Shown here one piece after another: positions 1 through 64,000 of a DNA stretch of 64,000 nucleotides. The first letter of the stretch is position 1. The number at the start of each line of letters is the position of its first letter. The notes below the pieces were generated by a model. The model was not told the DNA's origin, ran no database searches, and saw only the letters and a program-made list of their open reading frames with translations. The position numbers were made by a program, and so were the translations under genes. Origin of the DNA: an uncultured Desulfobulbaceae bacterium (GTDB taxonomy: Bacteria; Desulfobacterota; Desulfobulbia; Desulfobulbales; Desulfocapsaceae); contig CBDUGK010000007.1 in NCBI GenBank assembly GCA_965366875.1, positions 758 through 64,757 of the forward strand. The letters are read 5' to 3'.

Positions 1-1124
1 CCCAGCCGCTGCTGAAAGGATTCGGCATCGCCTATAACCGCTCACCTATCGATCTCGCCGGTATCGATCATTCAATTGCTCAGGAGGAGCTGCGACGCAA
101 TGTGGAGAGCCACCTGCTCGAGGTGTCCCGCGCCTACTGGGGCCTCTACCTGGAACGCTCACTGCTGCTCCAGAAAGAGCAGCTCGCCAGGAAAAGCCTG
201 GAAATCTACAGACAGATGCAGCAGCGTACCGGCATGGATGTCCCGCCCAGCCTGCTGGCACGCTCCAAATCCCTGGTCAGCGCCCACGAGCTTGCCGCCA
301 TGCAGGCGGAATATGCGATGCTCAATGCCCAGTCCCGCATTCGAGCCCTGGTAAATGATCCCGAACTCATCTCCGCAGCCAGCCTGGAAATGATCACCAG
401 CCAGCTGCCGCAAAACACCCTGTTTGAAATTGATTTTGACCAGGCACTGCAGACCACCCTGAGCAATAGACCCGAAGTGGCTCAGGCGATAAAGCATATC
501 CAGTCTGCCTACCTCCGGCTTGAACGGTCTAAAAGCGAACTGCTGCCCGATCTCGATCTTTTTTTTCAGACCTATGTAAAGGGGCTCGAGGGTGATTACG
601 AATACAGCGACGCCTACTCCAACCAGTTTAATGATGGAGAGCCCAGCTATGTTACCGGTCTGCGCTTTGAATTTCCGCTTGGGAACAATGGTGCCGAAGC
701 CCGCAACCTCAGGAAAAAGCTGGAGATTCGGCAACTTCTGCACCAGCTTGACACCACCGTTGAAAACGTTCTGCTGGAAGCCCAGGTTTCCTATCGGGAA
801 CTTGAAAAGAACTACCGTTCCATGGTGCAGAGTTACCAGATCATGCTCTCTGATGATGAAGAGGTGAAAGCCCTTCTCTCCCGGGTTGATTATCTCCTGG
901 CCAACAGCGAGCCGTATGGTGATGTGTTATATCGGCTGATGGATGCCAGTGAGCGGTTGACCGACTCGGAAGAGCTGTTTGCCAAAAGCGAACTGACCTA
1001 TAATTACTCCCTCTATAACCTCCACCGGGCCATGGGAATCCTGGTCAGCACAAACAACATCACCTTCACCGAGGAAAAACCCGAAGATGGGGATACCTTG
1101 CCGGCAATCTATGTTCGTCAGTAA
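1..1124 (+). CDS. TolC-family outer-membrane efflux protein, 5' end outside window
   Basis: The frame of the listed 102..1124 ORF stays open back to nt 3, so the start lies upstream. Helical-repeat sequence of OMF type (VSRAYWGLYLERSLL, YNYSLYNLHRAMG). First gene of a HlyD operon. Confidence 0.8.
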   Translation, partial: QPLLKGFGIAYNRSPIDLAGIDHSIAQEELRRNVESHLLEVSRAYWGLYLERSLLLQKEQLARKSLEIYRQMQQRTGMDVPPSLLARSKSLVSAHELAAMQAEYAMLNAQSRIRALVNDPELISAASLEMITSQLPQNTLFEIDFDQALQTTLSNRPEVAQAIKHIQSAYLRLERSKSELLPDLDLFFQTYVKGLEGDYEYSDAYSNQFNDGEPSYVTGLRFEFPLGNNGAEARNLRKKLEIRQLLHQLDTTVENVLLEAQVSYRELEKNYRSMVQSYQIMLSDDEEVKALLSRVDYLLANSEPYGDVLYRLMDASERLTDSEELFAKSELTYNYSLYNLHRAMGILVSTNNITFTEEKPEDGDTLPAIYVRQ

Positions 1125-1974
1125 AACAGCTCGCTGCACCACGATCGGCACAACCAGGACTCCTGGTGCAGCGAGATTCTCTGCCGGTTTTTATCTGCTT
1201 ATCGCCGTTTCTTTTCTTTTTCGGGCGGAACAGGGTTTTTGCCAGACCTTTGACACGTTTCTTGAACCCAGCCAGATAGTCGACATCTCTTCACCGTTTC
1301 GAAACCGCATCACCGATATTCATGTCGGTATCGGTGATCGGGTCAAGGCCGGTCAGCTCCTTGCCGAACTGGACAGCCAGGTTCTCAGGGCAACGCTCGA
1401 TTCCGCTGAGACAGCGGCTTCGTTTCAGGGTCGTATCGACTCAGCAAAAGCCCTGGTCAGCATGCAGCAGGACCGCTATAAGATGCTGCAGGAACTTGAA
1501 AAGAGCGGCAACGCCCGTCCCCAGGAACTGGTGAAGGCTCACACCGATCTGGTCATGGCCCGCGCTCAACTGCAGAGCGCCCTGGATGACAGGACATTGA
1601 AAAAACATGAAGCCGGCATCATCCGCGCCCAGATAGAAGAGCGTAAACTGCGCAGTCCCGTTGACGGTGTTGTGGTGAAAATTTCCAGGCAGCAGGCGGA
1701 GTTAATCGGCGGCGGTGACGGGGAAGAATTTATGACCGTTGTCCAGCTCGACCCGCTGCTCGCCGTTTTTCATGTACCTCCTGACATTTCGAGGAACCTG
1801 CAGGAAGGGGCAGGAATCCCCCTGGAGAGCGGCGGAGCCAGGGTTACCGGCGAAATTGATTTTATCTCACCGGTCATCAATGCCCAGAGCGGTACCGTCG
1901 AGGTTCGTGTCACCATTACCAACCCGGATAACAAGCTGATAAGCGGCAGCCGCTGCACGTTCAGCAAACAGTAA
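1087..1974 (+). CDS. HlyD-family membrane fusion (periplasmic adaptor) protein, short form
   Basis: N-terminal TM (FYLLIAVSFLF). Lipoyl-like hairpin halves (ITDIHVGIGDRVKAGQLLAELD and SPVDGVVVKI) flank a coiled coil. Overlaps the TolC stop; alternative ATG at 1111. Confidence 0.8.
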   Translation: MGIPCRQSMFVSKTARCTTIGTTRTPGAARFSAGFYLLIAVSFLFRAEQGFCQTFDTFLEPSQIVDISSPFRNRITDIHVGIGDRVKAGQLLAELDSQVLRATLDSAETAASFQGRIDSAKALVSMQQDRYKMLQELEKSGNARPQELVKAHTDLVMARAQLQSALDDRTLKKHEAGIIRAQIEERKLRSPVDGVVVKISRQQAELIGGGDGEEFMTVVQLDPLLAVFHVPPDISRNLQEGAGIPLESGGARVTGEIDFISPVINAQSGTVEVRVTITNPDNKLISGSRCTFSKQ

Positions 1975-1993
1975 CTACACGGAGACAAATTCC

Positions 1994-2296
1994 ATGACAG
2001 ACGACACAAAAAAACAACAGCAGATCAAGGTTCGCTATAATGAAACATCGGCCCTCTATGCTTCCCAGTTTATTGTCAACACCAGCGGTGAAGACCTGAT
2101 TATAAATTTTTCCTCAGGCCCGATCACCGATCCAGCCGGCGGGGAATCCATCCTGCCTGTCCATACCCGGATGGCAATGACCATCAATGGTGCCAGACGC
2201 CTGCATAGCGTGCTGGAAAACATTCTGGGCAAACAGGGGGCTGATGCAGCAAAGATTCCTGCCGCTGCGCAGGCAAATCTCTCGGACGTCAACTAA
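1994..2296 (+). CDS. small DUF3467-like protein
   Basis: 100 aa, no signal peptide. YASQFIVNTSGEDLIINF and HTRMAMTINGARRLHSVLENIL fit my memory of the DUF3467 pattern. GGAGA lies 8 nt upstream of the ATG. Confidence 0.55.
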   Translation: MTDDTKKQQQIKVRYNETSALYASQFIVNTSGEDLIINFSSGPITDPAGGESILPVHTRMAMTINGARRLHSVLENILGKQGADAAKIPAAAQANLSDVN

Positions 2297-2311
2297 CGAC
2301 AACTCGTACTA

Positions 2312-4177
2312 TTGAGCGATACAGTGTCAACCCGCTCCACCCAGGGCAGCGCCGTCATCCGGCGCCCTGACATTCACCAGCTCTCCAGCCAGCTTCTCCG
2401 GCTGGCGGACCAGGCTGGTAATCGTCACCGGCTTGTCCTGGACTTCCTGCAGGCAGCCATCGGTCTGGTCAATGCCGCAGGGGTGATCTATTTTACCCGC
2501 AACCAGGGCGGTGGTCTTGCCGTCGAGCAGCAGCTGCTCTCCCGACAGGCCCTTTCCTGGTCTTCAGACTTAGTACAGTGCATGCAGCAGGACGCAGAGC
2601 GTGCCCTGACCAGCGGCCGGGCACAATTCAGTTCGCTTGAAGAATTCCCCGCCGCCCAGCTGCTCTCCTGCCCGGCAGGATATGAGCGCCAGCATACCGG
2701 TTGCCTGTCTTTTATTGTTCTCACAGGTGACCAGCCTGTCGAATCTTTTCTGGTGATCATTCAACTTCTGACCACCCTGCTCAACTCCTTTCTTGAAAGG
2801 AGTTCTCCCCCGGCCGGCAGCGACAGGGACCTGTTCCGACAGCTGGTCAGCCTTGTTGCCACTACTCTTGAATACCGCTACCAGCCGGAATCCATGTTGC
2901 AGCTCAACGCCCGGCTGCGTTCCTGGGCAGAGTGCGAGCAGGTGGCAATCGGCACCATCACAGCTTCCGGACGGATGATTCTGAGTTCGCTGTCTCACCT
3001 CACCTCTGTAGATCTGCGCAGCGAACAATCGCGGATCTTTACCAAAGTGCTCAATGAATGCGCCATTCAACCTGACATTCTCGTTTTCCCGGCAACCAGC
3101 GAGACCTTGGAACAGAGTTCACCTCTTTTTCAGGAGCTGCTGAACATCAGTTCAAACACTCAGGCTGTCGGACTTTCGCTCAGCGATTCGCATGGCACCA
3201 TGACAGGTGCGGTCATTTTTCTGTGGGACAAGCCGGAAAACCGACAGCGACTCATTTCATCCCTTGGTGCAGGCAGGAGCGTGCTGGCCTCCTGTCTTTC
3301 CGTCATGCAGGAAAAAGGCGGCACAGGTGTTTCCGCTGTCATGAAAAGCCGGTCAGCAGGCAAGACGCGCCGTTTCAGCAGATATCTGCTGCTGCTTGCG
3401 GTCATAGCGCTGCTGGGTGCAATCAGCATGCTGCCGCTGCCATTCCGCCTCAGTACGCCATGCGTTGTGCAGCCGGTTTCAACCAGGTTCGTGGTCGCCA
3501 GGTTCGATGGAATTCTCCAGGAAGTCCTGGTACAGCCCGGAGACGAGGTTCAGGACGGTGATACGCTGGCCATCCTCGATGGCCGGGAAAATGAAATTAC
3601 CCGGGCGGCGGTGACGGCAGAACGCAACAAGGCCCGGAAAATGCGGGATCATCATCTGGCGCTCGGCAATACTGCCGGGGCCCAGATTGCCAGACTCGAG
3701 GAACAGCGGCTCGAAGAGCAGCTCAGTTTGCTGCTCGAGCAGGAAAAACATCTCATCCTGCTCAGCCCGGTTGGCGGCATGGTGCTCTCCGGCGATCTGA
3801 AGAGGGCACTCGGCAGCCCGGTAAGCAAAGGCCAGAGTCTGTTTGAAGTGTCGCCATTAAACGTAATGATTGTTGAGCTTGCGGTGCGCGAAAACAATAT
3901 TGGCTATCTGCAGCCGGACATGGACGTACGGGTACGCTTCGACGCCTATCCCGAAGCCGCCTGGGTCGGGTCCATACAAAAGATCAACCCGAAATCAGTA
4001 ATCAGGGAGAATCGCAATGTTTTTATCGCCGAGCTCGAATTCGACAACCCGGACGGCAGACTCAGGCCCGGTATGCAGGGAAAAGCCGTGATCCAGGCCG
4101 GCTCCAGACCGCTTGGCTGGATTCTTTTTCATAAACCCTGGTATACCCTGCTGCAACTAAAGGATTTCTTCTTCTAA
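2312..4177 (+). CDS. HlyD-family adaptor with about 350-aa cytoplasmic N-terminal domain
   Basis: TM (YLLLLAVIALLGAISMLPL), then lipoyl-like halves (ARFDGILQEVLVQPGDEVQDGDTLAILD and SPVGGMVLS), coiled coil and barrel. N-terminal domain unassigned. TTG start at 2312 is uncertain (GTG 2324 is in frame). Confidence 0.75.
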   Translation: MSDTVSTRSTQGSAVIRRPDIHQLSSQLLRLADQAGNRHRLVLDFLQAAIGLVNAAGVIYFTRNQGGGLAVEQQLLSRQALSWSSDLVQCMQQDAERALTSGRAQFSSLEEFPAAQLLSCPAGYERQHTGCLSFIVLTGDQPVESFLVIIQLLTTLLNSFLERSSPPAGSDRDLFRQLVSLVATTLEYRYQPESMLQLNARLRSWAECEQVAIGTITASGRMILSSLSHLTSVDLRSEQSRIFTKVLNECAIQPDILVFPATSETLEQSSPLFQELLNISSNTQAVGLSLSDSHGTMTGAVIFLWDKPENRQRLISSLGAGRSVLASCLSVMQEKGGTGVSAVMKSRSAGKTRRFSRYLLLLAVIALLGAISMLPLPFRLSTPCVVQPVSTRFVVARFDGILQEVLVQPGDEVQDGDTLAILDGRENEITRAAVTAERNKARKMRDHHLALGNTAGAQIARLEEQRLEEQLSLLLEQEKHLILLSPVGGMVLSGDLKRALGSPVSKGQSLFEVSPLNVMIVELAVRENNIGYLQPDMDVRVRFDAYPEAAWVGSIQKINPKSVIRENRNVFIAELEFDNPDGRLRPGMQGKAVIQAGSRPLGWILFHKPWYTLLQLKDFFF

Positions 4178-4183
4178 ACCATT

Positions 4184-6343
4184 ATGGCCCACCCCGAATC
4201 ATCCCTGCCGAGACTCCGCTCCGAGCTCCGCTTCTCCCCGGTCAAGGAAGGCAACCGGATAGAGTACATCCTGGAAGACCCCGTTCGTAATACCTTTTAC
4301 CGGCTTGGCCTCGAGGAATATCTGTTTATCAGCAGGCTGAACCAGGCCTCCGGACTTGAGCAATTACTGGAGAGTGTCGCCCAGACCGGCAATACGCAAC
4401 TGAGCGCCGAGCAAGCCCAGGCTATCCTGAACTGGCTGGCAGCCAGGCAGCTCCTGCAGGTAGATGATGCCGCCCCCCTTGTTCAGGCACTGGAACAGGA
4501 AGAAAAACAGAAAAATGCACGGCACTTCAGCCGACTCAATATCATTACCATCAAGGTGCCACTGTTCAACCCTGACCCTCTGCTGAACTACCTGAGCCCC
4601 AAGTTTAACTGGCTGACCGGCAGGTGGTTTGCGGCACTCTGGCTGATCCTTGCCGCCTCGGCACTTACTGTGCTTTTTTCAAAATGGCAGGAGTTCAGCA
4701 GTCAGGCGATTGGTTTTTTTTCAGCCGGTAATGTGCTTTTTATCTGGCTCATCTGGTTTTTCCTCAAACTTTTTCATGAATTATTCCATGCCCTGGTCTG
4801 TCGCCGCTACGGCGGCAGAGTCTATGAGGCCGGCATCCTGTTTATTCTCTTTATTCCGCTGACCTATGTCAATGCCACATCATCATGGAATTTTCCTTCA
4901 AAATGGCAGCGCATTCATGTCGCCGTGGCCGGCATGTTCCTCGAACTCGGTATTGGCTGGGCGGCACTCCTGGTCTGGGCTGGACAGCCGAATACCACGA
5001 CGGGATTCATTGCCCATAACACGGTTATCATCGCTTCGGTCAGCTCCCTGCTCTTCAATGCCAATCCGCTCATGCGTTTTGACGGTTATTACGTCCTTTC
5101 TGACCTGATCGGCATACCTAATCTTTACAGCCGCGGTCTGCAGTTCATCAAGTCCGTCGGCGCACGCTGGTTTCTCGGTATCTCCTCTGCCGCTGTCTGG
5201 CAGAACGGTCCGAAATTATGGTTTATCAAGTTCTATGGTGTCGCCATTTATCTCTGGCGCCTCTTCATTCTTGTTTCCCTTGGCTATATCGCCAGCACCA
5301 TGGCCGGAGGCTTCGGCATCCTGGCAACGATCGGCGCTGCCGTTGTCTGGGTCGGCACACCGCTCTACCAGTTTTTCAAGCGTTTGCCGTTTTACCGGCA
5401 GCAGAATCCTCATGTCCTGCGCCACCTGCTGCTGCATCTGGTTATAACCCTGCTGGTCATCTTCGCCGGCGTTCGTTATACTAGTTGGGAGCAGAGAATT
5501 CAGGCTCCCGCAGTAGTTGAATACCAGCACCAGTATAGCGTACGGCCTGAAACCCGAGGCTTTGTCAGCATTGTCCACGTCACCACCGGCCAGCAGGTGC
5601 GGCAGGGAGACCTCCTGCTGACCCTGGAAAACGATGAACTGTCATACACAGCTCGTGATCTGCAGCTGCAGACTCGGCAACTGAAACTGGAAAGCCGCCT
5701 GGCCCAGTCCAACGGGGAAATAACCAAACTGCAGATCCTGCAGGAGCAGCAGCAGAATTTGTCAGGAAAACTGCAGGACCTTGAGGCGGACCTGAGAGCG
5801 TTCGAAGTCCATGCTCAGGGTGACGGTGTCGTCGTCGGCACCGGCCTGGATGCAATTGAGGGAACCTATCTTTTCAGGGGCCAGGAAGTTTTCTGGATCG
5901 TCAGCCCGGAACAGAAACAAATCTCGGCAAGCGCCTCCCAGGATGACATTGAACAGTTCCGGGCGCTGCTGAACCGGCCCCTGAAAATAGATATGCGGTC
6001 CGCAGGGCTCGGCACTTTTACCGGCACACTCAGGCAGGTTTCACCCAACGCAACCACCGAATTGATCCATCCGGCGCTTGGGGCTGTCTACGGAGGGCCG
6101 CTCGATGTCCGGCAGCAGTCTCTCGGTACTGTCGGGGAGGACATGGAGCAGCGCTATCGTTTTGAGTTGTTTACGCCGCGGTTCAGACTTGATGTTGAGC
6201 TGCCCGCAGAGCTGACTGAAAAAGTCAAAGACGGTCAACCGGCAACGCTGTACACGCGTGGTTCCAGAATTTCACTCGGCCAGATAATTGTCAATAAGGG
6301 GCGCGACTGGCTGCAGAACAAAAATTCCCTGCTGGACAGGTAG
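4184..6343 (+). CDS. M50 (site-2-protease-like) metalloprotease fused to a HlyD-type adaptor
   Basis: Multi-TM core with HELFH (nt 4775-4789) and NPLMRFDG (nt 5063-5086). C-terminal about 270 aa is HlyD-like (VSIVHVTTGQQVRQGDLLLTLEND, long coiled coil, barrel). 6-nt gap to the upstream gene. Confidence 0.8.
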   Translation: MAHPESSLPRLRSELRFSPVKEGNRIEYILEDPVRNTFYRLGLEEYLFISRLNQASGLEQLLESVAQTGNTQLSAEQAQAILNWLAARQLLQVDDAAPLVQALEQEEKQKNARHFSRLNIITIKVPLFNPDPLLNYLSPKFNWLTGRWFAALWLILAASALTVLFSKWQEFSSQAIGFFSAGNVLFIWLIWFFLKLFHELFHALVCRRYGGRVYEAGILFILFIPLTYVNATSSWNFPSKWQRIHVAVAGMFLELGIGWAALLVWAGQPNTTTGFIAHNTVIIASVSSLLFNANPLMRFDGYYVLSDLIGIPNLYSRGLQFIKSVGARWFLGISSAAVWQNGPKLWFIKFYGVAIYLWRLFILVSLGYIASTMAGGFGILATIGAAVVWVGTPLYQFFKRLPFYRQQNPHVLRHLLLHLVITLLVIFAGVRYTSWEQRIQAPAVVEYQHQYSVRPETRGFVSIVHVTTGQQVRQGDLLLTLENDELSYTARDLQLQTRQLKLESRLAQSNGEITKLQILQEQQQNLSGKLQDLEADLRAFEVHAQGDGVVVGTGLDAIEGTYLFRGQEVFWIVSPEQKQISASASQDDIEQFRALLNRPLKIDMRSAGLGTFTGTLRQVSPNATTELIHPALGAVYGGPLDVRQQSLGTVGEDMEQRYRFELFTPRFRLDVELPAELTEKVKDGQPATLYTRGSRISLGQIIVNKGRDWLQNKNSLLDR

Positions 6344-6409
6344 TCCAGCAGGGGAGTACGCTCTTCAATTACGGAAAAATTCTCGAAATCCCCACAGAGA
6401 AGACCTCTT

Positions 6410-7462
6410 TTACAAAGCGGCGATCACACGGTCAGTAAACGAAGTCGTTGTTTCCTTGCCGCCGAGATCAGGAGTCAAAAGCCCCTCTGAAGTAACTGTC
6501 TCAACGGCCTCCATCAGTGCATCACCGGCCGTTTTCTCACCAAGGAAATCAAGCATCATCTGAACCGACCAGAGTGTTGCAATCGGGTTCGCTATGCCTT
6601 TTCCGGCGATATCCGGGGCGGAACCATGAACCGGCTCAAACATTGAAGGATATTGTTTCGACACATTGATGTTGGCTGACGGCGCAATACCAATGCCGCC
6701 GGCGATCGCCGGGCCGAGATCGGAAAGGATATCGCCGAAGAGATTACTGCCGACAACAACGTCGAACCAGTCGGGATGCTGGACAAAATTGGCGGTAAGA
6801 ATGTCTATGTGAAACTGGTCACAGGTTAAATCGGGGTAAGCTGCGGTAACTGCTTTGAAGCGCTCGTCCCAGAACGGCATGGTGAAGCGGATGCCGTTTG
6901 ATTTGGTTGCCGAGGTAATATGCCTGGCCGGCCTTTTCTGGGCGAGATCGCAGGCGAACGTGAGTATCCGGTCGACTCCCGTCCTGGTAAAAATCGTTTC
7001 CTGAACCGCAAACTCCCGTTCGCTTCCCTCGAAGAGTCGCCCGCCAATTTCTGAATACTCGCCTTCTGTATTCTCCCTGACCACGATGAAATCTATATCG
7101 CTGCTGTCCCTGTTGGCGAGCGGTGAGGAAACCCCTTTCAGCAGCCTCACCGGCCTGAGATTAACATATTGATCGAACCGGCGTCTAATCGGCAGCAGCA
7201 GTTCCCAGAGCGAAACATGATCGGGGACAGCAGGGTCTCCGACAGCACCGAGCAGGATCGCATCAAAGGGTCTGATCTGCTCGAGCCCATCTTCCGGCAT
7301 CATTTTACCATGCTCACGATAGTATTCGCATGAATAAGGAAACTCTTTGTAGGAAACGGTGAAATTGAATTTTGAGGCCAGGACATCCAGAACCCTGACG
7401 CCCTCAGGTATTACTTCTCTGCCAATTCCATCACCCGGTATTAATGCTATTTTATAGCTCAT
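6410..7462 (-). CDS. tartrate dehydrogenase/decarboxylase-like enzyme (isocitrate/isopropylmalate dehydrogenase family)
   Basis: IALIPGDGIGREV N-terminus, GSNLFGDILSD, about 350 aa. Start moved to ATG 7462 (GGAG 6 nt upstream). Confidence 0.75.
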   Translation of the reverse strand: MSYKIALIPGDGIGREVIPEGVRVLDVLASKFNFTVSYKEFPYSCEYYREHGKMMPEDGLEQIRPFDAILLGAVGDPAVPDHVSLWELLLPIRRRFDQYVNLRPVRLLKGVSSPLANRDSSDIDFIVVRENTEGEYSEIGGRLFEGSEREFAVQETIFTRTGVDRILTFACDLAQKRPARHITSATKSNGIRFTMPFWDERFKAVTAAYPDLTCDQFHIDILTANFVQHPDWFDVVVGSNLFGDILSDLGPAIAGGIGIAPSANINVSKQYPSMFEPVHGSAPDIAGKGIANPIATLWSVQMMLDFLGEKTAGDALMEAVETVTSEGLLTPDLGGKETTTSFTDRVIAAL

Positions 7463-7606
7463 GGTCTGCTCCACTTCGTCTTAATTGATTTGTCTGCCGG
7501 TAGTTTCTTGCCATTCTCGGTTCAAACGTTCAAACACACGTGTCTTGTTACTACAATGAAATGATTGAAATATCAATACAACCCTGGAAAGGCAGCGGTG
7601 TCATCA

Positions 7607-8230
7607 CTATTCGCTAAACGGATCAACCGTCTGCCAGACAACGTTGTACCGCCCTGGAGTTATTGCAGCCATAAAGCCCGGCCGTTCATTCAATGTGTCT
7701 GCCGGCAGCTGGTGCTGCACCACAACCCAGCTTTCACCCTGGTAACTCAGCTGGGTCCTGTCCTTGTCAAAAATGTTCGTTATCCTGCAGCCGGCAAGAC
7801 CGGAGAGACCATGACCGGTGGCCTTCAACACCGCCTCCTTGGCCGTCCAGTAGCGGAAAAAAACCACAGGATCATACACCTGGTCCAGTTGCCACTCCGG
7901 CTCTGAGGCAACCTGGTTTTTCAGCTCGTCGGGGACGTCCCGTATCTCTTCAATATCGATGCCGACAGCATGGGGGGCGACAACTGCTGCGACACATCTG
8001 CCTGAATGGGACAGAGACCAGTGAACACCAGCGGTCGGACGGGGGATTCCTGATGCGTCTTTTTGGGGCACAAAAGGTTCAATGCTGCTTCGTTGAGCCG
8101 AACGCTCAAGAGCCTGCCGGGCATAGATGCTGAGCCTCTTGGTTTTCTCCAGGCTTGAAATTCCGGCGACAGCGGAGGGCAGCCTCATGATGACCGGATA
8201 GAGTGCCGCCCAGGTGATGTCACTCTTCAA
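7607..8230 (-). CDS. 4'-phosphopantetheinyl transferase (Sfp type)
   Basis: Motifs GIDIEEI and WTAKEAVLKATG. Confidence 0.8.
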   Translation of the reverse strand: MKSDITWAALYPVIMRLPSAVAGISSLEKTKRLSIYARQALERSAQRSSIEPFVPQKDASGIPRPTAGVHWSLSHSGRCVAAVVAPHAVGIDIEEIRDVPDELKNQVASEPEWQLDQVYDPVVFFRYWTAKEAVLKATGHGLSGLAGCRITNIFDKDRTQLSYQGESWVVVQHQLPADTLNERPGFMAAITPGRYNVVWQTVDPFSE

Positions 8231-8284
8231 ACTGTCTCCTTTTGGCCAGAGCTGATTGTGCCGAGGATGCCCGGCTTTTTCCGG

Positions 8285-10129
8285 TCAGAGCTTTTTCTCC
8301 ACGAGCTTGTCAAACACATAGGGAAGGCACTCTTCCTCTCTCATCGGCCTGCCGCTCAGCATCCGGTGCAGATCGAACCACTCCCTCCGATTGGCCGCAA
8401 CATAGGTATTGAGATCATGCATCTGGAGAAAATTCTCGGTCCGTTCGTCTATCTGCCTGCGGGCGGCATCGTAAAACCGCGGGAATCTTTTGATCAGGGC
8501 CTCGGCCCCGGCGATGTAATGTGACCATCTCCTGTCGTCGATGGCTATTTTCTCGATGCCATCCGTCTCTATCATCGTCTCGAATTCGGGGTTGTCAAAA
8601 AAGTCGATGAAAACGTCCATATAGAATTTGGTCATTTCCAGGACACTTGAGCCGAAAAATGAATTGAAGACGTCATCGTCAATATAGGCATCGGCCAGGT
8701 ACATCAGGTCCTTATCGACATAATTGTTGTTATACATCTCGGTGTAATCGCACATGCTGCGGACCACCGGCGCATTGCGGTGAAAGCCGATACAGTTGAT
8801 AACGATATCAGCCTCGATACGCCGGTCGTGATTGATGATCACGCCCTGTTCATAAAGCCCGGTAACGCTTCCGGACACGGTGTTCAGCTTGTTCAGGAAA
8901 TGAGCGATAAACCAGATGTCTGAAACACTGATGGTATGACCTTCATGCTTGATTTTGCCCATCCAGCACTCCGGCTGGGTTGCTCCGCTGCGGTCGTAGA
9001 GCTTTTTCCACAGCATCATATTCCTGATATTACTTTTTCTGTCGTGCTGAAAGTTCTCGTCATAAGGGGTGGCAAAATTGAGATAATCGATGATCTTCGG
9101 GCATACTGTGCCGTGCCGGCGGCAGACAACCGTTACGTGCTCTGCGCCATTTTCAAGGGCGGTACGACTGTTTTCGACGGCAAAGGCGCCCATACCGACA
9201 ATAACGACCCTTTTGCCCCGCCACTGGACATCGAGCGCTTCATCCGAAATACCCGAGGTGACGACGCCCCTGAAGAGGTGCTGATTTTCCCAGGTGACAA
9301 TGCGGGGGCTGCCGATCCGATCATTGACCGCGAGTATGATGCCTTTGCAGGCGATGGTTTTTGCCTTGTTGTTCCTGACCACGCTGACCCGGTACTGCCC
9401 CGCCCCTCCTTCGATCCGTTCCGCGCGAGTCCGTGTGTAGAGATGAGCGGATACCTCGGTGAAGAGCTGATGCAGATCCCTGAGGATCTCGGCAGTGGTG
9501 GAGTGATCCCGGTTCGCCCGGATCTTTTTGTCAAGCAGCCGGTACGCCCCTTCTGACGTGTTTACCTGTGAGGTGGCGTTGGCATATTTTGTCCAGATCC
9601 CCCCGGCGATGTCGCGCTCTTCAACCACACAAAACGACAATCCCTCCCTGGCCAGGCGATGGGCAGCGTAGAGGCCGGTAATTCCCGCCCCAACGACCAA
9701 TACATCGACTTGCTCCGGCAGATCCGTGCTGTTCCTGTTATCCAGATCGCCCTTGTCAAATGAAAATCGCTGTCGGCCATAGCGGTCAACCTGCGCAAAA
9801 ATATCAGCTGCCTCCGGCGAGTCCACCGGCACAATATCGAGGTGTGAACTTGCCAGGGCTGAAAAATCTCCGTCAACAACAAACAGCGCATGGGGATAAC
9901 AGGTTGACCTGATGGCCCGTAGTGAGGCGAGTACCTCGGAGACAAGTTGGGCTCGCTCCCCGGCGACAACATATACCTGGGGTGCATCACTGTACTGCCT
10001 GAGTCTGGCAACGACGGCGGCGCTGTCATCGCCGTTGACCGGGATGATGCGCTCAGCGGAAAGATCAATGGCGCTGAAGTTGACAATTCGTGGTTGGGAG
10101 AGCAGGGGGTTGACAATCGTTTCAGTCAC
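8285..10129 (-). CDS. FAD/NAD(P)-dependent monooxygenase (class B flavoprotein-like) with N-terminal extension
   Basis: VLVVGAGITGLYAA (FAD fold), VVIVGMGAFAVEN (second Rossmann), DIVINCIGF. The first about 150 aa have no motif I recognise. Confidence 0.7.
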   Translation of the reverse strand: MTETIVNPLLSQPRIVNFSAIDLSAERIIPVNGDDSAAVVARLRQYSDAPQVYVVAGERAQLVSEVLASLRAIRSTCYPHALFVVDGDFSALASSHLDIVPVDSPEAADIFAQVDRYGRQRFSFDKGDLDNRNSTDLPEQVDVLVVGAGITGLYAAHRLAREGLSFCVVEERDIAGGIWTKYANATSQVNTSEGAYRLLDKKIRANRDHSTTAEILRDLHQLFTEVSAHLYTRTRAERIEGGAGQYRVSVVRNNKAKTIACKGIILAVNDRIGSPRIVTWENQHLFRGVVTSGISDEALDVQWRGKRVVIVGMGAFAVENSRTALENGAEHVTVVCRRHGTVCPKIIDYLNFATPYDENFQHDRKSNIRNMMLWKKLYDRSGATQPECWMGKIKHEGHTISVSDIWFIAHFLNKLNTVSGSVTGLYEQGVIINHDRRIEADIVINCIGFHRNAPVVRSMCDYTEMYNNNYVDKDLMYLADAYIDDDVFNSFFGSSVLEMTKFYMDVFIDFFDNPEFETMIETDGIEKIAIDDRRWSHYIAGAEALIKRFPRFYDAARRQIDERTENFLQMHDLNTYVAANRREWFDLHRMLSGRPMREEECLPYVFDKLVEKKL

Positions 10130-10222
10130 ATTATCACCATTTATCTGAGGTTCTTATTAATCTGCTTTTAAAAGATTCGGGGACAGGATACACCATTTTC
10201 CGCCAGCATAGTGCGATTTAGA

Positions 10223-11086
10223 TCACTGCAGGCTTCGGTAGCGTTCTTCCTCCCGATAGTAGAGCGGAAATCCAACGACATCTTTCAATTGCTCAAAATC
10301 GGCAAGACCGGCTGGTGTCTCCCCCCGGCTCAATGCGGCCAGCGTCTGCTCTATTGCCGGCAGAACCGCGAGCAGCAGCGTAAGCGGATATGCCGCTATC
10401 TTGAATCCGATCTCCTCCAGCATGGCTGGTGAAAGAATCGGCGTTTTCCCGTGCTCCAGCATATTAGCCATTTTGGGGCCATCGGTGCAGCTGCAGAATT
10501 CAGCCATCTCTTCCTCCGATTCCGGGGCTTCCAGAAAGAGAATATCAGCACCGATCCGGCGAAAGGCCTGCATCCGCCGGACAGCCTCGGCCAGGCCGTC
10601 AGTGGCACGGGCATCGGTACGAGCCATGATCAGGATATCCGCGCCCTCCTCCCTTGCATCGACGGCGGCCTGCACCCGTCTGCAGGCAGCATCAAAATTC
10701 ACGACCTCTTTGCCGCGGGTGTGGCCGCAGCGCTTCGGCGCCACCTGATCCTCTATCATCACACAGGCAAGACCAGCGCCGGCGTATTCCCGCACCGTAC
10801 GCTTGACGTTGAGGGCATTGCCGTAGCCGGTGTCGCCGTCCCCTATTACGGGGATGGAAACAGCCCTGGTGATCATTCTCGCCTGATCCAGCATTTCCCC
10901 AAAACTGATCAAACCGGTGTCGGGCAGTGCAAGTCTGGCGGCTGATACCGCAAAGCCGCTCATGAAGGTGAGCGGAAATCCCGCCCGTTCAATCATCTTT
11001 GCAGAAAGAGCGTCATAGCAGCACGGCATGGTGATAATGGCAGGTTTCGCGAGTAATTCGCGCAGTCGCTTTGTCGGTAGATTCAT
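10223..11086 (-). CDS. isocitrate lyase/PEP mutase superfamily enzyme, lyase/decarboxylase branch
   Basis: GDGDTGYG and IEDQVAPKRCGHTRGKEVV (PrpB / oxaloacetate decarboxylase-type KRCGH motif). Start set to ATG 11086 so it does not overlap dctM. Confidence 0.8.
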   Translation of the reverse strand: MNLPTKRLRELLAKPAIITMPCCYDALSAKMIERAGFPLTFMSGFAVSAARLALPDTGLISFGEMLDQARMITRAVSIPVIGDGDTGYGNALNVKRTVREYAGAGLACVMIEDQVAPKRCGHTRGKEVVNFDAACRRVQAAVDAREEGADILIMARTDARATDGLAEAVRRMQAFRRIGADILFLEAPESEEEMAEFCSCTDGPKMANMLEHGKTPILSPAMLEEIGFKIAAYPLTLLLAVLPAIEQTLAALSRGETPAGLADFEQLKDVVGFPLYYREEERYRSLQ

Positions 11087-11093
11087 AACTTGA

Positions 11094-12365
11094 CTACAGT
11101 TTAAAGGGTATATAGAGGACGATGTCCGGTACCAGATAAATGGCGACGATCGTGCCAAACATGATGAGAATAAAGGGCCAGACACCGCGGACAACTTCGT
11201 TCAATTTCACCTTGCCAACCGCCTGGATTACAAAGAGATTCATACCCACCGGCGGAGTAATCAGGGCGCACTCGATCATCACCACGAAAAGGACTCCAAA
11301 CCAGATCGGGTCTATCATCATCGGACCCAGAGCCGGAAAAAGTACCGGCACCATTATCAGGAGCATCGAGATCGATTCCAGAAAAAAACCGATGAGGAGC
11401 AGCACCAGGCACACCACCACGATAAACGTTGCGGTGTCACCAATATTATTGGTTATCGCCAGGGAAATTTCCTGGGGTATGCGATAGAGGGTGATGGCTT
11501 TGCCAAAAACCTTGGCCCCTGCAATAATAAGGAAAATGGTCACGGTGGTTGCCATCGACTCCATAACCGCCACCTTCAACTTGGACCAGGTCATGGTCCG
11601 CAGGCTGAAGACGATGACTATCGAGACGACAAAACCCACTGCCGCCGACTCTGTCGGAGTAAAGACACCGAGATAAATGCCGCCGATCACAATAATTGCA
11701 AGAAGAAGCGTCGGCAAAGCCCGAATGCTCGCCTCCCTGCGCTCCCGCCAGCTTGATTTCGGGCTCGGTCGATAACCGCTGCCGAATCGAGCATAACCAA
11801 GACAGTACACAATAAAAAAAACCATCAACAGCAGCCCTGGACCAACACCGGCCATAAACAGGTCTACAATAGACTCCTCGGTGATTACCCCGTAAAGGAT
11901 CAGAGGAATTGAGGGTGGAATCAGGATGCCAAGGGTGCCGCCGGCGGCGAGAAGACCGAGGACAAAAGACCGGTTATAGCCCCGTTCTGTCATTTCCGGA
12001 ATGGCCACGGTGGCGATAGTGGCGGCAGTAGCAACAGAAGATCCTGAAATTGCAGAGAAAATCCCACAGCTGATGATCGTTGCGATACCGAGGCCTCCGG
12101 GCCAGTGACCAACCCAGCACTGTACGGCATTGAACAGGTCGCGGCCAACCCCGCCTTTCAGCAGAATGTTGGACATCAGCAAAAAGAGCGGGACTGCCAG
12201 CAGGACAAAACTGTCTGTCGTCGAATACAGAGCCTGGGGCACCATGACCATAGAGATGTCGGCAAGCCACAGCATAGCCAGACCCAGCCCGCCAAGGGCA
12301 AACGCCACCGGCACCCCAAAAAAGAGCAGGGCCAGGAGAACGATCAGAATCAAAGCCGCAGTCAT
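11094..12365 (-). CDS. dctM: TRAP transporter large permease
   Basis: 423 aa polytopic protein with DctM-type sequence. 4-nt overlap with the upstream small permease. Confidence 0.9.
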   Translation of the reverse strand: MTAALILIVLLALLFFGVPVAFALGGLGLAMLWLADISMVMVPQALYSTTDSFVLLAVPLFLLMSNILLKGGVGRDLFNAVQCWVGHWPGGLGIATIISCGIFSAISGSSVATAATIATVAIPEMTERGYNRSFVLGLLAAGGTLGILIPPSIPLILYGVITEESIVDLFMAGVGPGLLLMVFFIVYCLGYARFGSGYRPSPKSSWRERREASIRALPTLLLAIIVIGGIYLGVFTPTESAAVGFVVSIVIVFSLRTMTWSKLKVAVMESMATTVTIFLIIAGAKVFGKAITLYRIPQEISLAITNNIGDTATFIVVVCLVLLLIGFFLESISMLLIMVPVLFPALGPMMIDPIWFGVLFVVMIECALITPPVGMNLFVIQAVGKVKLNEVVRGVWPFILIMFGTIVAIYLVPDIVLYIPFKL

Positions 12366-12865
12366 TTCTTTCCCCCATCCTCGCAGATAACTGCAGGCCG
12401 GATAAACGTCTGTACCATTTCCACAAGCACCTGGAGCAGCAGCAGGCTGAAACCGATGGGGATAGCCAGTTCAGTCATCCACAGCGGTACACCAAGCATG
12501 GTTGATGAGGCCCGCCCGATACGGATCGATTCGAAAACAGTGGCGCTGCCGAACCAGATAGCAACCAGACAGAATACGGCAATCAGGGTTAGAGAAAAAA
12601 CCTCGCTGACAATGCGCAAGGGGGCAGGCAGTCGATCGCGAATGACCTGGATGGCAATGAGATGCCTGTTTTTCAGGACATAGGCCGCTGCCAGATAGGT
12701 TGCCCAGATCTGCAGAAAGCGTGACATCTCCTCAACCCAGATAGTCGGCTTGATGAAGACATAGCGCGCCACCACTTCAAAAATTATGATGCAGCCGATG
12801 GCAAAGTATAGCCAGGCTGCAACCCTGCCGCAGGCGCTGCTGATTTTGGAAATGAAAGCAAGCAT
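12362..12865 (-). CDS. dctQ: TRAP transporter small permease
   Basis: 167 aa, four hydrophobic segments, placed between dctP and dctM. Confidence 0.8.
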   Translation of the reverse strand: MLAFISKISSACGRVAAWLYFAIGCIIIFEVVARYVFIKPTIWVEEMSRFLQIWATYLAAAYVLKNRHLIAIQVIRDRLPAPLRIVSEVFSLTLIAVFCLVAIWFGSATVFESIRIGRASSTMLGVPLWMTELAIPIGFSLLLLQVLVEMVQTFIRPAVICEDGGKK

Positions 12866-12917
12866 CGATAATGTTTGGCGGGCCGCCGGCAGGGGCCCGC
12901 CGTTCCTTTTTATGGTA

Positions 12918-13904
12918 TTACTTTATGCCGCGGGCCGCATCAACTACCTGCTGGCCGAGAGGACCGGCGCTTTTAACAAAGGCCTCGACAACCGGGGTGG
13001 ATAGCTGCTGCCACTGGGCCAGCTGGTCGTCGGTCAGTTTCACCACATTAATCTTGTCCTTGACGAAGTCAAAAGCCTCGGCCTCAAGGGCAGTCATCTG
13101 GTCACGCAGTTCCTTCTCTACCTTCTGGGCAGCCGCTTCCATGATGCCCCTCTGTTCTTCACTCAGCTCCTGCCAGACCTTTTCATTGATGATGACAATG
13201 AATTCTATATCAACCATGGATTCGGTGGCGGTCAGATTATCCATCACCTGGAAAAGCTTACGGCTTTTGACTGCGGTAACCCCGGTAAGACCAACATCAA
13301 CCGTTCCCCTCTGGTAGGCGAGGAATTGCTCGGATCCGGAAATTGAAGTGGGAGCGCCGCCGGCAGCATTAATCAGTTCACCCAGGGTTTTGGAGAAAAC
13401 CCTGACTTTCTTGCCCTTGAGATCATCAGGGACAATTATGGGATCGCCTTTGCTGAGGATGACCGATCCGCCGTATGCCTGCCACCACATGACACGGGCA
13501 CCGGTAGCCAATATGGCATCATCAAGCGGCTGACGAACCGGGCTGCCCTTGGCCACCGCTTTGTTCAGGGCCTCCTGGCTGGAAAAGAGAAAGGGCACAT
13601 AGAAAAGATCAACCGCCGGGATGGTCCCGGCGAACTGGCTCACCGAAGCAACGCCCATTTCCACCGCACCGGAGGCGACGGCCTGGGGGACTTCACTGTC
13701 CTTGTACAACTGGGCTGAAGGGTAAATCTCCAGTTTGACCTCACCACCAGTTTTAGCAGCAACCTCGTCGGCAAAAGCCTGAACGTTCTTGCCAAGGTGG
13801 TGCGCTGCCGGGAGCTGAAGGGTCAGACGCAATACCTTCTCGGCCTGGGCAGAAGAAGCAATAAACAGCAGTATCGCTGTTGCCGTCATTATTTTCTTTA
13901 ACAT
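12918..13904 (-). CDS. dctP: TRAP transporter substrate-binding protein
   Basis: Signal peptide MLKKIMTATAILLFIASSAQA and DctP-family sequence. Start ATG 13904 is preceded by AAAGGAGAA. Confidence 0.9.
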   Translation of the reverse strand: MLKKIMTATAILLFIASSAQAEKVLRLTLQLPAAHHLGKNVQAFADEVAAKTGGEVKLEIYPSAQLYKDSEVPQAVASGAVEMGVASVSQFAGTIPAVDLFYVPFLFSSQEALNKAVAKGSPVRQPLDDAILATGARVMWWQAYGGSVILSKGDPIIVPDDLKGKKVRVFSKTLGELINAAGGAPTSISGSEQFLAYQRGTVDVGLTGVTAVKSRKLFQVMDNLTATESMVDIEFIVIINEKVWQELSEEQRGIMEAAAQKVEKELRDQMTALEAEAFDFVKDKINVVKLTDDQLAQWQQLSTPVVEAFVKSAGPLGQQVVDAARGIK

Positions 13905-14220
13905 ACCGATTTCTCCTTTTTTTTGATTATTGTAGTGAAGGAGCAATCGTATTGCCCCTCCCTTTCATGCCGAATACCGGCCCGTTCCCATGGCAAATTG
14001 CATGGGCAAATGCCAGGTATTTGTTAACAGCGGATGGGAATCCAGCAGATCGTGGTTTTATCTTTCAATTTGCAAAGATGGGCTTTAACCTTTACATTTC
14101 AGCTGATCACCTGTCAATTCAAATTCGATGGATTTTTCAGTAACAGCAAGGGAGTATTGTCTTTTCCATTTATCAAGACAAGCATACTTTCAACATACTT
14201 TTAGAAAGAGGCATCAGACG

Positions 14221-15357
14221 ATGATTAAAACAACCCATGTCGGCTCGCTCCCCCGTCCCGCCGCAATGATCACCAGACAGCTCAGGAAAGAGGTTCTCTC
14301 TGACGACGATCTGAAAACATATGTCCGGGAACTGATTGAGCGGCAGTTATCCCTCGGCTTGACATGTATAAATAACGGTGAGCTGCCCCGCTCTGACTAC
14401 ATATCCTCAACCGTTGAAAGAATCAGCGGGTTTAACCGGACATGCACCGCGCCGCTTCCCAGGGACCTCGAAGAGCTTCCGGAGTACGCCAGACGGTTCA
14501 GCGGCAGAAACGGTTTGATCATGCTTAACCCGAAAGCGCCGATAACATTGCCGGCCTGCTCGGAAGAGGTATCTTATACCGGAGAGACCTCGCTGCTCAA
14601 GGAACTGGAAATGATGACCGGGGCTTTCCGTGAAGCCGCCGATGGGGCGGACACGGCCGGCTCCTCGCTCTTTTTTACCGCCCCTTCACCGGGAACCGTC
14701 GCCCTGTTTCTGGAAAACCAGTACTATCCGGATTATGAAACCTACCTGCAGCAGCTGGGCATCGCCCTGCAGAAAGAATATGAAATTATTGCCTCTTACG
14801 GCATATCCCTGCAGATCGACTGCCCGGACCTGGCCATGGGGCGGCACACGCGCTACAAACATCTCAACGATAACCAGTTTCTCTCCCTGATTGAAACCAA
14901 CATCGCTGTTCTCAACAAAGCGCTGGAAAATATCGGTCAGGAGCAGTGCAGGGCCCATATCTGCTGGGGCAATTACCCCGGGACGCATCACTGCGATGTC
15001 GAGCTTGCCGCTATTTTCAAACACATCATGCGGCTGAAGCCGCAATACATCTCCCTTGAATCCTGCAACCATCGGCATGCCCATGAATATCAACTATTCA
15101 GGACACACAAGCTCCCGGCAGACAAAATTCTGATGCCCGGTGTCATCGACACCACCTCCAATACCGTCGAACACCCTGAGCTCGTTGCCCAACGGCTGCT
15201 GAATTTCATAAACATACTCGGCCCGGAGCGGGTAGTCGGCTCGACGGACTGCGGGTTTGCCTCAACCGCCTCGGCAACCTCCGTTTCAGGAGAAGTCGCC
15301 TGGCTTAAACTGCAGTCCCTGGTCGACGGGGCACGACTTGCAGAGAAACAATTGTAG
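14221..15357 (+). CDS. cobalamin-independent methionine synthase (MetE C-terminal domain)-like protein
   Basis: Starts MIKTTHVGSLPRP, typical of short MetE-like proteins. ATG 14221 with AGAAAGAGG upstream. Convergent with the PKS gene. Confidence 0.7.
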   Translation: MIKTTHVGSLPRPAAMITRQLRKEVLSDDDLKTYVRELIERQLSLGLTCINNGELPRSDYISSTVERISGFNRTCTAPLPRDLEELPEYARRFSGRNGLIMLNPKAPITLPACSEEVSYTGETSLLKELEMMTGAFREAADGADTAGSSLFFTAPSPGTVALFLENQYYPDYETYLQQLGIALQKEYEIIASYGISLQIDCPDLAMGRHTRYKHLNDNQFLSLIETNIAVLNKALENIGQEQCRAHICWGNYPGTHHCDVELAAIFKHIMRLKPQYISLESCNHRHAHEYQLFRTHKLPADKILMPGVIDTTSNTVEHPELVAQRLLNFINILGPERVVGSTDCGFASTASATSVSGEVAWLKLQSLVDGARLAEKQL

Positions 15358-15384
15358 CAGTTTCTCTACAAGCGGGGAATGTGC

Positions 15385-18345
15385 CTAGGCCGGTACTTTG
15401 GCAAGGATACGGTAGATTTCATCGACGAACTGGTCATAGAGGGGATGCTCAAAAAGGATGTCCGTATCGATCTCTATTGACAGGTTCGATTCCAGCTGCG
15501 ACAGCATCTGTGTCGCTCCCAGGGAGTCGAGCCCCTGGTCGGTCAATTCAATATCGGGATCAATCTCACCCACATTGGTAAGCTCCCGGAATAATCCGGC
15601 GATCATCGTGCCGATATCTTCTCTGCTCCTGACACTGCCGCCTGCTGTATCAACCTGCACCACGCCACACTGCTCCTCCAGAACCGCAACCAGAGAATCC
15701 AGGAGCGGATAGTCGAAAAGCAGATCTTCATCCAGTTCAACATTGAGCTTTTTCTGCAGCGTTCCGAGGAAATCGGTTGCGCTGAGGGAATCCAGCCCCT
15801 GGTCGGTCAACCCGATATCGGCTTCTATGGTTTCGATACCGGTAAGATCGTAGAATGTTTGAACGACAAGCTCACGCACCCCGGAGGTGTTGGCCGCAAC
15901 GCGGTTTTTCTCTGTTGCCTCAGCATTTTCAGGAGCCAATTGATAATAATTCTGCAGCGGGGCGCCGCGTTTGCGATCAAAGGGACTAACAAGCGCAGCC
16001 ATCTCTTTTCTGGCTGAGAGGTCCGCGCCGCTGATAATAATATGGGCGTTCGCTCCGCCGAAGCCGAAACTGCTTACCCCGGCAAGCGCCTGGGGATCGA
16101 CAGGGGTCGGTTTATCGACCACGCTGAGCATGTAAGAATCAAAATCAATAAATTTATTCGGCGTGTCAAAATGTATGTTCCCGGGAATGATCCCCTGGTT
16201 GAGAGCAAGGGCGGCCTTCAGCAATCCGGCTATTCCGGCGGCTGATTCAAGATGGCCCATATTTGACTTTACCGACCCCAGGTAGCAGGTGGTTTTCCTG
16301 TCTTTGGCGATGGTATTCTGGATTGCCGAAATTTCTATCGGGTCTCCGATCTTTGTACCGGTCCCATGACATTCCACATAGGCGATATCCGTCGGCTTGA
16401 CCTCTGCATCCCTGCAGGCCTCGAGTATAAGGTCCTCCTGGGCCGCCGGATGAGGAGCGGTAATGACCTGGGGCCTGGCACCATTCTGGTTGATTGATGA
16501 ACCGAGGACTTCGGCATAGTATTTTTCTACCAGATCCCTGTTGACCAGCAGCACCAGGCCGCCGCCCTCGGCGCGCACATAGCCGTTTGCCGAATCATCA
16601 AAGGCCTTGCAGCGCTGGTCTCTGGAGAGGAAACCGGAATCCCGCATACTGTGGGTAAAGCCATTTCCCAGTATCATATTTACGCCGCCGGCGATGGCAT
16701 AATCCACCCTGCCCGCTTCAATATCCTTGCAGGCATAATGCACGGCGAGCAGAGATGAGGAGCAGGCCGTATTGGCAACCCAGCTGGGACCCCGCAGGTC
16801 GTAATGATAACTGATCCGTGAAGCGATTATGCTCGGGTTCGTGCCGGTCGGATAATAGACAGAATCCCTGTTCCCGGGATACTCCTCATTCCAGGCCCCG
16901 ATATAAACACCGACCCGGTTTTTATCCAGTGCCGCAATGTCAATGCCACTGTCCCTGAAGAGCATCTCCGTCAGCTCAAGCGCCAGGATCTGCTGGGGGT
17001 CCATGCTCCGCGCTTCAGCTTCGGAGATGTTGAAATAGCGATGGTCAAAGCGGGAAACAACGGAATCGAGAAAACCGGCCTCAAAATCACCCCGCAGCGG
17101 ATCACCCCCAACCTGGTCCTCGCCGCTGTTCAGGCTGCTCCAGTATTGCGGCAGGGTTTCAACCGAAGACGGGAACCTGCAGCTCATTGCTGAAATGACT
17201 ACCCGGTTTCTCCGGAACTGGCGGTTCGCTGTAACCTTTTTCTCCGGAGATGCTCCAAACTCGTCGATCAACTGCTGTACGCTCTTGTATCGATAAAAAT
17301 CCTGCGGTGCCAGAAACGGGAAATACGGCTGCAACAGGGCTGCAAACTCGACAAAAACAAGAGAGGTGAACTCCTGGTAGGCAAGCGGGAGGTTAAAATC
17401 AAGGCCCGGCCTGAACGACTCGGTCACCGCTCTCAGTTCAGCAGTGAGATTGGCCTGTTCCAGTTTTTTGCGCTGGAACAGTATCCATGCCGCTTCGTCT
17501 TCACCACGGTACATCGAGGAAGCATAGCGATACTCAGCAAAAACGTCGCAGCATTTTTTCAGCACCGGGTGAAAACCGATCTCAATAACTGTGATATCAT
17601 CGCCATCGAACCGCTCATTGATCGCCGCCAGCGAAGAGATAAAATCTATCGGCTTCGACAACCAGTTCTGCCAGTGGTCGTCCGCCAGAGATACTTCGAA
17701 CTGCCCGGTAACCCCGGAAACAAAGAGAACGGAACCGGCACTCCGGGAAGAAACAGTCTTGAACGCGGAAAGATAGTTTCGGTAGAGCGGGTGGTGCCAG
17801 GGATGGGCGGGCTTCATTTTGACAAAGCCTTCGTGGCGATCAAGAAAATCCTGCATCTCTTCGCTGTTTCCGCTGACCGTTATGTGGATCCGGTCGCCTG
17901 ACAGAAAATTTCGGGAGGAAAGCGAAACATCGAGTCCGGCTATCTGTTCTTCGCTCATGAAGCCATGCAGCATGGTCCCTTCCAGTTTTCCTGCCACCTG
18001 GCCGATCTCATGGGTGAGCAGAAGGATCTCTTCCAGTGAATAGATTCCGGCCTGATAAGCGGCGGTCAGCTCTCCGACACTGTGGCCGACAACAGCGTCC
18101 GGACTGTAGCCCCAGCGAATCCATATATCAGACAGACAGATCTCGGTTGCAACCGTCACAATCGGGCTGGAGGGGCAGCGATGCCTGTCCTTGTCTCCAT
18201 CCCAGATTTCCTCGAGGTCAATAGCCAGTTTGTTCTGGAGAATTTCTGATATCTCTGCCCAGCGGGGAGATGTTTTAATGATTTTCAGGCTGCTTTGGCT
18301 GCTTTTTGTTCCCTCTCCGGAATAGAGAAAAACGACTTTTTTCAT
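15385..18345 (-). CDS. type I polyketide synthase, domain order AT - linker - KS - ACP - ACP
   Basis: Numbering from the ORF start at 18384. AT GHSVGE (Ser102). KS NTACSSS (Cys541), ECHGTGT, NMGHLE. Carrier motifs LDSLS (Ser866) and LDSLG (Ser954). No KR/DH/ER/TE. Likely start ATG 18345 (MKKVVFLYSGEG). Confidence 0.9.
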   Translation of the reverse strand: MKKVVFLYSGEGTKSSQSSLKIIKTSPRWAEISEILQNKLAIDLEEIWDGDKDRHRCPSSPIVTVATEICLSDIWIRWGYSPDAVVGHSVGELTAAYQAGIYSLEEILLLTHEIGQVAGKLEGTMLHGFMSEEQIAGLDVSLSSRNFLSGDRIHITVSGNSEEMQDFLDRHEGFVKMKPAHPWHHPLYRNYLSAFKTVSSRSAGSVLFVSGVTGQFEVSLADDHWQNWLSKPIDFISSLAAINERFDGDDITVIEIGFHPVLKKCCDVFAEYRYASSMYRGEDEAAWILFQRKKLEQANLTAELRAVTESFRPGLDFNLPLAYQEFTSLVFVEFAALLQPYFPFLAPQDFYRYKSVQQLIDEFGASPEKKVTANRQFRRNRVVISAMSCRFPSSVETLPQYWSSLNSGEDQVGGDPLRGDFEAGFLDSVVSRFDHRYFNISEAEARSMDPQQILALELTEMLFRDSGIDIAALDKNRVGVYIGAWNEEYPGNRDSVYYPTGTNPSIIASRISYHYDLRGPSWVANTACSSSLLAVHYACKDIEAGRVDYAIAGGVNMILGNGFTHSMRDSGFLSRDQRCKAFDDSANGYVRAEGGGLVLLVNRDLVEKYYAEVLGSSINQNGARPQVITAPHPAAQEDLILEACRDAEVKPTDIAYVECHGTGTKIGDPIEISAIQNTIAKDRKTTCYLGSVKSNMGHLESAAGIAGLLKAALALNQGIIPGNIHFDTPNKFIDFDSYMLSVVDKPTPVDPQALAGVSSFGFGGANAHIIISGADLSARKEMAALVSPFDRKRGAPLQNYYQLAPENAEATEKNRVAANTSGVRELVVQTFYDLTGIETIEADIGLTDQGLDSLSATDFLGTLQKKLNVELDEDLLFDYPLLDSLVAVLEEQCGVVQVDTAGGSVRSREDIGTMIAGLFRELTNVGEIDPDIELTDQGLDSLGATQMLSQLESNLSIEIDTDILFEHPLYDQFVDEIYRILAKVPA

Positions 18346-18579
18346 ATGGCATTCCTTTATCTCAAAAGCATAAAAAAAAACCACCTGCTAAAGCGGTGGT
18401 TTCACGTATCGTTTTAGCGGAACTTTTAAGGCGCTCGCAATTTGATTTAAATCAGCGCATACAACTCTATAATGTGCCATTCGACGCTGTTGTCAAGAGG
18501 AGTACCTGCGCTTAACGCTGAACGATTGCCTCTGAACATTGAGCTCACTCAATATCCGGGGCGCCGCTCAACCTGACAG

Positions 18580-19152
18580 TCAGCGCCAGTTCTCAACAAC
18601 GATGGAGCGAAAGAAGAGTCTCAGTTTTATCAGGAATCTTCGATAGCGCAGTTTCCATGGATTGGGGAAACGGGAAACATGCCATTCAACGAGAAGAGCA
18701 TCTATCAGGTCTATCTGCCTGGTTTTCAGAAGATGCTCGAGGACGTCGAATTCAGCGCCCTCCACATCCATCTTGCAGACGACGTAGTCATCGCTGCTGA
18801 CATTTTCAGCGAGCCAGCCTCCAAAGTCAATTGTCTCGACCTCGACAAAACGATCAACGCTGATCCGGTTTGACTTTTTTTCGGGGTAAAGGGTCGAGCC
18901 ATCGAACCGTTCGCTGAGATATAATTTCAATCTCCCATAGGCTGTCGATATGGCGGCCTCGAGCACCACTACCCTGGAGTCATCCGTATCGATCTGGCAG
19001 GCATTTTCAGGATTCGGCTCAATCGCGTAAATTGTAGCGAAGGGCCCGTATTTATTATCGAGTTCCTTAATGGCAGAGCCGTTGCTGGCCCCGCAGTCAA
19101 TGAGAATTTTCATGGCGACATACCGGACATCCTGTCTGATAGTTTTCAGCAC
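18580..19152 (-). CDS. FkbM-family SAM-dependent methyltransferase
   Basis: ILIDCGASNGS and VVCKMDVEGAEFDVL motifs. Alternative start ATG 19113. Confidence 0.7.
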   Translation of the reverse strand: MLKTIRQDVRYVAMKILIDCGASNGSAIKELDNKYGPFATIYAIEPNPENACQIDTDDSRVVVLEAAISTAYGRLKLYLSERFDGSTLYPEKKSNRISVDRFVEVETIDFGGWLAENVSSDDYVVCKMDVEGAEFDVLEHLLKTRQIDLIDALLVEWHVSRFPNPWKLRYRRFLIKLRLFFRSIVVENWR

Positions 19153-19238
19153 CGTTTTAAAGGGTCATTGCCATTCGATGTTCTGCCGAATGGTTACTTC
19201 CGCTAGAGGCGATCTGACATTCCCCGTTTATCCTGTCC

Positions 19239-20075
19239 CTACCAGTCAGGCGCTTCGGTCGCCATGGTTTTTTTCCAGAAAATTCCTGAGAAATCCTCGT
19301 ACATGGTTTCCCTGATGCCCATTTTCTCCCTGAAATCCAGAAGAGCTTCCCGGGCGCCTCTCAACAGCCAGTCGTCCAGGATCAGGTAACCGCCAACTTC
19401 CAGTTGATGGTATAATTGTTTGAGTACGGTCATCGTTGAACCATACATGTCTCCATCAAGTCTGAGAATAGACAGCTTCCCGATATTGGCGGTTTTCAAA
19501 GAATCTTCAAAAAAACCTTTGACGAAGATCACGTTATCATCGAGAAGATCAAAGGTTCTGAAATTGTCCTGAACCTGCTCAAGACTGATTGCCAGATGCC
19601 TCAACGTGTGGTGAGTCGCCCCTTTGTCAAGAGGATATTTTTCCTCATCGGGAGGCGGCAGACCATCGAATGAGTCAGCGACATATACGTTCTTTTCTGA
19701 ATTACCGTTTGCCTTCAGGATACCGGCCAGATAGATGGTTGCTCCCCCCTTCCACACCCCTGTTTCTATCAGGTCTCCATCCACCCCGTTCTTCAGACAA
19801 TCCTCCGTGCAATAGCGCAGCGTATCAAGCTTATGCGCGCCGAGCATTGAAACCTTATCTTTCATTATCCTGTTTTTCAAATCATCCAGATATGAATTTT
19901 TCTGTTCATCAGAGCCGAAGTCGTACTCATCAAACTTCCTGATCCCATGCTTTTTGGAGTATTTTATGATCTTTTTTACTTTATTCCTTTCGTATTTTTC
20001 CTGTTTTTTCTCCGCCTGCCTCTTTGAGAGAACTCGATAGAGTTCCGAAGAGGTCATGCGCTCTAGCCAATTCAC
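19239..20075 (-). CDS. TylF/MycF-type (macrocin O-methyltransferase family) methyltransferase
   Basis: GDLIETGVWKGGATIYLA, VADSFDGLPPP, LRLDGDMYGST. Confidence 0.75.
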   Translation of the reverse strand: MNWLERMTSSELYRVLSKRQAEKKQEKYERNKVKKIIKYSKKHGIRKFDEYDFGSDEQKNSYLDDLKNRIMKDKVSMLGAHKLDTLRYCTEDCLKNGVDGDLIETGVWKGGATIYLAGILKANGNSEKNVYVADSFDGLPPPDEEKYPLDKGATHHTLRHLAISLEQVQDNFRTFDLLDDNVIFVKGFFEDSLKTANIGKLSILRLDGDMYGSTMTVLKQLYHQLEVGGYLILDDWLLRGAREALLDFREKMGIRETMYEDFSGIFWKKTMATEAPDW

Positions 20076-20143
20076 ATTCTGCCTCTATTCTCTTGATGTT
20101 TTCCGGATATGCAGCAATGGTAGATGTTTCCTCGGTTACAACA

Positions 20144-21082
20144 CTATTTTCTGAAACTGAACGTAAATCCCAGGAAACCTCCCGGATCCGACGATTCTTT
20201 CATGATTCGATTGCCGTCACTGTCCTCCACTGCAAGCTCAGCGCCGAACTCGACCCCGCCGACAAAACTAAGCTTTATTTCAGGGCTGTAACTGTAGGTA
20301 AAACCGGCATACAGCGGGAACGATCTATCTTCGCCAATTCCACCGGGGACAGTTCCTCTATCATCCAGCCGGAAACGCACTTTTTCATAGCGGCCGCCAA
20401 CGCTGAAGCTCCAGTTCCGATCGGCCCGGTAGTTGAGCGTCAAACCAGGTCCCATGGAGGCCCCAAGCCCCCGTCCGGTCTCAAGGCTGAGGGTGTCGGT
20501 GATCTTCCAGTCAATGATGAGGACGGGAAAGATGGTCGCAGAGTCTTCCAGCTGTGAAACAACCCCGACTCCCGGTCCGATGGTCAGGTGCTCCCCAAAG
20601 CGGTAGGCAACCCCTGTCAGGACCCCGCCGGTGATGGTTTCGTCAAAACTTGAGCCGCTTTCTCCGCTTGATTGAACCGACGGTATCAGAAATGCTGACC
20701 AGTCATCACCGATTCCTTTGCGCATCGGTACACCAAGAGAAAAAGAATGCACATCTTCCCATGGGGCTGTCGCCCCAATACCGCTTCCACGGGAAAATGA
20801 ATAGCCATCATAACTGTAGCCAAGAGCCAGAGATACCGAGGTCCGCGGATCCCAGCCGTAGCCCTGACCTGCTTGAAATGTGAATCGTTTTACATCATAG
20901 CTCCCCCCTTCGTCCAGGTCCGCATCAAACTGATAGACGGCGCCTCCCCGGGCAAAACTTGACCACCCGCCAGGCGCGCCGGAACGGCCCCGGTCTTCCT
21001 GCTGCTGGGCCAGAGAATTTCCGGCTGAAAACACAATATAAGATATAAAAAACACGATGCAAATAGAGCGAAAATATGTCAT
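20144..21082 (-). CDS. putative outer-membrane beta-barrel protein
   Basis: Signal peptide (MTYFRSICIVFFISYIVFSAGNSLAQ). Alternating Gly/aromatic-rich strands through to the C-terminal GFTFSFRK. Family not recognised. Confidence 0.5.
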   Translation of the reverse strand: MTYFRSICIVFFISYIVFSAGNSLAQQQEDRGRSGAPGGWSSFARGGAVYQFDADLDEGGSYDVKRFTFQAGQGYGWDPRTSVSLALGYSYDGYSFSRGSGIGATAPWEDVHSFSLGVPMRKGIGDDWSAFLIPSVQSSGESGSSFDETITGGVLTGVAYRFGEHLTIGPGVGVVSQLEDSATIFPVLIIDWKITDTLSLETGRGLGASMGPGLTLNYRADRNWSFSVGGRYEKVRFRLDDRGTVPGGIGEDRSFPLYAGFTYSYSPEIKLSFVGGVEFGAELAVEDSDGNRIMKESSDPGGFLGFTFSFRK

Positions 21083-21261
21083 ACCGACCTCTCGATGAGT
21101 TGTTCGATTCACGAGCACAAAACAGGATAATGAAGAGCTACTGATACTATGCCACGATTTCTATATCAACACATTCAATATGTAAACCGTGTTTTTTCCA
21201 CGGGGTGACGATGCCGGTTTCGGATAAGATAAGATTAAGGTAGTATGGCGGTGAAGAGAAA

Positions 21262-21747
21262 ATGAGCAGGGAAACACAGCATCAGGATCACCCTGCATGT
21301 ATCCAGACAGACTATCGGCAAATGTACAGACTTATCTATAAAAGCAAGTCCGCAGGATTGATCAGCAAGGAAAACCTTCGGGACATCCTCTACAAAAGCC
21401 TGGAGAATAATCGCGTCGACGGGGTGAACGGCGCATTAATCGCCACCAGTTCATATTTCCTTCAGTTTCTTGAAGGCGATTTTGACGATGTCAATTCAAC
21501 GTTCTTCCGGATCATCGAGGACCCAAGGCACCGCGATATCAAACTGGTGAGTTTTCGCCAGGTTGATAAACCTCTGTTCAGTCAATGGCGCATGAAAGGG
21601 TTCGGGATTTTTGATCTCAATCTGGAGCTTGAAAACAAATTAAAAGAGCGCTATGGAGAAGAAGAAGGCAGTGTCTTCTTGCCGACCGAGGAAGACAACG
21701 CCCTTGCACTCCTGCAGGATATAGAACTGATAGAAAAGAATACCTGA
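21262..21747 (+). CDS. BLUF-domain (blue-light FAD sensor) protein, short stand-alone type
   Basis: YRLIYKSKS, NGALIATSSYFLQFLEGDFDDV and IIEDPRHRDI fit the BLUF core. Confidence 0.8.
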   Translation: MSRETQHQDHPACIQTDYRQMYRLIYKSKSAGLISKENLRDILYKSLENNRVDGVNGALIATSSYFLQFLEGDFDDVNSTFFRIIEDPRHRDIKLVSFRQVDKPLFSQWRMKGFGIFDLNLELENKLKERYGEEEGSVFLPTEEDNALALLQDIELIEKNT

Positions 21748-22016
21748 CAGAATCGCCTTGAGCCTGCCTTTAGATCGACAATAACTGTGTTGATGATCGA
21801 AAAACAGGCGCGCGAAAAAACTGTATACAACGCAGCCCGTGCTCCTTCCTGGCGGGCTTCCCTTGATATCTGGAACCAATACAACCGCAGTAATCTTTAC
21901 GGTGACCAAAAACCGTATCCACCTCCTTGTCGGCACTGCTGTATCTTGTCTTTTTTCACTCCCTCGCCGTTGTAGAAACAGCCCTTATCAGTTACTGTGA
22001 GCAAAGGGACACTCCT

Positions 22017-23186
22017 ATGAAAAAATTCTTGAGAGAATCTGCAGAGAATTATGTCAGAAAGCTCCTTCGCCAGGCTGACATCATCATAAACGGCAACAGA
22101 CCCTGGGATATCCAGGTAAAAAACAACGACTTTTACCAGCGTGTCATCCTCCAGGGATCCCTGGGGCTTGGCGAGTCATATGTTGACGGTGCCTGGGACT
22201 GTGAGGCTCTCGATCAGCTGTTCTATAAAATTCTCCAGGCGGACCTGCGCAGCAAGGCCGTGGCAAACCTCCCGGACTTTTTCAAAATGCTCAAGGCACG
22301 GATCCTTAATCGTCAGAGCAGAAGACGTGCCTTTCAGGTCGGAGAAAAACATTATGATGCAGGAAATGACCTGTTCGAGATCATGCTCGACAGTACAATG
22401 GCCTATAGCTCCGGTTACTGGAACCAGGCAGATACGCTTGAGCAGGCGCAGCAGAACAAACTGGATATTATCTGTAGGAAGCTGAAGCTCTCAAAAGGGA
22501 TGCGCCTGCTTGATATCGGCTGCGGCTGGGGGGGGCTGGTGCATTATGCCGCACGACACTATGGTGTCGAGGCTGTGGGAATCACTGTCTCAAAAGAGCA
22601 GGCGAACCTTGCCGAAAAACGCTGCTCCGGTCTTCCGGTCAAGATCGTGCTGCAGGATTACCGGGATCTGACCGGGCAATTTGACGCCGTTGCCTCCGTA
22701 GGGATGTTTGAGCATGTCGGCTATAAAAACTACCGCACCTTCATGAAGGTTGTCAGACGCTGCCTGCATGAAAATGGACTTTTTCTCCTCCAGACAATCG
22801 GCTCAAACCGAGCTCAAATCAGCTGTGACCGCTGGTTCGACAAGTATATTTTCCCAAACGGCACGCTGCCCGCAATCACCCAGATTGGCTCCGCTCTTGA
22901 TGGGAATTTTATCATGGAAGACTGGCATAACCTCGGCGTTGATTACGACAAAACACTGATGGCCTGGTATCAGAACTTCGAGAACAACAGGAACAGGATC
23001 AAAACAGCGTACCCACAGAGCTTTTTCAGGATGTGGCGTTACTACCTTCTCTCGCTTGCCGGAGGTTTTCGCGCCCGGCATATGCAGGTCTGGCAGATCG
23101 TTGCTTCCCCGCGAGGAAATGCTGAAGGCTACAGAAGTGTGCGCTGCCCGCAGTGCGCTCAGCCGGGATATTTGCCTTCAATATAG
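22017..23186 (+). CDS. cfa: cyclopropane-fatty-acyl-phospholipid synthase
   Basis: YDAGNDLFEIMLD, LLDIGCGWGGL, FEHVGYKNY, IFPNGTLP. Start ATG 22017. Confidence 0.9.
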   Translation: MKKFLRESAENYVRKLLRQADIIINGNRPWDIQVKNNDFYQRVILQGSLGLGESYVDGAWDCEALDQLFYKILQADLRSKAVANLPDFFKMLKARILNRQSRRRAFQVGEKHYDAGNDLFEIMLDSTMAYSSGYWNQADTLEQAQQNKLDIICRKLKLSKGMRLLDIGCGWGGLVHYAARHYGVEAVGITVSKEQANLAEKRCSGLPVKIVLQDYRDLTGQFDAVASVGMFEHVGYKNYRTFMKVVRRCLHENGLFLLQTIGSNRAQISCDRWFDKYIFPNGTLPAITQIGSALDGNFIMEDWHNLGVDYDKTLMAWYQNFENNRNRIKTAYPQSFFRMWRYYLLSLAGGFRARHMQVWQIVASPRGNAEGYRSVRCPQCAQPGYLPSI

Positions 23187-23623
23187 TCCGTGAGGTAGTT
23201 GATTTTGACCTCCTGCATGGATGTTTGGGCCTTGACCACGTCACCAATCGACACCAGGCCGGTCAATCTGCCCTTGTCGATCACCGGCAGATGGCGAATT
23301 CTGTTCTTGGTCATGATTGACATCAGTTTATCAATATCATCTTCAGGGGTAACGACAATGATGTTTCTTGTCATTATTTCGCTTACCGTGATGGTGGTGA
23401 TATATTCCGGATGGTGATGTATGGCCCTCAACACGTCGTTCGGCGCAACGATGCCGATAACTTCGTTATGATCGTTCACCACCACTACCGATCCGATGCG
23501 ATCCGCAAAAAACATAGAGACCACATCTACAAGCAGGAGTGTCTCCTGGACAGTAATGACCCGTGTCCCCTTTTCAGCAAGAATATCCTTGGTCTTCATA
23601 CGCAGATTCCTCTTAATTGACAC
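23159..23623 (-). CDS. CBS-domain pair protein
   Basis: Two CBS repeats (IGSVVVVNDHNEVIGIV and HLPVIDKGRLTGLVSIGD). Alternative start at 23599. Confidence 0.8.
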   Translation of the reverse strand: MSIKRNLRMKTKDILAEKGTRVITVQETLLLVDVVSMFFADRIGSVVVVNDHNEVIGIVAPNDVLRAIHHHPEYITTITVSEIMTRNIIVVTPEDDIDKLMSIMTKNRIRHLPVIDKGRLTGLVSIGDVVKAQTSMQEVKINYLTDYIEGKYPG

Positions 23624-23900
23624 CGGGAGCAGTAGTTCGATGTTCTGCCCGGCTCTTCTTTCCTGAATTCAGCAGGACAGAAACTGGCTGCAAGAACCTG
23701 GAACGTGACAACAAGCCTGTCCTTCATCACCCAGGTAATTTATAGTCAACCTCAAACGGATCCCGCTGCCCCTTAAATGCAATGACAATAAACGGTAAAT
23801 ACAGCCATGACAACAGAATGTGACTCCCCCCCTCTTTCCCAGGTTGATGGTGTGAGCGAAAACAACACATCCAAGCTGAAGGAATTACCTTACGTCACGA

Positions 23901-24191
23901 TCACATTCCAACCCTGTACATTTCATATTCAGTCGAACCTTCGAACATTCCCGAGTACTTCTCTTCATGTTCCTTCCGCGCTGCACTGTTCCTGTATCTA
24001 TCCCAGTCGTCTTTCTTTTGCCACATGGAGATTATCAGAACAGATTGGGGATCATCATAATTTACCAGCGTTTCGGTAGAAATATAGCCTTCATTCCCCA
24101 TAGCATTGGTCCGTGCTTTGACCAGCATGGCAGAGGCATTTTTAAGAGCATCTTCTTTAAATTTTCTTCTGATCAAAATTTTGACTGACAT
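23901..24191 (-). CDS. ABM (antibiotic biosynthesis monooxygenase-like) domain protein
   Basis: 96 aa with a ferredoxin-like pattern (VKILIRRKF ... ISMWQKKDDWDRYRNS). Confidence 0.55.
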   Translation of the reverse strand: MSVKILIRRKFKEDALKNASAMLVKARTNAMGNEGYISTETLVNYDDPQSVLIISMWQKKDDWDRYRNSAARKEHEEKYSGMFEGSTEYEMYRVGM

Positions 24192-24640
24192 TTTTTCTCC
24201 TTATGGATGATTTATAGTTTTTCCACGCTCTTCCTGACTCAGCGACTCTCCCAACCCTGCCTATTTGCCAATCAGGAAAAAGACGGGCTTCAAGCCTGAG
24301 AAATCATCAGTGTGCTTGATCTAACAGTCAGGCAGACATTCACGCTCACGACAAGCTGTCCGAAGAATCTGTTCCGGAAACTCCATTGTTTTGTCGCATA
24401 TTACTATTTTCTGCGATTTATCGAAATGACATTTGAAAATTATTGAGAGACCAATGTTGGACAAAAGACCGGAGGCAGGCAGCCGGTGAAATAATCCTGG
24501 AAGATCAGTGTACAGATTCAACCGGTTGCAGACAGGCTGAGCTGCGAATCAAGACAGGGCTGATAACTCTTCATGCACTCAGGCTGATGAGCCTGAGATT
24601 GCAAACCCTGGATGGGACGCTCTTTTTTCCGGCAGCGATA

Positions 24641-25066
24641 TCAAGCAGCATTTTCACCAAAGAGTTTCACTATCTCGAGGCTTGAAACAATACCCACAGC
24701 TTCTCCCCTTGCTCCTGTGACAACCAGATGATTTACACCCGCTTCATACATGACCTTGATGGCTGATAATGCGTTCATATCTTCGTCCAGCTGGACACAA
24801 GGATTGCGTGTTTCTCCTGAGACGCTGAAGTCGCATTTTGTCAGAAATGAAGAGATCTTCGTCTCTTTCAGGCTATCTCCCCGAGAGAGGCTGAACATCA
24901 CATCAGAGACGGTAACCAGACCGGTGAGCGCTTCCCCGGTTTTTACCGCGAGCACCGAGACATTGTTTTTAGTCATTTTCTTGACGGCAGTCTCAAGTGA
25001 ATCGTCAGGGCTGATTGTCGGAAATGTCCTTTTGATTGCCTGCTTGATCGTTTTTTTCTTTGTCAT
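24641..25066 (-). CDS. CBS-domain pair protein
   Basis: Two CBS repeats (VSVLAVKTGEALTGLVTVSD and HLVVTGARGEAVGIVSS). Confidence 0.8.
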   Translation of the reverse strand: MTKKKTIKQAIKRTFPTISPDDSLETAVKKMTKNNVSVLAVKTGEALTGLVTVSDVMFSLSRGDSLKETKISSFLTKCDFSVSGETRNPCVQLDEDMNALSAIKVMYEAGVNHLVVTGARGEAVGIVSSLEIVKLFGENAA

Positions 25067-25619
25067 GGGACCCTCCTTAGAATTGATGAAGATATACAGT
25101 ATCTGTCATAATCAGAAGAGGTATTTATTCTATTATCTTAGCGTTTTTATGTTTTTTATGAACCCCTTTTTTCTGACAATGTTCTTTTTTCGGGCCAATC
25201 AGCAGCAATCGTTGGGGGTGAGCTCTCTGAAAAAAGCATACTGATCCCAAATTATATGGTCCATGCTGAGTACCTATGTTTTTTTCTGCCAGTATTTTAC
25301 ATGTTGGTATAATTCAGTTTGCACGCGTTTACATCGCATTACCCGTTGACGCCATGTTCCTGCCTGGGAGACACCGTAATGCGCACATACCGGCTGAAGA
25401 TGGTTCATCACTGTTTTTTACTGCTGATCAATATGAATTAGGCTGGTATAATTGCACTGTCTGTATAATAACTTTAAATAATGCGCTGATCGTGCATCTG
25501 ACGGAATTCAGACACGGGCATAACGCTTACTCCATGGACTGCAGACACGAAGCACGAAATCGCCAGCCTCCTGGCACACCGTAACCTGATAATTATTTCA
25601 TCGAGCAAAACGTGTATCT

Positions 25620-27485
25620 ATGCGACAGATAATATTGACATCCGTTATCATCTCCGGCCTGTTCTTTTTTTCACCACTCTGCAATGCCAAAGAGGTCAGG
25701 ATTCCCATTTCGCTTGATTATCAGCTGCTGAGGACATTGATAGTCCAGTCTTCCTATACAGGCCCGGACGGGACCGCACAACTCGTCAACGAGGGTGATG
25801 GCTGTATCGCCCTGATTTTATCCAAACCCGGTTTTTCCGGGGGTGAAAACGTTGTCAATTTTTCCTCTGATGTGTTTCTGCATGCCGGGACACCGTTGGG
25901 TGGGAGCTGTCTCATGCCATTGAAATGGGAGGGATCGATTGAGATTGCCCAGAGGCCAAAGCTCGATGATGAAACATGGGATCTCAGCTTTGAAACGGTT
26001 GAAACAAAATTCTATACCTCTGATCACAAACCCGTAAAGAGCCTTAATCTGGTTTTTGATCAGATGTTACCGCTCATTAATTCCTACACGCAGGGGTTCT
26101 CGGTCAAACTGGCTCCACCGGTACAAGATCTGAAAAACTTCATCCTGCCGCTTTTCACACCCGATGCCCAGGTGGAAGCAGAAAGGCTGCTGAAAAGTAT
26201 AAGGCCCGGCGCCGTTAGCGCTGATGAAAGTGGACTGGTTGCCACCATACTTGCCGATGCCGTCGAGATGAAGACTTCTGAAGACGGAGAAGACGTTGAG
26301 CTGCTGACAGAAGCAGAACTGGAATCGTTTCTTCAGCTCTGGGAGACATGGGATTCCCTGCTGGTATATCTTGTTTCGCTGCTGTCGGAACAAAAACTCA
26401 CAGAGCCTGAGAAGAGAACCCTGGTCGATCTCATTTTAGATACCCGCTATGAGTTTGTGGCACAGATAAATGAACCCAACAAGGAAAGAGACTTTGTCAG
26501 AGATCAATTTATCGAAGGATGGGCTCAACTGTCACAGATCTTTCGAAAATACTTTCTTCAAAATCCGGCTGGCAAGGGGCTCGGCTATGTATCATTTATA
26601 ACTGCAGCTGATGCCTTAATGATTCTCGACGAACTGGGGCCGACCTTTGGCATTGAAATATCCCGGAATGGGCTCATTCGGCTTGCCAGGATTCTCGGCG
26701 GGGAATCACTCGAGCTCAACTATTCCCCAGAAATCAACAGAACATTGCTGTTGCTGTTTGAACTTGACCCGGCCCAAAATCCAGAAGGATCTTCGCGAAC
26801 AACTCCCCTGCCGGAACCTGAGGAGACAAATGATGCTTTTTTGATGCGCTTCATCAATCGTGCTGGAGGCTATCTGCTTCCTGCAGCCTACGCAGATAAG
26901 CTTCCCACCTTTTCAGAGATCCAGGCATGGCAGGTTCCCGAAAGTAACCTGGCAGAATATCTGGACAGGGTGAGGGACCTTTTAAAATTTGCATCTACGT
27001 CCCTCGTCATAAAAAAAAATCTGCCGGCTAAAATACAGCCTATCTATCACACCCTGATACCCGCAGTAGCATGGCAGGAAAGCTGTTTCAGACAGTTTGT
27101 CGTTGCCGACAAAAAGCTTACCTACCTGCTCTCCTACAACAAAAGTTCAATAGGGATAATGCAGGTGAACGAGCGTGTCTGGCGGGGTATCTATGATACG
27201 CAGCGACTGAGATGGGACATAAAATATAATGCTGTTGCAGGATCTGAGATTATCGACCTGTATCTGCAGAAATACGCCCTGGCCAAGTCAAAACCAAGTA
27301 TCCTTTCCGATGACCTAACCCTTGCCCAGCTCGTCTACGCCATGTACAACGGCGGCCCCAAGCAGTATGAAAAATTCCTGAAACGAAAAGCAAAGAAGGA
27401 CTTTTACAAGACTGACAACCTTTTTAAAGAAAAATACAGTTGGGTCAAAGCAGGATCATGGGATAACATACAGAAATGTCTGTAG
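25620..27485 (+). CDS. secreted protein with C-terminal lytic transglycosylase (SLT) domain
   Basis: Signal peptide. AVAWQESCF, IGIMQVN and YAMYNGGP motifs at the C-terminus. N-terminal about 450 aa unassigned. Confidence 0.7.
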   Translation: MRQIILTSVIISGLFFFSPLCNAKEVRIPISLDYQLLRTLIVQSSYTGPDGTAQLVNEGDGCIALILSKPGFSGGENVVNFSSDVFLHAGTPLGGSCLMPLKWEGSIEIAQRPKLDDETWDLSFETVETKFYTSDHKPVKSLNLVFDQMLPLINSYTQGFSVKLAPPVQDLKNFILPLFTPDAQVEAERLLKSIRPGAVSADESGLVATILADAVEMKTSEDGEDVELLTEAELESFLQLWETWDSLLVYLVSLLSEQKLTEPEKRTLVDLILDTRYEFVAQINEPNKERDFVRDQFIEGWAQLSQIFRKYFLQNPAGKGLGYVSFITAADALMILDELGPTFGIEISRNGLIRLARILGGESLELNYSPEINRTLLLLFELDPAQNPEGSSRTTPLPEPEETNDAFLMRFINRAGGYLLPAAYADKLPTFSEIQAWQVPESNLAEYLDRVRDLLKFASTSLVIKKNLPAKIQPIYHTLIPAVAWQESCFRQFVVADKKLTYLLSYNKSSIGIMQVNERVWRGIYDTQRLRWDIKYNAVAGSEIIDLYLQKYALAKSKPSILSDDLTLAQLVYAMYNGGPKQYEKFLKRKAKKDFYKTDNLFKEKYSWVKAGSWDNIQKCL

Positions 27486-27653
27486 TTGTTGCGTCAGCAG
27501 TGGAAATTCTCTATACCGGCGTCACGTTACCGCGGTTACCCTCCCAAAAACAACAAAGTGCCCTCCAAACGTATGCAATCACCTCTCAGCCTGTCCATTT
27601 CACTAATTGCCTGGATATCGGGGCTGCCGACATCCAGGCCAGATACTCTTCAA

Positions 27654-28223
27654 TTAAGCGCTCTTGATTTCAATCTGCTTCACATCGCTTTTTGGTGATG
27701 TTTTTCGGGGCATTTTGACGGTTAAGACTCCGTCTTTGAAGGTCGCGGCGATTCCAGTCTGATCAGCATCATCCGGAAGGTTCATAAGACGCTGAAACGA
27801 GCCGTAGGAGCGCTCGACTCGATAATAATCCTGGTTTTTCTCTTCTTTTTCCTGCTTTTTTTCTCCACGTATGATCAGCGTGTCATTGGAGATTTCAACC
27901 TTGACATCCTTTTCATTTACACCGGGGACCTCAATTGTAATTGCATATTCTTTGTCTGTGGCCCCGATATCAACGTGCGGTTTCAGCAGGCCGGAAGCGG
28001 TGATCGGCCAGGAAAAATCGGGTCTGAGATGCGAGATACCAAAACCTCTTACCGCATTCTCGAAGAGCCGGTCCATCTCCCGGTGCAGATGCACAAGGGG
28101 ATGCATGACATGGCTATCCGCACCAGCATGGCGCAGATCATTTTGTTTTACTGGAATTACGGAGCCGCTTGCTTCGTCTTCCTTCTTGAACCAGTTCCAT
28201 GGTGCGAGCTTTTTTATATCCAT
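27654..28223 (-). CDS. Hsp20/alpha-crystallin family small heat-shock protein
   Basis: Alpha-crystallin domain (PHVDIGATDKEYAITIEVPGVNEKDVKVEISNDTLIIRGEK ... GVLTVKMPRK). Start ATG 28223 lies 6 nt after GGAGG. Confidence 0.9.
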   Translation of the reverse strand: MDIKKLAPWNWFKKEDEASGSVIPVKQNDLRHAGADSHVMHPLVHLHREMDRLFENAVRGFGISHLRPDFSWPITASGLLKPHVDIGATDKEYAITIEVPGVNEKDVKVEISNDTLIIRGEKKQEKEEKNQDYYRVERSYGSFQRLMNLPDDADQTGIAATFKDGVLTVKMPRKTSPKSDVKQIEIKSA

Positions 28224-28369
28224 GATCATCCTCCATTCGTAGCCTTTTTGTTTCACGTTATCAAACGCGGGGAGCCATACGGAGAAGCTTTTCCGCTTTG
28301 GTGCCACCTCGAATCCGTCTGCAGGCGGGAGTAAACTCCCGTTACTGCTACGGATATTCCAATATTTCG

Positions 28370-28739
28370 TTATACTGCCTCTATTTCAATTAATCGCGGT
28401 TTAGCAGCCTCAGACTTTTGCAGGTGCAATGACAATATGCCATCCTTGAGTTCGGCTTTAACCTTGTCTACATCAATGGTCTGCGGATCTGAAAACGCAC
28501 GGCTGTATTCTACATCAGCAAATTCCTCCCAGCTCGCCTCCCCATCCTCCGTCAGGGATCTGACGCCGGAAAGAGTCAGGCTGCCGTTGTCGACATGTAC
28601 CGTGATATCGCCCCGCTGCAGGCCAATGAGCGCTATTGTTTATTGACCTTTCACGTTCATTAAACACATTGCCCAGTCGGCTCCTGAACGGTCCTATGGC
28701 ACCAACTACTCTGTCGACATCACTGATTCCGGTAAACAT
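28370..28739 (-). pseudogene. second Hsp20 gene, disrupted (frame change and missing strand)
   Basis: Frame A from ATG 28739 gives MFTGISDVDRVVGAIGPFRSRLGNVFNERERS. Another frame gives ALIGLQRGDITVHVDNGSLTLSGVRS...GILSLHLQKSEAAKPRLIEIEAV, preceded by TAA (28640-28642) with no start codon. The usual W-P-x-VDI strand is absent. Confidence 0.5.
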
Positions 28740-28973
28740 GACATACCTTCTATCTGATTTTTTTCTTTTTTTACAAAACCATACACGATTATTTGAGCAC
28801 TCATTACCCGTTTTGTTACTTGAAAATTTAATTACGATAAAAACCATGTCAACAATATATTAAATAAATATTTAATTGATTTTATTACCTATGATATTTA
28901 TTTGTACAAAGTAATTTTATTGATCTGTTGCGTAATCTCGGAGTTGCTCTACTGGTTTTGGCGAGACGGGAAA

Positions 28974-29001
28974 GATAGCAACTATTGGATAGCAACTATT
29001 G
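28974..29001. repeat. perfect tandem duplication of a 14-bp unit GATAGCAACTATTG
   Basis: Read directly: 28974-28987 equals 28988-29001. An inverted AGCAACT core lies at about 28942-28948. Sits in the hsp20 / dnaJ-like divergent spacer. Confidence 0.8.
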
Positions 29002-29122
29002 AGTTCAATGCGGATCACGCATACAGACAGATCGGCAACGCATAAACGATGTGCAGCGAGCCGCTGTGAGAAGGGAGATAGCGGAACATTGTTTCAAACC
29101 TAGGCGTACTGGAGTATCTGTC

Positions 29123-29854
29123 ATGCCGAAAAACTACTATTTCATTCTTGGAATTCCCGCAACCTCATCACAGAGAGATATCAAATCGGCATTTCGTCGG
29201 CTTGCCAAAGAATATCACCCGGATCATTACGGGGATGGACATTCGCCATTTCAAAACATACAGGAAGCCTACTCAGTACTCAGTGATCCCGAAAGCCGCA
29301 AGGCCTATGACAAACTGAGCAGGACTCCGAAAATCAGAAGTCGGCCCGGCTCAGGAACGTTTAACGCTGAGCCGATGCGGTATCGCCATCATCTAAAGGT
29401 AGAACCTCTTAACCCTGCAACAGAGGATCCAGAGACGTTCACGGCAGCAGGGCCCTCACGAGCGTTCCATGCATCTCGGCCAGCGGTGGATGCCGTATTT
29501 GATTTTTTGGCAAAAACGTTTAACGAACCGGATCGATACTCAGCAGCATTTTCCAAAAATCAGACCATAGTGATCACCCTGACACCTACTGAAGCCCTGA
29601 GTGGAGGGCATGTACGAGTGCGATTACCAGCGAGGTTTCAGTGTACAAACTGCCTGGGGGACGGATATCGCGGTTTCTACGAATGCCGGCGATGCCGCGG
29701 GGCCGGTTCCGTGACTGGTTTATATCCGTTGATTATTAATTATCCTCCGGGAATTCGAAATAATCAGACCTTGCGCCTGTCTCTGGAACGTTCTGGTCTA
29801 AGAAATCGTTTTCTGAGCGTGAACTTCAAGATCAGCGGCTACAAATATCGATAG
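29123..29854 (+). CDS. DnaJ-like protein (J domain plus a single zinc-finger centre)
   Basis: YYFILGIPATSSQRDIKSAFRRLAKEYHPD (HPD motif). CTNCLGDG ... CRRCRGAG. No G/F region. Start ATG 29123 with GGAG upstream. Confidence 0.8.
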   Translation: MPKNYYFILGIPATSSQRDIKSAFRRLAKEYHPDHYGDGHSPFQNIQEAYSVLSDPESRKAYDKLSRTPKIRSRPGSGTFNAEPMRYRHHLKVEPLNPATEDPETFTAAGPSRAFHASRPAVDAVFDFLAKTFNEPDRYSAAFSKNQTIVITLTPTEALSGGHVRVRLPARFQCTNCLGDGYRGFYECRRCRGAGSVTGLYPLIINYPPGIRNNQTLRLSLERSGLRNRFLSVNFKISGYKYR

Positions 29855-30281
29855 TGCAAAGGAGCACCGCAACGAAGCGCGAATACCCTCGGATCAGCCC
29901 CTGTCAGCGTCAAAAAAAGCCGCCGGTTTTCTTTCAGAAATCCCTTTTCAATTCGAGTCAATTATGGCAGATTGTAGTCTTGAAAGCTCCTGCTATGCTT
30001 GCAGTTATTTCCTTTGATAACAGGTTGTTAAAACATTTTGTCACGTCTTTTTGCAACGTTTGTGGATGATCAGGGCTGACTGGATTGTTCCCGGGGTAAC
30101 GAGACATCTGAGCGTCTTTTTTTCTCGCCGCTGCTTGCCAGGAAGGTCGGCGGCAGAGCGTGGATAACCACCCGATAGAAATTCAGTAATCAACGAAGGA
30201 AGCCGCCGATCACAAAGACAGGATCTATATCTGACAATTATCTCAAATACATCATCGACCAGGAAAGGACTCCGCCGATTA

Positions 30282-31580
30282 ATGCACATTGAAAACCATT
30301 CTATCAAGAGTATCTCGTTTAACCCGGAGTCTGATGCTTTATTGATACAGACGTACGCCAGAAATGACGGTATCTTTCGTCTTGACTCTTGGGACAATGG
30401 TTTCTCATTTTCCAGGCAGGAAGGCTTCCCTGCACGCAGCATCCAGGTTAACCTGTCGTTGTTCACTTCCCAGTCGGCGCCTCAAAGAGATAAATGGGCT
30501 GATTGCATTTCTCGATTCACCTCAAAAATTCCAACTGAGATTAAGGCGTCTGTCGCGCCGATTTCTTGTGCACAGCTGCAAACACTGCAGCTGTTTTGCC
30601 AGGGAGGAACCTGCGCAACAGAATTGTTCAAAAAAGCGCCGGCCCTGCTCTGGCTGATAGCCTGTGAAGTCCTATCCGACAGAATTTCAGTCGATCAAGC
30701 CGTGAATGTCTTGAAAGGCAAACACCTAGATATCATCAGGACTATTCGAGCTGACTGTACGAGAAAGCATGTAAATCTCCTGAGCAAGATCACACCTGTT
30801 ACTTATTGCAGAAATGAATTGCGCATCCTCAACCGAATCCTGAAGGACGACGACCTTCAGAACAATCTCCGGCACCTTCCACAGATTGTACTTCCCAGGG
30901 TTGAAATAGTGCTCGATTCACCGGATATTCTAACGATTTCCTGTATTCAGAATGAAATAACCAATCCCAATAGTTCCAGATATCAGCTCATGCTCGCTAA
31001 AACCATGTGTGAAAGCTGTCTGCAGATCGGCCGGAAAGCAGGACTCGCCAACGTGAAGCATAATTTGCGTAACTGTAAAACACTGTCAGAAGTGATGTCA
31101 TTGGAAGAAAGATGGCATGAGAGGTACAACAAGAGACTGCAGGAGCAGCGAGCTGCATTGTGTCGGGAACAGGAAGCCGCCGAGCTTCTGAACCTGGCGA
31201 TCGAGGCCGAGCAAGAGAGAAGAAGGCAGGCTCGGAGGGAACGCAAAAGATTAGAGGAGGAGCGTCGCAGGAAAATAAAAAAGGCAGGGTTCCCCGAACC
31301 GCCAATCCCCGGAAACAAGTACATCGTGCCAATCACTACGTTCAGGGAACTGGAGCATGAAGGCGAGATCATGAACAATTGCGTTGCTACCTACAGGGAC
31401 AAAATACTTTTCAAAAACAGGTACATTTATAAAGTTTTTTATCCTGAACGCTGTACCCTGGAAGTAATCGGCAAACGAAATTGCGCTATCGGCGAACTTA
31501 AGGCAAAAAACAACGCCAGGCCTTCCAAAAAAGTCTATCACTACGTTCGCAAATGGTTACATAGCCAGCAGGAAGCTTGA
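30282..31580 (+). CDS. PcfJ-like domain protein
   Basis: C-terminal HEGEIMNNCVATYRDKI ... CTLEV ... ELKAKNN fits my memory of the PcfJ-like domain (EG..M.HCV..Y). Arg/Glu-rich coiled coil before it. N-terminal 330 aa unassigned. Confidence 0.55.
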   Translation: MHIENHSIKSISFNPESDALLIQTYARNDGIFRLDSWDNGFSFSRQEGFPARSIQVNLSLFTSQSAPQRDKWADCISRFTSKIPTEIKASVAPISCAQLQTLQLFCQGGTCATELFKKAPALLWLIACEVLSDRISVDQAVNVLKGKHLDIIRTIRADCTRKHVNLLSKITPVTYCRNELRILNRILKDDDLQNNLRHLPQIVLPRVEIVLDSPDILTISCIQNEITNPNSSRYQLMLAKTMCESCLQIGRKAGLANVKHNLRNCKTLSEVMSLEERWHERYNKRLQEQRAALCREQEAAELLNLAIEAEQERRRQARRERKRLEEERRRKIKKAGFPEPPIPGNKYIVPITTFRELEHEGEIMNNCVATYRDKILFKNRYIYKVFYPERCTLEVIGKRNCAIGELKAKNNARPSKKVYHYVRKWLHSQQEA

Positions 31581-31614
31581 CGCAGGTGGCCTTCTCTGCA
31601 GAGACCGTGGCTTA

Positions 31615-33852
31615 TCATTCTCCTGCTTTGTCTCCGGCTAATTGTTGCTGAAGGCGATCTGGGTCGGTGACAGGCAGCTTGCAGATGAAATCAGTGCAGA
31701 CATACGCCGTTGCTTTTCCATCAATTGCAGCAACAGATTGTAAAAATGGCAGATTTTCAGCAAGATAGGCTTGATTTTCCTCACCATCTGCCAACAAAAC
31801 GAGACGATGAGGGTCAAAATCCATGTATACGATATCAAGAAGAGCCCGGGTATCCTCAGCATGACGGCTTCCAGCAATTACCACCTGAGTCGGTTTTGAA
31901 TGAAGATTTTTCCAGGCGGTAAGCATGAGCGGTAGAGCCGGAGGATATCGATTGATCGTGTCGCTGAAGGACGTTATCAGGCGGCGAGTCTGCTCAAGCA
32001 ATTGAGGATCATTTAGGAGTTGTCCAAGACGCAGCATGTTATGCGCAGCCACGGAATTCCCGGCGGGCTCGGCACCATCATATTCTGCCCTCATCCTCAC
32101 CTTGACAGTGGGGTCGTCCACGCTGTCGAAAAAGTGGCCGCCCGCTTCATGCCAAAACAATTTCATCTGTGTCTGCATCAATTCGCCCGCCCACTTGAGC
32201 CAGTCCGGGTCATGGTTCGCCTGATACAATTCAAGCAATCCTGCAATCATGAAGGTATAATCATGAAGCTGCCCCGGCAGGCCGGCTTCCCCGTTTCGAT
32301 ATCGACGTTTTAAGCTCTGGGCCGCATCATCATAAAGATATTGTTTTACAAATGCTGCAGCGTGCGCGGCGGCTTCAAGGTATTGCGGGGTTTGCAGAAC
32401 CATACTGCCTCTCGCCAACACGCCTATGGCCATACCATTCCAGGCGGTAATGACTTTATCATCAAGATGGGGGCGCTTACGCTGGTCACGCGCCTTTAAC
32501 AGTTTTGCCCTGGAGGCAGCAAGGCTTTCTTTAACCAGATCCTGATCCAGGCCCAGTGCGGCAGATACCTCACGAATATCATGTTTGCGGTGAAGAATAT
32601 TCCTCCCTGTAAATTCAGCTGCTGGGTCCTGGTCAACGTTGCCACGCTCCTTTACCCCGTAGCTGTAATTAAAGATACCAGACGCTTCAGGTCCAAGTAT
32701 GCTGACAATCTCTTTTTGGGTCCACAGGTAGAATGCTCCTTCTCCATGTTCCCCCGGAGCATATGGATCATCACTGTCAGCATCTTCAGCAGAGTAGAAT
32801 CCTCCGCCTGTATCGAGCATATCCCGGAGAAGATATGAAAATATATCATTCACCGTCTGTGAGTATTTACCGTCTCCTGTTATCTGGTAGGCATCAAGAT
32901 AGGAGCTGGCGAGTTGAACCTGGTCGTAAAGCATCTTTTCAAAGTGTGGTACAAACCAGCGATTGTCGACAGAATAACGATGAAAGCCTCCACTCAGCTG
33001 ATCATTCATACCGCCCGCAGCCATTTTATCAAGGGTATGCAAGGCCATTTGTTTTGCCTTGCCCTCGTTAGTTGCCAGGTAATGGTCAAAAAGAAACGTC
33101 AGGACTACCGGCCGGGGAAATTTGGGCGACGTTCCAAAACCACCTTCTACGGCATCGTAGGTCTTTTCAATAATTGAGTAACCCTTGTTGATGACATCTG
33201 GTTCTACGAGTTCAGAAGAGTAACCTGCCGTTTTCTCAAGAGCAGCTACCAGTCGTTCTGCAGACTGTTCAATGTCATCCCGCTTCTCACGCCATGCCGT
33301 ATTAATCGCTGTCAATAAATCCTTGAAGCCAGGAAGATTATGAGCCGATTCGGGAGGAAAATACGTGCCTGCATAGAACGGGCTTCCGTCGGGAAGAAGA
33401 AAAACAGACATTGGCCAGCCTCCCCCTCCTGTCATCGCCTGGGTTGCAGTCATGTACATCTGATCGATGTCCGGTCTCTCCTCCCTGTCAACCTTGATAC
33501 TGACAAAGTGCTGGTTGAGCAGAGCAGCGACATCAGTGCTCTCAAATGATTCATGGGCCATCACATGGCACCAATGGCAGGTTGAGTATCCTATGGAGAG
33601 GAAAATCGGTTTGTCTGCCCGCTTGGCAAGATTAAATGCTTCGTCCCCCCAAGGATACCAGTCTACGGGGTTAAAAGCGTGCTGCAGCAGGTAAGGGCTT
33701 TTTTCATTTATCAGTTTATTTGGCTTTTCCCCTGCCGCCAGCCTGCTCTGTATCAGATGTTCGATTTTATTATCCCCGCTTTCAGAATACACAGGAGCAC
33801 CAGCACCTGTGATAATCATCATTGTAATAACCGTTAATACCAACCATTTCAT
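31615..33852 (-). CDS. thioredoxin-domain protein of the YyaL/DUF255 family
   Basis: [22 protein letters not shown] ... [16 protein letters not shown], followed by a long alpha/alpha-toroid-like region. N-terminal signal/anchor. Confidence 0.9.
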
Positions 33853-34110
33853 AGGAACATCACCTCTAGAAACTAACCGCAGCTATACTACAATGTTGTA
33901 GTTACTCCGCAGAAAGTCAAATACAATCAGGGTTCCCTGGTGATTCAAAGGTGAAAGGACAGTAATACACCTAAACCGCCCCCCGGAGATGTACCGTTTG
34001 AGCTTAAACGTTCAAATTTTCTTAAATGGTTAACATTGCTGATAACAACCGCCTCAATTGCACTGGAAGGTGTCGGCGGAAGGCAGCCACGAAACTGGCT
34101 GTTCACACTA

Positions 34111-34127
34111 TTAGTTAGCCCAGGCTA
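34111..34127. promoter_or_regulatory. candidate DtxR-family operator, copy 1 (TTAGTTAGCCCAGGCTA)
   Basis: Contains the inverted repeat TAGCC-CA-GGCTA. 15 of 17 nt identical to the copy at 34336. Confidence 0.35.
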
Positions 34128-34335
34128 TCTTTTTATAGTTTCGTTTCAATGTACGAAAAAACATGATAAGCACTCAATCTTGATGACAAAAATTGACATC
34201 TCTTTAATCCTTATTATATGTTAACGGACTTTTCAACTTCATGACCCCCTGGACAATCCAGGAATAAGTACAATATTTACAAAAAAACTATGGTGAAGCA
34301 GTACCGGCCTATGCTATCTTATAATTATACACCTT

Positions 34336-34354
34336 TTAGTTAGCCAAGGTTAAC
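34336..34354. promoter_or_regulatory. candidate DtxR-family operator, copy 2 (TTAGTTAGCCAAGGTTAAC)
   Basis: Imperfect palindrome TTAGCC-AA-GGTTAA, 29 nt upstream of the repressor GTG start. A TTGACA (34193-34198) / TATATG promoter-like pair lies upstream. Confidence 0.35.
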
Positions 34355-34382
34355 AGTATCAATCATTCAGCTCAAAGAAACT

Positions 34383-34892
34383 GTGGATAATATAGTTACA
34401 ACACCTGCCCAGGAAAATTATGTAGAAGCAATACATTATCTCTCCCAGGAAGGCCCTGTTCGATCAAGTGCGCTTGCCAGCGCATTAGGGGTAAAACGAG
34501 CGAGTGTATCCAAATTTATCGGCACGCTTGTTGCCCAGGGACTTGTCATACGCATACCGCGGGGAGAACTGTCCCTTACCGAGTCGGGGCTTGAGCTGGC
34601 CAAATCGATCCTGAGGCGTGATCAGTGCCTAACCAGGCTTCTTGTTGATGTATGCAATATGACTCCTGAGGACGCCGAGCCGGAAGTTCACAGACTCGAA
34701 CATCTCGTTAGCGACCAAGTTCTCATTCGGTTGGAGAAACTTGTTGATTTTGCCTGCAGTTCGAGCGCCTGGATCAAACGCTTACACCTGCGAATGAATG
34801 TCGAAAAAACGAACGCTGGATATCAACAAACCATCATGGTAGGAAGCACCAAAGTACACCAGGGAAACAGGCATGAAAAATTTGGTAATTGA
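34383..34892 (+). CDS. DtxR/MntR-family metal-dependent transcriptional repressor
   Basis: N-terminal winged helix (ENYVEAIHYLSQEGPVRSSALASALGVKRASVSKFIGTLVAQGLV) and a dimerisation/metal domain. GTG start. Confidence 0.8.
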   Translation: MDNIVTTPAQENYVEAIHYLSQEGPVRSSALASALGVKRASVSKFIGTLVAQGLVIRIPRGELSLTESGLELAKSILRRDQCLTRLLVDVCNMTPEDAEPEVHRLEHLVSDQVLIRLEKLVDFACSSSAWIKRLHLRMNVEKTNAGYQQTIMVGSTKVHQGNRHEKFGN

Positions 34893-35014
34893 CCAACATA
34901 TCCATGTCATACTTGATACTTACAGTGATCTCAACCGTAAACAAACGCACAAAAAACACCCGCGTCTATTGATGATTTGTTTATCAGCTCACACACATCA
35001 AACAGCCAGAACGA

Positions 35015-35617
35015 TTGGTATTTCTCTCATATGACACCCAGGATGATATGCATATCGTAACAGGAATTCTTATTGCAGCACTGGCAGGCCGAGCCAAACA
35101 AAATAAAGTACTGCAGGGCCTTCCAATGTTTCAGACCGGGCCCATACAGATAGCTCATGCACTTCCAGGGCGAATCCGCTTTGTTATTCCATTGCTTCGC
35201 GATAATCACGAAGCAATGGAAAACGGAATTAATGAACTCCGCACGCTCAAAGGCATCGATACGGTTGTCTACAGTGCCGTCTCCGGCAGCCTTGTCGTTG
35301 AGTTCAATCACGAGCTGGTCCCGCCACCTCTTCTGTTTTCTGCTATTTCCCGCCTTCTCGGGCTTGAACATGAACTTGACAAACCCCTCACTCCAGGCGT
35401 GGTAAAAGAAATCAGACAACTTGGTGGGAGCCTCAATCGAATGGTATACGATGAAACACGTGGTCTGCTGGACTTGCGGACAATCGCGATTGGAGGGCTG
35501 TTGATACTAGGGGGAAGAAAACTATTTCTCGAAAAGTGGGCGACCGTGCCAACAGGACTTACCCTCTTGTGGTGGGCCTTTAACCTCATCAATCGCGGCG
35601 AAGGTAACATCAGTTGA
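35015..35617 (+). CDS. membrane protein with PGRxR (HMA_2-like) domain
   Basis: IAHALPGRIRFVIPLL ... SGSLVVEFN, then C-terminal hydrophobic segments. No cysteine at all. The TTG start is uncertain (ATG 35048 or 35126 are possible). Confidence 0.6.
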   Translation: MVFLSYDTQDDMHIVTGILIAALAGRAKQNKVLQGLPMFQTGPIQIAHALPGRIRFVIPLLRDNHEAMENGINELRTLKGIDTVVYSAVSGSLVVEFNHELVPPPLLFSAISRLLGLEHELDKPLTPGVVKEIRQLGGSLNRMVYDETRGLLDLRTIAIGGLLILGGRKLFLEKWATVPTGLTLLWWAFNLINRGEGNIS

Positions 35618-36036
35618 AGTTGCTGGAGGAAGGCTACCTGCTCCTGGCAAAACCGCGGGTAATTCACTCGATTCCCGGGCGTTTGAGACTGCAGGTCCCC
35701 TTACTAAAAAAACTGGGGGGAGAGTATCAGGACTGGACACAACTGATCTGTTCACTCCTGGAAGTCCCCGATGGGATAGAGGAGGTTTCCGCCAGCCATG
35801 TAACCGGAACGGTATTGCTCTTCTACGATTCAACGTTTGTATCGGAAAAAGAGATCCTCTCGTTCATTTCTTCATTGAGCCGGGTATTCGTTTCCCAAAA
35901 GGAAGATCTGAGCCGATTGCTGATAAATGATTCCGACACCGTATTTAAATGTCTCAGGCAATGGCTGCAGAGAACGATTACGCGGCGAATGCACCTAGAC
36001 ACCGATCAAAGGATTCTTTTGGATGATTTCAACTAA
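35614..36036 (+). CDS. soluble PGRxR (HMA_2-like) domain protein
   Basis: VIHSIPGRLRLQVPLL ... TGTVLLFYD. Overlaps both neighbouring genes. Confidence 0.6.
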   Translation: MKLLEEGYLLLAKPRVIHSIPGRLRLQVPLLKKLGGEYQDWTQLICSLLEVPDGIEEVSASHVTGTVLLFYDSTFVSEKEILSFISSLSRVFVSQKEDLSRLLINDSDTVFKCLRQWLQRTITRRMHLDTDQRILLDDFN

Positions 36037-38218
36037 AAAATTACCCCTGATGAATTGTGAGATCCGCCACTCGCTTCCAGGCAGGGTCAGGATCTACTGC
36101 CGGGGGTTAGGCTTTCTCGGAGAGTTCGCCTCCTTGATTAAACAGGAGCTCGAAGATGGCGTGGCCGTTAACTCCGTCTCTCTTTCCACTGTCAGCAAAA
36201 CAATCCTCATTCACTACAATAGCAGTGAAGCATCATCGGATGAAATTTTAGACCGCGTCATTTCGATACTGGGGTCATGGTCACTCAGTGCATTCAAGGA
36301 AGAGCGTGCAGAACGCAACGCCATGATGCTCAAGGAGCGTCGCCTTGAGGAAGAGTCAATAGGGTCTCTTGCCCAGAGAATAGGCATCACTTCCATTACG
36401 CTTCTCTTTTCCTGGCTGCGACCGGGCCCGATACCCCGGACGTTCTTGGGAAGATTCCTTTCCATGCCTGCTTTGACCGCGATGGGCCTGGCCTGGCCTA
36501 TTGTGCAAAATGGCGCGCGATCCCTGTTTGTGCAGAAACGTCCCAATGCCGACACCTTGAGCTCAAGCGCAATCCTCGCCAGTATTGCAGCGGGTCAGGG
36601 TGTTTCAGCGCTCACCATCATTATGCTGGCGGATATAGCCGAACTGTTGACGGCTTACACCATGGATCGAACCAGAAACGCAATCCGCGACATGCTCTCG
36701 GTTGGTGAGGAGTTTGTCTGGCGTATCGATGAAAATGGCCATGAACAAAAAGTCCCTCTCTCGAACCTGCGCCAGGGCGATCATGTGATCTCACGGACGG
36801 GTGAGAAAATCAGCGTTGACGGCCTTGTACTATCAGGCGAGGCGGCTGTTGACCAATCATCGATAACCGGTGAATATTTGCCGATTCGCAAGGTCAAGAA
36901 AGATGAGGTTTTTGCCGGAACCGTGGTCAGATCCGGCCGGGTCGTTGTGGAGGCTAAGCGGGTTGGTGATCGAACAGCGATTGCACGAATTATCAAGCTG
37001 GTTGAAGAGGCGGCACATAAAAAAGCAGCTATCCAATCAAACGCCGATCAATTTTCAGCCCAACTCATTCCGATTAACTTTGCACTGGCAGTTCTGGTCT
37101 ATTTTCTCACCGGTAAATTCAGCAGGGCGCTGAATATGCTGATAATCGATTATTCATGCGGTGTGCGCCTCTCCACAGCAACAGCACTTTCAGCATCCAT
37201 CTGTACGGCTGCCAGAAACGGAGTGCTGGTGAAGGGCAGCAATTATCTGGAGGCACTTGCAAAAACCGATACAGTGGTCTTTGACAAGACCGGAACGCTC
37301 ACCGAAGGCCGACCGGCAGTGAGTTCGATCATCTGTTCTCAAGAGAATGTTACTGAAAAAGAATTGCTCTGCATAGCTGCGGCTGCTGAAGAGACAAGCA
37401 ATCACCCCATGGCCGCCTCTATCGTGGAGCGGGTTCGTCGGGCAGGATGGCCTGTCCCCAAACACAGCAACAACGAAATAATCACCGCACGCGGCGTAAT
37501 TACCAAAATCGGCCGGTCGACCATCCGGGTCGGCAGCCGTAGATTCATGCAGGAGTCAAAGGTGAATATGTCTGCGGTCGAGGAAGACGCCCAGCGCATA
37601 GCGCGAAAGGGGGAAAATGTTATTTTTGTCGCCCGGGGCCGCAGCCTCGTCGGGATTATCGGAGTCCAGGATGTGTTGCGAGAAGATATGAAGAAATCAC
37701 TTAATCGTCTGCGCAACCTTGGTATGGACGACATCATTCTACTCACGGGTGACGTGGAACAGCACGCCGAAATTGTTGCGGCCCGAATGGCCATGGATAG
37801 ATATCACTCAGAGGTCATGCCAGATGAAAAAGCAGAGAACGTTTTACGGTTGCAGTCAAAAGGCACGTCTGTAATGATGGTTGGTGATGGGATCAACGAT
37901 GCCCCGGCGCTGGCCTATGCAGATGTCGGCATCGCAATGGGCAATACGCGAACTGATATCGCCATGGAAGCGGCAGACATTACCATAGCCGGTGATGATC
38001 CGTTGATGATTCCAGCAATTCTTCACCTTTCGCAAAAAACCATGAAGATCGTACGCCAGAATTTTGCCACGGCCATCGGCGTCAATACGCTTGGCATAGT
38101 GCTTGCCTCTGTTGGTGTGCTGCCGGTATTCTGGGGAGCGGTGCTCCACAATAGCTGTACGGTCGCGGTGGTACTGAATTCATCACGTTTACTGATACAT
38201 GATATGGAAGGGGGCTGA
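36023..38218 (+). CDS. P1B-type heavy-metal P-type ATPase with N-terminal PGRxR domain and atypical SCG TM4 motif
   Basis: ITGE, DKTGTLT (nt 37283-37297), HP dipeptide (SNHPMAASIVE), GDGINDAPAL. TM4 reads IIDYSCGVRLSTATA (SCG at nt 37154-37162) instead of CPC. N-terminus IRHSLPGRVRIY ... SKTILIHYN. Confidence 0.9.
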   Translation: MISTKKLPLMNCEIRHSLPGRVRIYCRGLGFLGEFASLIKQELEDGVAVNSVSLSTVSKTILIHYNSSEASSDEILDRVISILGSWSLSAFKEERAERNAMMLKERRLEEESIGSLAQRIGITSITLLFSWLRPGPIPRTFLGRFLSMPALTAMGLAWPIVQNGARSLFVQKRPNADTLSSSAILASIAAGQGVSALTIIMLADIAELLTAYTMDRTRNAIRDMLSVGEEFVWRIDENGHEQKVPLSNLRQGDHVISRTGEKISVDGLVLSGEAAVDQSSITGEYLPIRKVKKDEVFAGTVVRSGRVVVEAKRVGDRTAIARIIKLVEEAAHKKAAIQSNADQFSAQLIPINFALAVLVYFLTGKFSRALNMLIIDYSCGVRLSTATALSASICTAARNGVLVKGSNYLEALAKTDTVVFDKTGTLTEGRPAVSSIICSQENVTEKELLCIAAAAEETSNHPMAASIVERVRRAGWPVPKHSNNEIITARGVITKIGRSTIRVGSRRFMQESKVNMSAVEEDAQRIARKGENVIFVARGRSLVGIIGVQDVLREDMKKSLNRLRNLGMDDIILLTGDVEQHAEIVAARMAMDRYHSEVMPDEKAENVLRLQSKGTSVMMVGDGINDAPALAYADVGIAMGNTRTDIAMEAADITIAGDDPLMIPAILHLSQKTMKIVRQNFATAIGVNTLGIVLASVGVLPVFWGAVLHNSCTVAVVLNSSRLLIHDMEGG

Positions 38219-39072
38219 TGAACCTGAACTTGAGTGTCACTCTCCTGCATGAGCTGCCTGGTAGAATCAGGACAAAACTATCTGTGGCTCCAGCAGACCT
38301 GCAGCGCTTTGAGAAAGCCTTGGTGTCTCATAGCGGTCTTGAAAGTGTTCAGTACAATACCATCAGTAAAAGCCTGCTGGTCAAATATGAAATCGGCCAT
38401 CTTACTACTGAAGAGATTCTATTGCGCACCGCTATCGCCTTGTCGATGGAACATAATTATCAGGCTGTAAAGGTTCGTCTTGGAGCTAACAATGAAGTTA
38501 TGACTGATGTGGCCATAGTTGCCGGCTTGATTTTACTGGCCGCTGGAGGGTTTCAGCTCGCTCATAAAAGTGGCGGCACGGTCTGGCTGACCCGTGCCAG
38601 TGGAGTAGCCGTTGCCTTGGCCGTCGGTGAACATGGGTGGCGTGAGGCTCGCGAACATGGATATGTTCACCCCGAGGTGCTGTCCGTGGCCTACCTTTTT
38701 GCCTCATGGATTCGCGGCAACATCCTGCGTGGTGCGACAGTTACATGGCTCGCCAGCTTCGGGCGACACTTGCTGCAAGGCCCAGAAAAAAGCATCGATG
38801 TTCGGCCAATTAATAAATACTATGAAAAAAACGAACCCAGAACATATCAGATATCACTCGTGCCGCAGCAACATCAACGAACCCCGCTTCTTCAGTTGGC
38901 ACATAGCATGATCGGAATTTTCGGTCTGGGTGGATCTGCTGGATCTGGTGATTCGCTCTATGAAGAAATCCAAAATATCGCGCAGGCTCACGACAGAGTT
39001 CTCGAAGGATTGGAACTGCAACCAAATGGGATACCCTTAACTTTTAGAAAGGAGTTTAACTATGAACATTAA
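38218..39072 (+). CDS. membrane protein with PGRxR (HMA_2-like) domain
   Basis: LLHELPGRIRTKLSVA ... SKSLLVKYE, followed by hydrophobic segments. ATGA overlap with the ATPase stop. Confidence 0.6.
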   Translation: MNLNLSVTLLHELPGRIRTKLSVAPADLQRFEKALVSHSGLESVQYNTISKSLLVKYEIGHLTTEEILLRTAIALSMEHNYQAVKVRLGANNEVMTDVAIVAGLILLAAGGFQLAHKSGGTVWLTRASGVAVALAVGEHGWREAREHGYVHPEVLSVAYLFASWIRGNILRGATVTWLASFGRHLLQGPEKSIDVRPINKYYEKNEPRTYQISLVPQQHQRTPLLQLAHSMIGIFGLGGSAGSGDSLYEEIQNIAQAHDRVLEGLELQPNGIPLTFRKEFNYEH

Positions 39073-39328
39073 TTCAAATCATGTAATCGGGTTTGCAGCT
39101 GGCATTGTAGCATCTGCTGGCGGCTTCTACCTCTATAAAAAAAATCAGTCGCTCGTTGATGGATGGTTGAGAGATCAAGGCATCCGCGTCCCCAATAGAG
39201 CTTCTATTGAGCCCGGATCAATGTCGCTGGAAGAACTTGTTACCGAAAAAGAGCGCCTGGAAGATATCATCGCAGCACGGGAAATGGAAAGTGCAACACC
39301 TGCAGCCGATCCGCAACCGGAATCATGA
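39062..39328 (+). CDS. small membrane-anchored protein, last gene of the ATPase operon
   Basis: 88 aa with one TM (VIGFAAGIVASAGGFYLY). Overlaps the upstream gene by 11 nt. No family recognised. Confidence 0.4.
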   Translation: MNINSNHVIGFAAGIVASAGGFYLYKKNQSLVDGWLRDQGIRVPNRASIEPGSMSLEELVTEKERLEDIIAAREMESATPAADPQPES

Positions 39329-39396
39329 ATGTAATTTTGCTCTGTTGACTAAAACCAATATCGTTATTTTACAATCAGAAAACCATTTACAGTTTA

Positions 39397-39435
39397 TGAG
39401 GGGGAAGGCTCTGGAGGATATTCATATCCCCCTCA
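39397..39435. terminator. 9-bp stem hairpin TGAGGGGGA / TCCCCCTCA at the operon end and compositional boundary
   Basis: Read directly; 21-nt loop and no clear U-tract. Lies between convergent ORFs ending at 39328 (+) and 39433 (-). Confidence 0.35.
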
Positions 39436-39648
39436 CAATCGTAAAGAAAACATGCAATTGTGCTTGATTCCCAAGGTAAATCGATTGGCTATATCATGTT
39501 CAGGTGCTGCGGCCTTATACGGATTGCCTGAAGAAGAACTATCTTGAGAAGCCTGCTTCCAACGCATAAACCATCCAAAACAGATCACAATTAATACCAC
39601 ACCAAGTATAAATGATGACCTGATTAACTTACGTCTAACGACGCCCAT
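39433..39648 (-). CDS. hypothetical small membrane protein
   Basis: 71 aa with one TM (SSFILGVVLIVICFGWF). Its start lies inside the possible repeat element at 39633-39835. Weak call. Confidence 0.3.
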   Translation of the reverse strand: MGVVRRKLIRSSFILGVVLIVICFGWFMRWKQASQDSSSSGNPYKAAAPEHDIANRFTLGIKHNCMFSLRL

Positions 39649-39835
39649 AGCGTTGCTATAGAAAGATTATAGATCGGCTCACCACATAATACATGGTAAA
39701 TCTAAGCCATAAATCCGAAACTTTAAGAAAGTTTCAGACCTGCACTTGATTTTTCACCGATCAAGGCAACGTGGGCCGCCGCGGTTCTCGGCCTCACGTG
39801 AACCGCCTTTTCCGGCGATACCCTTTATTGTTAGA
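39633..39835 (-). repeat. possible long attC-like element (copy F)
   Basis: On the minus strand it begins ATCTAAC (fits RYYYAAC) 60 nt after the zinc-ribbon stop and ends GTTAGAC (fits GTTRRRY). The arms do not pair beyond the cores. Internal hairpins GAAACTTT/AAAGTTTC and a GC-rich stem. Confidence 0.3.
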
Positions 39836-39897
39836 TATCCTGGGTGATTTCTAACTATTTCATATTCTGATTCTCTTACGCTTATGGCAAGGTTTGT

Positions 39898-40119
39898 TCA
39901 CTCGGAATCCTTGGATCTTATTCGCTCAAATTCTTGCTTATTGGGCAGGCCAGGATCACCCCAATTGTATTTGCTGCCATTTGAGTTTGTACCAAAGGCT
40001 GAGATCAGTTTTCTAAGATTGCATGATTTGCATTGGGGACAGCAGATTTTTTCTTGAACTTTTGTTAATTCCTCAAAATTACTACCACAATCTCTACACT
40101 CAAATTCATAAATCGGCAT
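39898..40119 (-). CDS. FmdB-family zinc-ribbon protein
   Basis: MPIYEFECRDCGSNFEEL ... CPQCKS (CxxC ... CxxC). Confidence 0.75.
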   Translation of the reverse strand: MPIYEFECRDCGSNFEELTKVQEKICCPQCKSCNLRKLISAFGTNSNGSKYNWGDPGLPNKQEFERIRSKDSE

Positions 40120-40181
40120 GAGCTATTCCTTTTAGTATTATCCAAGCGGATAAATTTTTTTGACCTTGGGGTTATCCCACC

Positions 40182-40316
40182 GCCGAACATTGAGTTAAGC
40201 GGCAAATACCGCAACACGGATTATCCGGTAAAGTACCACCTGAGGAGTCCGGTATACGTTTAATGGTAAGGAGAATGCGCGGAGTGGAATCTGCCAGCGT
40301 AAACGCCTTGTTATGA
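40182..40316 (-). repeat. attC-like imperfect-palindrome repeat (copy A)
   Basis: Plus strand GCCGAAC...GTTATGA. The arms share TTAAGC / GCAAATACC-type boxes separated from the core by a bubble. Central part close to copy D. Starts 8 nt after the tautomerase stop. Confidence 0.6.
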
Positions 40317-40324
40317 GAATATTT

Positions 40325-40528
40325 TTATTTTCCTTTCTTTCTTCTTTGCGTGACAGTTTCTCCACCGATACCCCAACTGTCTGTATCTACCTCTTCAATT
40401 ACAACGACTGTTGTCTCTGGATTTTTGCCAAGTACTGTTTTTAACAGCTCAGTTGCTCCTTCTATTAATTCAGCTTTCTTTTTAGAAGTAACACCTTCAT
40501 TTGTGATTTTAATGTTAACAAATGGCAT
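40325..40528 (-). CDS. 4-oxalocrotonate tautomerase family protein
   Basis: 67 aa, MPFVNIKITNEGVT with the catalytic Pro2 pattern. Confidence 0.8.
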   Translation of the reverse strand: MPFVNIKITNEGVTSKKKAELIEGATELLKTVLGKNPETTVVVIEEVDTDSWGIGGETVTQRRKKGK

Positions 40529-40559
40529 TGTTTTATTTCCTATTTAGAGATTCAGATTT

Positions 40560-40655
40560 GCGATAACTATCTTTTATGAGCACCACCTACCACTGGTTGG
40601 AGAGCTCAGCAAAATACTTCTTGACGGGTTCGCTCAGCATTCAATCCTAAATCCC
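40560..40655 (-). repeat. attC-like repeat (copy B), truncated by an IS remnant
   Basis: Aligns with the left two-thirds of copy E (CTACCACTGG..GCAAA.TAC...TGACG.GTTCG...ATTCAAT). Similarity is lost at about 40655, where the transposase fragment begins. Confidence 0.45.
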
Positions 40656-40659
40656 CGCC

Positions 40660-41140
40660 TTATTGTAACGGGGCCGGTGGCGTGACGCCCAGTTTACTCT
40701 GCTGCATTTTCCTGGTTATAGAGGACAAAAAGCTAAGCGCGATGAACTGCACGAAAAGCTTTCCATCCAGACTTTGTTGCGCTGAGACAGCAAACCGACG
40801 CAAATTCAGTCTCTGTTTCAGGTTATCGAAGGCTTTCTCAACCAGATTCTTGTTCCGGTATATCTCAAGGGCCTTCACCGCTTCCTTTACCTCATCGCTC
40901 ACAAGGGTAAAATAACCGTAATTACGTTTGTCCTCTGCCAGAGCCTCCTCTCTGGCAATAGCCTTTGTGTTTCGGAGCGTTGTGCATTTTACCTCAAAAT
41001 ATCTGGCGTACTGCTTCTCATGATAAGGATGGCGCTGACCGCTTTCAAGCTCCCCCTGCAATATGGCCAGCCGGTTGTTGAAAGCTTCTTCATCTTCAAG
41101 AGCCCGCTCCGGTACATAATAGAGATGAAGATACCTCCGG
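40660..41140 (-). mobile_element. IS1634/IS4-like DDE transposase, C-terminal fragment only
   Basis: EIYRNKNLVEKAFDNLKQRLNLRRFAVSAQQSLDGKLFVQFIALSFL fits the conserved C1 region as I recall it. No N-terminal catalytic part and no inverted repeats identified. Confidence 0.6.
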
Positions 41141-41146
41141 CAATAT

Positions 41147-41300
41147 GGTGAAGGTGTTAACAAAGTCGGCACTGTCACGGTAAAAGCAAAGCTTACCGAT
41201 AACGTGGCAGAGGACGTTGTTTTGATGTACGAGGCCTGGTTCAGAAAGGCAGACTTCAACGTCCAGAACCTGGTAGATGATGAATCTTCTGATATGGGCA
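41147..41300 (+). pseudogene. possible C-terminal fragment of a molybdopterin oxidoreductase
   Basis: Translation KVGTVTVKAKLTDNVAEDVVLMYEAWFRKADFNVQNLVDDESSDMGS resembles the molybdopterin-dinucleotide-binding end of such enzymes. No upstream coding part. Confidence 0.35.
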
Positions 41301-41756
41301 GCTATTGTTTTGCTTCAGATGGAAATAGAAAAATCATCAGTTCAAACCAGCGAGCAGGTTTTCTTCTTTCGCCCTCTCAATAAGTCGTAATTTTCATTGA
41401 CTTATCTTTCTTGTTTTCCCGCAGACTCCAGGCTTGACATGCCACAACGTGGTATTAATTTCAATTTAAGATCATTCGAGTCCTGGCTTCTCTGATACTG
41501 TAGAGTGCTGTAAAAAGGTGTGCTCAGGCGCTTCTGATCTGCACATTTTTGCACCGCTTGTGTACGTTGCAGCTCTGCTGATTAAAGCCAGATGGAACAA
41601 ACAGGATGAGCTGATGGTATAGGAAGGATTTTCTTCTGAGCCTGAATATACAATGACCGTATCAGTCTAAAGGATACTTTTTTTACCTTTTCTTTTCGTC
41701 GGGAGAGCGAATTCTGATAGAGATTCCCATTTAAAATCGATATTGAAAACAAAGAC

Positions 41757-42446
41757 ATGAGAAAGATTTGTATCATTGGCGCTTCGGGGAAGCTTGGACA
41801 GTATATGGTGCAGCACTCACTGGATAAGAAATACCAGGTCGTCGCGGTCTGCCGGGAACAAAGTGTCGGCAAACTCGATGCGTTCAAAGAACGTATTTCT
41901 ATTATACCAGGAGCCACCAGCGACCGCGATGTCATCAGGGAAGCGGTGGAAGGCTGTGACGGAGTACTCACGGTTCTGGTACCGTGGGGAATGCAACACT
42001 ACTCCACCGGCACGGCCCAGGCGGTCCTTGATCACGCACCGCCGGGTGCGCGGCTCGTCTTTTCCTGTGGCTGGCATATATCAAGAGACAACCAGGACAA
42101 GTATTCATGGAAATTGAAGGCGTTCGTAAAGGTATTTGGGTTTTTAGGTCGACTCATTCGCATGGTGGACCTCAATGACCAGGTTGAAGCGTGCCGGCAG
42201 GTGTTCGCCAGTGAAACGTTGTGGACAGTTGTGCGTTGCAGCGACATTGAGGAAGGCCCAAGCCAGGGGCTGCCTGTGTGGAGCAGACACGTAGGTGACC
42301 CCCTTCTGGCAAGTAACCTCACGCGTCGAGTGGATTTTGCTCTGTTCATGGTGCACGCCCTTGAAAACGACGATCTCATTCAAGAGGCCCCTGCTCTTGT
42401 CGGCTGCCTGGCGCCATCGGCACTCGCACACGCGGAGGAAATTTAA
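41757..42446 (+). CDS. NAD(P)H-binding (NmrA/flavin reductase-like) oxidoreductase
   Basis: MRKICIIGASGKLGQYMV Rossmann start, 229 aa. Confidence 0.7.
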   Translation: MRKICIIGASGKLGQYMVQHSLDKKYQVVAVCREQSVGKLDAFKERISIIPGATSDRDVIREAVEGCDGVLTVLVPWGMQHYSTGTAQAVLDHAPPGARLVFSCGWHISRDNQDKYSWKLKAFVKVFGFLGRLIRMVDLNDQVEACRQVFASETLWTVVRCSDIEEGPSQGLPVWSRHVGDPLLASNLTRRVDFALFMVHALENDDLIQEAPALVGCLAPSALAHAEEI

Positions 42447-42482
42447 ACATATCGAATAGTTGTTATAGATAAGGAGGATAAA

Positions 42483-42896
42483 ATGGTATCAAGCGAGCAA
42501 ACGTATCTCGACAGCAACGCTGAAAACCGTAAACCGGTTATTCTCCATCGATCGGACTGGGCATCTCATGAGCTTTTGTGGAAAGGCTATTTCCAGGGTG
42601 AGGACCTTGGCACAGGGGTAACCGTGCTGTTCTATGTTACGGATACTATCGGTGAAGGACCACGTTGGCACGTTCACCCCTATGACGAGATTTTCATCGT
42701 TCGTGCTGGAAACGCATTATTTACTGTCGGGGATAAAAAAATAGAAGCCACAGCCGGTGATATCCTGCTGGGGCCGGCAAAAATCCCGCATAAATATCAT
42801 AATATTGGGCCTGGCACGCTGGAGACCACTGACATTCATCTTTCCGATCGCTGGATCCAGTCAAATCTGGACGATCCTGAATTATCTGAAAATTGA
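42483..42896 (+). CDS. cupin-domain protein
   Basis: GPRWHVHPYDEIFIVRAGNALF ... GPAKIPHKYHNIG (two-His cupin motifs). GGAGGA RBS. Confidence 0.7.
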   Translation: MVSSEQTYLDSNAENRKPVILHRSDWASHELLWKGYFQGEDLGTGVTVLFYVTDTIGEGPRWHVHPYDEIFIVRAGNALFTVGDKKIEATAGDILLGPAKIPHKYHNIGPGTLETTDIHLSDRWIQSNLDDPELSEN

Positions 42897-43059
42897 ATCA
42901 CCTGGCGGTTGAGGAGAAGTCCGTTTTACGAGCCTCTATGATCCAGTCGCAAGAAAAACATCACAGAGACCTGTCGGAAGAGCTACTGAATCTGGTGGAA
43001 TAATATGGACCTTTCTTATCCCGAACTGCTTAATGCAGAATAGCTGGAACAGGACTACT

Positions 43060-43521
43060 TTATTCCTCCCTGATCTGCACCATGATCAGCTGTCCCCTGG
43101 CATGGACCGTGCCTTCTGTCGACAGGGTGACACTGACGGTCACCTTGCGTCCCTTGATCTCCTCCACCCGTGCCCGCAGCTCCACCTCCGTGCCCACAGG
43201 TGTGGGTGACAGGTAATCGACTTTAAGGGATGCGGTGACAAATCGGGGCATGGCTCCCGGCTTCATCTCTATTTTAAGATCCCGGGCTTTTGCTGCGGCT
43301 GCAGTGCCTGCACCGTGGCAATCCATCAGGGATGCGATCATCCCTCCGTAAAGGATATTCTTCATACCCCCGGTAAAATGGTTTGCCGGCACAAGGCGGC
43401 AAACACCCTCGTCGCCATCCCAGAAACTTTTAATCTGGTGCCCCTTCTCATTAAGTCGGCCGCAACCGTAACAATGGGCATAATCATCCGGGTAGTAATC
43501 CTGAAAAGCCATTTCACTCAT
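43060..43521 (-). CDS. PaaI-family hotdog-fold thioesterase
   Basis: N-terminal CYGCG zinc-ribbon-like motif, YGGMIASLMDCHG, hotdog length. Confidence 0.7.
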   Translation of the reverse strand: MSEMAFQDYYPDDYAHCYGCGRLNEKGHQIKSFWDGDEGVCRLVPANHFTGGMKNILYGGMIASLMDCHGAGTAAAAKARDLKIEMKPGAMPRFVTASLKVDYLSPTPVGTEVELRARVEEIKGRKVTVSVTLSTEGTVHARGQLIMVQIREE

Positions 43522-43556
43522 GGTATGTTCCTATCTTACTGTGATCGTTCACTATA

Positions 43557-43826
43557 AAATTATCGCGAACGATCAATTTGACCTTGATGGATTATATTTT
43601 TTCGATCGCCTCCCAGGTGCTTTATCTGGCTTGCCGCAAAAGCTGCCCCAAATCCATTATCAATGTTGACGACGGTAACCCCATTAGCGCAGGACGTGAG
43701 CATGGCGAGTAACGCTGAAAGGCCACAGAAGTTAGCACCATACCCGACACTTGTTGGAACCGCAATTATTGGAATTTCAATCTGACAGGTTCTAAGAGGA
43801 TCAGTTACCCAAGTTTTCCCTTCGAA
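43557..43826 (-). pseudogene. 3' fragment of a larB-like (AIR carboxylase-related) gene
   Basis: Directly after, and in frame with, the HxlR stop: [51 protein letters not shown], the conserved LarB C-terminus. No start codon and no N-terminal part. Confidence 0.55.
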
Positions 43827-44165
43827 CTATACTTCTGGATCACTAAGCCCTAGCTGTTCGACAGCCCATGAATGCATCATTTCTAAAATGGGAAAGGCGC
43901 TTTGCCCAAGTTCGGACAAGCTATATTCAACCCGTGGTGGTACTTCAGGATATACAGTTCGTGATATTAACCCGTCTTTTTCCAATTCTCTTAATTGCTG
44001 GGTCAACATTTTCTGGCTAACTCCCGGCACGATTCTCTCCAACTCATTGTAGCGTTTTGTCCCTTCATTCAAATGCCAAAGCATGAGGCACTTCCATTTT
44101 CCACTCAGCAGGTTCATGGAAACTTCAACGGGGCAGTGGTACTGCTTTTCGTTCCAGTTGATCAT
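43827..44165 (-). CDS. HxlR-family transcriptional regulator
   Basis: CPVEVSMNLLSGKWKCLMLWHL ... RYNELERIVPGVSQKMLTQQLRELEKDGLISR. Confidence 0.85.
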   Translation of the reverse strand: MINWNEKQYHCPVEVSMNLLSGKWKCLMLWHLNEGTKRYNELERIVPGVSQKMLTQQLRELEKDGLISRTVYPEVPPRVEYSLSELGQSAFPILEMMHSWAVEQLGLSDPEV

Positions 44166-44222
44166 AATACCGCTTAACTCTCAAAAAAAGATTGATCTTA
44201 GAACCGGCTAACCCAGGCAATT

Positions 44223-44246
44223 CGAACCAATTGGTTCGTGCCGAAC
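44223..44246. promoter_or_regulatory. palindromic candidate operator CGAACCAATTGGTTCG plus overlapping GTTCG-TGC-CGAAC
   Basis: A perfect 16-bp palindrome read directly, in the divergent HxlR / VOC spacer. Confidence 0.4.
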
Positions 44247-44343
44247 AAAATTGTGCCTTCTTGTTATGATATTATCAGAGACTATAGTGTCACTGTAGCC
44301 GGGATAATACCCAGACAACAATATAATTCAAAGGAGCAGTAAA

Positions 44344-44859
44344 ATGACATATCCTAGAACATTTTCACACATTGGCTTATCTGTGACCGATCTCGAAAAA
44401 GCTGTTGAATTTTACACTGAGGTACTTGGTTGGTATGTAATCATGCCCCCGACAGAGATCATGGCTGATGATTCCGCTATTGGGATCATGTGTAACGACG
44501 TTTTCGGTCACGGTTGGGGGAGCTTTAAAATTGCACACATGTCAACTGGTGACAGGATAGGGGTTGAAATTTTTGAATTCAAGAATGCAGAGCAACGGGA
44601 AAATAACTTTGAATATTGGAAGACCGGTGTATTTCACTTCTGTGTTCAAGATCCTGATGTTGAAGGTCTGGCAGCAAAAATTGTAGAAAATGGCGGCAAG
44701 CAGAGAATGCCGGTAAGGGAGTATTACCCGGGGGAAAAGCCATACCGGATGGTATATTGTGAAGACCCTTTTGGCAATCTTATAGAGATTTACTCTCACA
44801 GTTATGAGTTGACTTACTCCGCTGGGGCCTATCAGGACAAGCTGGAAGGAGTATCATGA
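44344..44859 (+). CDS. VOC (glyoxalase/bleomycin-resistance/dioxygenase) family protein
   Basis: FSHIGLSVTDLEKAVEFYTEVLGW start, 171 aa. Divergent from the HxlR regulator. Confidence 0.8.
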   Translation: MTYPRTFSHIGLSVTDLEKAVEFYTEVLGWYVIMPPTEIMADDSAIGIMCNDVFGHGWGSFKIAHMSTGDRIGVEIFEFKNAEQRENNFEYWKTGVFHFCVQDPDVEGLAAKIVENGGKQRMPVREYYPGEKPYRMVYCEDPFGNLIEIYSHSYELTYSAGAYQDKLEGVS

Positions 44860-45143
44860 CAAAACAATTGGGGCCCACGGTTTTCTCCTGAAGAAGTCAG
44901 AAAAACGTGGGCGCTAACATTTGTCCTCTAAAAAAACACCTTAAACGAGTGCCATTCCGCTCAGGCCCCCTCATACTCGAATCTGACACCACTGTCCGAA
45001 TCATCAAGCCGAAGGTTGACAAGAAGCAGCAGCCCCGCCGCCCTTGTTGAGGACAGCCCAGAACAAGCCACTTCTCACCGTTGGTAATCTTTGCCATAGA
45101 TGCTATGCTGTCATTGAAGGCACCTACCAGAGGAGGTAACATC

Positions 45144-45380
45144 ATGGCGACCCTAAACATCTCGATGCCCGATGAAATGCGAGCTTTTATTGAAGCCCGT
45201 GTCAGTACGTGAGAATATCAAAGCGCAAGTGATTATCTGCGTGACCTCACCAGACATGATCGCGAAGAAACAGAGCGGTTCCTGGTTGAAGGACTGGAAA
45301 GCGGAAGAGCACGGCCACTGGACATGGCCACATTGAGGAAAAAGACGCAAGCCTTGCTCAAACAAAAAAAAGCTTTTTAA
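45144..45380 (+). pseudogene. parD: ParD-type (RHH) antitoxin with in-frame TGA at codon 23
   Basis: MATLNISMPDEMRAFIEARVST*EYQSASDYLRDLTRHDREE... The TGA (45210-45212) sits where homologues, as I recall them, have Gly. AGGAGG RBS. Confidence 0.6.
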
Positions 45381-45686
45381 ATGGATTCTACTATCATAAC
45401 GCCAGCGGCTGAGAATGATCTTGTCACCATTTGGCTCCATATCGCACGGGATAATCAGGACGCAGTCGACCGCGTTTATCAGGCCGCTAAAAAAATGGGA
45501 GTTATATCTCTATGGTGCAGCCCAGCATGGTTCAAAGAAAGCATGGCCTGTTTTCTAGGCCAAGAGCCTCGCAAAACGCTATCCAAGCCAAATCAGGAAT
45601 ACCGCGGGATGAGTTCTCTCAATGGCACAAATTTGTCGATAAAGAAAAATTATGACAAGCATCACAGAAGCCATGAAACAACATAA
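45381..45686 (+). pseudogene. parE: ParE-like toxin, only the first about 35 aa recognisable
   Basis: IITPAAENDLVTIWLHIARDNQDAVDRVYQAA is ParE-like. The rest is unrelated or low-complexity, so probably frameshifted. Confidence 0.45.
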
Positions 45687-45824
45687 CAACACATTTCGGG
45701 AAGGATGCCGCAAAAAGCGCGGTTCCTCTCAATTGCAACGCTGCTCTTACTGGGTTCCAGATCTTCATATGTATCGAGAATTATACTTCAACTATGATCC
45801 AAATTATCAATCCCCTGGACCAAA

Positions 45825-46208
45825 ATGAAAATATATTTAAAACATGTAGCCTCAGGTTTTGCCATCTCATTAGTATTATTTATGATCCCTTTGGTTTTTA
45901 ATAAACCCGATGAGATTGGTGTTATATTACTTTTTAGCCCTGTGGTTTATGGGATAATTCTTAAACAGCCTGTAATCGTTGTGGCAATATTAACGCTAGT
46001 GTTAAGAAAAATAGATGTAAAATTAAACCCTTATGTTTTTTCAAGTTCACTAGTAATTTTTACATTAGTATTCTCTTTTTTGGGGTATTTTTTTATACCT
46101 GAAATACTTGTGAGGTCAATTGAAGGTTCAAGATGGGAGATCTGGCTTATTTCAATAATCAGTTGTGCAATCAGTGTTATAGTTATTTATAGAAAAAAGA
46201 AAATCTGA
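45825..46208 (+). CDS. hypothetical 4-TM membrane protein in very AT-rich DNA
   Basis: 127 aa with four hydrophobic segments. No family recognised. Confidence 0.4.
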   Translation: MKIYLKHVASGFAISLVLFMIPLVFNKPDEIGVILLFSPVVYGIILKQPVIVVAILTLVLRKIDVKLNPYVFSSSLVIFTLVFSFLGYFFIPEILVRSIEGSRWEIWLISIISCAISVIVIYRKKKI

Positions 46209-46713
46209 TCTCAAGTTAAAAAGCTTTTCAACCCTATCGCGCGTGAAGCACGTGCCAGTTAACTCTAGATTAACATATCAGTTCTAAAATTTTATTATCT
46301 CAATTTTCTAAAAAGTTACTCCCATTCCTGTTAATTTTAAATTTCTGATGATTTAGCATTATTCTGAAATGAAACGATTGGGTACAGGAAGCAAGGAAGC
46401 ATCTTCTTGAGGGTACAGAGAGAAGGTAAGATCATTCCTGATTGCCCAGGGTAAATGAATTATTTACTGCACGAATATTTTTTTTCGACATGTTGGACAC
46501 CAAGAACCCCTTTCAACATTATTGCGTATTGCTTTCCACCGGTACCCCTCCGAGCATACCTATAAGAGTTTAGAACAGGTATTTTTATAAGTATTGGAAA
46601 AACATTTTCCACCCCATTTTAACCTAGATCCTGCGACTCCGACAGGTTCCCAGGAAGTGTTATCAAGATTTTTACTGAGTACTTGGCTTATAAAATGGTA
46701 TTGAGAGATATTG

Positions 46714-47676
46714 TTATTTGCCGCGGCCACCACTGGAACTACCGCTTGACCCACCTGAACTACCACCAGAGTTTCCTGAGCCACCGGTACCACCGCTTGA
46801 CCCGCCTGAACTACCGCCTGAATTTCCACCAGCGTTTTCTGAACTGTTGGCCCCACCACTGCCTGCACCGCCTGAACCAGCGTTTGATCCCCTGCTGCCA
46901 TCGTTTTCGTTACTCCCGCCGGAAGCGGGACCCAGTTCTTGAGCGCGCAGACCCTGATTGATACCATCCAAAAATTGTTGAGCTACATGCTCGGAAGACC
47001 CATACCGAGTGTTGTTCATGAAAGAGTGCTGCAGTTCCTTCATTTCAGTTGCCTCATAGGATTTACCCAAGGCAGTAACCAGCACATCTGAAATGGTTTC
47101 CGAGCGTACCTCCCGCTGCGCCATGATGCGTGCCGTAATCATCGTTTGAATGATAAGGTCCTGGGCTTGACCTCGATTCATGGTTCGCGTCCTGGTTTTT
47201 AGTGCGCTCATGACTGCTTCGCATTCTTCTTGTTGTAAACCTGCTGTATATGCATCGGTAATGAGGTCACCGAGGATTTCTTCCTGCTCCGGATCAACCA
47301 CCAATTCACGGGCTTGCTGATAAGCATGGCGATACCTATTTCGCACTCTTGTCAAAGCCTCGACGATATCCTCCTCATTAACATCCTTGGCAATACCTTC
47401 ATACACCTTGTCCGTCAAAGGTTTGGTCGGCAATCCCTCTCCTTTGGCATCCTCGATTATTTTTTGAACACGCACCATATTGCTTTGCCTAAACTGTTCT
47501 CTATGCATTGCCTGAAGAAGAGCGGGTGTTTCATCTTTGTCAATTTGGGTTTGATACATTTCTCTTGCCTGCTCTTGTGAACCTGATTCTGTGTTCTCAA
47601 TCAGAGGTTCATCCGCTGAGGCAAGAGAAGCGCTGGTGAGTAAAACACAGACGAGAGTGAAATATTTTTTCTTCAT
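46714..47676 (-). CDS. secreted helical protein with C-terminal Gly/Ser-rich tail
   Basis: Signal peptide MKKKYFTLVCVLLTSASLASA. About 70-aa tail GGSNENDGSRGSNAGSGGAGSGG...GGSSGGSSGSSSGGRGK. Last gene of the ECF sigma operon. Confidence 0.5.
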   Translation of the reverse strand: MKKKYFTLVCVLLTSASLASADEPLIENTESGSQEQAREMYQTQIDKDETPALLQAMHREQFRQSNMVRVQKIIEDAKGEGLPTKPLTDKVYEGIAKDVNEEDIVEALTRVRNRYRHAYQQARELVVDPEQEEILGDLITDAYTAGLQQEECEAVMSALKTRTRTMNRGQAQDLIIQTMITARIMAQREVRSETISDVLVTALGKSYEATEMKELQHSFMNNTRYGSSEHVAQQFLDGINQGLRAQELGPASGGSNENDGSRGSNAGSGGAGSGGANSSENAGGNSGGSSGGSSGGTGGSGNSGGSSGGSSGSSSGGRGK

Positions 47677-47733
47677 GCGTTCATCTCCTGAAAGTTGAAT
47701 TTTTGTTTATTAAACGCAGGAGCATTACAATGG

Positions 47734-48084
47734 TTACAGATCGGATACAAAAAGACAGTTTTTTCCACCAAAATCATCGAGGATTTTAGACTGGCAGTCA
47801 GGCAGGGTGAGAATTTTATCTACAAGATAGAAATAGGAAAATTCTTCTTCTCTGGGAACAATCACCTCCCATACACCGCCCTCCACTTTAGTTGCCCGTT
47901 GAAATCGGAACTGGTCAATAGAAGAGGCGAATAGAACTTCTTCAGCATCATTATTTTGATAATAAAGAGCAATGGATTGATCGTGCACCTGGACATAGTG
48001 CTTTGGCGAACAGGAAGCAAGGATTAAAGTAAGAAAAATAAACACACCATGATATACAATTTTCAGAGCTAGACGAGATACCAT
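47734..48084 (-). CDS. putative lipoprotein with E-set/CBM48-like fold
   Basis: Lipobox LILASC. VLFASSIDQF ... GGVWEVIVPREEEFSYFYLVD resembles the AMPK-beta glycogen-binding-type domain. Confidence 0.45.
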   Translation of the reverse strand: MVSRLALKIVYHGVFIFLTLILASCSPKHYVQVHDQSIALYYQNNDAEEVLFASSIDQFRFQRATKVEGGVWEVIVPREEEFSYFYLVDKILTLPDCQSKILDDFGGKNCLFVSDL

Positions 48085-48086
48085 GC

Positions 48087-48665
48087 TTAACTCTCCACAT
48101 AAAGCACTGAATTGATGGTACCAAAGTCATCAGGTTCTTTGGATACAACGGTAGGGTCAGGAATAGGTTTATTCTCGTCAATAATGAAGGAATACCGGTG
48201 TTCACCAGATGGCACTGCCAGGGTAATCTCCCAATATCCTTCCGAACCGGTTGGGCTTAAAGGTACTTTTTGCCAATTCGTAAAGCTCCCTGTGATTTCC
48301 ACTTGTGAAGATCCTTGCTGGAAAAGGACAAAGCGGTGCTGAACTGTTGCTGGCATCAATGATGTGGAACGAAGCAACGGGTCATTAAACGAAAAAAAGT
48401 TGGCTCCCAATAGAAAAGATAAAACAAGCATTATAGACGCAGCTAATCCCAGACCCAGCGACCGCAGGTGGCTCTTAGCATTTGATAGAGGCAAAGCGGC
48501 CTCTGGTGCTGGCTGTATCAGTGCAGCGTGCAATTTTTTTTCCTGTTCAAGCATCGATACTGCATCATCTGTATAGTCCTTGTTCCCATTAATATGATTA
48601 ATGAACAATATCTTCTCTTCCAGCGACATTTCGTCATCAATATACATGCTAATAAAGTGTTCCAT
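48087..48665 (-). CDS. anti-sigma factor with periplasmic CBM48/E-set-like domain
   Basis: Short cytoplasmic N-terminus, TM (LGLGLAASIMLVLSFLLGANFF), then VEITGSFTNWQKVPLSPTGSEGYWEITLAVPSGEHRYSFIID. 1-nt overlap with the sigma gene. Confidence 0.55.
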   Translation of the reverse strand: MEHFISMYIDDEMSLEEKILFINHINGNKDYTDDAVSMLEQEKKLHAALIQPAPEAALPLSNAKSHLRSLGLGLAASIMLVLSFLLGANFFSFNDPLLRSTSLMPATVQHRFVLFQQGSSQVEITGSFTNWQKVPLSPTGSEGYWEITLAVPSGEHRYSFIIDENKPIPDPTVVSKEPDDFGTINSVLYVES

Positions 48666-49144
48666 TATTTCACCTTGTTGTTTAGCACCTTCCGGAGTCT
48701 GGTTCTCGATCGGTGAATTTTCACCTTTACATTGGCTATACTCAAATTGAAAATGGCTGCTATTTCCTTATAGGCCATACCTCCAACAGCAAGTATTAAA
48801 AGTTCTCTTTCCTGTTCCGGAAGCGCTTCAATTGCTTCATGAATAAGTGAATGTTCCTCTTTAGCAATACATGAGCTTTCCGCGTCAGGAGCAGCTTTTT
48901 GTTTTGGAATCTCTGTATTATAAATCTTGGTTTGACCTCTCTGATAATCAACCAGTGTATTGCGGGCAATGGCGAAAAGGAGAGCTGGAGAATTCACAGC
49001 CTGTCGGCCGTAGTGCTTAAAATGTCGGGTAAAACTTTCCTGCATTATATCCTGAGCAACTTCACTATTGCCACTCTTATAGCGCAAGTAATTGAAAAGT
49101 TTGTCTTTATAGTCTGTGTAAAACTGATGATACTCTTCAACCAT
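48665..49144 (-). CDS. ECF-type RNA polymerase sigma-70 factor
   Basis: Region 2 (AQDIMQESFTRHF) and region 4 HTH (LPEQERELLILAVGGMAYKEIAAIFNLSIANVKVKIHRSR). Confidence 0.85.
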   Translation of the reverse strand: MVEEYHQFYTDYKDKLFNYLRYKSGNSEVAQDIMQESFTRHFKHYGRQAVNSPALLFAIARNTLVDYQRGQTKIYNTEIPKQKAAPDAESSCIAKEEHSLIHEAIEALPEQERELLILAVGGMAYKEIAAIFNLSIANVKVKIHRSRTRLRKVLNNKVK

Positions 49145-49301
49145 AACAAGATATTAGATGTTTAATTTACTTACTTGGATCAGAGCCATTTGATATCAAT
49201 GATATTGTACGTTTATATATCCCTTTAGACTATAAACGTGATTGGAGGATAAAAGTTACAGGGATTTTAAATCATCTTCAATTTTGTGTTTGTTTAGATA
49301 G

Positions 49302-49785
49302 TCAGTCTTGGTGATCTTTAGCTTTGATAAAGGCATCGGAGACTACCATGCGCTCAGCGGCCAATGGCTCACAAGCCATAGTATATTGCACACTCCGCAA
49401 CGTTTGTACCCATAAACACTTCTTGCAGGCTGGCCAGGAGCGGCTGGTACCGGAGTTTTTATTTCTGCTATCAGTGGTTTCGGGGACTCGTCCATACAAA
49501 CTACTGGGTGCCGCGAGTCATAAGGACGCTTGTAGATATCGAGAACCATCTCCATATGTGCAACAAAGCTGCCATTCTGTTCCGGTGGTATTACCCATCC
49601 CTTCTGTTGCCAAGGCTTGAGTTCGTTTTTTTTAGAATCCGACGTATAGATTCATGTGAAAGGTTGCCGATGTAATCAAGTTCGACGACTTGGTCCGCCA
49701 GTAACCTCAAACTCCATCTGGCACATCCTTCCGGTGGTTTGCTGCGGCTGAGAGCAACCAGGTGTGACATGACACTCGTTAGCAT
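49302..49785 (-). mobile_element. IS630-family transposase remnant (frameshifted, truncated)
   Basis: PPEGCARWSLRLLADQVVEL...SHESIRRILKK, then in another frame MEMVLDIYKRPYDSRHPVVCMDESPK, then a third frame. The DDE C-terminal half is absent. Confidence 0.6.
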
Positions 49786-50048
49786 TTCGCCCTAACATTT
49801 TCCTCAACAATGGATATGTGGGGCAATTCTCTAGAAGAAAGGTCCACGAGCGGATCTGACAAGCAATTTTTCCTTTCCACAAAATACAAAAATAGGTTTC
49901 CATATAAAGAATCAAAACATGAGAAGGTGTAAAATTCTGGTCTCGTTACAGCACAGGGACCAGTGATTTTTCGCTTTTTCCGGGAGTATTGCCTTGATGA
50001 CAGCTTCACTTGTTCTTTATCTGTTCTTGGTTTCGATAGTTTTGAAAA

Positions 50049-51269
50049 TTGATGATACGCACTAAAACAATTAAATCATATGGATACATCATATTCACCG
50101 CCTGCTTTACCATTCAGGCTGTGGGGATTGGCTCTTACGTAGCTTACGGTGTTTTTTTTAATGCTCTTATGGCCGAGTTTCAATGGTCAAGAGCTACAAT
50201 CTCGGGTGCCTCATCCTTGGCATTTTTTATGATGGGTTTTGTCGGTATCTTGATTGGACACCTCAATGACCGGTATGGGCCTCGCCAATTGATGTCAGCC
50301 ACTTCTCTCTTTTTCGGAGCTGGGCTTATTTTGATGTCTCAGGTGAATTCGGTCCTGCAACTCTACATTTTTTATGGTGTTTTACTTGGCATTGGCTTGA
50401 GTTCAATAGATGTTATTGCCCTTACCACCATAGCCCGCTGGTTTTCTCTTCGGCGTGGAGCGATGACCGGCCTTGTAAAGGTAGGTACTGGGGCAGGTCA
50501 ATTCACCATACCGCTGATCGCAAGTTTTCTTATTGGTTTGGTAGGCTGGCGACAAACGTATCTCATCATTGGTCTGGTAGCGTCATTTTTATTATTCGGG
50601 GTTGCCCAGATCCTCAAACGAGACCCTTATGATTATCAGCCTGTAAGCAAAAAAGAGCCATCACCGAGTCATCAGACGAGCAAAAATGAAAGCACGGGCT
50701 TGAGCTTTGAAAAAACAAGAAAGACCTATCAGTTCTGGAATCTTTGTATTGTTAATTTCTTAGTCGTATTCTGCCTTATGAGCATCATCATTCACATTGT
50801 GCCTCATGCTCGAGATATTGGGTTGTCTGCCCACCAGGCTGCTGGAACCCTGTCAACAATCGGGGGTGTTAGCATGATAGGCCGATTTGTGTCAGGTTTT
50901 GCCATCGATCGATATGGCAGCAGGACAATCATGGGCGCTTGCCTCTTGCTTTTAATCATCTCATTATTGTGGCTACAGATTGCACAGTCACTCTGGATGC
51001 TTTTCCTCTTTGCCTGTATCTATGGGCTTGCTCATGGGGGCTTCTATACTGCAATATCGCCTATCCTCGCTGAAGTTTTTGGCATAAAGGCTCATGGAAC
51101 TATTTTGGGTATTGTTGTCTGCTTTGGCACAACTGGCGGCGCAATAGGTCCGATTTTCACTGGCCAGCTTTTCGATATGACAGGCAGCTATGCTACCGCA
51201 TTTTGGACGTTCATTATTACAAGCACTTGCAGCTTTGGCATACTTTCCTTATTAAAACCGATCAAATAA
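50049..51269 (+). CDS. MFS transporter (oxalate/formate antiporter-like)
   Basis: 12 TM segments, 406 aa. ATG at 50052 may be the real start. Confidence 0.85.
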   Translation: MMIRTKTIKSYGYIIFTACFTIQAVGIGSYVAYGVFFNALMAEFQWSRATISGASSLAFFMMGFVGILIGHLNDRYGPRQLMSATSLFFGAGLILMSQVNSVLQLYIFYGVLLGIGLSSIDVIALTTIARWFSLRRGAMTGLVKVGTGAGQFTIPLIASFLIGLVGWRQTYLIIGLVASFLLFGVAQILKRDPYDYQPVSKKEPSPSHQTSKNESTGLSFEKTRKTYQFWNLCIVNFLVVFCLMSIIIHIVPHARDIGLSAHQAAGTLSTIGGVSMIGRFVSGFAIDRYGSRTIMGACLLLLIISLLWLQIAQSLWMLFLFACIYGLAHGGFYTAISPILAEVFGIKAHGTILGIVVCFGTTGGAIGPIFTGQLFDMTGSYATAFWTFIITSTCSFGILSLLKPIK

Positions 51270-51463
51270 TACCAGTTCATACCTGTTTTGCTTTTCCATA
51301 TTAAATCGGCCCACAGTCACTTTTTAAATCTCGGATCTGAAGGTGCATAGTAATAGCCGTATGCTAGAGGGAAAAGGATTGCCTGAGGTAAGGTTGACAG
51401 GCAAGGAATTGATGATAAACTCAGATTTAGTTCTTCCTGATAATCTGAAAAGAAGAAAAAGAC

Positions 51464-52318
51464 ATGGAGCGAATACTACTGGCTGGTGCGACCGGGTACT
51501 TGGGGCGATTCATCCTGGAAGTACTGCGGCAAAGAGGCTACCCCGTGAGGGCCCTTGTTCGTGATGCAGGAAGGTTACCAATCGACGATTATCATATCCT
51601 CGATCTTTGCGAAGCAGAGATCACCGATCCTGGATCGATTAAAGGGTGCTGTGATACTTTTGATGTCGTAATTTCCACGGTCGGTATCACAAGGCAGAAG
51701 GACGGGCTTTCTTATATTGATGTTGATTACCAGGCAAATGTGAATCTCCTTGAAGAAGCGCAGCGGGCAGGAGTCAGCAAATTTATCTATGTTTCTGCCC
51801 TTAACGCTGACAAGTTGAAACACCTTTCAATGTGCAGGGCCAAGGAACTTTTTGTTAAAAAACTTACCAGTTCAGGGATGGACTATTGCGTGATCAGACC
51901 CAACGGATTTTTCTCGGATATGGCAGAGTTTCATACCATGGCCCAACGAGGACGAGCTTATCTCTTCGGCAGAGGTGAATTTCGGTCTAATCCGATCCAT
52001 GGTGCTGACTTGGCATCTGTTTGCGTAGATACCATCAATTTGCCCGATCAAGAGCTTGAGGTCGGAGGACCCGAAACATTATCACATCAAGAAATCGCCC
52101 AATATGCTTTTGAATCACTTGAGAAACCACTGAAAATCAGTTACATCCCAGAATGGTTGAGAAAGTTCGTCCTTCTAGTACTGCAAAAAACGACCAAACA
52201 GACTTTTCATGGCCCTGTAGAATTTTTTCTGACTGTAATGGCAATGGATATGATTGCCCCTGAGTACGGTAGCCTCACTCTTAAAAAGTTTTTCTCCGAT
52301 TTGAGAGAACAGGAATGA
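51464..52318 (+). CDS. NAD(P)-binding SDR/NmrA-like oxidoreductase
   Basis: MERILLAGATGYLGRFILEVL Rossmann start, 284 aa. Confidence 0.75.
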   Translation: MERILLAGATGYLGRFILEVLRQRGYPVRALVRDAGRLPIDDYHILDLCEAEITDPGSIKGCCDTFDVVISTVGITRQKDGLSYIDVDYQANVNLLEEAQRAGVSKFIYVSALNADKLKHLSMCRAKELFVKKLTSSGMDYCVIRPNGFFSDMAEFHTMAQRGRAYLFGRGEFRSNPIHGADLASVCVDTINLPDQELEVGGPETLSHQEIAQYAFESLEKPLKISYIPEWLRKFVLLVLQKTTKQTFHGPVEFFLTVMAMDMIAPEYGSLTLKKFFSDLREQE

Positions 52319-52379
52319 GGCATAGTTTGAGATACGTTTTGGAAAGATCTTCGCTGTGATGTAGCAACTATGCTGAAGG

Positions 52380-52614
52380 TATTTCCTCTACCAAAGATTA
52401 CAGCAGGCGGGGTCATATCCCAGTTTATGAGCAATTGATTTCGAACGGCTTCGTCTCTATCTTCGGTGCAGCATGTTTCAATAAGCCACGTTTCAAATGC
52501 GTCGTTCATCGCCTTGTCCCGGCCGTTGTCGGGTGATAAGAACGCCTTCATGTTGTGGAGTGAAAACCCTGAGCCGATAATGAGTAAATTTTGATGCTGA
52601 ATGGTTGCCGGCAT
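52380..52614 (-). pseudogene. fragment of a LigB-type (class III extradiol, DODA/YgiD-like) dioxygenase
   Basis: NLLIIGSGFSLHNM ... NDAFETWL ... LLINWDMTPPA fits the C-terminal third of the family. The N-terminal two-thirds are absent and the frame is lost after PPA. Confidence 0.45.
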
Positions 52615-52963
52615 CTGCTAACAGGGGCAGTGGCCCCCTCCGTGAGAGATGTACAACGTTCTATGCTGGTGTTTCTTATTCGTTTTTTTTATATCCAGGG
52701 GTGGCTCGACTGTTTGTCAAAAACAGAGTCAAGATCGTTTACTGCCTCTTCAGTTCGCATGTAAGCATAGTGAGGATATAACTCAAATGTCCGAATTGTC
52801 TGGTCAGTCATTGGGGTACGTCTACAAATGTCAGAAACGACGTGATTGATACAGTCTCCCAGCCCGTATTGACCAAATGTAAGCCGAATCTATCATATTC
52901 ACGCTGGCAGAGCCCTGCTTACCTGACCTTGCCCACAGGTCCAGGTTTTAGGTTTTAAAACAC

Positions 52964-52998
52964 AAAAGGCCTGTAGTAAAAATCACTACAGGCCTTTT
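52964..52998 (-). terminator. rho-independent terminator downstream of csp
   Basis: Perfect 14-bp stem AAAAGGCCTGTAGT / ACTACAGGCCTTTT with a 7-nt loop. T-rich run follows on the minus strand. 48 nt after the csp stop. Confidence 0.7.
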
Positions 52999-53045
52999 GT
53001 GCTATGTTGCAACCACGAGGTGGTTACAGCCTATGTGTCCAGCTC

Positions 53046-53246
53046 TTACAGTTGAACGACATTGGCAGCTGCCGGTCCTTTGGGACCGTCGGTTATCTCA
53101 AACGATACGCGGGCGCCTTCGTCCAGAGATTTAAATCCCTGGGACTGAATTGCTGAGTGGTGGACAAAAACATCGTCACCGTCTGTCTGAGCAATAAATC
53201 CGAAACCTTTAGCATCGTTAAACCACTTTACTGTTCCTTCTACCAT
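53046..53246 (-). CDS. csp: cold-shock protein (CspA family)
   Basis: [15 protein letters not shown] ... DVFVHHSAI (RNP1/RNP2 motifs), 66 aa. Confidence 0.95.
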
Positions 53247-53269
53247 TTTGTACTACCTCACTTTGTGTC

Positions 53270-53347
53270 GGTTTCCTTTGGAAACCATTTTTTAATAAAC
53301 CGGCCTTCCATTATTGGGGCCGGTAAAATCGTTTTGTTGCCAAAACG
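53270..53347 (-). other. three consecutive perfect hairpins in the rhlE-csp spacer
   Basis: GGTTTCC/GGAAACC (53270-53286), ACCGGCC/GGCCGGT (53299-53324, followed by TTTATT on the minus strand), CGTTTTG/CAAAACG (53330-53347). Read directly. Confidence 0.6.
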
Positions 53348-53359
53348 GGTATTGCGGTA

Positions 53360-54658
53360 TTACGGCCTTGCTGAAATACCAAAATCAAATGATGCGGCGC
53401 GGTTGCGCTGAGATGATTTTTTACCGCGAGTATGACTCTTGTTCCTGCCATTTCTGGGAGTAGTCGGCCGATTTTCTAATTTATCATTATTTTCTGCACG
53501 GAGGGAAACAGGTTTTCCTCTCTGTGGGTTTGATGGTGCGGGCGCTGCTGAAAATGTCGATTTCCCGTAGGTCAGACGTGAGCCAAGCGCCCGGTCAAGG
53601 GCTTTAATCATTCTCTCGTTATCCGATGTGGCAAAAGTGAATGCTTCACCATTCTGGCTGGCCCGACCGGTACGACCGGTTCGATGGGTATATACTTCAG
53701 CATTTTCCGGCATATCGAAATTAATGACATGGGAAATGTTAGACACATCGATGCCGCGAGCGGCAATATCCGTTGCTACCATGATCGTATAGGTGCCGTT
53801 CTTAAAACCATCGAGGGATTGCTGCCGTTTCTGCTGTGACATATTTCCCTGGAGTGCCGTGGCTTTGTGACCACTCTTCTCCAGATTCAGAGCCAGGCTC
53901 CTGGCCTTGTGTTTCGTCCTGGTGAAAACAATAGCAGTTGCTATCTTTTCATCTCGCAGAAGGTGCTTGAGCAGAGGTGTCTTCTGCGTCTGATCGACCC
54001 GGTAGAGAACGTGGGAGATCGTTGCAATGGACTTTTCATGATCAACCTGTACGGTAACCGGATTGACCAGTATGTCCTCAACCAGAGACCTGATCTCTTT
54101 GGGCATGGTAGCAGAAAACACCAGAGTCTGACGCTTTACCGGCACATTTTTTATGATCCGGCGAATATCGGGAAGAAACCCCTGGTCGAACATGTGGTCG
54201 GCTTCATCAAGGACCAGCATCTCAACTCCGGAGAGGTTTACCGCCCGGTCATTTACCAGATCAAGAAGACGCCCCGGGCAGGCGACAACAATCTCTACAC
54301 CCCTGCGGATCGTGTTGATCTGCGCCTGTTTGCTGACGCCGCCATAAACGACAACGCTGCGAAGATTTGTACCTTTGGCCAGTTTACCGATGTAGCTGTG
54401 TGTCTGCTCGGCTAGCTCCCTGGTGGGGGAAATAATTAAGGCACGAACTTTGTTCCTGGGACCTGAGCAGAGACGCTGCAGGATAGGAAGCACGAATGCT
54501 GCCGTTTTCCCGGTACCGGTCTGGGCCAGACCCATCAGGTCACGCCCCTCTAAAACCGGTCGGATAGCCTGTTCCTGGATAGGTGTCGGTGTTTGGTACC
54601 CGCAGCTATCAAGGGCTGTCTGAATCCGGTCATGAAAGTGAAAATTTTTAAAACTCAT
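53360..54658 (-). CDS. rhlE: DEAD-box ATP-dependent RNA helicase (RhlE-like)
   Basis: Q motif, AQTGTGKT, DEAD (VLDEADHMF), SAT, HRTGRTGRA. Basic C-terminal tail. Confidence 0.9.
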   Translation of the reverse strand: MSFKNFHFHDRIQTALDSCGYQTPTPIQEQAIRPVLEGRDLMGLAQTGTGKTAAFVLPILQRLCSGPRNKVRALIISPTRELAEQTHSYIGKLAKGTNLRSVVVYGGVSKQAQINTIRRGVEIVVACPGRLLDLVNDRAVNLSGVEMLVLDEADHMFDQGFLPDIRRIIKNVPVKRQTLVFSATMPKEIRSLVEDILVNPVTVQVDHEKSIATISHVLYRVDQTQKTPLLKHLLRDEKIATAIVFTRTKHKARSLALNLEKSGHKATALQGNMSQQKRQQSLDGFKNGTYTIMVATDIAARGIDVSNISHVINFDMPENAEVYTHRTGRTGRASQNGEAFTFATSDNERMIKALDRALGSRLTYGKSTFSAAPAPSNPQRGKPVSLRAENNDKLENRPTTPRNGRNKSHTRGKKSSQRNRAASFDFGISARP

Positions 54659-54879
54659 TAAAACTCCTTTTAATTGCTATGTGAACATGGGATCAGTTCG
54701 ATATGTTTTTGATCCATGCTCCGTAAAACAGCGTTATCGCCGCTTTTGATTATAAATGTAAAATAGTATTTGATGTTTGAAAATGTTGATAATTGGGGTG
54801 AATTACTAACGAAGGGAGTAGCTCTGGATATCCGTTGAAGGGTATAAAAATTGTCTTTAAGGGATTAAATCAAACAGAC

Positions 54880-55155
54880 TCAGCTTGTCAGGGGTTGCTG
54901 CGGCTCTCTGCACGGCAGCGGACTGACTTTTTTTACAACCAGTCTGCTCTCGGCCAAGCCACTGCCATTCAGCATCTTTATTGCCTTTTCACCATCTCTC
55001 GTTCGTTGCATCTCAATATAGCCGAAACACTTCGATTGCCTGGTGTAGTGATCAGTAACTATGTGGACCGTGTCTACCGTACCATGAACGGAAAAAAGCT
55101 TTTCCAACTCTCGTTCGGTGGTGCTGTAGTCAAAGTTACCAACATATATTTCCAA
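54880..55155 (-). CDS. RRM-type RNA-binding protein
   Basis: IYVGNFDY (RNP2) and KCFGYIEM (RNP1), 91 aa. Confidence 0.85.
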   Translation of the reverse strand: MEIYVGNFDYSTTERELEKLFSVHGTVDTVHIVTDHYTRQSKCFGYIEMQRTRDGEKAIKMLNGSGLAESRLVVKKVSPLPCREPQQPLTS

Positions 55156-55282
55156 TCTGTACTCCTAAATTGAGGCAATCTGCAAAATACTTCTACGATG
55201 GCAAACGGTGTGGGAAAAAACAACGCTGACAGGAAAACGCGAAGGAGTGTGCTTCTGCTTTAATAAATTCAAACTCTGCACA

Positions 55283-55531
55283 GTATAACTGTTATTTTGG
55301 GATTTACAAGCAAATAACGAGAAACGATCTCTTATTCCGGGACAAGGACGAGCGCAAAGGTGAAATGGCTATGGATCTGCCGGATAATAAAAAAGTAACG
55401 TAATACCACCTGAAGGGTCATTTTACTGCCTGAGTCCTGGATACATTTATGGCTAACCTGTTTTCTCATTATTTCCTGTGTAGAAATTGAGCTTAGATAT
55501 GACACTAAATAGCTTGAGTGTTCTCTTATAC
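55283..55531 (-). repeat. degenerate, expanded relative of the attC-like repeat family
   Basis: GTATAAC...CAAGCAAATAACG (left arm), TAATACCACCTGAAGGG and CCTGAGTCCTGGATACATTTATGG (centre, compare copy A CCTGAGGAGTCCGGTATACGTTTAATGG), AGCTTGAGTGTTCTCTTATAC (right arm). By-eye alignment only. Confidence 0.3.
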
Positions 55532-55784
55532 CTGACAGGTTCCCAGAGAAAGGCTGCCCAGAGTTTACATCAAGGTCGAGTTGTGTAAAATTTCGGCAGT
55601 TAAGAAGTGCCCAGGGATATCTTTCAGGTTTTCTTTAACTATGGTTTAACGATGTGACCACAGAATGGGGTAAGACAGTTTACCCCGGAATCAGTGCTGT
55701 CAGCACGGTTTTTCGGGCCTGATTAATTCCAGGCCCCCCGGCCCTTTTAGTTTCAATTTTTTCTGCAGGCTGATATCACGCATC

Positions 55785-57464
55785 TCAGCTCATCTGCTGT
55801 CTGCTGATATCGAGCTTACGATCATTGATTCTAACTCTTTTAAGGAGCTGAAAGGTGTCTGTCGGCATGCTGTAAGGCAGGTCTACCGTGCTGTGATCTT
55901 CATTAATGGTGATCCTGCCGATAAACTTGCTGCTGATATCAGCTTCATTGGCAATGGCTCCGACGATATTGCCTGGTTTCACGCCATGCAGCTTACCAAT
56001 CTCTATCCGATAGCGTTCCATCCCTTTGTCGGGTGCGCTACTCATCCGTTTTTTGGGCCTGTTTTTCCTCTCATGCTTTCGGGGTGACCGTTCCTTTGCA
56101 GACTGCCTCAGGTTTTGCCGGGGATTTTCCTGTTTCTCTTCGAGAAAGAGCGGGGTTTCCCCCTGCGCCATCTGAGCCAGGGCGGCGGTCAGCAGATCGC
56201 CGTCTACATCATAGGTCTTGCGATAGTCGGCGATAAGCTTCAGGTGGAAATCCAGATCAGCCTCCAGCAGGGTATCGGTAATGCGGCACTTAAAGGCTTC
56301 AGCTCGTTTCATGTTTACAGCCTTAACTGTTGGCAGGGCCATCTCGGTTATTTTCTGGCGGGTGACTTTTTCGATCCCGTAAAGCGCTTTTCTCTCCCGT
56401 GGATGAACAAAGAGAATCGCCTCGCCGCTTCTTCCCGCCCTGCCCGTCCGCCCTATCCGGTGGATGTAAGCTTCGGTATCAAAAGGGATGTCGAAATTTA
56501 CCACATGGCTAATGCGCTCAACATCCAGGCCTCGGGCAGCGACATCGGTTGCAACCAGAACATCGATTTTCCCTGATTTCAACTGCTCGACGGTACGCTG
56601 TCTCTGATTTTGGGGAATGTCCCCATTCAGCGGCGCACAGCTATGCCCAAGCGCGCTGAGCTGTTCGGCCAGTTCGACCGTCTGGATTTTCGTCCGGACA
56701 AAAACCAGCATTCCATCAACGTTATCGACCTCGAGCAGACGTCTGAGCGCTTCAAGTTTATGGCCATATCCGTCAGCCACCAGGTAGCGTTGGTTAATTA
56801 AGTTCGCAGTCGCCGTGCGTCCCTTGATGGTAATTTCCTTTGGATCCTGCAGATATTTTCGCGCTATCCTGCGAATTGAGGGTGGCATCGTCGCAGAGAA
56901 CAAGGTGATTTGCCGTTGTTCGGGAATCCCTTCCAGCAGCCATTCCACGTCCTCGAGAAAACCCATGTTGAGCATCTCGTCGGCCTCATCCAGAACAAAA
57001 CTACTGATGGTCTCAAGTTTCAGGCTTCCTCTGCGCACATGATCCATCACCCGGCCAGGTGTGCCGACAATGACCTGCGCACCTTTGCTGAGCTGCTTGA
57101 GCTGGATCGCGTAATCCTGGCCTCCGAAAATCGGCAGGACATTGAGTTTTTTCAGGTACTGTCCATAATTCTTAAACGATTCAGCGACCTGGATGGCAAG
57201 TTCCCGCGTGGGAGTCAGCACCAGCACCTGAGGTTTTGAGGATTTGAGGTCAATACGAGAGAGCAGGGGTAACGCAAAGGCGGCGGTCTTGCCGGTACCC
57301 GTCTGGGCCTGTCCGACAACATCCCTGCCCGCCAGAACCGGAGGTATGACTTCAACCTGTATTTGGGTCGGAGCCTCATACCCCTGGGCTGTCAGTGCCT
57401 TGAGCAGTTCTTTGCTGAGGCCAAGGTCGGAAAAAAGCGATGGTTCTGAGTTTTCAGAAAACAT
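55785..57464 (-). CDS. deaD: DEAD-box RNA helicase (DeaD/CsdA-like) with DbpA-type C-terminal RNA-binding domain
   Basis: AQTGTGKT, DEAD (VLDEADEML), SAT, HRIGRTGRAG. C-terminal GVKPGNIVGAIANEA region. Confidence 0.9.
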   Translation of the reverse strand: MFSENSEPSLFSDLGLSKELLKALTAQGYEAPTQIQVEVIPPVLAGRDVVGQAQTGTGKTAAFALPLLSRIDLKSSKPQVLVLTPTRELAIQVAESFKNYGQYLKKLNVLPIFGGQDYAIQLKQLSKGAQVIVGTPGRVMDHVRRGSLKLETISSFVLDEADEMLNMGFLEDVEWLLEGIPEQRQITLFSATMPPSIRRIARKYLQDPKEITIKGRTATANLINQRYLVADGYGHKLEALRRLLEVDNVDGMLVFVRTKIQTVELAEQLSALGHSCAPLNGDIPQNQRQRTVEQLKSGKIDVLVATDVAARGLDVERISHVVNFDIPFDTEAYIHRIGRTGRAGRSGEAILFVHPRERKALYGIEKVTRQKITEMALPTVKAVNMKRAEAFKCRITDTLLEADLDFHLKLIADYRKTYDVDGDLLTAALAQMAQGETPLFLEEKQENPRQNLRQSAKERSPRKHERKNRPKKRMSSAPDKGMERYRIEIGKLHGVKPGNIVGAIANEADISSKFIGRITINEDHSTVDLPYSMPTDTFQLLKRVRINDRKLDISRQQMS

Positions 57465-58262
57465 AAAAAAGTCCTATAGGTTATTCCCACTGAAGAAACA
57501 CGTGTACATAATCTGCCATGGAAAACAATTTCAGCCTGACAAGCTATAATGTCACTCTGTCGATACTGAAGAAAATGTGTCTGGCCAGTTATGCGAAATG
57601 TACCCATACATTTATGTTCTGGTCTGACACTCACCCGCGACGGAATAAGAAAGCAATGCAGAAGGATCATCAGAGAGGGAACCTGTATTCAAGGAAATGG
57701 AAACAGGATACACTGCAAGAGAGATCTTGACGGCAGGAGAACTCTATCGGTCGCTCACAAAAGGGAATCTATTTAACAGGCTTCATCAGGATATGCAACA
57801 GATTTTACTTCTAAATGGGCTGAGAAACGAGCAGCCCGGTCCTCATCAAGCCTTGCGGAGAGATTACCCGACTACTATTTCATTAGTTGCATCCAACGGT
57901 TTATGCGGAAACATGCCGACAAGAGTCATTACTGCCCCAAAAAAATGAATGGTAGTAATGCAAGTTGAAACGTTCTAAGTCCATCAATCGCGATAACTCC
58001 TCCAAGTAAGGCAAAGGCAACAATCATGATGAAATATTCTGAGTATTTTGAGTGCCATGTTCGCTGATTAGATTGGTTACAAATGAATATTCAGCAACGG
58101 TGTAAAACTGGCCAAGAACAACTGCTAAGGTAAAAATGGCAATACCGACTCTCATTAGTGTAAGCATGCTATGAGATCTACAGTTACTGACATGGTCTAT
58201 TATCCCATTACTGAAATTGCCCGCCAGATCACAGAAAGTGCCAGGAATAGGATCAGTTATTT

Positions 58263-58424
58263 TTAATTTGAGCCTCTCGCAAAATGATGATTTTCATTCA
58301 AAATCAAGGCAGGTTTTTCTAAAACAACATAGATTAACATAAGAGTAGTAAATGGTATTGGAATAATCAGGTCTAATAAGGCAAGAATTGACAAATAAAT
58401 CAGTATTTTTGTTTTGGTCTGCAT
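58263..58424 (-). CDS. hypothetical small membrane protein
   Basis: MQTKTKILIYLSILALLDLIIPIPFTTLMLIYVVL. Its 3' end runs into the 41-nt repeat. Weak call. Confidence 0.3.
   Translation of the reverse strand: MQTKTKILIYLSILALLDLIIPIPFTTLMLIYVVLEKPALILNENHHFARGSN
58271..58311. repeat. 41-nt repeat, copy 1 (contains hairpin TGATTTT-CATTC-AAAATCA)
   Basis: 39 of 41 nt identical to 61218-61258, same orientation. Read directly. Confidence 0.8.
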
Positions 58425-58749
58425 AACAGTCTCGCTAAAATCTGATGAATTATTCAATCTACTGGGATCGAGCAATTATATAACAACCTCATAATCCGCA
58501 TTTTAAATGTAATACAGAATGATGGCATCGTTATTAGTCAACTGTAAAAGATTTTTCCCAGAGTCACGGAATTTTTCCTTTAACCAACAGTTAAAACAGC
58601 AGGCAAAATAGTCCATCCAGCTGGGCGAAAATCGAATAACTTTGTCTCAGTCTTTTTGCAAGATTTAGCATGAAAACAGGAATCCGAGGCTCACAGGAAG
58701 AAGGCACTGATTCAGGAATTAAAGAAATTAGAGATGTTTGAGTTGGCAA

Positions 58750-58882
58750 TCTCAACGGTAAGTTAAGCAGCAAATACCACGATGAGTGCTTCCTGGAAAA
58801 ATCCCCTGTGAGGATTCCAATTAACTTTCAATGGAAATGATTGCAGCCAGTGGTATTTGTCAGCTTAAACGTTTGGTTATCT
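58750..58882 (-). repeat. attC-like imperfect-palindrome repeat (copy C)
   Basis: Plus strand TCTCAAC...GTTATCT. The arms pair as TTAAGC/GCTTAA and CAAATACCAC/GTGGTATTTG, with a 7-nt bubble next to the core. The vapC stop lies inside the right-hand core. Confidence 0.6.
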
Positions 58883-59245
58883 TAATTTTTTATAATTAAT
58901 TTCTAGATCAATAGCAGCTGACTTCAATCTTTTATCAAGCGTCCATAGATATTTTTGAGCCAATTTTGCCGAAGCTAACAGGTGAATATCAATGAAACCT
59001 ATACCCTTACCGTATAGCTTATGTTTTTCTATAAAGTACAAATATTCATCGAATTCGATTTGAGGGGCCATCGGTAAAGCTTGTAATAAGCTAATGATTT
59101 CTTTTCTGTTTTTCAGATTTCCACAGACTAGTTCACCGATGATAAGAGGATGGCAGACAACTTCCCCTTCTAAAAGCAGAAATTGTAAATGTTGGTCGTT
59201 TTTTCTCAGATGATCAATCCAAATTGACGTGTCAACAAGAATCAT
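58877..59245 (-). CDS. vapC: PIN-domain toxin VapC
   Basis: MILVDTSIWIDHL, 122 aa, PIN acidic residues. 2-nt gap after vapB. Confidence 0.85.
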   Translation of the reverse strand: MILVDTSIWIDHLRKNDQHLQFLLLEGEVVCHPLIIGELVCGNLKNRKEIISLLQALPMAPQIEFDEYLYFIEKHKLYGKGIGFIDIHLLASAKLAQKYLWTLDKRLKSAAIDLEINYKKLR

Positions 59246-59247
59246 AT

Positions 59248-59448
59248 TTATTTTGTTGGCCGCCTGCGAGGGATGGGTTTTAGATCTTTTTCTGTCCCTC
59301 CTAACGCAGCAAGGCGTTTACTGCTTTCGCGGGCAATTAACGCTTCAAGACCAAGGTGTACCAAAGATGTTTTTTCCTTGATGCCAGTAAGTAAAGAGGC
59401 CTTTTTCAATATCTGATCATCTATATTTAATGTAGTTCTCATATGCAT
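59248..59448 (-). CDS. vapB: VapB-family antitoxin
   Basis: MRTTLNIDDQILKKASLLTGIKEKTSLVHLGLEALI. The family usually starts at MRTTL, so ATG 59442 is likely. Confidence 0.75.
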   Translation of the reverse strand: MHMRTTLNIDDQILKKASLLTGIKEKTSLVHLGLEALIARESSKRLAALGGTEKDLKPIPRRRPTK

Positions 59449-59478
59449 ATATATGTATCAATCGTGTGCATTTGTCAA
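59449..59478 (-). promoter_or_regulatory. sigma70-like promoter for vapBC (TTGACA, 18 nt, ATATAT)
   Basis: Minus strand TTGACAAATGCACACGATTGATACATATATATGCATATG. The -10 abuts the first ATG, implying a leaderless or very short-leader transcript. Confidence 0.35.
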
Positions 59479-59540
59479 GGATTTGGTTCTAAGAAGATAA
59501 CGGTTAAACCAGACGGAATGATTTCGCATGCATTTTATCG

Positions 59541-60020
59541 TCAGGCACGGTTCAACTCCATTTCAAGGTTATAAGCAGAGCAGTCGGGTATTAAGCCTTT
59601 GTTAACAAAACCAAGTCTTTCATAATAGGAAAGAGCATTAAGAGTGCTCTCCACCAATAATTTGTCGATTTTCAATCGCATTGCTTCTTCTTCGATGAGT
59701 TTAAAAAGTTGAGTGCCGATTGAATTCCCTTCAAAACCTGGCAAAACGTAGAGATGGCTAATGCATCCTGTTTTATTGTAAATTTCAAGCTGAATAGAGC
59801 CAATGATTCTATTATCAGACTTTGCAAGCAGAGTATGATTGTTGGGGTTCTCTAAGGTTTGTTTGAGATACTCAGGTGTTCTCTCACTATAAAATTTGTC
59901 AAAGATTCTTCTCACGTCCTCATGATAAGCCTTTCTTGATATTTCTCGAGCAGATGTCTGTATCACAGTGTGGATTTCTTTGTAATCGGATGATTTTGCT
60001 TTTTCGAATTCAATATTCAT
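59541..60020 (-). CDS. GNAT-family N-acetyltransferase
   Basis: RIIGSIQLE...HLYVLPGFEGNSIGTQLFKLIEEEA (motif A), 159 aa from ATG 60020, which lies 10 nt after the repeat-D core GTTAGGC. Confidence 0.85.
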   Translation of the reverse strand: MNIEFEKAKSSDYKEIHTVIQTSAREISRKAYHEDVRRIFDKFYSERTPEYLKQTLENPNNHTLLAKSDNRIIGSIQLEIYNKTGCISHLYVLPGFEGNSIGTQLFKLIEEEAMRLKIDKLLVESTLNALSYYERLGFVNKGLIPDCSAYNLEMELNRA

Positions 60021-60029
60021 AAATGGTAA

Positions 60030-60161
60030 GCCTAACGGTAAGATAAGCGACAAATACCGCACACGGATTACCCGGCAAAGTACCACTTGAGGATTTCGGT
60101 AAACTTTAAATGGTAAAGATTGCGACCAGTGGTATTTTTCAGCTTGAACGATTGGTTAACT
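60030..60161 (-). repeat. attC-like imperfect-palindrome repeat (copy D)
   Basis: The minus strand starts AGTTAAC and ends with canonical GTTAGGC. Arms pair as AAGC/GCTT and ACAAATACC/GGTATTTTT, with an 8-nt bubble next to the core. Overlaps the relE-like stop. Confidence 0.65.
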
Positions 60162-60423
60162 GATTTTTTTTATAAATTTCTTTTCTGTGTCCTAATTTTA
60201 CTACCCATACCGTTAACTCATAATCCTGGATTGAATAAACAATTCTATAACTCCCTTGACGCAGTCGATATCTCTCTAGACCTGTTAGCTTTTCACTGCC
60301 AACAGGCCTGGGATTGTTTTGAAGAGACTCTACGTTACTTAGAATTTTGAGAAGTTCTTTTTTGGGAACGACTTTAAAATCTTTCTCAACTGATTTCTTG
60401 AAGAAGATTTTATATAGAGCCAT
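60139..60423 (-). CDS. relE: RelE/ParE-family toxin
   Basis: 94 aa: KKSVEKDFKVVPKKE ... RYRLRQGSYRIVYSIQDYELTVWVVKLGHRKEIY. Confidence 0.8.
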   Translation of the reverse strand: MALYKIFFKKSVEKDFKVVPKKELLKILSNVESLQNNPRPVGSEKLTGLERYRLRQGSYRIVYSIQDYELTVWVVKLGHRKEIYKKNQLTNRSS

Positions 60424-60667
60424 TTTTTTTCAATTTTGTAACCATCTGATCGTAGCTAATTAAAGGCTCATCCTTTCTGTTTTCAAATGCAATTATGTCT
60501 TCCGCATCCTCAGAAAGAGCTTCCCTTACAGCTTGATTAACCAAGTCAGTTATTGATCTTGAAGTTTCAACTGCCTTTAATTTTAGTGCCTTGTGAAGAT
60601 CAGGGTCGAAATATATTGTTGCTCTTTTTGCTTGTGTGGCCATAACATCACCTCCCATCAGTGACAC
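60410..60667 (-). CDS. ribbon-helix-helix antitoxin
   Basis: KRATIYFDPDLHKALKLKAVETSRSITDLVNQAVREAL. Likely start ATG 60643. Overlaps the toxin gene by 14 nt. Confidence 0.7.
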   Translation of the reverse strand: MSLMGGDVMATQAKRATIYFDPDLHKALKLKAVETSRSITDLVNQAVREALSEDAEDIIAFENRKDEPLISYDQMVTKLKKNGSI

Positions 60668-60702
60668 TATAGCGTTTTGACGTCAATGTGTCAATTTTCA
60701 AC

Positions 60703-60835
60703 AGTTAACCTGAAGTCGAGATGTGACTACCACTGGATGGACAAACCAGCAAAGTACCACATGACGAGTTCGGTCAATATTCAATGGTAAGGATTCCGCC
60801 AGGTGGCAGGCGGCACTCTTATACGCTTGGTTATA
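60703..60835 (-). repeat. attC-like imperfect-palindrome repeat (copy E)
   Basis: Plus strand AGTTAAC...GTTATAC. The centre (AGCAAAGTACCAC...TCAATGGTAAGGATTCCGCC) is related to copies A, B and D. Begins 10 nt after the broken HigA-like stop. Confidence 0.55.
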
Positions 60836-60844
60836 CGCTTTTTA

Positions 60845-61070
60845 TTAAATTTGAGATTCTAACCCCTTTCTTTCGATACTGTCTAAAAGTTTTTAAAAGC
60901 CCCAGTGGGTTTTTTGTTTCCTTGTTCCCACTTCTGTACAGCTGAGGTGCTCACATTAAAAACACTCGCCAGAGCTGCTTGACTAAGATTGAATTTCTTC
61001 CTATGGTGGTGATTTTTTCTGGACTATATTCTTGTATTTCAGGCAAACAAAGACTCTCGATGTTTTTCAT
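60845..61070 (-). pseudogene. XRE/HigA-like HTH antitoxin interrupted by two 1-nt frameshifts
   Basis: MKNIESLCLPEIQEYSPEKITTI | (R)KKFNLSQAALASVFNVSTSAVQKWEQGNKKPTGA | KLLDSIERKGLESQI in three frames. The second shift is in a TTTTAAAAA run. Confidence 0.45.
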
Positions 61071-61217
61071 TGTAATACTGTCAACCAAGCCACTTTTATT
61101 TAAATCAGTGATTGTTTTGAAATAATGGTGTGTGCAGGCTTAGTTCATAGCAAAAGTTGCAAGTTTGCCTTTCCACCCCAAAAAATAACTGAATACCTTT
61201 AAAATAAAGAACTACAG

Positions 61218-61258
61218 AGCCTCTTGCAAAATGATGATTTTCGTTCAAAATCAAGGCA
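61218..61258. repeat. 41-nt repeat, copy 2
   Basis: AGCCTCTTGCAAAATGATGATTTTCGTTCAAAATCAAGGCA, 39 of 41 nt identical to 58271-58311. Confidence 0.8.
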
Positions 61259-61381
61259 TGCGAAAATTTTACCGCAGGCATATAATTGATATTCCGAGAA
61301 CAAAATTTTTTAGCATAACGTAGAGGTTGAGCGAAAATGGTATTTTGCAAAAGGCTCTACAATAAAGGAAATATAAACGAG

Positions 61382-62743
61382 ATGACACTACCAAGAGATA
61401 TGACCATTGAAAAAGCAATATCTCAGATCAAGAAGCACCAATTAACGAGCCGAGAATTAGTTGAATCATGTCTCGACCAGATAGAGTTGCGTGAGAATCT
61501 CATTCATGCATGGGTTGAAGTATACAAAAAAGAGGCCCTGGAAATTGCCGACACCTATGACGCCGCCTTTCTTAGCGGAAAATGGATGGGAGAACTGCAT
61601 GGAATTCCAATCGGGGTAAAAGATATCATTGATGTTAAAGGAATGTGGATGCGCGCTGGTTGCGACGTTTATCCTGCTGAAGTTGGCAAAGAGGATGCAA
61701 CTGTAGTACAAAAGCTTAAAAACGCAGGAGCTATAATCTTAGGAAAGACGCAGACAACGGCTTTTGCAAACAACGACCCCACTATTTCCAGAAATCCTTG
61801 GAACCTCGATCACTCGCCAGGAGGATCGAGCAGCGGTTCCGGTGCTGCCGTAGCAGATCGTATGTGCCTTGCAGCTTTAGGATCTCAAACAGGTGGCTCT
61901 CTCATTCGCCCGGCGTCCTACAATGGTATTGTTGGATTTAAGCCGACGTACAGTAATATCAGCCTTCAAGGTGTAATCCCCGTATCTTGGAACCTCGATC
62001 ATATAGGATCGCACACTCGATGTGTCTCAGACGCTTTTCGACTTTTTAAGGTAATGTGTGAAAAACATCCAAACCCCTCAATTAGAATGCCTCACGCGTT
62101 ATTGAGTAACTCACCACTTACATTCTCTTCTGCCAGACCACCTTGTTTGGGTTTCATACGGGGATTCATGGAAGATGACGCTTCAAGTGAAATATTACAC
62201 CATATGCAATCCATAGTAGAAAACTTTAAGGATGCAGGTGCGATCGTAGTCGAAATGGAATTACCGGAATCTTTTAAAGAAGTTCATTCAGCTCATACTA
62301 TTATATTTGAAGTCGATTTGGCCACCTTTCACCAACAGTTTTATAAATCGAGTGCGGACAAATATCCGCCGAAAATAAAATCCCGAATCGGAAACGGTAT
62401 GAAAACACTGGGCTATCATTACTCTAATGCCTTGCAGATAAGAAAGAAATTTCAAGATGACATGGGCAAGCTATTATCATCAGTCGATGCCGGATTAATG
62501 CTTTCTTCTCTGACTACAGCACCTCATGGGTTAGAAACAACTGGATCAGCAGCCGCAAACGTGCCTTGGAGTTTTTCCGGATTCCCCGCAATTTCGTTGC
62601 CGTCGGGCCTTGATTCACAAAGATTACCGCTTGGGATACAACTTGTCGGCCCCGCATGGAGTGATGAGTTGATAGCTACCGTTGCCATGTGGTGTGAAGA
62701 CGTGTTGAAATTTGATTTTGCGCCGGAGCACCTTTCGTTCTGA
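61382..62743 (+). CDS. amidase-signature family amidase (GatA-like)
   Basis: GIPIGVKD, GGSSSGSGAAVA signature. Start probably ATG 61382 (the ORF opens at 61337). Confidence 0.85.
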   Translation: MTLPRDMTIEKAISQIKKHQLTSRELVESCLDQIELRENLIHAWVEVYKKEALEIADTYDAAFLSGKWMGELHGIPIGVKDIIDVKGMWMRAGCDVYPAEVGKEDATVVQKLKNAGAIILGKTQTTAFANNDPTISRNPWNLDHSPGGSSSGSGAAVADRMCLAALGSQTGGSLIRPASYNGIVGFKPTYSNISLQGVIPVSWNLDHIGSHTRCVSDAFRLFKVMCEKHPNPSIRMPHALLSNSPLTFSSARPPCLGFIRGFMEDDASSEILHHMQSIVENFKDAGAIVVEMELPESFKEVHSAHTIIFEVDLATFHQQFYKSSADKYPPKIKSRIGNGMKTLGYHYSNALQIRKKFQDDMGKLLSSVDAGLMLSSLTTAPHGLETTGSAAANVPWSFSGFPAISLPSGLDSQRLPLGIQLVGPAWSDELIATVAMWCEDVLKFDFAPEHLSF

Positions 62744-62989
62744 TCTTTTTCTGAGATTCTAAGGGATTAGTATAAACTTGAGATAGATTCCTACACAATC
62801 GAGTTTGCCCAAGGACATCGTCAAATTTTAATGCAGACTACAACTTCAGAGTTCTGCTCACTTCTTTTTATCTCCGACACGCTCCGAGAGAGGAAAGCAA
62901 TTTTGAATAGAAACAATTTTTTGTTTTGAGAGGTAATTATTGCACGCTGATTTTCAAAACACCCTTGAGCGGGAAAGGTTATCCTGGCG

Positions 62990-63499
62990 TTATTTCAAAT
63001 GCAGCAAAGCAGGTTTCATGTAAAACCTGTAGTAACCTACAAGATTACTAGTAATAAAAAGAGCCTCCATGATGACGGCTGCAGGTGAGCCAATGACAAT
63101 ATTATTCAACAGCCATAAAGATGTTCCGATAAACATGAACCGCCTCAGTTGCGTATCATTTTGGCTAAAACTACCAACTGTTCCGAAGATCGAGCCGCAA
63201 CACGTGAGAATACTCAACCACCCGTCGTAAGTCACCGTGCTAACAGCAACCGACATTGCAACAAATAGCCACATGGTCTTTTTAGATGTTGTATGCATGC
63301 TGATGGAAAAGCGACAGATTGCGAGTAGAGCAAGGCCCGTTGCCGTCCACTGTTCGAGTAAAGCAAAATGTATACCAATTAGGGTGCAGGAAACAAGCAA
63401 ACACCCCAAAATCTTACCCCGCTCTTTAAGCTGAAAAGAGATTAAATCAAAACAGATGGCAATACCAATCAATATTTGCGAGAGAATAAAAGGGGTCAT
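62990..63499 (-). CDS. YgjV-like inner-membrane protein
   Basis: 169 aa, five hydrophobic segments. N-terminus FILSQILIGIAICFDLISFQLKER resembles YgjV as I recall it. Confidence 0.5.
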   Translation of the reverse strand: MTPFILSQILIGIAICFDLISFQLKERGKILGCLLVSCTLIGIHFALLEQWTATGLALLAICRFSISMHTTSKKTMWLFVAMSVAVSTVTYDGWLSILTCCGSIFGTVGSFSQNDTQLRRFMFIGTSLWLLNNIVIGSPAAVIMEALFITSNLVGYYRFYMKPALLHLK

Positions 63500-64000
63500 G
63501 CGTTATTTTATCAAACCTGGAAGACTTTCAGAAAAATTCGAGTAAACAATTCATAAACATAAAAAATCGTGATCAGGGCACCCTTCTTTATCTGTTCATA
63601 CAGTACTTGTAAACATCTTTCAGGATGATATTCCCTTCAACACTAATTTACACTGGAGCAAAAATAGCAGATCTTTAGCTGAACATTGATCTAACAGGGG
63701 AAGAAAGCCGCATTGAGCTTGATGCAATACTAATAATCCTGCCAAAGGATACCAGTACTTTAACCAGCTCGCGTCCACTTGAATTCCCTCTGGTCTTTAA
63801 CCAGATAACAAGAATATGTTATTCAAACACGAATAGTTTCAAGATGTTACACAGCTAGACTGACAGTTTTTATGTATGCTCTATTAAATGAGACTGTCGT
63901 CTATTTCAGGTTATGCAAAAGAGCCTAATATGCTTTCAGTACAAATTGATAAACAAAACGGGATAGCCATTCTTGAATATCTCCAGGTGTGATGCTTAAA

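Follow-up and report, generated by a model that had tools for sequence, protein, structure and literature searches.

Integron integrases cut the R' box of attC at G|TT; excision releases the cassettes as circles, which can be inserted again at attI. The bottom strand of attC folds into a hairpin on which the integrase binds the R box, the spacer, a bulged base, usually a G in the bottom strand, and the L box. A complete integron comprises an intI whose product has the IntI-specific extra domain, an adjacent attI, the promoter Pc and cassettes, and Vibrio-type sedentary integrons are operationally defined by more than about 19 homogeneous attC sites together with intI (Cury et al., PMC4889954). 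CALINs (clusters of attC sites lacking an integron integrase), described with IntegronFinder (Cury et al. 2016, PMC4889954), are sets of two or more attC sites that share a strand and are spaced by less than 4 kb, with no integron integrase within 4 kb; the same authors also screened 10 kb for integrase pseudogenes and found about half of CALINs in replicons encoding IntI. Taxon-specific attC models include one for 'Deltaproteobacteria' (Ghaly et al. 2021, PMC8352920), and full-text literature searching yielded no paper on the integrons of Desulfobulbaceae or Desulfocapsaceae.

The window analysed here is a stretch of 64 kb from an uncultured bacterium of the Desulfocapsaceae, taken from a source contig of 83.7 kb of which about 20 kb lies outside the searched stretch; exact-protein look-ups with the amidase (two start codons), GNAT and DEAD-box helicase sequences of the window matched no recorded entry. 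It contains five copies, R1 to R5, of a family of attC sites, three of them in a short cassette array at 58.7–61.1 kb. Like CALINs, this array is small (three to four sites), carries non-resistance cassettes and has no intI; nothing essential sets it apart from them, its attCs being a long (~133 nt), lineage-specific family. On the minus strand, R3, R2 and R1 span no more than 2.1 kb and R5 and R4 no more than 0.5 kb, and no integron integrase adjoins the array, past whose head only 3.2 kb is visible, with an amidase backbone collinear with that of a relative. With the Vibrio cholerae repeats (VCRs) and other attC families of sedentary integrons the window shares sites that are long and conserved within the lineage in sequence and structure, interspersed toxin–antitoxin (TA) cassettes and a common orientation, unlike mobile integrons, whose attCs are typically short and heterogeneous. 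Identity between VCR copies is about 90%, above the 60–76% of the window copies. Sedentary chromosomal integrons, moreover, have tens to hundreds of sites and an integrase, whereas there are 3 + 2 sites here and no intI, so that the window holds neither a Vibrio-type sedentary integron nor the full set of components of a complete one. We consider it highly probable that the repeats are attC sites of integron cassettes and that 58.7–61.1 kb is a CALIN, a short array whose integrase and attI were either lost or never present. This agrees with a previous sequence-only reading of an integrase-less, integron-like cassette array; the checks proposed there, or close substitutes for them, all pointed the same way.

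The window gives the Desulfocapsaceae a documented family of integron attCs and a CALIN, an element of a known kind with a lineage-specific attC family, and in annotation five 'intergenic repeats', together with the small genes that they separate, should be labelled as integron cassettes. It leaves the general understanding of integrons unchanged; broader interest attaches to one point only, an apparent swap of attC at the R'' box of a cassette encoding an RHH antitoxin and a ParE toxin.

Repeat family and site architecture

The sequence-only reading counted three minus-strand repeats of about 130 bp. All three are real and ~133 bp long, with limits within 1–2 nt of those proposed, at 58750–58882 (R1), 60030–60161 (R2) and 60703–60836 (R3), but two further minus-strand copies in the window, at 40182–40316 (R4) and 40563–40670 (R5), had been missed. 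Given as R'' and R' with the covariance-model score, the sites are AGATAAC (58882–58876) and GTTGAGA (58756–58750) for R1 (132.8 bits), AGTTAAC (60161–60155) and GTTAGGC (60036–60030) for R2 (128.6 bits), GTATAAC (60836–60830) and GTTAACT (60709–60703) for R3 (106 bits), and TCATAAC and GTTCGGC for R4, a full copy (119.7 bits); R5 retains only the centre and the right arm (14.4 bits, E 0.12). The AAC of R'' and the GTT of R' are invariant in the window copies, although not all purine and pyrimidine positions are canonical. R1–R3 are 61–76% identical to one another in pairwise global alignment, mean column identity in a MAFFT alignment is 78%, and a degenerate 31-nt pattern representing the conserved centre had four matches in the window as compared with 0.00 expected from 100 shuffles.

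On the minus strand, each site reads R'' (7 nt), a 5-nt spacer, L'' (GTT, one bulged base, AAGC), a long imperfect stem, L' (GCTTAAC), a 5-nt spacer and R' (GTTRRRY), which is the attC layout described in PMC8946536 and PMC2727003. The cores and the paired boxes TTAAGC/GCTTAA plus CAAATACC/GGTATTTG previously described are present in R1–R3. The 7–8-nt bubble placed beside them does correspond to an unpaired stretch, but is better parsed as a 5-nt spacer followed by GTT:AAC pairing with one base bulged after the GTT. Folding yielded the expected hairpin, with the bulged L-box base and the unpaired spacer. Across 13 distinct copies, the consensus structure has 33 pairs, with 92.3% of pair cells paired as compared with 28–43% in slid controls. 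Double-sided compensatory changes occur at six pairs, and the observed covariation score was reached in 0 of 500 shuffles. The column after GTT (column 21) is bulged in 13/13 copies, the spacers are 5 nt and unpaired on each side, and an internal loop of 3 versus 2 nt gives the bulged side one more extra base. Judging from the sequences, the bulged base of the bottom strand would be an A in R1, R3 and R4. R1 is structurally intact, with 20/20 outer-stem pairs and a fold z of −3.4; R2, R3 and R4 have 3–6 unpaired positions in the 20-pair outer stem, with 17/20 pairs in R2 and 14/20 in R3, the most decayed of the window sites. Unlike in attCs of mobile integrons, and as in taxon-specific families, conservation is stronger in the centre than in the arms of the site. 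Three features of attC sites are present here, namely an inverse core and a core, an imperfect-palindrome hairpin, and a position behind a co-oriented cassette ORF with complementarity across the boundary.

A covariance model built from this repeat family alone (model R1) was run against 39 kb comprising two class 1 integrons (L014 and L016) and a control locus (L015) flanked by genes other than cassettes. Its top five matches were the true attC sites of the two integrons (5/5; 16.8–23.1 bits, E 3e-4 to 0.017), each directly 3' of a cassette gene and on the cassette strand, and no other match with E<1 was found in the 39 kb, L015 included. These class 1 attCs, among them those after aac(6')-29a, blaVIM-2, arr-3 and aacA4, have the same box geometry and near-identical box sequences (uAAC-5 nt-GUUcAAGC ... 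GCUUAAC-5/6 nt-GUUAG), but differ from the window family in their length of 57–116 nt and their unrelated centres; unlike the window array, they are located on plasmids or transposons beside intI1/attI1/Pc and carry resistance genes.

Cassettes and flanks of the array at 58.7–61.1 kb

The order of the array, on the minus strand, is a truncated and frameshifted HTH antitoxin, R3, RHH–ParE, R2, GNAT, a putative, near-deleted attC, VapBC and R1, with a G+C content of 37–40% as compared with 42–57% across the preceding 56 kb. The first, truncated cassette includes R3 and a frameshifted XRE/MqsA-like HTH antitoxin gene at 60860–61088 (HTH_3 4.9e-07, MqsA_antitoxin 1.2e-05), with no toxin partner upstream. 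The body of the RHH–ParE cassette (60155–60708) contains the genes for the RHH antitoxin (60410–60643) and the ParE toxin (60139–60423) and a promoter of its own (TTGACA-17-TATAGT, 60694–60666). The GNAT acetyltransferase gene (59541–60020) starts with an ATG at 60020, 9 nt past the R' of R2 and thus shortly after the repeat, as had been noted. The last genes (58877–59448) are those for VapB (59248–59448) and the PIN toxin VapC (58877–59245), whose arrangement is the same in a metagenome contig from ERZ25043457 (99.4% identity). The cargo annotations of the sequence-only reading hold (PIN/VapB, GNAT, ParE/RHH, and a frameshifted HTH_3/MqsA-like antitoxin), and this cargo is typical of integron cassettes; the small membrane protein that it also took for a cassette is without an attC of its own. 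TA cassettes of this kind, with their own promoter, would probably stabilise the segment.

All five window copies are on the strand of the gene they follow, at or just after its stop codon, as had been claimed for three of them, except that the ParE ORF, owing to a single additional A in an A-run, enters R2 by 22 nt; its stop TAA sits in R'' in homologues of 88 aa, and the VapC stop TAA likewise lies inside the R'' of R1. In attC sites the last 6 nt of R' are part of the following cassette, whose first bases are therefore complementary to its own R''. The R' of R3 (GTTAACT) is the exact complement of the R'' of R2 (AGTTAAC; 7/7), bounding the RHH–ParE cassette. The R'' of R1 (AGATAAC), which ends the VapBC cassette, is in turn the exact complement (7/7) of GTTATCT at 59501–59495, in the spacer between GNAT and VapB, where the covariance model detected no attC. 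This 7-nt complementarity suggests that GTTATCT marks the start of the VapBC cassette and that the minus-strand segment that it ends (59495–59540) is a remnant of the attC of the GNAT cassette, nearly all of which would have been deleted. The proposed single GNAT (+VapBC) cassette has both its genes, but would be better read as two cassettes whose intervening attC is almost gone. The array is partly decayed, with one attC apparently all but deleted, one antitoxin frameshifted and stems with 14–20 of 20 positions paired.

No intI was apparent to the sequence-only reading, and we found none: tblastn searches of the 64 kb with IntI1 (a query verified as 100% identical to annotated IntI1), the integrase of relative L003 and a Xer-like recombinase gave nothing better than E=2.4. 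The window thus has no detectable integrase or integrase pseudogene over 58 kb on one side of the array and 3.2 kb beyond its head. The head meets backbone DNA at approximately 61095–61119: the window is collinear at 61119–61211 and 61359–62727 with the amidase locus of a cassette-free relative (L013), and what precedes the first cassette is the amidase-gene promoter region common to both. Because the head abuts the backbone, there is no attI, and no similarity to the attI region of L003 was found at the array. The sequence GCATAACGTAGAGGTTGAGCG at 61303–61324, which resembles the attI junction of L003, was considered as an attI remnant or as the start of the HTH cassette; both were rejected, since it lies inside a 147-nt hairpin insertion and the segment between this insertion and the array (61119–61211) is backbone common to L013. 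Two weak model matches, at 61087–61136 and 61243–61334 (8.8–9.2 bits, E 3–4 over the whole window), are not credible sites. The hairpin itself, at 61212–61358, is a separate element that behaves like a MITE. A 42-bp direct repeat flanking the array (58270–58311 and 61217–61258) was examined as an insertion scar, but corresponds to the first 42 nt of this hairpin element, and a role for it in moving the array would be conjectural.

The family in related genomes and alternative explanations

The same repeat family occurs in other Desulfocapsaceae genomes. In L003, two copies (150.7 and 148.7 bits) lie in a minus-strand TA cassette array divergent from an integron integrase gene, whose product scores 271.7 bits with TIGR02249 'integron integrase' (cutoff 265) and is 42% identical to IntI1; the attI junction, GTTATGT, is the exact complement of the R'' of the first attC, ACATAAC (7/7). 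In L018, a homologue of the RHH–ParE cassette takes the first place in the array, next to a truncated intI with 50.6% identity to IntI1 (residues 165–330). A recombinase near a copy of the family in L008 was rejected as an IntI, being Xer-like and scoring 56 bits with TIGR02249 against the cutoff of 265. Several relatives carry broken intI genes only, and in arrays of relatives the family is mixed with short (~60–80 nt) attC types. Integrons of the Desulfocapsaceae are, then, often degenerate, with truncated intI genes, insertions of IS elements and group II introns, and single orphan attCs. The bottom strand of each window attC corresponds to the plus strand of the window, which would fold into the hairpin and serve as the putative integrase substrate, as the association of the family with intI in L003, and of the RHH–ParE cassette with a truncated intI in L018, suggests.

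The repeat is unusually conserved across genera, its centre included, and single copies occur beside ordinary-looking genes in L002, L004 and L005, as might be expected of a lineage-specific REP, ERIC or MITE repeat, spread by transposition or acting as a transcript-stabilising or terminator hairpin, that resembles attC by chance. We regard this as highly improbable. The copies have neither terminal inverted repeats nor target-site duplications, and no T-run terminator signal accompanies them; their ends are of the RYYYAAC/GTTRRRY type, with variable bases that match across cassette boundaries; and a model made from them cross-detects real attC sites, while the family itself adjoins integron integrases. 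The genome-wide, ERIC- or MITE-like spread that the sequence-only reading named as its refutation was not seen, every copy with a readable upstream gene being co-oriented with it and starting at or just after its stop codon, except in L005 (~150 nt downstream) and L009 (contig end). The conserved secondary structure, with some covariation, and the constant place at gene 3' ends could also evoke a structured non-coding RNA or a 3'-UTR regulatory element common to small accessory genes. Rfam, however, has no family at gathering threshold in the window and, at E≤1, a single irrelevant match in 57.4–61.5 kb (18 bits against a cutoff of 117); the structure is that of the attC hairpin, which acts as DNA, and an RNA role would leave both the association with IntI and the behaviour at cassette boundaries unexplained, making this explanation very hard to credit.

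A less remote alternative accepts the attC sites, but takes the array to belong, as its distal part or as a satellite, to a complete integron with its intI outside the window in the same genome and cassettes still exchanged in trans. It draws on the 64 of 83.7 kb of the source contig in view, on the related genomes carrying intI with the same attC family, on the intact structure of R1 and the perfectly complementary ends of the RHH–ParE cassette, and on the co-occurrence of about half of CALINs with IntI on replicons (PMC4889954). Nevertheless, the array head abuts the amidase promoter and so does not adjoin an attI, 58 kb on one side and 3.2 kb on the other are free of integrases, the array shows signs of decay (frameshifted antitoxin, apparently deleted attC and mismatched stems), and in several relatives the only intI genes are broken; on balance, we find this possible but somewhat unlikely. 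In an integrase-less CALIN, the cassettes would be static, because there is no integrase in cis, unless another part of the genome, or transfer, provided IntI in trans; present-day mobilisability, like an origin by break-up of a larger array, is something that we only infer.

A possible change of attC in the RHH–ParE cassette and a second cluster

Homologues of the RHH–ParE cassette were listed in a total of 1894 cases, and it shows 81–83% DNA identity to cassettes in other arrays. Comparison between genomes, which had been proposed as a check, placed the limit of homology exactly at the recombination point: homology with L017, L018 and L020 starts at the G|TTAACT crossover and ends at the end of R''. 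Beyond it, the cassette is followed in the window by the 133-nt attC, as compared with a related attC of ~80 nt in the 81–83% identical homologues of L017 and L020, and the switch coincides exactly with the final base of R'' (CAGTTAAC|). This might be the natural footprint of an attC replacement at the R'' side, a reading that comes from sequence comparison and that we advance as doubtful. A top-strand (R''-side) integrase crossover would be a candidate route. In L018 and L020–22, an antisense group II intron occupies the same R'' junction, and intron-mediated joining of gene and attC, which Leon and Roy reportedly put forward to explain cassette genesis, would be an alternative one. The switch bears on the open question of where a cassette obtains its attC and what makes the attCs of one lineage homogeneous; were the replacement real, existing cassettes could be re-tailed, and divergence would not be the only source of lineage-specific attC families.

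The region at 39.9–40.7 kb is a second cassette remnant, composed of the partial R5, a 4-oxalocrotonate tautomerase family gene (40325–40528) upstream of R4, R4 itself and, downstream of it, an FmdB zinc-ribbon gene (39898–40119). A third attC after the zinc-ribbon gene (39755–39850) was considered and rejected, since this segment has no model match and its fold pairs no R'' with R'. On the other side, the end of an IS1634-family transposase fragment (40660–41259) replaces the R''/L'' side of R5, and the presence of an IS fragment beside one of its clusters is a further likeness of the window to CALINs.

A long attC family and an associated integron integrase

The 58.7-61.1 kb element of the window is an integron cassette array lacking an integrase (CALIN, a cluster of attC sites lacking an integron integrase), with a long attC family specific to Desulfocapsaceae. 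A repeat finder independently recovered the three repeats of the sequence-only reading at its coordinates (family D1/D2/D4): R1 (58882→58750), R2 (60161→60030) and R3 (60836→60703), which align over ~133 nt with a mean column identity of 78%. A profile search of the window yielded two extra copies absent from that reading, the full-length R4 (40182-40316) and R5 (40563-40670), the latter comprising the centre and right arm only. All five copies lie on the minus strand, and a 31-nt degenerate pattern from their conserved centre had four matches in the window, as compared with 0.00 expected from shuffles.

Read on the cassette strand, the full copies contain a 7-nt R'' ending in TAAC (AGATAAC, AGTTAAC, GTATAAC, TCATAAC), a 5-nt spacer (CAAAC, CAATC, CAAGC, AAGGC), an L'' of GTT-N-AAGC, a long imperfect stem (...CAAATACCAC / GTGGTATTTG...), an L' of GCTTAAC, another 5-nt spacer (TTACC and variants), and R' (GTTGAGA, GTTAGGC, GTTAACT, GTTCGGC). 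When 13 distinct copies from the window and relatives are folded to a consensus, GTT pairs with AAC and AAGC with GCTT, one base after GTT is bulged in every copy, and both spacers are unpaired. Standard pairs occupied 92.3% of the pair cells, as opposed to 28-43% with partners slid by 1-3 columns; both-sided changes occurred at six pairs, and the observed covariation score was reached by 0/500 shuffles. The 7-8-nt bubble proposed earlier is better split into the 5-nt spacer and the L-box GTT. The fold matches the layout that defines attC sites, with an R box, unpaired central spacer, extrahelical base, L box and variable terminal structure (PMC8946536; PMC2727003).

We searched a covariance model, built from the 13 family copies only, against three plasmid loci around intI1 (L014-L016). 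Its five best matches fell precisely on the five attC sites in the L014 (aac(6')-29a / blaVIM-2 / aac(6')-29b) and L016 (arr-3 / aacA4) arrays, each on the cassette strand, directly behind a cassette gene and spanning the whole model (E 3e-4 to 0.017), with boxes aligned nearly identically in sequence (UAAC-5-GUUCAAGC ... GCUUAAC-5/6-GUUAG). There was no other match at E<1 in the 39 kb searched, including L015, where the genes adjoining intI1 are not cassettes. In the window, the model found only R1-R4 (106-133 bits) and the partial R5 (14 bits). Across genera, the attC centre (TTACCATTGAA.GTTTACCGGAATCCTCAAGTGGTACTTTGCCGG; columns 48-100 of alignment A3, e.g. window 60070-60120) is more conserved than the integrase-binding arms, the reverse of the pattern in usual attC sites.

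A pattern scan of one-genome-per-species contigs and metagenomes gave matches only in Desulfocapsaceae/Desulfobacterales MAGs and Desulfogranum japonicum. Wherever the upstream gene was readable, the copies were co-oriented with it and began at or just past its stop, except in L005 (~150 nt downstream) and L009 (contig end). One relative's locus, L003, holds two family copies (150.7 and 148.7 bits) that, together with at least four short attC sites of ~60 nt, separate minus-strand TA cassettes in an array beginning ~130 nt from a divergent integrase gene. The product of this gene, cut by the locus end, passes TIGR02249 'integron integrase' with 271.7 bits against a cutoff of 265, shares 42% identity with IntI1 (the query being 100% identical to annotated IntI1), and contains the IntI-specific segment ALPDAL..KYP..W.W..P...DPRSGVVRRHH. 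A real integron of a relative thus has this family as its attC.

A MITE/REP-type dispersed repeat is excluded by the orientation rule of the copies, their behaviour at cassette boundaries, their association with an integrase, and the cross-detection of real attC sites by the family model. Likewise, a structured RNA receives no support from Rfam and would leave orientation, boundaries, integrase association and cross-detection unexplained. Both the observation made from the sequence and its integron-like reading were right.

Within L003, an identical two-gene cassette (98-aa and 90-aa products) occurs at 783-1348 and 2145-2710 with a HigB/HigA-like cassette between, a duplication of the cassette inside the array. 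Orphan single copies (L002:6736-6870, L007:504-638, L009:4349-4483, L010:978-1129) occupy one and the same locus in several MAGs/contigs, behind a ~144-aa gene and ahead of a 126-aa membrane protein; with both cores mutated (R'' CATAAAC, R' GTATGCG), they look like immobilised, fixed cassettes. The intI of a Desulforhopalus MAG (L018:8927-9547, L019:157-777) is split, with about the first 160 codons missing, and is 50.6% identical to IntI1 residues 165-330. In L020 and L021 there are tyrosine-recombinase fragments, also split, that are 33% identical to IntI1. Decay of the integrase seems common in Desulfocapsaceae.

Array content, limits and preservation

The cassette genes, all on the minus strand, encode a frameshifted HTH_3/MqsA-like antitoxin (60860-61088), an RHH antitoxin (60410-60643) with a ParE toxin (60139-60423), a GNAT acetyltransferase (59541-60020), and VapB (59248-59448) with VapC (PIN; 58877-59245). 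Array G+C is 37-40%, versus 42-57% across the preceding 56 kb. The R'' of R1 contains the VapC stop TAA, and the GNAT ATG lies 9 nt beyond the R' of R2. At 60139-60170, an A-run with one additional A shifts the last codons of ParE, so that the ORF extends 22 nt into R2 and ends inside the L'' box as ...YKKNQLTNRSS*; 88-aa homologues end in ...YKKIS*, with the stop TAA inside R''. A near-consensus promoter belonging to the RHH-ParE unit itself (TTGACA-17-TATAGT, 60694-60666) is conserved among homologous cassettes.

As noted from the sequence, neither intI nor attI is visible: tblastn of the 64-kb window with IntI1, the L003 IntI and a Xer-like recombinase gave no hit better than E=2.4, and the array head abuts the amidase backbone. 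On the array's upstream side, the amidase gene and a 93-nt stretch of the DNA upstream of it (61119-61211) are 85-90% identical to L013, a relative's locus with no cassettes and no attC, which places the array head at ~61095-61119, directly preceding a truncated TA cassette without its toxin. Under the definition of Cury et al. (PMC4889954), the element is a CALIN, a further example of a well-known kind of element.

Another small attC cluster spans 39898-41259. There, an IS1634-family transposase fragment (40660-41259) cuts R5, and behind R5 come a 4-oxalocrotonate tautomerase family cassette (40325-40528), R4 and an FmdB zinc-ribbon gene (39898-40119); no attC could be detected past this last gene. 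Given that the head cassette is truncated and that R5 is cut by IS1634, a larger array probably broke up, in preference to cassettes having been inserted singly at secondary sites.

Outer-stem Watson-Crick pairs number 20/20 in R1, 17/20 in R2, 16/20 in R4 and 14/20 in R3, and 20/20 in each L003 site beside intI. AAC and GTT are kept in all window sites; the GTT core is gone in several single copies of relatives (GTATGCG in L002, L007 and L009; GAGGGCT in L004). The window array looks partly fossilised, with R1 still a plausible substrate, and R2 probably so, if IntI came in trans.

Cassette movement and a possible attC exchange

The last six bases of an R' within an array count as part of the next cassette, so the first bases of a cassette should complement its own R''. 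The ends of RHH-ParE do so at 7/7 positions (GTTAACT, R' of R3, and AGTTAAC, R'' of R2), as do those of the first L003 cassette (GTTATGT and ACATAAC). VapBC would also give 7/7 with the R'' of R1 (AGATAAC) if it started at GTTATCT (59501-59495). GNAT and VapBC would then be two cassettes, the GNAT attC presumably having been cut down to ~40 nt; the family covariance model does not detect this putative remnant.

Recurrence of the RHH-ParE cassette is stronger boundary evidence than end complementarity. At 81-83% DNA identity, it is one cassette of the large array in L017, from a Desulfocapsaceae MAG, comes first beside the truncated intI of the Desulforhopalus MAG (L018/L019), and is also present in L020-22. 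In all homologues, the match to the window starts exactly at (G)TTAACT, preceded by DNA unrelated to the window (the ends of different attC sites, or the flank with intI), an edge that reads as the signature of integrase-mediated cassette movement.

Past R'' (60155-60161), the window cassette has a 133-nt attC, and L017 (10253-10340) and L020 (860-870 + 2814-2890) have mutually related attC sites of ~80 nt (GTTTCAC...GCTGAAGCTCGCCGGTGAAC). The switch between genomes falls exactly after CAGTTAAC, the end of R'', suggesting that the RHH-ParE attC was replaced at its R'' side; this part alone is of somewhat broader interest, on the basis of a single swap. Group II intron RT genes (RVT_1 + GIIM) occur in antisense orientation relative to the cassettes (L020:968-2813, L021:2483-4330, L022:961-2800, L018:10268-10748, L017:7189-8619). 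In L020-22, and apparently in L018, the intron is inserted at the junction of the switch, between R'' and the remaining attC of the ParE cassette. In this arrangement they resemble group IIC-attC introns, their putative class, for which a role in linking genes with attC sites has been proposed (PMC3001079).

Hairpin insertion beside the array

The amidase promoter contains a 147-nt perfect-ended hairpin (61212-61358; arms GAGCCTCTTGCAAAAT... / ...ATTTTGCAAAAGGCTC; -27.5 kcal/mol when folded as DNA, z -5.25) as an insertion relative to the 90%-identical L013. The insertion lies 25 nt ahead of the amidase start, and TACA may have been duplicated with it. The hairpin looks MITE-like, and its first 42 nt recur with 95% identity at 58270-58311, on the array's other side, the 42-nt copies bracketing the cassette array as direct repeats. 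At 61337-61384, the amidase is apparently called from the ATG at 61337 (468 aa, protein P0001), which falls inside the hairpin insertion; judging from its 452-aa homologue, P0002, and from conservation of AAGGAAAT-N8-ATG, the true start would be 61382.
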